In this document: positions 1 through 499 of the stretch, one piece after another | How the letters are laid out: each line of letters begins with the position of its first letter | Position numbering within the stretch: the first letter of the stretch is position 1 | Sequence record: EF517072.1 | Strand: one strand, 5' to 3' | Source: a phage | Length of the DNA: 499 bases | Notes under the pieces: model-generated | Seen by the model: only the letters and a program-made list of their open reading frames with translations | What the model was told of the DNA's origin: nothing | The model's database searches: none | Made by a program: the position numbers and the translations under genes

Positions 1-2
1 TT

Positions 3-239
3 CAGGCAATCTTAGAGAAAGATATGCTGCATCTATGTAAGCAGGTCGGCTCAGGTGCGATTGTCCCCAATGGTAAACAGAAGGAAATGATTGTCCAGTT
101 CCTGACACACGGTATGGAAGGATTGATGACATTCGTAGTACGTACATCATTTCGTGAGGCCATTAAGGACATGCACGAAGAGTATGCAGATAAGGACTCT
201 TTCAAACAATCTCCTGCAACAGTACAAGAGGTGTTCTGA
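3..239 (+). CDS. 5.5: Gene 5.5 protein (H-NS-binding host-takeover protein), 5'-truncated by the window edge; C-terminal ~78 codons plus TGA stop
   Basis: Frame 3 is open from the window edge (codons from nt 3: Q-A-I-L-E-K-D, then MLHLCKQVGSGAIVPNGKQKEMIVQFLTHGMEGLMTFVVRTSFREAIKDMHEEYADKDSFKQSPATVQEVF) to TGA at 237-239. The ATG at 24 is therefore internal, not the start. The stop overlaps the ATG of the next gene (TGATG), and the position immediately upstream of the recognisable gene 5.7 and 5.9 matches T7 gene order. Inferred total length of about 99 aa fits T7 gp5.5 if roughly 20 codons lie upstream of the window. Assignment is by synteny and partial sequence recollection. Confidence 0.8.
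   Translation, partial: QAILEKDMLHLCKQVGSGAIVPNGKQKEMIVQFLTHGMEGLMTFVVRTSFREAIKDMHEEYADKDSFKQSPATVQEVF
228..233 (+). promoter_or_regulatory. Ribosome-binding site (Shine-Dalgarno GAGGTG) for gene 5.7, embedded in the 3' end of gene 5.5
   Basis: AAGAGGTG at 226-233 is complementary to the 16S rRNA 3' end, with a 5-nt spacer (ttctg) before ATG 239. Confidence 0.7.
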
Positions 240-448
240 TGTCTGACTACCTGAAAGTGCTGCAAGCAATCAAAAGTTGCCCTAAGACTTTCCAGTCCAA
301 CTATGTACGGAACAATGCGAGCCTCGTAGCGGAGGCCGCTTCCCGTGGTCACATCTCGTGTCTGACTACTAGTGGACGTAACGGTGGCGCTTGGGAAATC
401 ACTGCTTCCGGTACTCGTTTTCTGAAACGAATGGGAGGATGTGTCTAA
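239..448 (+). CDS. 5.7: Gene 5.7 protein, 69 aa; small inhibitor of host sigma-S-containing RNA polymerase
   Basis: Complete ORF from ATG 239 to TAA 446-448, translating to MSDYLKVLQAIKSCPKTFQSNYVRNNASLVAEAASRGHISCLTTSGRNGGAWEITASGTRFLKRMGGCV, which I recognise as T7 gp5.7. A Shine-Dalgarno GAGGTG at 228-233 lies 5 nt upstream of the ATG. The start overlaps the upstream stop and the stop overlaps the downstream start by one nucleotide each. Confidence 0.9.
   Translation: MSDYLKVLQAIKSCPKTFQSNYVRNNASLVAEAASRGHISCLTTSGRNGGAWEITASGTRFLKRMGGCV
433..439 (+). promoter_or_regulatory. Ribosome-binding site (Shine-Dalgarno GGGAGGA) for gene 5.9, embedded in the 3' end of gene 5.7
   Basis: GGGAGGA at 433-439 with an 8-nt spacer (tgtgtcta) before ATG 448. 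The motif also encodes the Gly-Gly of the gp5.7 C-terminus (MGGCV). Confidence 0.75.
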
Positions 449-499
449 TGTCTCGTGACCTTGTAACTATTCCACGCGATGTGTGGAACGATATACAGA
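448..499 (+). CDS. 5.9: Gene 5.9 protein (RecBCD nuclease inhibitor, DNA mimic), 3'-truncated by the window edge; first 17 codons only
   Basis: ATG at 448 followed by an open frame to the window end, translating to MSRDLVTIPRDVWNDIQ, which matches the N-terminus of T7 gp5.9 as I recall it. A strong Shine-Dalgarno GGGAGGA at 433-439 lies 8 nt upstream. The start overlaps the gene 5.7 stop (TAATG). Confidence 0.85.
   Translation, partial: MSRDLVTIPRDVWNDIQ

Follow-up and report, generated by a model that had tools for sequence, protein, structure and literature searches.

The gene 5.5-5.7-5.9 block of bacteriophage T7 is already known and is among the best-characterised phage host-takeover modules, and the structures of two of the three proteins have been determined (PDB 5LGM; PDB 8B1R, 9GMB and 9GMD). 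Wild-type gp5.5 binds the central oligomerisation domain of H-NS and also binds tRNA, giving a complex with H-NS and tRNA (PMC8501957 and works cited there). The second protein, gp5.7, inhibits RNA polymerase with a preference for the sigma-S form, which builds up via (p)ppGpp in T7 infection; it acts on the sigma-70 holoenzyme too, less efficiently, and is required for growth of T7 on stationary-phase cells (bioRxiv 10.1101/262279). Substitutions R24W, H38R or C68Y in gp5.7, or frameshifts in gene 5.5, allow T7 to escape dCTP-deaminase and dGTPase defences, and substitution of R24 abolishes gp5.7 activity (bioRxiv 10.1101/2021.04.26.441389). The third, gp5.9, forms an acidic dimer, a parallel coiled coil with an N-terminal beta-sheet as its brace. 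By imitating DNA it fills the RecB arm/DNA-binding site of RecBCD, with an IC50 of ~1 nM, given as about 1.3 nM for the wild-type protein (PMC9836394). The DNA-capture site of MukBEF is also blocked by gp5.9 (PMC7617805; PDB 9GMB and 9GMD).

According to the published experiments, the block would act on the host at several points. gp5.5 would bind the H-NS oligomerisation domain together with tRNA and so lift the action of H-NS; gp5.7 would bind host RNA polymerase, preferring the sigma-S form, and stop transcription of phage DNA by the host enzyme; and the gp5.9 dimer would fill the DNA-binding sites of RecBCD and MukBEF by mimicking DNA. The retron Ec48 has been reported as being triggered by gp5.9. 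An earlier sequence-only reading of the DNA analysed here had assigned H-NS binding to gp5.5, inhibition of sigma-S RNA polymerase to gp5.7 and a block of RecBCD to gp5.9. The literature agrees on each of these, adding tRNA as a ligand of gp5.5 (PMC8501957), the sigma-70 holoenzyme as a target of gp5.7 (bioRxiv 10.1101/262279) and DNA mimicry as the means by which gp5.9 acts (PMC9836394). What is now known of the block goes beyond that summary and takes in the action of gp5.9 on MukBEF and the escape from nucleotide-depletion defences that follows loss of gp5.7.

Identity and gene layout

The window, by which we mean the whole stretch of 499 nucleotides that was analysed, aligned without gaps to positions 16912-17410 of the T7 reference V01146, with 493 of 499 positions identical (98.8%) and six mismatches. 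When it was compared by megablast with 50,697 phage records, 189 records matched, all of them phages and nearly all named for enterobacterial hosts. The best matches were all Escherichia phage T7 (99.0% over window positions 1-498, 893 bits, E = 0), and the top T7 alignments coincided with the annotated genes 5.5, 5.7 and 5.9, just as had been expected of a BLAST search against T7 from the sequence alone. The gene order in the matching T7 records is 5 - 5.3 - 5.5 - 5.7 - 5.9 - 6. By nucleotide identity (above about 95%) the window falls within the species Teseptimavirus T7, at 98.8% with no gaps, as judged on 499 bases. We conclude that the window is almost certainly a fragment of the T7 middle (class II) region, carrying gene 5.5 (partial), gene 5.7 and gene 5.9 (partial) on one strand.

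The 3' part of gene 5.5 lies at 1-239 on the plus strand, read from base 3 as codons 22-99 and closed by a TGA at 237-239; its first 21 codons are upstream of the window. Gene 5.7 (239-448, plus strand) is complete and encodes 69 amino acids, from the ATG at 239-241 to the TAA at 446-448. The 5' part of gene 5.9 follows at 448-499 on the same strand, starting with the ATG at 448-450 and comprising codons 1-17 of 52 (448-498) and the first base of codon 18. In V01146 the corresponding genes are at 16851-17150 (5.5), 17150-17359 (5.7) and 17359-17517 (5.9). Each junction is a one-base stop/start overlap, TGATG at 237-241 between 5.5 and 5.7 and TAATG at 446-450 between 5.7 and 5.9. The three consecutive small open reading frames described previously are all present as genes, but only gene 5.7 is complete. 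It can also be seen that the GC content of the window is 46.9%, and not near 48% as had been given; the latter figure is close to that of the same stretch in reference T7 (48.1%), and the gap between the two is accounted for exactly by six G:C to A:T changes.

The view that this is a known T7-type 5.5/5.7/5.9 cassette was borne out by the 493/499 match to T7 and also by family and structure matches. The gene 5.5 fragment matched Pfam PF11247 (Phage_T7_55) with an E value of 3.6e-53 and 178.3 bits (cut-off 25) over profile positions 22-99 of 99, and PHROG 1452, which is annotated 'Gp5.5-like host HNS inhibition'. The gp5.7 encoded in the window is the same as T7 gp5.7 at 69/69 residues and the same as chain A of PDB 5LGM over residues 1-69 (E 7.4e-43); it matched PHROG 1334, while no Pfam family was matched by gp5.7. 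R24, H38 and C68 are all present and, as follows from the identity of the proteins, the gp5.7 of the window would be expected to inhibit both sigma-S and sigma-70 RNA polymerase. Residues 1-17 of gp5.9, which form the N-terminal beta-strand segment, are identical to those of T7 gp5.9, the chain found in PDB 8B1R, 9GMB and 9GMD, and the full-length T7 protein matches those structures along with Pfam PF25708 and PHROG 9014. The Asp and Glu residues of gp5.9 that contact RecB, for example D38, E39 and E45 (PMC9836394), belong to residues 18-52, which fall past the right edge of the window.

Phage lambda Gam resembles gp5.9 in being a small acidic dimeric DNA mimic at the DNA-binding site of RecBCD, but the two have no sequence or fold similarity and Gam uses another subset of RecBCD contacts (PMC9836394). 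Gam is not encoded in the window.

On the minus strand there is an open reading frame of 116 codons at 2-352, which we regard as a chance frame opposite coding sequence. As a candidate gene it was rejected, since it has no Pfam or PHROG match and stop codons cut it in 13a, 3A_8767, EG1 and CQ615, four of the five natural relatives compared. The earlier statement that no gene lies on the reverse strand can be kept in this sense, although a frame of that length does exist.

Distribution and conservation of the block

No match was found by megablast among 5,426 complete E. coli genomes and 72,556 plasmids. The best matches thus do not lie in a bacterial chromosome, an outcome that the sequence-only reading had set against its own assignment. 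Given its absence from the E. coli genomes and plasmids searched, the block belongs to lytic phages alone. The gp5.5 family as a whole is represented in 577 phage records, whose hosts are Klebsiella, Escherichia, Yersinia, Salmonella and others, mostly enterobacteria.

The gene order of the block is kept in 10 independent T7-like contigs and in T3. The relatives 13a, NC-A, 3A_8767, EG1, CQ615 and T3 carry the same block with the same stop/start overlaps, and their gp5.7 differs by 0 or 1 residue. Natural Teseptimavirus and Teetrevirus relatives differ from the window at 6-13% of nucleotides, with a mixed spectrum of substitutions. The nearest natural relative that we found is 13a, which is 93.8% identical, and the natural Teseptimavirus range is 87-94%. 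In T3, gp5.5 is only 49% identical, whereas 5.7 and 5.9 depart little from those of T7. Further afield, the 5.5-5.7 pair persists in T3, Serratia phage SM9-3Y, Klebsiella phage RCIP0028 and Dickeya phage DchS19; beyond 5.7, gene 5.9 is absent in RCIP0028, and in DchS19 an unrelated open reading frame stands in its place. Across these four phages gp5.7 is 80-100% identical, whereas the identity of gp5.5 falls to 39-54% in the more distant members. In gene 5.7 of T7-like contigs, 6-15 nucleotides differ against only 0-1 amino acids, which indicates strong purifying selection on gp5.7.

The block can be lost in culture. T7 isolate K has nonsense codons in both 5.7 (W52*) and 5.9 (W13*), and isolate K115 has lost 5.5, 5.7 and most of 5.9 by deletion, whereas in the window all three frames remain open. 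We conclude from isolates K and K115 that the block is dispensable in the laboratory.

Six G:C to A:T differences and their origin

The identification of the window as T7 holds for the block, but the DNA is a mutated copy and not wild type. The six positions at which it differs from T7 are 226 G>A, 227 G>A, 361 C>T, 418 C>T, 465 G>A and 499 G>A (plus strand); all six are G:C to A:T transitions, they affect 1.2% of sites, and three are synonymous. Compared with T7 (V01146; AY264774), the outcome is an unchanged gp5.7, one substitution in gp5.5 (R96Q), a probable one in gp5.9 (G18S), the three synonymous changes and a shortened Shine-Dalgarno sequence of gene 5.7 (GGGAGGTG to GAGGTG).

The adjacent GG>AA change at 226-227 converts the gene 5.5 codon CGG to CAA, giving R96Q, and lies at the 5' edge of the gene 5.7 Shine-Dalgarno sequence. 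Arg96 is invariant in eight gp5.5 homologues (39-95% identity) and in 10 further T7-like contigs, so that in the window the C-terminal motif SPATVR(E)V is interrupted by a Gln at 96 where homologues have Arg. On sequence grounds the R96Q copy would still belong to PF11247 by descent, which is not in doubt for an otherwise identical protein, but the function of gp5.5 may be impaired. At 361 the C>T change is synonymous in gp5.7 Cys41 (TGC>TGT), and EG1 and CQ615, both natural relatives, have T there too; the one at 418 is synonymous in Arg60 (CGC>CGT), and all five relatives have C. The G>A change at 465 is synonymous in gp5.9 Val6 (GTG>GTA), with A also in 3A_8767, EG1 and CQ615. That at 499 alters the first base of gp5.9 codon 18 and would turn GGC into AGC, hence G18S, if the next two bases are T7-like; G18 is invariant in T3 and the 10 T7-like contigs.

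At four of the six sites the T7 base is kept by five natural relatives, indicating that the window carries the derived state. These four private variants were present in none of the 10 public contigs that encode an identical gp5.7. No record identical to the window was found in any collection searched; the exact 33-mer across the GG>AA variant had 0 matches in viral, genome (185,579 species genomes) and metagenome contigs, and full-length gp5.5-R96Q and gp5.9-G18S (with the rest of each protein assumed to be wild type) were absent on exact look-up from the protein collection.

We compared the spectrum of these changes with that of natural divergence and with that of laboratory isolates of T7. 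Differences between T7 and its natural relatives are G:C to A:T in 52 of 222 cases (23%), the remainder being ~38% A:T to G:C and ~38% transversions, and at the natural proportion the chance of finding 6/6 G:C to A:T changes is ~2e-4. For isolates K and P the spectra were obtained by direct comparison of the deposited genomes. Relative to wild type they carry 413 and 305 substitutions, respectively, 94% of them G:C to A:T and ~80% at a 5'-purine-G, with a mean of 5.2 and 3.8 substitutions per 499 nucleotides and several adjacent doubles. The window has 6 per 499 nucleotides, 4/6 at purine-G, the latter being a small sample. The wider set of isolates K, P, P82 and K115 (AY264775-AY264778) resembles the window likewise, with 94% G:C to A:T changes at 0.8-1.1% of sites and a preference for purine-G. 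Nitrosoguanidine is reported to favour G:C to A:T changes in T7 (PMC5850294).

Because both the kind and the density of change match those of isolates K and P, we think it probable, with moderate confidence, that the window comes from a laboratory line of T7 that had been treated with a chemical mutagen of the nitrosoguanidine type and that is absent from the collections searched. The amino-acid changes at invariant residues (R96Q and the probable G18S) fit with relaxed selection in culture. Isolates K and P, which both show deletions in the early region, have 24 substitutions in common, whereas within the window isolates K, P and P82 share none with the DNA analysed here. The lack of shared substitutions, like the absence of a matching record, counts against a mutagenised lineage; it excludes identity with these three isolates, but not a mutagenised origin. 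We take isolates K, P, P82 and K115 to have come out of the nitrosoguanidine work of Bull, Hillis and co-workers; the titles of their GenBank records give isolate names only. The mutational signature points to a probable laboratory-mutagenesis origin, which matters wherever the source data are taken to be natural. It is this signature of the copy that is new here, since the block itself is well studied and carries little weight as a discovery.

It could be argued that the DNA is wild-type T7 and that the differences are artefacts of template cytosine deamination, of sequencing or assembly error, or of deliberate alteration of the reference. Deamination damage likewise yields only C>T and G>A, and such an explanation would be in keeping with the presence of the variants in no public record, contig or protein searched. 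We consider it unlikely, however, as 1.2% is very high for an error rate in a consensus, random edits would not be all G:C to A:T, and the density and purine-G context of the changes match those of real mutagenised T7 genomes.

A wild T7-like phage in which the differences are ordinary natural polymorphism is quite unlikely. Teseptimavirus relatives do carry the block at 87-94% identity, and 361 T and 465 A both occur among them, but the nearest of these relatives (13a) stands at 93.8% against 98.8% for T7, and the mixed natural spectrum, with 23% G:C to A:T, is at odds with the 6/6 seen in the window. Both amino-acid changes, moreover, fall at residues that are invariant in all natural homologues examined, and the four private variants are all missing from the 10 contigs with an identical gp5.7. 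That two of the six changes are also met in natural relatives runs against a mutagenised lineage.

The same spectrum is compatible with a load of G:C to A:T changes acquired in vivo, through a host or engineered cytosine deaminase or through dCTP depletion during replication, in place of a chemical mutagen. T7 is indeed a target of a dCTP-deaminase defence, one with a link to gene 5.7, but the escape mutants are given as point mutations in 5.7, 5.5 and 0.7, and hypermutation is not described (bioRxiv 10.1101/2021.04.26.441389). The bases next to the mutated C (3 CC, 2 GC and 1 TC) form no deaminase-type motif, and the gp5.7 of the window is wild type; we regard an origin of this kind as highly improbable. 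With only six sites, nitrosoguanidine cannot be told apart from other causes of G:C to A:T change, among them hydroxylamine, heat, cytosine deaminases and dCTP shortage. Finally, a bacterial chromosome, prophage or plasmid with T7-like genes in another context is effectively refuted as the source, with no megablast match among the E. coli genomes and plasmids, the exact 33-mer absent from the 185,579 species genomes and 189/189 matching records being phages.

Translation signals and the 5.5-5.7 junction

Genes 5.7 and 5.9 each have a strong ribosome-binding site of their own beside the one-base overlap at which they start. The Shine-Dalgarno sequence of gene 5.7, as read from the sequence, is GAGGTG at 228-233 on the plus strand, 5 nucleotides before the ATG, in place of GGGAGGTG in wild type. 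The predicted duplex with the 3' end of 16S rRNA is -11.6 kcal/mol for T7 against -7.1 kcal/mol for the window. T7 and five natural relatives all share the same element ACGGGAGGTGTTCT at this site. For gene 5.9 the Shine-Dalgarno sequence is GGGAGGA at 433-439 on the plus strand, 8 nucleotides before the ATG, with a predicted duplex of -10.2 kcal/mol. Given this arrangement, the three genes may well be translated as a coupled unit from the long transcript made by T7 polymerase.

In wild-type T7 an mRNA hairpin is predicted at 210-231 (plus strand), in which UCUCCUG at 210-216 pairs with CGGGAGG at 225-231 and covers the gene 5.7 Shine-Dalgarno sequence. Folding of a 41-nucleotide segment gave -10.8 kcal/mol for T7 and between -9.2 and -11.1 kcal/mol for five relatives. 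In the window the stem is lost through the changes at 226-227, and an alternative fold is predicted at -5.3 kcal/mol. The predicted stem is similar in T3; SM9-3Y and HZ2R8 retain part of it with other bases, and the Klebsiella and Dickeya phages lack it. No covariation was seen for the gene 5.7 hairpin, the stem bases being invariant across close relatives. Masking of the gene 5.7 ribosome-binding site by the hairpin is a prediction only, from modelled folds. It is conceivable that the six changes are an in-vivo trace and that the GG>AA change, by unmasking and weakening the gene 5.7 ribosome-binding site, is an adaptation that resets gp5.7 dosage in response to defences sensing gp5.7 activity, but we find this barely plausible and prefer the origin from a mutagenised laboratory lineage.

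Other elements were sought in the window. There was no T7 promoter within 3 mismatches and no Rfam match at E<=1, and signals resembling sigma-70 promoters or terminators were at chance level only.

Upstream of its ATG, the frame of gene 5.7 is open over 194-238 on the plus strand, opening after the TAA at 191-193 and lying at -1 relative to gene 5.5. On this reading of the frames, 194-238 is the only stretch in which the annotated 5.5-5.7 frameshift fusion could possibly be formed. A search of the literature for direct evidence of a 5.5-5.7 frameshift turned up nothing beyond a secondary mention, which cites Dunn et al. 1983. The fusion is annotated in V01146 only as a 'possible gene 5.5-5.7', a two-piece CDS, and annotated fusions of this kind make up PHROG 17900, in which gp5.5 occupies positions 23-100 and gp5.7 positions 102-170 of 170.

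Substitutions in the window and disruptions in laboratory isolates

All six differences between the window and reference T7, at window positions 226, 227, 361, 418, 465 and 499, are G:C>A:T transitions, and together they affect 1.2% of the window sites. The same mutation spectrum and density are seen in the heavily mutated T7 laboratory isolates K and P; however, K, P and P82 have none of the six changes (0/6), and no public record in the collections searched matches these variants.

The block is disrupted in two laboratory isolates. In isolate K (L004, 307-674), TGG>TGA nonsense mutations interrupt both 5.7 (W52*) and 5.9 (W13*), while isolate K115 (L007, 855-1250) carries a deletion that starts within gene 5.3 and ends at the last codons of 5.9. 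We therefore conclude that the entire 5.5-5.7-5.9 cassette is dispensable during laboratory passage.

A predicted hairpin over the gene 5.7 Shine-Dalgarno sequence

Over the 5.7 Shine-Dalgarno sequence, T7 and five natural relatives share a predicted mRNA hairpin (UCUCCUG/CGGGAGG, window 210-231; -9 to -11 kcal/mol), whose stem does not vary among close relatives. Since the hairpin is predicted to mask this site, translation of 5.7 would be contingent on ribosomes completing 5.5. It can be seen that a GG>AA change in the window destroys the predicted structure.

Conservation and variation of the block among phages

The 5.7 product is close to frozen, as 6-15 nucleotide changes yield only 0-1 amino-acid changes (window 239-448; loci L008-L027), and identity remains at 80-100% even when the Klebsiella and Dickeya phages are included; the neighbouring gp5.5, by contrast, falls to 39-54% identity in the more distant phages. 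In phage T3 (L013, AJ318471, 701-1364) gp5.5 is 49% identical to its T7 counterpart, whereas only 8 nucleotides separate each of its genes 5.7 and 5.9 from the T7 version. This disparity between the T3 and T7 sequences suggests a recombination boundary close to the 5.5/5.7 junction.

Gene 5.9 is not universal. In Klebsiella phage RCIP0028 (L015, 985-1676) an exonuclease gene directly follows 5.7 with no intervening 5.9, and in Dickeya phage DchS19 (L016, 1221-1583) an unrelated 120-aa ORF takes its position. On an ENA metagenome scaffold (L018, 2531-3001), the gene at the 5.5 position has a product of 156 aa, rather than the usual 99 aa, that matches PF11247, and it adjoins an HNH endonuclease gene. 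This could be a form of gp5.5 that has been extended or fused.

We also noted mislabelled public entries for Serratia phage SM9-3Y (L014, 1003-1212) and phage HZ2R8 (L017, 813-1004), where a gp5.7 homologue is called 'HNS binding protein', a label probably inherited from the 5.5/5.7 fusion entry, and a gp5.5 homologue 'protein Rad9 / SCC2 homolog'.

What the first reader, a model, noticed from the sequence alone, without database searches (positions are those of the whole stretch)
194..241. Possible 5.5-5.7 translational fusion: -1 frame open for the last 45 nt of gene 5.5
Gene 5.7 lies in the -1 frame relative to gene 5.5. Reading the 5.7 frame backwards from ATG 239, it is open back to a TAA at 191-193, so a -1 shift anywhere in 194-238 would yield a 5.5-5.7 fusion. 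My recollection is that T7 annotation lists a 5.5-5.7 fusion protein, but this is unverified here. I could not find a canonical X-XXY-YYZ slippery heptamer in the gene 5.5 frame within this interval, so the mechanism, if real, is not obvious from the sequence.
Basis: partly seen in the sequence, partly recalled or inferred. Interest (0 to 1): 0.5.

Follow-up and report, generated by a model that had tools for sequence, protein, structure and literature searches.

The report
T7 gene 5.5/5.7 stop-start overlap
This is the one-base stop/start overlap between phage T7 genes 5.5 and 5.7: a "possible 5.5-5.7 fusion" has been annotated here since 1983, but the sequence and its relatives look like ordinary translational coupling, not a programmed frameshift site.

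Summary
The window is a T7 variant (99.0% identical) covering the 3' part of gene 5.5, all of gene 5.7 and the start of 5.9. Gene 5.7 (ATG 239) is in the -1 frame of 5.5 (TGA 237-239), and that frame is open from TAA 191-193, so 194-238 gives 15 sense codons. Its recollection is also correct: V01146 carries "possible gene 5.5-5.7". By exact lookup, the deposited 169-aa protein (CAA24415.1/NP_041984.1/UniProt P03787) joins at the last sense codon, TTC 234-236 (...REVF|LMSDY...).

Nothing marks a programmed frameshift:
- There is no X_XXY_YYZ heptamer. The only Z_ZZN is T_TTC (200-203), found only in T7 itself among the close T7-like relatives.
- No downstream RNA structure and no homopolymer run were found.
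- The open -1 stretch ranges from 1 to 31 codons in 86 related loci.
- No natural in-frame fusion was found.
- 16 T7 gene pairs share the same "fusable" geometry (median 17 open codons).

What is conserved is a Shine-Dalgarno sequence 5 nt before the ATG plus the TGATG/ATGA overlap, which automatically places 5.7 in the -1 frame. One paper states that the fusion is not expressed.

Verdict: already known and ordinary. A low-level fusion cannot be excluded.

The parts
1..239 (+). 3' part of gene 5.5 (H-NS-binding protein, PF11247), frame p mod 3 = 0, stop TGA 237-239. The true start lies 60 nt upstream of the window.
   Evidence: Pfam PF11247 at E = 4.6e-69 for the T7 protein.
191..193 (+). TAA in the gene 5.7 frame; 5' limit of the open -1 stretch. 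It arises from the 5.5 codons GAT AAG (Asp-Lys).
   Evidence: TAA or TAG is present at this place in most T7-like relatives but absent in L009 and L018.
194..238 (+). 15 sense codons open in the 5.7 frame upstream of its ATG. This is the interval in which a -1 shift would fuse 5.5 to 5.7.
   Evidence: Not unusual: P = 0.18, and mid-rank among 16 T7 gene pairs. Not conserved in length: 1-31 codons in relatives.
200..203 (+). T_TTC, the only Z_ZZN tetramer (the minimal -1 slip motif) in the interval. It shares the A-site U_UUC with the proven T7 gene 10 site G_GUU_UUC.
   Evidence: Requirement for Z_ZZN and the G_GU case in T7 gene 10: PMC5009743. Within the T7-like group only T7 has it.
226..227 (+). 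AA in the window versus GG in T7. This turns gp5.5 codon CGG (Arg96, nearly invariant) into CAA (Gln) and trims the 5.7 Shine-Dalgarno from GGGAGGTG to GAGGTG.
   Evidence: Anti-SD duplex energy -11.6 kcal/mol (T7) versus -7.1 (window). The variant is absent from 86 loci, IMG/VR and INPHARED.
228..233 (+). Shine-Dalgarno sequence GAGGTG of gene 5.7, 5 nt upstream of the ATG, embedded in the last codons of gene 5.5.
   Evidence: The invariant block in T7-like relatives is GTACGGGAGGTG (222-233). A purine-rich SD-like element lies 5-9 nt before the start in all 32 aligned junctions.
234..236 (+). TTC, the last sense codon of gene 5.5. In the deposited T7 fusion protein, C236 is read twice (TTC then CTG-ATG).
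   Evidence: Exact-sequence lookup of all 14 distinct T7 fusion proteins: only this junction is in the databases.
237..241 (+). TGATG: stop of 5.5 and start of 5.7 overlapping by one base.
   Evidence: The identical 15-mer GGAGGTGTTCTGATG also forms the T7 1.6/1.7 junction.
239..448 (+). Gene 5.7 (69 aa; host RNA polymerase inhibitor). Its protein sequence in the window is identical to T7's.
   Evidence: PDB 5LGM is the 69-aa protein alone. Function from PMC5569994.
431..450 (+). Second junction of the same design: SD GGGAGGA, then TAATG (5.7 stop and 5.9 start overlap by 1 nt). The 5.9 frame is open for 22 codons upstream.

Best explanation
Positions 194-241 are the 3' end of T7 gene 5.5 running into a translationally coupled stop/start overlap (TGATG). 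Shown: gene 5.7 has its own strong ribosome-binding site, GGAGGTG in T7 and GAGGTG in this variant, 5 nt before ATG 239, built into the codons for the conserved gp5.5 C-terminus (...ATVREVF). Inferred from the established behaviour of overlapping stop/start junctions: gp5.7 is made as a free 69-aa protein, either by ribosomes that terminate at TGA 237-239 and restart at the overlapping ATG, or by fresh initiation at that site. A 1-nt (TGATG/TAATG) or 4-nt (ATGA/GTGA) overlap necessarily places the downstream gene in the -1 frame. The 15 open codons upstream are incidental. The interval contains no selected, programmed frameshift signal. The 'possible gene 5.5-5.7' annotation of 1983 has been carried into RefSeq, UniProt and PDB names, and I infer that its junction was placed by convention at the last sense codon. 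Any fusion protein actually made would be a low-level by-product of spontaneous slippage on a very highly expressed gene.
For: (1) The -1 relation occurs in 85 of 86 related loci, through 1-nt or 4-nt overlaps. The open stretch varies from 1 to 31 codons and is only 1-3 codons in many lineages. (2) There is no X_XXY_YYZ heptamer and no homopolymer run of 5 or more; the only Z_ZZN is T_TTC at 200-203. Within the T7-like group only T7 has it. (3) Across 73 unique junctions, 46 have no Z_ZZN in the open window and none has a heptamer. The count is 28 observed against about 56 expected, so slip motifs are not enriched. (4) No stimulatory RNA was found. Folds downstream of either candidate site are no better than shuffles (z = +0.29 and -0.72), and RNAalifold on 32 diverged junctions predicts 0 pairs. 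(5) Nucleotide invariance is confined to the SD block at 222-233, while 194-215 varies freely in both frames. (6) T7's strongest anti-SD match in positions 150-470 is at 225-233 (-11.6 kcal/mol), 5 nt before the ATG. (7) L013 has an unrelated upstream gene and only 3 open codons, yet keeps GAGGTG-N5-ATG within TGATG. (8) The same 15-mer junction joins T7 genes 1.6 and 1.7, with 21 open -1 codons, and no fusion is annotated there. (9) Sixteen T7 gene pairs are equally 'fusable'. (10) No natural single-ORF 5.5-5.7 protein appeared in the large protein database. (11) PMC5569994 states the fusion is not expressed. The solved structure and biochemistry use the 69-aa protein. The Atkins et al. 2016 frameshifting review covers T7 gene 10 but not 5.5 in the part held, 300,000 of 429,602 characters.
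Against: Dunn and Studier annotated the fusion as 'possible', presumably for a reason such as a gel band. I could not read that paper. gp5.5 is very abundant, so even about 0.1-1% spontaneous slippage at T_TTC could give a visible product. That tetramer shares its A-site half with the proven gene 10 site G_GUU_UUC. Tal et al. found that frameshift mutations in gene 5.5 phenocopy gene 5.7 mutations in escape from dGTPase defence. That result fits either a fusion or translational coupling. The 'not expressed' statement cites a helicase-polymerase paper that looks like a mis-citation. Translational coupling itself is inferred from the anatomy and was not measured here.
Confidence: 0.77

Rival explanations
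1. A genuine, functionally used -1 ribosomal frameshift produces a 5.5-5.7 fusion in T7. It would occur either by slippage of tRNA-Phe on T_TTC (200-203; product ...KDSF|QTISCNST(G/R)GVLMSDY...) or by a 'shifty stop' event at G_TTC_TGA (233-239; product ...EVF|LMSDY..., as deposited). The fusion would join the H-NS/tRNA-binding module to the RNA-polymerase-binding module.
For: V01146 annotates 'possible gene 5.5-5.7', and RefSeq and UniProt keep it. Later papers describe it as a -1 frameshift product, but only by citation. T_TTC meets the minimal Z_ZZN requirement and matches the A-site half of the gene 10 site. Gene 5.5 frameshift mutants behave like 5.7 mutants. N-terminally tagged Gp5.7 was used in biochemical assays, so an N-terminal extension need not inactivate it.
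Against: There is no heptamer, no stimulatory structure and no upstream SD at the 10-14 nt spacing known to stimulate -1 shifting; the AAGGA at 192-196 is only 3 nt from T_TTC. Within the T7-like group T_TTC occurs only in T7. At G_TTC, re-pairing to GUU mismatches in the first codon position (inference from anticodon GAA). The open frame shrinks to 1-3 codons in many relatives. No natural fused gene was found. A published statement says the fusion is not expressed. The identical junction at 1.6/1.7 has no annotated fusion.
Confidence: 0.15
2. The larger product arises from transcriptional slippage by T7 or host RNA polymerase, which would delete one base from a fraction of the mRNAs within 194-238.
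For: None specific. It is the generic alternative route to a trans-frame protein (PMC5009743).
Against: Slippage needs long homopolymer runs. No run of 5 or more exists in 150-260, and the longest runs in the interval are TTT and AAA.
Confidence: 0.01
3. An N-terminally extended gp5.7 is made by initiation at an upstream start codon in the 5.7 frame, with no frameshift involved.
For: The 5.7 frame is open for 15 codons upstream of the ATG.
Against: Those 15 codons contain no ATG, GTG or TTG. The only near-cognates are ATC (209) and CTG (236, adjacent to the ATG), and the SD is positioned for ATG 239.
Confidence: 0.02

Closest known systems
Translationally coupled overlapping stop/start junctions of bacterial and phage operons (UGAUG/UAAUG 1-nt and AUGA/GUGA 4-nt overlaps)
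   Same: TGATG overlap. SD inside the 3' end of the upstream gene, 5 nt from the ATG. The same design recurs at 5.7/5.9 in this window and at six other 1-nt overlaps in T7 (0.3/0.4, 1.6/1.7, 3/3.5, 5.7/5.9, 6.7/7, 7.7/8). It is conserved in 85 of 86 related loci.
   Different: Nothing structural differs. Dependence of 5.7 translation on 5.5 translation was not measured here. It is only suggested by the gene 5.5 frameshift escape mutants of Tal et al..
T7 gene 10A/10B programmed -1 frameshift (G_GUU_UUC, with a distant 3' element)
   Same: Same phage, same direction of shift, occurs near the end of an abundant protein's gene, and shares the A-site tetramer U_UUC (C_UCU_UUC here).
   Different: Gene 10B is experimentally established and is annotated without 'possible'. 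Its P-site codon can partly re-pair (G_GU). Here the P-site UCU->CUC re-pairing is poor, the motif is not conserved in relatives, and no stimulator was found.
dnaX-type -1 frameshifting in E. coli (A_AAA_AAG, with an upstream SD at 10-14 nt and a downstream hairpin)
   Same: An SD-like sequence lies inside a coding region near a possible shift site.
   Different: There is no slippery heptamer. The SD lies downstream of T_TTC, and immediately next to the terminal TTC (0 nt), not 10-14 nt upstream of it. No hairpin was found. From established knowledge, such spacing does not favour -1 shifting.

Membership tests
Programmed -1 ribosomal frameshift site | Slippery heptamer X_XXY_YYZ (or a relaxed form) in the upstream frame | tested here: not met
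   A scan of 150-238 in both the window and T7 finds no heptamer. It finds only the A-site-only C_TCT_TTC and the tetramer T_TTC at 200-203.
Programmed -1 ribosomal frameshift site | Stimulatory element: RNA hairpin or pseudoknot 5-9 nt downstream, or an SD 10-14 nt upstream | tested here: not met
   Fold z-scores are +0.29 (237-330) and -0.72 (204-290). RNAalifold gives 0 pairs on 32 relatives. The strong SD at 225-233 lies downstream of T_TTC and abuts TTC 234-236. Pseudoknots were not modelled.
Programmed -1 ribosomal frameshift site | Conservation of the slip site and of the open trans-frame among relatives | tested here: not met
   Within the T7-like group T_TTC occurs only in T7. Open length ranges from 1 to 31 codons. 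46 of 73 unique junctions have no Z_ZZN in the open window.
Programmed -1 ribosomal frameshift site | Trans-frame protein demonstrated experimentally | not testable with these tools
   The annotation says 'possible'. PMC5569994 says the fusion is not expressed. Other papers only repeat the annotation. The primary papers are not held.
Translationally coupled stop/start overlap | Stop codon of the upstream gene overlaps the start codon of the downstream gene | tested here: met
   TGA 237-239 and ATG 239-241. 1-nt or 4-nt overlaps occur in nearly all of the 86 loci.
Translationally coupled stop/start overlap | Shine-Dalgarno sequence within the upstream coding sequence at functional spacing | tested here: met
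   GAGGTG at 228-233, 5 nt before the ATG. Duplex energy with the anti-SD is -7.1 kcal/mol (window) and -11.6 (T7). It is conserved across relatives.
Translationally coupled stop/start overlap | Downstream translation depends on upstream translation | not testable with these tools
   There is only indirect support: gene 5.5 frameshift mutations phenocopy gene 5.7 mutations (Tal et al.).
Transcriptional slippage site | Homopolymer run, typically 6-9 or more A or T | tested here: not met
   No run of 5 or more in 150-260.

The most novel reading that the evidence does not exclude
T7 really does make a small amount of an 18.7-kDa gp5.5-gp5.7 fusion by a non-canonical -1 event. That event would be either single-tRNA slippage on U_UUC at 200-203 without any stimulator, or a shift at the terminal UUC next to the UGA. 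The fusion would have a function of its own, for example tethering the RNA-polymerase inhibitor to H-NS/tRNA complexes. This would be a T7-specific innovation absent from its relatives.
Probability: 0.08. Interest if true: 0.5.

Novelty: already known. Interest (0 to 1): 0.15.

Why it matters
There is little to gain biologically. The junction is a textbook coupled overlap, and the putative fusion has been in the T7 record since 1983. The practical value is for curation. A product marked 'possible' has become the official UniProt name (P03787, 'Fusion protein 5.5/5.7'). From there it has spread to the PDB entry for the 69-aa gp5.7 (5LGM) and onto ordinary gene 5.7 ORFs in many phage genomes, where it misleads readers. 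If the fusion were shown to be real, it would be a stimulator-less -1 shift in a classic model phage, and it would link two host-takeover functions. A single tagged-phage western blot or a targeted mass-spectrometry run would settle it.

Tried and rejected
1. I tried to read the primary sources: Zhu et al. 2012 (PMC3361414), Zhang et al. 2011 (PMC3111293) and Liu & Richardson 1993 (PMC45959). None is held. Dunn & Studier 1983 is a subscription-journal paper (JMB); I did not try to fetch it.
2. I searched the Tal et al. supplements for the positions of the gene 5.5 frameshift escape mutations. Only unrelated tables are held.
3. Several literature queries for the fusion under other spellings, and for T7 ribosome profiling or proteomics, gave nothing beyond repeats of the annotation.
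4. I looked for a natural in-frame 5.5-5.7 gene as 'Rosetta stone' evidence. The top protein hit, P0016, is a 5.7-5.7 concatenation; P0072 is a frameshifted 5.7-5.9; P0040 is a frameshifted 5.5. The 'fusion protein 5.5/5.7' labels in Klebsiella and Citrobacter phages are name transfers onto separate 210-nt ORFs.
5. I tried to locate the join of the CR8 two-piece CDS by exact lookup. None of the last six -1 junctions is on record.
6. In the single-sequence fold, an SD-sequestering hairpin (229-233 paired with 248-252) could explain coupling. I rejected it as unsupported because z = -0.72 and the alignment fold predicts no pairs.
7. I considered that the six G:C->A:T differences from T7 might identify the source strain. 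No identical sequence exists in INPHARED or IMG/VR.

Full report
WHAT THE WINDOW IS. The 499 bases match phage T7 at 99.0% identity over positions 1-498. They cover the 3' 239 nt of gene 5.5, all of gene 5.7 (239-448) and the start of gene 5.9 (from 448). The window differs from T7 V01146 at six positions, all G:C->A:T transitions: 226, 227, 361, 418, 465 and 499. gp5.7 is unchanged at the protein level. The T7 gene 5.5 protein matches Pfam PF11247 'Bacteriophage T7, gene 5.5' at E = 4.6e-69. gp5.7 corresponds to PDB 5LGM, a 69-residue chain.

CHECK OF THE OBSERVATION.
- Gene 5.5 is read with codon starts at p mod 3 = 0 and ends ...GTG TTC TGA (231-239).
- Gene 5.7 starts at ATG 239-241, with codon starts at p mod 3 = 2, so it is in the -1 frame.
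- Reading that frame backwards gives 15 sense codons (194-238) and then TAA at 191-193.
- Any -1 shift that re-reads base 194, 197 ... or 236 yields a 169-aa protein of 18.7 kDa.
- A formal scan finds no X_XXY_YYZ heptamer in the 5.5 frame. The only slip-prone element is C_TCT_TTC, equivalently the tetramer T_TTC at 200-203. There is no homopolymer run of 5 or more.

IS IT MORE THAN CHANCE? It is not.
- In T7 coding sequences the -1 frame carries a stop every 9.3 codons, so 15 or more open codons are expected 18% of the time.
- Sixteen adjacent T7 gene pairs have a downstream start in the -1 frame whose open extension reaches back into the upstream gene. Their open lengths are 2-49 codons with a median of 17, and 5.5/5.7 sits in the middle at 15.
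- The next junction in this same window, 5.7/5.9 (TAATG at 446-450), has 22 open codons.
- One Z_ZZN tetramer in 15 codons is about what chance gives.

THE ANNOTATION.
- V01146 carries a two-piece CDS 'possible gene 5.5-5.7' (CAA24415.1). It also carries 'possible gene 0.6B' and an unqualified 'gene 10B'.
- AY264774 and the other T7 records listed in the hit table show only separate 5.5, 5.7 and 5.9 products under the match.
- I built all 14 distinct T7 fusion proteins and looked each one up by exact sequence. Only one exists in public databases...ATVREVF|LMSDYLK..., which is CAA24415.1 = NP_041984.1 = UniProt P03787 'Fusion protein 5.5/5.7'.
- The deposited join is therefore at the last sense codon (window TTC 234-236, with C236 read twice).
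- The last codon has no slip motif. Re-pairing of tRNA-Phe from UUC to GUU would mismatch at the first position (my inference from anticodon GAA). The placement therefore looks like a convention, the latest possible point, and not a mapped site.

COMPARATIVE EVIDENCE. I fetched 80 IMG/VR loci encoding gp5.7 relatives at 77-100% identity, plus six GenBank loci, and analysed every junction.
1. In 85 of 86 loci, gene 5.7 is in the -1 frame of the upstream gene, through a 1-nt overlap (TGATG/TAATG) or a 4-nt overlap (ATGA/GTGA). Both overlap types force the -1 relation arithmetically.
2. The open extension is not conserved. It ranges from 1 to 31 codons. It is only 3 codons in a group of loci with the ...GAGGTGAAGTAATG junction, and only 1 codon in L038, L071, L074 and L078.
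3. They read TCC TTC, CTG TTC, TGC TTC, TTG TTC or CTG TTA.
4. Across 73 unique junctions, 46 have no Z_ZZN in their open window and none has a heptamer. The count is 28 observed against about 56 expected, so slip motifs are not enriched.
5. Nucleotide invariance in the T7-like group is confined to GTACGGGAGGTG (222-233). Positions 194-215 change freely in both reading frames, which is not what dual coding predicts.
6. L013 has an unrelated 53-codon upstream ORF and only 3 open codons. It still keeps GAGGTG-N5-ATG inside a TGATG overlap. So gene 5.7 with its ribosome-binding site behaves as a self-contained module.
7. No genome has 5.5 and 5.7 as one continuous ORF. A search of 5.8 billion proteins with the fusion returned only 5.5-like proteins of about 99 aa plus three artefacts.
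8. The 'fusion protein 5.5/5.7' labels in Klebsiella and Citrobacter phages sit on ordinary 210-nt gene 5.7 ORFs. Only CR8 copies the two-piece CDS.

STIMULATORS. RNA downstream of either candidate site folds no better than shuffled sequence: z = +0.29 for 237-330 and -0.72 for 204-290. RNAalifold on 32 diverged junctions predicts no base pairs at all. The strongest anti-Shine-Dalgarno complement anywhere in T7 positions 150-470 is CGGGAGGTG at 225-233 (-11.6 kcal/mol), which ends 5 nt before ATG 239. That is an initiation signal for gene 5.7. It lies downstream of T_TTC and directly abuts the terminal TTC. It is therefore not at the 10-14 nt upstream spacing known to stimulate -1 shifting (established knowledge from dnaX).

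LITERATURE.
- Tabib-Salazar et al. 2017 (PMC5569994) say the 1-nt overlap suggests a fusion 'could exist'. [quoted passage not shown] Their reference 10 is a helicase-polymerase paper and is probably a mis-citation. I could not read the likely sources.
- Tal et al. (bioRxiv 10.1101/2021.04.26.441389) cite Dunn 1983 for the fusion. They report that frameshift mutations in gene 5.5 behave like gene 5.7 mutations in escaping a dGTPase defence. That fits either a fusion or translational coupling.
- Two Wilke/Bull-lab papers only restate the annotation.
- The Atkins et al. 2016 review (PMC5009743) discusses T7 gene 10 (G_GUU_UUC with a distant 3' element). It states that Z_ZZN is the minimal -1 motif. 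It never mentions 5.5 in the part held, which is 300,000 of 429,602 characters.
- No paper I could read shows a gel, blot or peptide for the fusion.

MOST LIKELY MECHANISM (confidence about 0.77).
- Shown: the overlap, the SD and its spacing, the conservation of both across relatives, and the absence of every recognisable frameshift signal.
- Inferred: gp5.7 is made as a free 69-aa protein, by re-initiation of terminating ribosomes or by direct initiation. The -1 relation and the open 45 nt are by-products of the overlap. Any fusion made is spontaneous slippage on a very abundant mRNA.
- Supporting detail: the identical 15-mer GGAGGTGTTCTGATG also joins T7 genes 1.6 and 1.7, with 21 open -1 codons, and gp1.6 also ends ...EVF. 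No fusion is annotated there.

RIVALS.
- A genuine, functional -1 frameshift at T_TTC or at the terminal TTC-TGA: about 0.15.
- Transcriptional slippage: about 0.01, because there is no homopolymer run.
- An N-terminally extended gp5.7 from an upstream start: about 0.02. There is no ATG, GTG or TTG in the 15 codons.

NOVELTY AND SCORE. The fusion hypothesis dates from 1983 and is in the reference annotation, so this is already known. The new result here is negative: comparative and sequence evidence do not support a programmed event. Interest is 0.15. The main value is a curation warning about a 'possible' product that has become an official protein name.

Noticed in passing
window 226-227 (also 361, 418, 465, 499): The window differs from T7 by six substitutions, all G:C->A:T transitions. 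The adjacent pair GG->AA at 226-227 turns the nearly invariant Arg96 of gp5.5 (...ATVREVF) into Gln. It also weakens the gene 5.7 Shine-Dalgarno, with the anti-SD duplex going from -11.6 to -7.1 kcal/mol. Positions 361, 418 and 465 are synonymous. No identical sequence exists in INPHARED, IMG/VR or the 86 loci, so the source may be a mutagenised or evolved T7 line, or an altered sequence.
   Followed up: partly
L087 (T7 V01146) 8154-8168 and 17138-17152; window 227-241: The 15-mer GGAGGTGTTCTGATG occurs exactly twice in T7, at the 1.6/1.7 and 5.5/5.7 junctions. A given 14-mer is expected about 1.5e-4 times by chance. Both upstream proteins end in ...EVF, and similarity stops immediately on either side. 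This looks like a reused or convergent RBS and overlap cassette. The 1.6/1.7 junction has 21 open -1 codons, but no fusion is annotated there.
   Followed up: partly
window 431-450: The 5.7/5.9 junction has the same design as 5.5/5.7: SD GGGAGGA inside gene 5.7, then a TAATG 1-nt overlap. Gene 5.9 is in the -1 frame with 22 open codons upstream, more than at 5.5/5.7. No 5.7-5.9 fusion is annotated in the records examined.
   Followed up: yes
L013 (IMGVR_UViG_3300045988_000519) around 1440-1503: In this T7-like contig, gene 5.7 (99% identical protein) is preceded by an unrelated 53-codon ORF instead of gene 5.5, joined by the same GAGGTG...TGATG design. This is evidence of modular shuffling with a breakpoint at or just upstream of the 5.7 ribosome-binding site.
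   Followed up: partly
window ~210 onward versus 137-209, compared across L007-L021: Among close T7 relatives, gene 5.7 and the last ~30 nt of gene 5.5 are almost identical at the nucleotide level. The rest of gene 5.5 is much more diverged. This suggests a mosaic recombination boundary near window position 210.
   Followed up: no
Databases: UniProt P03787, PDB 5LGM; PQ133622, NC_031066 and others: The name 'Fusion protein 5.5/5.7' has propagated from the T7 'possible' CDS to the PDB entry for the 69-aa gp5.7. It has also spread to separate gene 5.5 and 5.7 ORFs in Klebsiella and Citrobacter phage genomes, and 'HNS binding protein' is often attached to gene 5.7 ORFs. These names are misleading.
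   Followed up: yes
P0016 (UniRef A0A7D5G3X0, Kayfunavirus, 140 aa): This database protein is two tandem copies of a gp5.7 homologue joined head to tail. It is either a real duplication-fusion or an assembly or annotation artefact.
   Followed up: no
PMC5569994, reference 10: The statement that the 5.5/5.7 fusion 'is not expressed' is attributed to Zhang et al. 2011, a helicase-polymerase interaction paper. That paper is also cited there for gp5.5 and H-NS. The intended source is probably Zhu et al. 2012 on gp5.5, so the only published negative evidence currently rests on an apparent mis-citation.
   Followed up: partly

Follow-up and report, generated by a model that had tools for sequence, protein, structure and literature searches.

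The annotation of gene 5.9 in bacteriophage T7 goes back to the genome sequence of 1983. Its product, gp5.9, has been purified, and cryo-EM structures have been determined on two targets, RecBCD (8B1R) and MukEF (9GMB/9GMD). On the first of these, gp5.9 prevents RecBCD from binding to DNA (Wilkinson et al., 2022; PMC9836394). The protein is a parallel coiled-coil homodimer in which a short antiparallel β-sheet braces the N-termini apart, and it carries many Asp and Glu residues on its surface (PMC9836394; PDB 8B1R); an N-terminal tag lowers inhibition (PMC9836394). In the complex, ion pairs made by gp5.9 replace the contacts with DNA phosphates (PMC9836394, Table 1): D4 pairs with R561 of RecB, D11 with R761 of RecB and R1068 of RecC, and D15 with R822 of RecB and R1068 of RecC (8B1R; PMC9836394).

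Other activities of gp5.9 have also been described. It is an inhibitor of MukBEF, it kills cells carrying retron Ec48, which guards RecBCD, when it is expressed in them, and it activates a type III Sir2-HerA system (PMC13434337). Because of these further interactions the role of gp5.9 is wider than RecBCD inhibition, and the inhibitory role assigned in the original prediction to a frame beginning at position 448 of the DNA studied here is correct, but no longer the whole of gp5.9 activity.

The start of gene 5.9 and its surroundings

The DNA that we analysed is a stretch of 499 nucleotides, hereafter the window, with the following features.

3..239, plus strand: C-terminal 78 codons and stop of gene 5.5, encoding an H-NS-binding protein (Pfam PF11247, E = 3.6e-53)
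239..448, plus strand: gene 5.7, complete, 69 aa (open reading frame, alignment, PHROG 1334)
433..439, plus strand: putative Shine-Dalgarno sequence GGGAGGA for gene 5.9, within the 3' end of gene 5.7 (from the consensus)
446..450, plus strand: TAATG overlap between the gene 5.7 stop (TAA, 446-448) and the gene 5.9 ATG (448-450) (list of open reading frames, translation)
448..499, plus strand: 5' part of gene 5.9, 17 codons (MSRDLVTIPRDVWNDIQ) and the first base of codon 18 (translation, T7 alignment, T7 annotation)
465, plus strand: G to A relative to T7 in gp5.9 codon 6, GTG to GTA, Val, synonymous (alignment)
499, plus strand: G to A relative to T7 in the first position of gp5.9 codon 18; T7 has GGC (Gly) (alignment)

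A megablast search of 50,697 phage records matched the window to bacteriophage T7 at 493 of 499 bases (99.0% identity, E = 0), and the T7 genes beneath the match are 5.5, 5.7 and 5.9, in the same order. The T7 record V01146 has "gene 5.9, inhibits host recBCD nuclease" beginning at the base equivalent to window 448, between gene 5.7, itself preceded by gene 5.5, and the exonuclease gene 6. Translation of 448-498 on the plus strand, from the ATG at 448-450, gives MSRDLVTIPRDVWNDIQ, exactly the peptide that had been reported for this frame, and the frame stays open up to the end of the window. Aligned with T7 gp5.9, it is identical at all 17 residues (residues 1-17 of the T7 protein), so that the recognition of a gp5.9 N-terminus holds at the level of protein, gene order and nucleotide sequence alike.

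The full T7 gp5.9 (UniProt P20406) is MSRDLVTIPRDVWNDIQGYIDSLERENDSLKNQLMEADEYVAELEEKLNGTS. Its 52 residues, with a pI of 4.1 and 13 Asp and Glu against 5 Lys and Arg, bear out the earlier description of a small acidic protein. It scores 27.8 bits against Pfam PF25708, "Phage T7 gp5.9 RecBCD inhibitor" (curated gathering cut-off, 24.5 bits), matches PHROG 9014 with E = 5.6e-40, and is matched along its full length by PDB chains 8b1r_P and 9gmb_I. The original prediction had also pointed out that the window holds 17 codons only, and 35 of the 52 codons do lie beyond its end. The visible 17 residues include 3 Asp and 2 Arg (pI 4.4), with 10 of the 13 acidic residues of T7 gp5.9 further downstream; judged by the T7 structure, this stretch encodes the N-terminal β-strand and, of the helix, no more than its first turns. 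The RecBCD contact residues D4, D11 and D15 are nevertheless all encoded in 448-498. From residue 18 onwards, the expected T7-like remainder is approximately (S/x)YIDSLERENDSLKNQLMEADEYVAELEEKLNGTS, with codons 19-52 outside the window and base 499 the sole base of codon 18 inside it.

The position of the gene is conserved too, as gene 5.5 and a T7-identical gene 5.7 lie directly upstream on the same strand. Gene 5.7 of the window encodes exactly the T7 protein, since both of its base changes, C361T and C418T, are synonymous; the same gp5.7 is found on many T7-like contigs (10 returned), and a 52-aa gp5.9 gene comes after it each time. Downstream, gene 6 follows gp5.9 in 8 of 8 annotated relatives and in 10 of 10 metagenomic or assembly contigs, a position that here lies beyond the window. 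In gp5.5 we found one amino acid difference from T7, R96Q (CGG to CAA), produced by the adjacent transitions G226A and G227A. This residue lies four residues before the gp5.5 C-terminus and about 10 nt upstream of the gene 5.5 stop and gene 5.7 start; a "possible gene 5.5-5.7" frameshift fusion is annotated in the T7 record near the same site.

At the junction of genes 5.7 and 5.9 a single base (A 448) is common to the stop of one and the start of the other, exactly as in T7 (V01146), and the spacing from GGAGG (434-438) to the gene 5.9 ATG is 9 nt. Such a TAATG arrangement is typical of translational coupling, and we infer that gene 5.9 is coupled to gene 5.7 in this way. The upstream junction has a similar form: TGATG (237-241) joins genes 5.5 and 5.7, again by a one-base overlap of stop and start. 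Taken together, the two one-base overlaps suggest that genes 5.5, 5.7 and 5.9 may be translated as one coupled unit.

We conclude, with a probability of roughly 0.96, that 448-499 holds the beginning of gene 5.9, either from T7 or from a very close derivative of it, and that the gene product is a DNA-mimic RecBCD inhibitor, as originally proposed. For this reading the identity, gene order, start context and contact residues come from the present analysis, and for the fold, the target and the way in which RecBCD is inhibited we rely on published studies of T7 gp5.9. The start of T7 gene 5.9 and the DNA-mimic inhibitor that it encodes are already known and structurally characterised; a real gene was recognised from 17 codons, and biology gains nothing new.

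Differences from T7 and the source phage

T7 gp5.9 and the window agree in residues 1-17, in the start position, in the TAATG overlap, in the ribosome-binding site and in genes 5.5 and 5.7; they differ in the synonymous G465A of codon 6 and in the first base of codon 18 (A in the window, G in T7). Relatives are further away. The gp5.9 orthologues of phages 13a, NC-A, YpP-Y, 3A_8767, EG1 and CQ615 and of metagenomic relatives (Teseptimavirus) have 52 aa and the same synteny as T7, but most Teseptimavirus orthologues have Met16, and many have MVRDT...A12, whereas the window has the T7-specific S2, L5, V12 and Ile16. The next closest lineage to the window is phage 13a, at 93.8% identity. From these T7-specific states, and from the distance to the next lineage, it follows that the window comes from T7 itself or from a direct derivative.

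Six bases of the window differ from T7: G226A, G227A, C361T, C418T, G465A and G499A. Each of these is a G:C to A:T transition (four G to A, two C to T), and their density is 1.2%. In six natural relatives the G:C to A:T share among differences from T7 is 24%, and against this background six of six has a probability of about 2e-4. We therefore reject the window as a natural T7 sister species, on this probability and on the 93.8% identity of the next lineage.

The same one-directional pattern is found in laboratory lines. Isolate P82 (AY264778) differs from T7 at 12 sites over 959 nt spanning genes 5.5 to 6 (1.25%), and all 12 differences are G:C to A:T; in isolates K and P the changes in genes 5.5-5.9 are likewise all G:C to A:T, if two ambiguous N calls in K are set aside. 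The T7 isolates K, K115, P and P82 of Bull et al. 2003 (AY264775-AY264778) were reportedly made with a chemical mutagen. PMC8923235 cites this paper and gives an account of T7 populations mutagenised with nitrosoguanidine by Springman et al. (2010). Because the one-directional G:C to A:T signature of the window matches that of the published mutagenised T7 lines, the window probably derives from a T7 line that was chemically mutagenised independently of them, and for a T7 derivative with such a load the small differences are most likely the product of mutagenesis rather than of natural variation. The window is not published isolate K, P or P82 itself: its six changes include no mutated site of these three isolates, and it must therefore come from a different line. 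The comparison covered K, P and P82; for K115 the sequence retrieved begins in gene 6.

Sequence collections returned no second copy of these variants. Exact-pattern scans for the variant-bearing stretches were negative in IMG/VR, JGI metagenomes and GTDB genomes, megablast of the variant-bearing sub-regions against phage records gave nothing better than wild-type T7, and the window variants are absent from all 10 T7-like contigs encoding the identical gp5.7. The six differences may alternatively reflect deamination damage or deliberate sequence alteration.

Two of the differences fall in gene 5.9. An A at the equivalent of 465 occurs naturally in phages 3A_8767, EG1 and CQ615. At the equivalent of 499, T7 has G, as do all 18 further full-length sequences retrieved as loci, and the codon specifies Gly (GGC or GGT) in each. 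With A at base 499, residue 18 cannot be Gly, and would be Ser (AGC) provided that the other two bases of the codon are those of T7. Ser at this position has natural precedent, since the family alignment has Ser18 in clusters P0007 and P0008; cluster P0010 has Glu. The idea that Gly18 is essential is not supported, given Ser and Glu at this position in natural homologues. By our own heptad assignment, which puts W13, I16, I20, L23, N27, L30 and L34 at a and d positions, residue 18 would occupy an outward-facing f position. The loss of Gly18 and the one-directional spectrum are both minor points, and laboratory mutagenesis is their simplest explanation.

Integrity of gene 5.9 beyond the window

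With 17 of 52 codons within the window, we infer an intact 52-codon gene 5.9 in the source phage. Among relatives this is the rule: the gene has 52 codons in 19 of 19 full-length sequences fetched as loci, and only line K (W13*) has it interrupted, which leaves 18 with an open frame. It is very unlikely that the N-terminus is intact here and that a nonsense or other disabling mutation follows downstream, as in heavily mutagenised laboratory T7 lines. What speaks for such a break is that the six of six G:C to A:T changes at 1.2% are the signature of mutagenised isolates P, P82 and K, and that in K the W13* codon, at the equivalent of window 486, interrupts gp5.9, the record saying only "similar to gene 5.9"; this loss suggests that gene 5.9 is dispensable for laboratory passage. 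Isolates P and P82, however, retain an intact wild-type gp5.9. In the window, codons 1-17 offer three sites for a stop by G:C to A:T change, two of them in W13 and the third in Q17, and none has been hit. T7 codons 18-52 contain a single stop-capable site of this kind, Q33. G/C sites in the window are mutated at a rate of 2.5%, which puts a stop at Q33 at about 2.5% and an absence of downstream nonsense codons at about 97.5%; some 0.7 additional missense changes would be expected there.

In the record of isolate K (AY264775; locus L020, 807-1174) nonsense codons are found in both gene 5.7 and gene 5.9, each annotated only as "similar to" its T7 counterpart, which suggests that T7 can be passaged in the laboratory without either.

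The source could be an unpublished or unindexed mutagenised T7 line in which a gp5.9 with a residue other than Gly at position 18 (probably G18S), alone or together with downstream changes, alters the host complexes engaged; we regard this as a long shot. If true, a G18S variant might, for example, bind MukBEF less well or be a poorer trigger of Ec48 or Sir2-HerA, with RecBCD inhibition kept.

The probability is negligible that the frame at 448 is a chance open reading frame or some other feature (a non-coding RNA, a promoter or an opposite-strand gene) with a coincidental resemblance to gp5.9: short frames like the 17 visible codons are common by chance, and a mechanical 116-aa open reading frame does run along the minus strand at 2-352, but that frame lies opposite annotated genes 5.5 and 5.7 and stops short of 448-499, the T7 nucleotide match extends across the window with E = 0 and the same gene order, and the T7 alignment, the annotation and the 17 of 17 residues refute such a reading in practice. 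Searches for other features agree, with no match to Rfam families in the window at E up to 1 and no T7 promoter consensus in the window within 3 mismatches; one sigma-70-like and one terminator-like site were found, at the level expected by chance from shuffled sequence, and both are far from 448-499.

Action of gp5.9 and comparison with its relatives

Read as the start of gene 5.9, the locus fits a simple scheme. The gene would be read from the class II (DNA-metabolism) transcripts of T7 RNA polymerase, and ribosomes would probably either reinitiate at the TAATG shared with gene 5.7 or be recruited by the GGAGG that lies nine bases before the start. The predicted product would be a very acidic protein of 52 aa, two copies of which would form a parallel coiled coil with a short β-sheet at the N-termini as a brace. 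On its surface, Asp and Glu residues would stand in for the phosphates at the end of a DNA duplex, and the dimer would thus occupy the DNA-binding site of RecBCD, at the RecB arm and the RecB/RecC core; the phosphate mimics encoded in the window, D4, D11 and D15, would bind near the core. Access of RecBCD to the linear phage genome, and to the intermediates of its replication, would thereby be blocked. Occupation of the RecBCD DNA-binding site, which the original prediction had put forward, is established for the T7 protein by cryo-EM and biochemistry (PMC9836394).

Across the family sampled, the alignment has D4, V6, T7, R10 and D11 invariant, and all five residues are present in the window. 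Unusual gene calls in this block occur in some T7-like contigs. ENA assembly ERZ28582848, scaffold_336 (locus L010, 1031-1501) has a 156-aa gp5.5 product and an HNH endonuclease gene inserted upstream of it. The gp5.9 of Escherichia phage HZP2 (P0003) is called at 82 aa, with a 30-residue N-terminal extension, probably from a mis-called start.

Outside this family, gp5.9 can be compared with Gam of phage lambda. Like gp5.9, Gam mimics DNA and competes with it for its binding site on RecBCD, as a small, acidic, helical protein that forms dimers (PMC9836394), and it too triggers retron Ec48. In contrast to these shared properties, Gam has no detectable sequence homology to gp5.9, adopts a different fold and uses another subset of RecBCD contacts (PMC9836394). 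Lambda Gam is a functional analogue of gp5.9 that stands outside the gp5.9 family.
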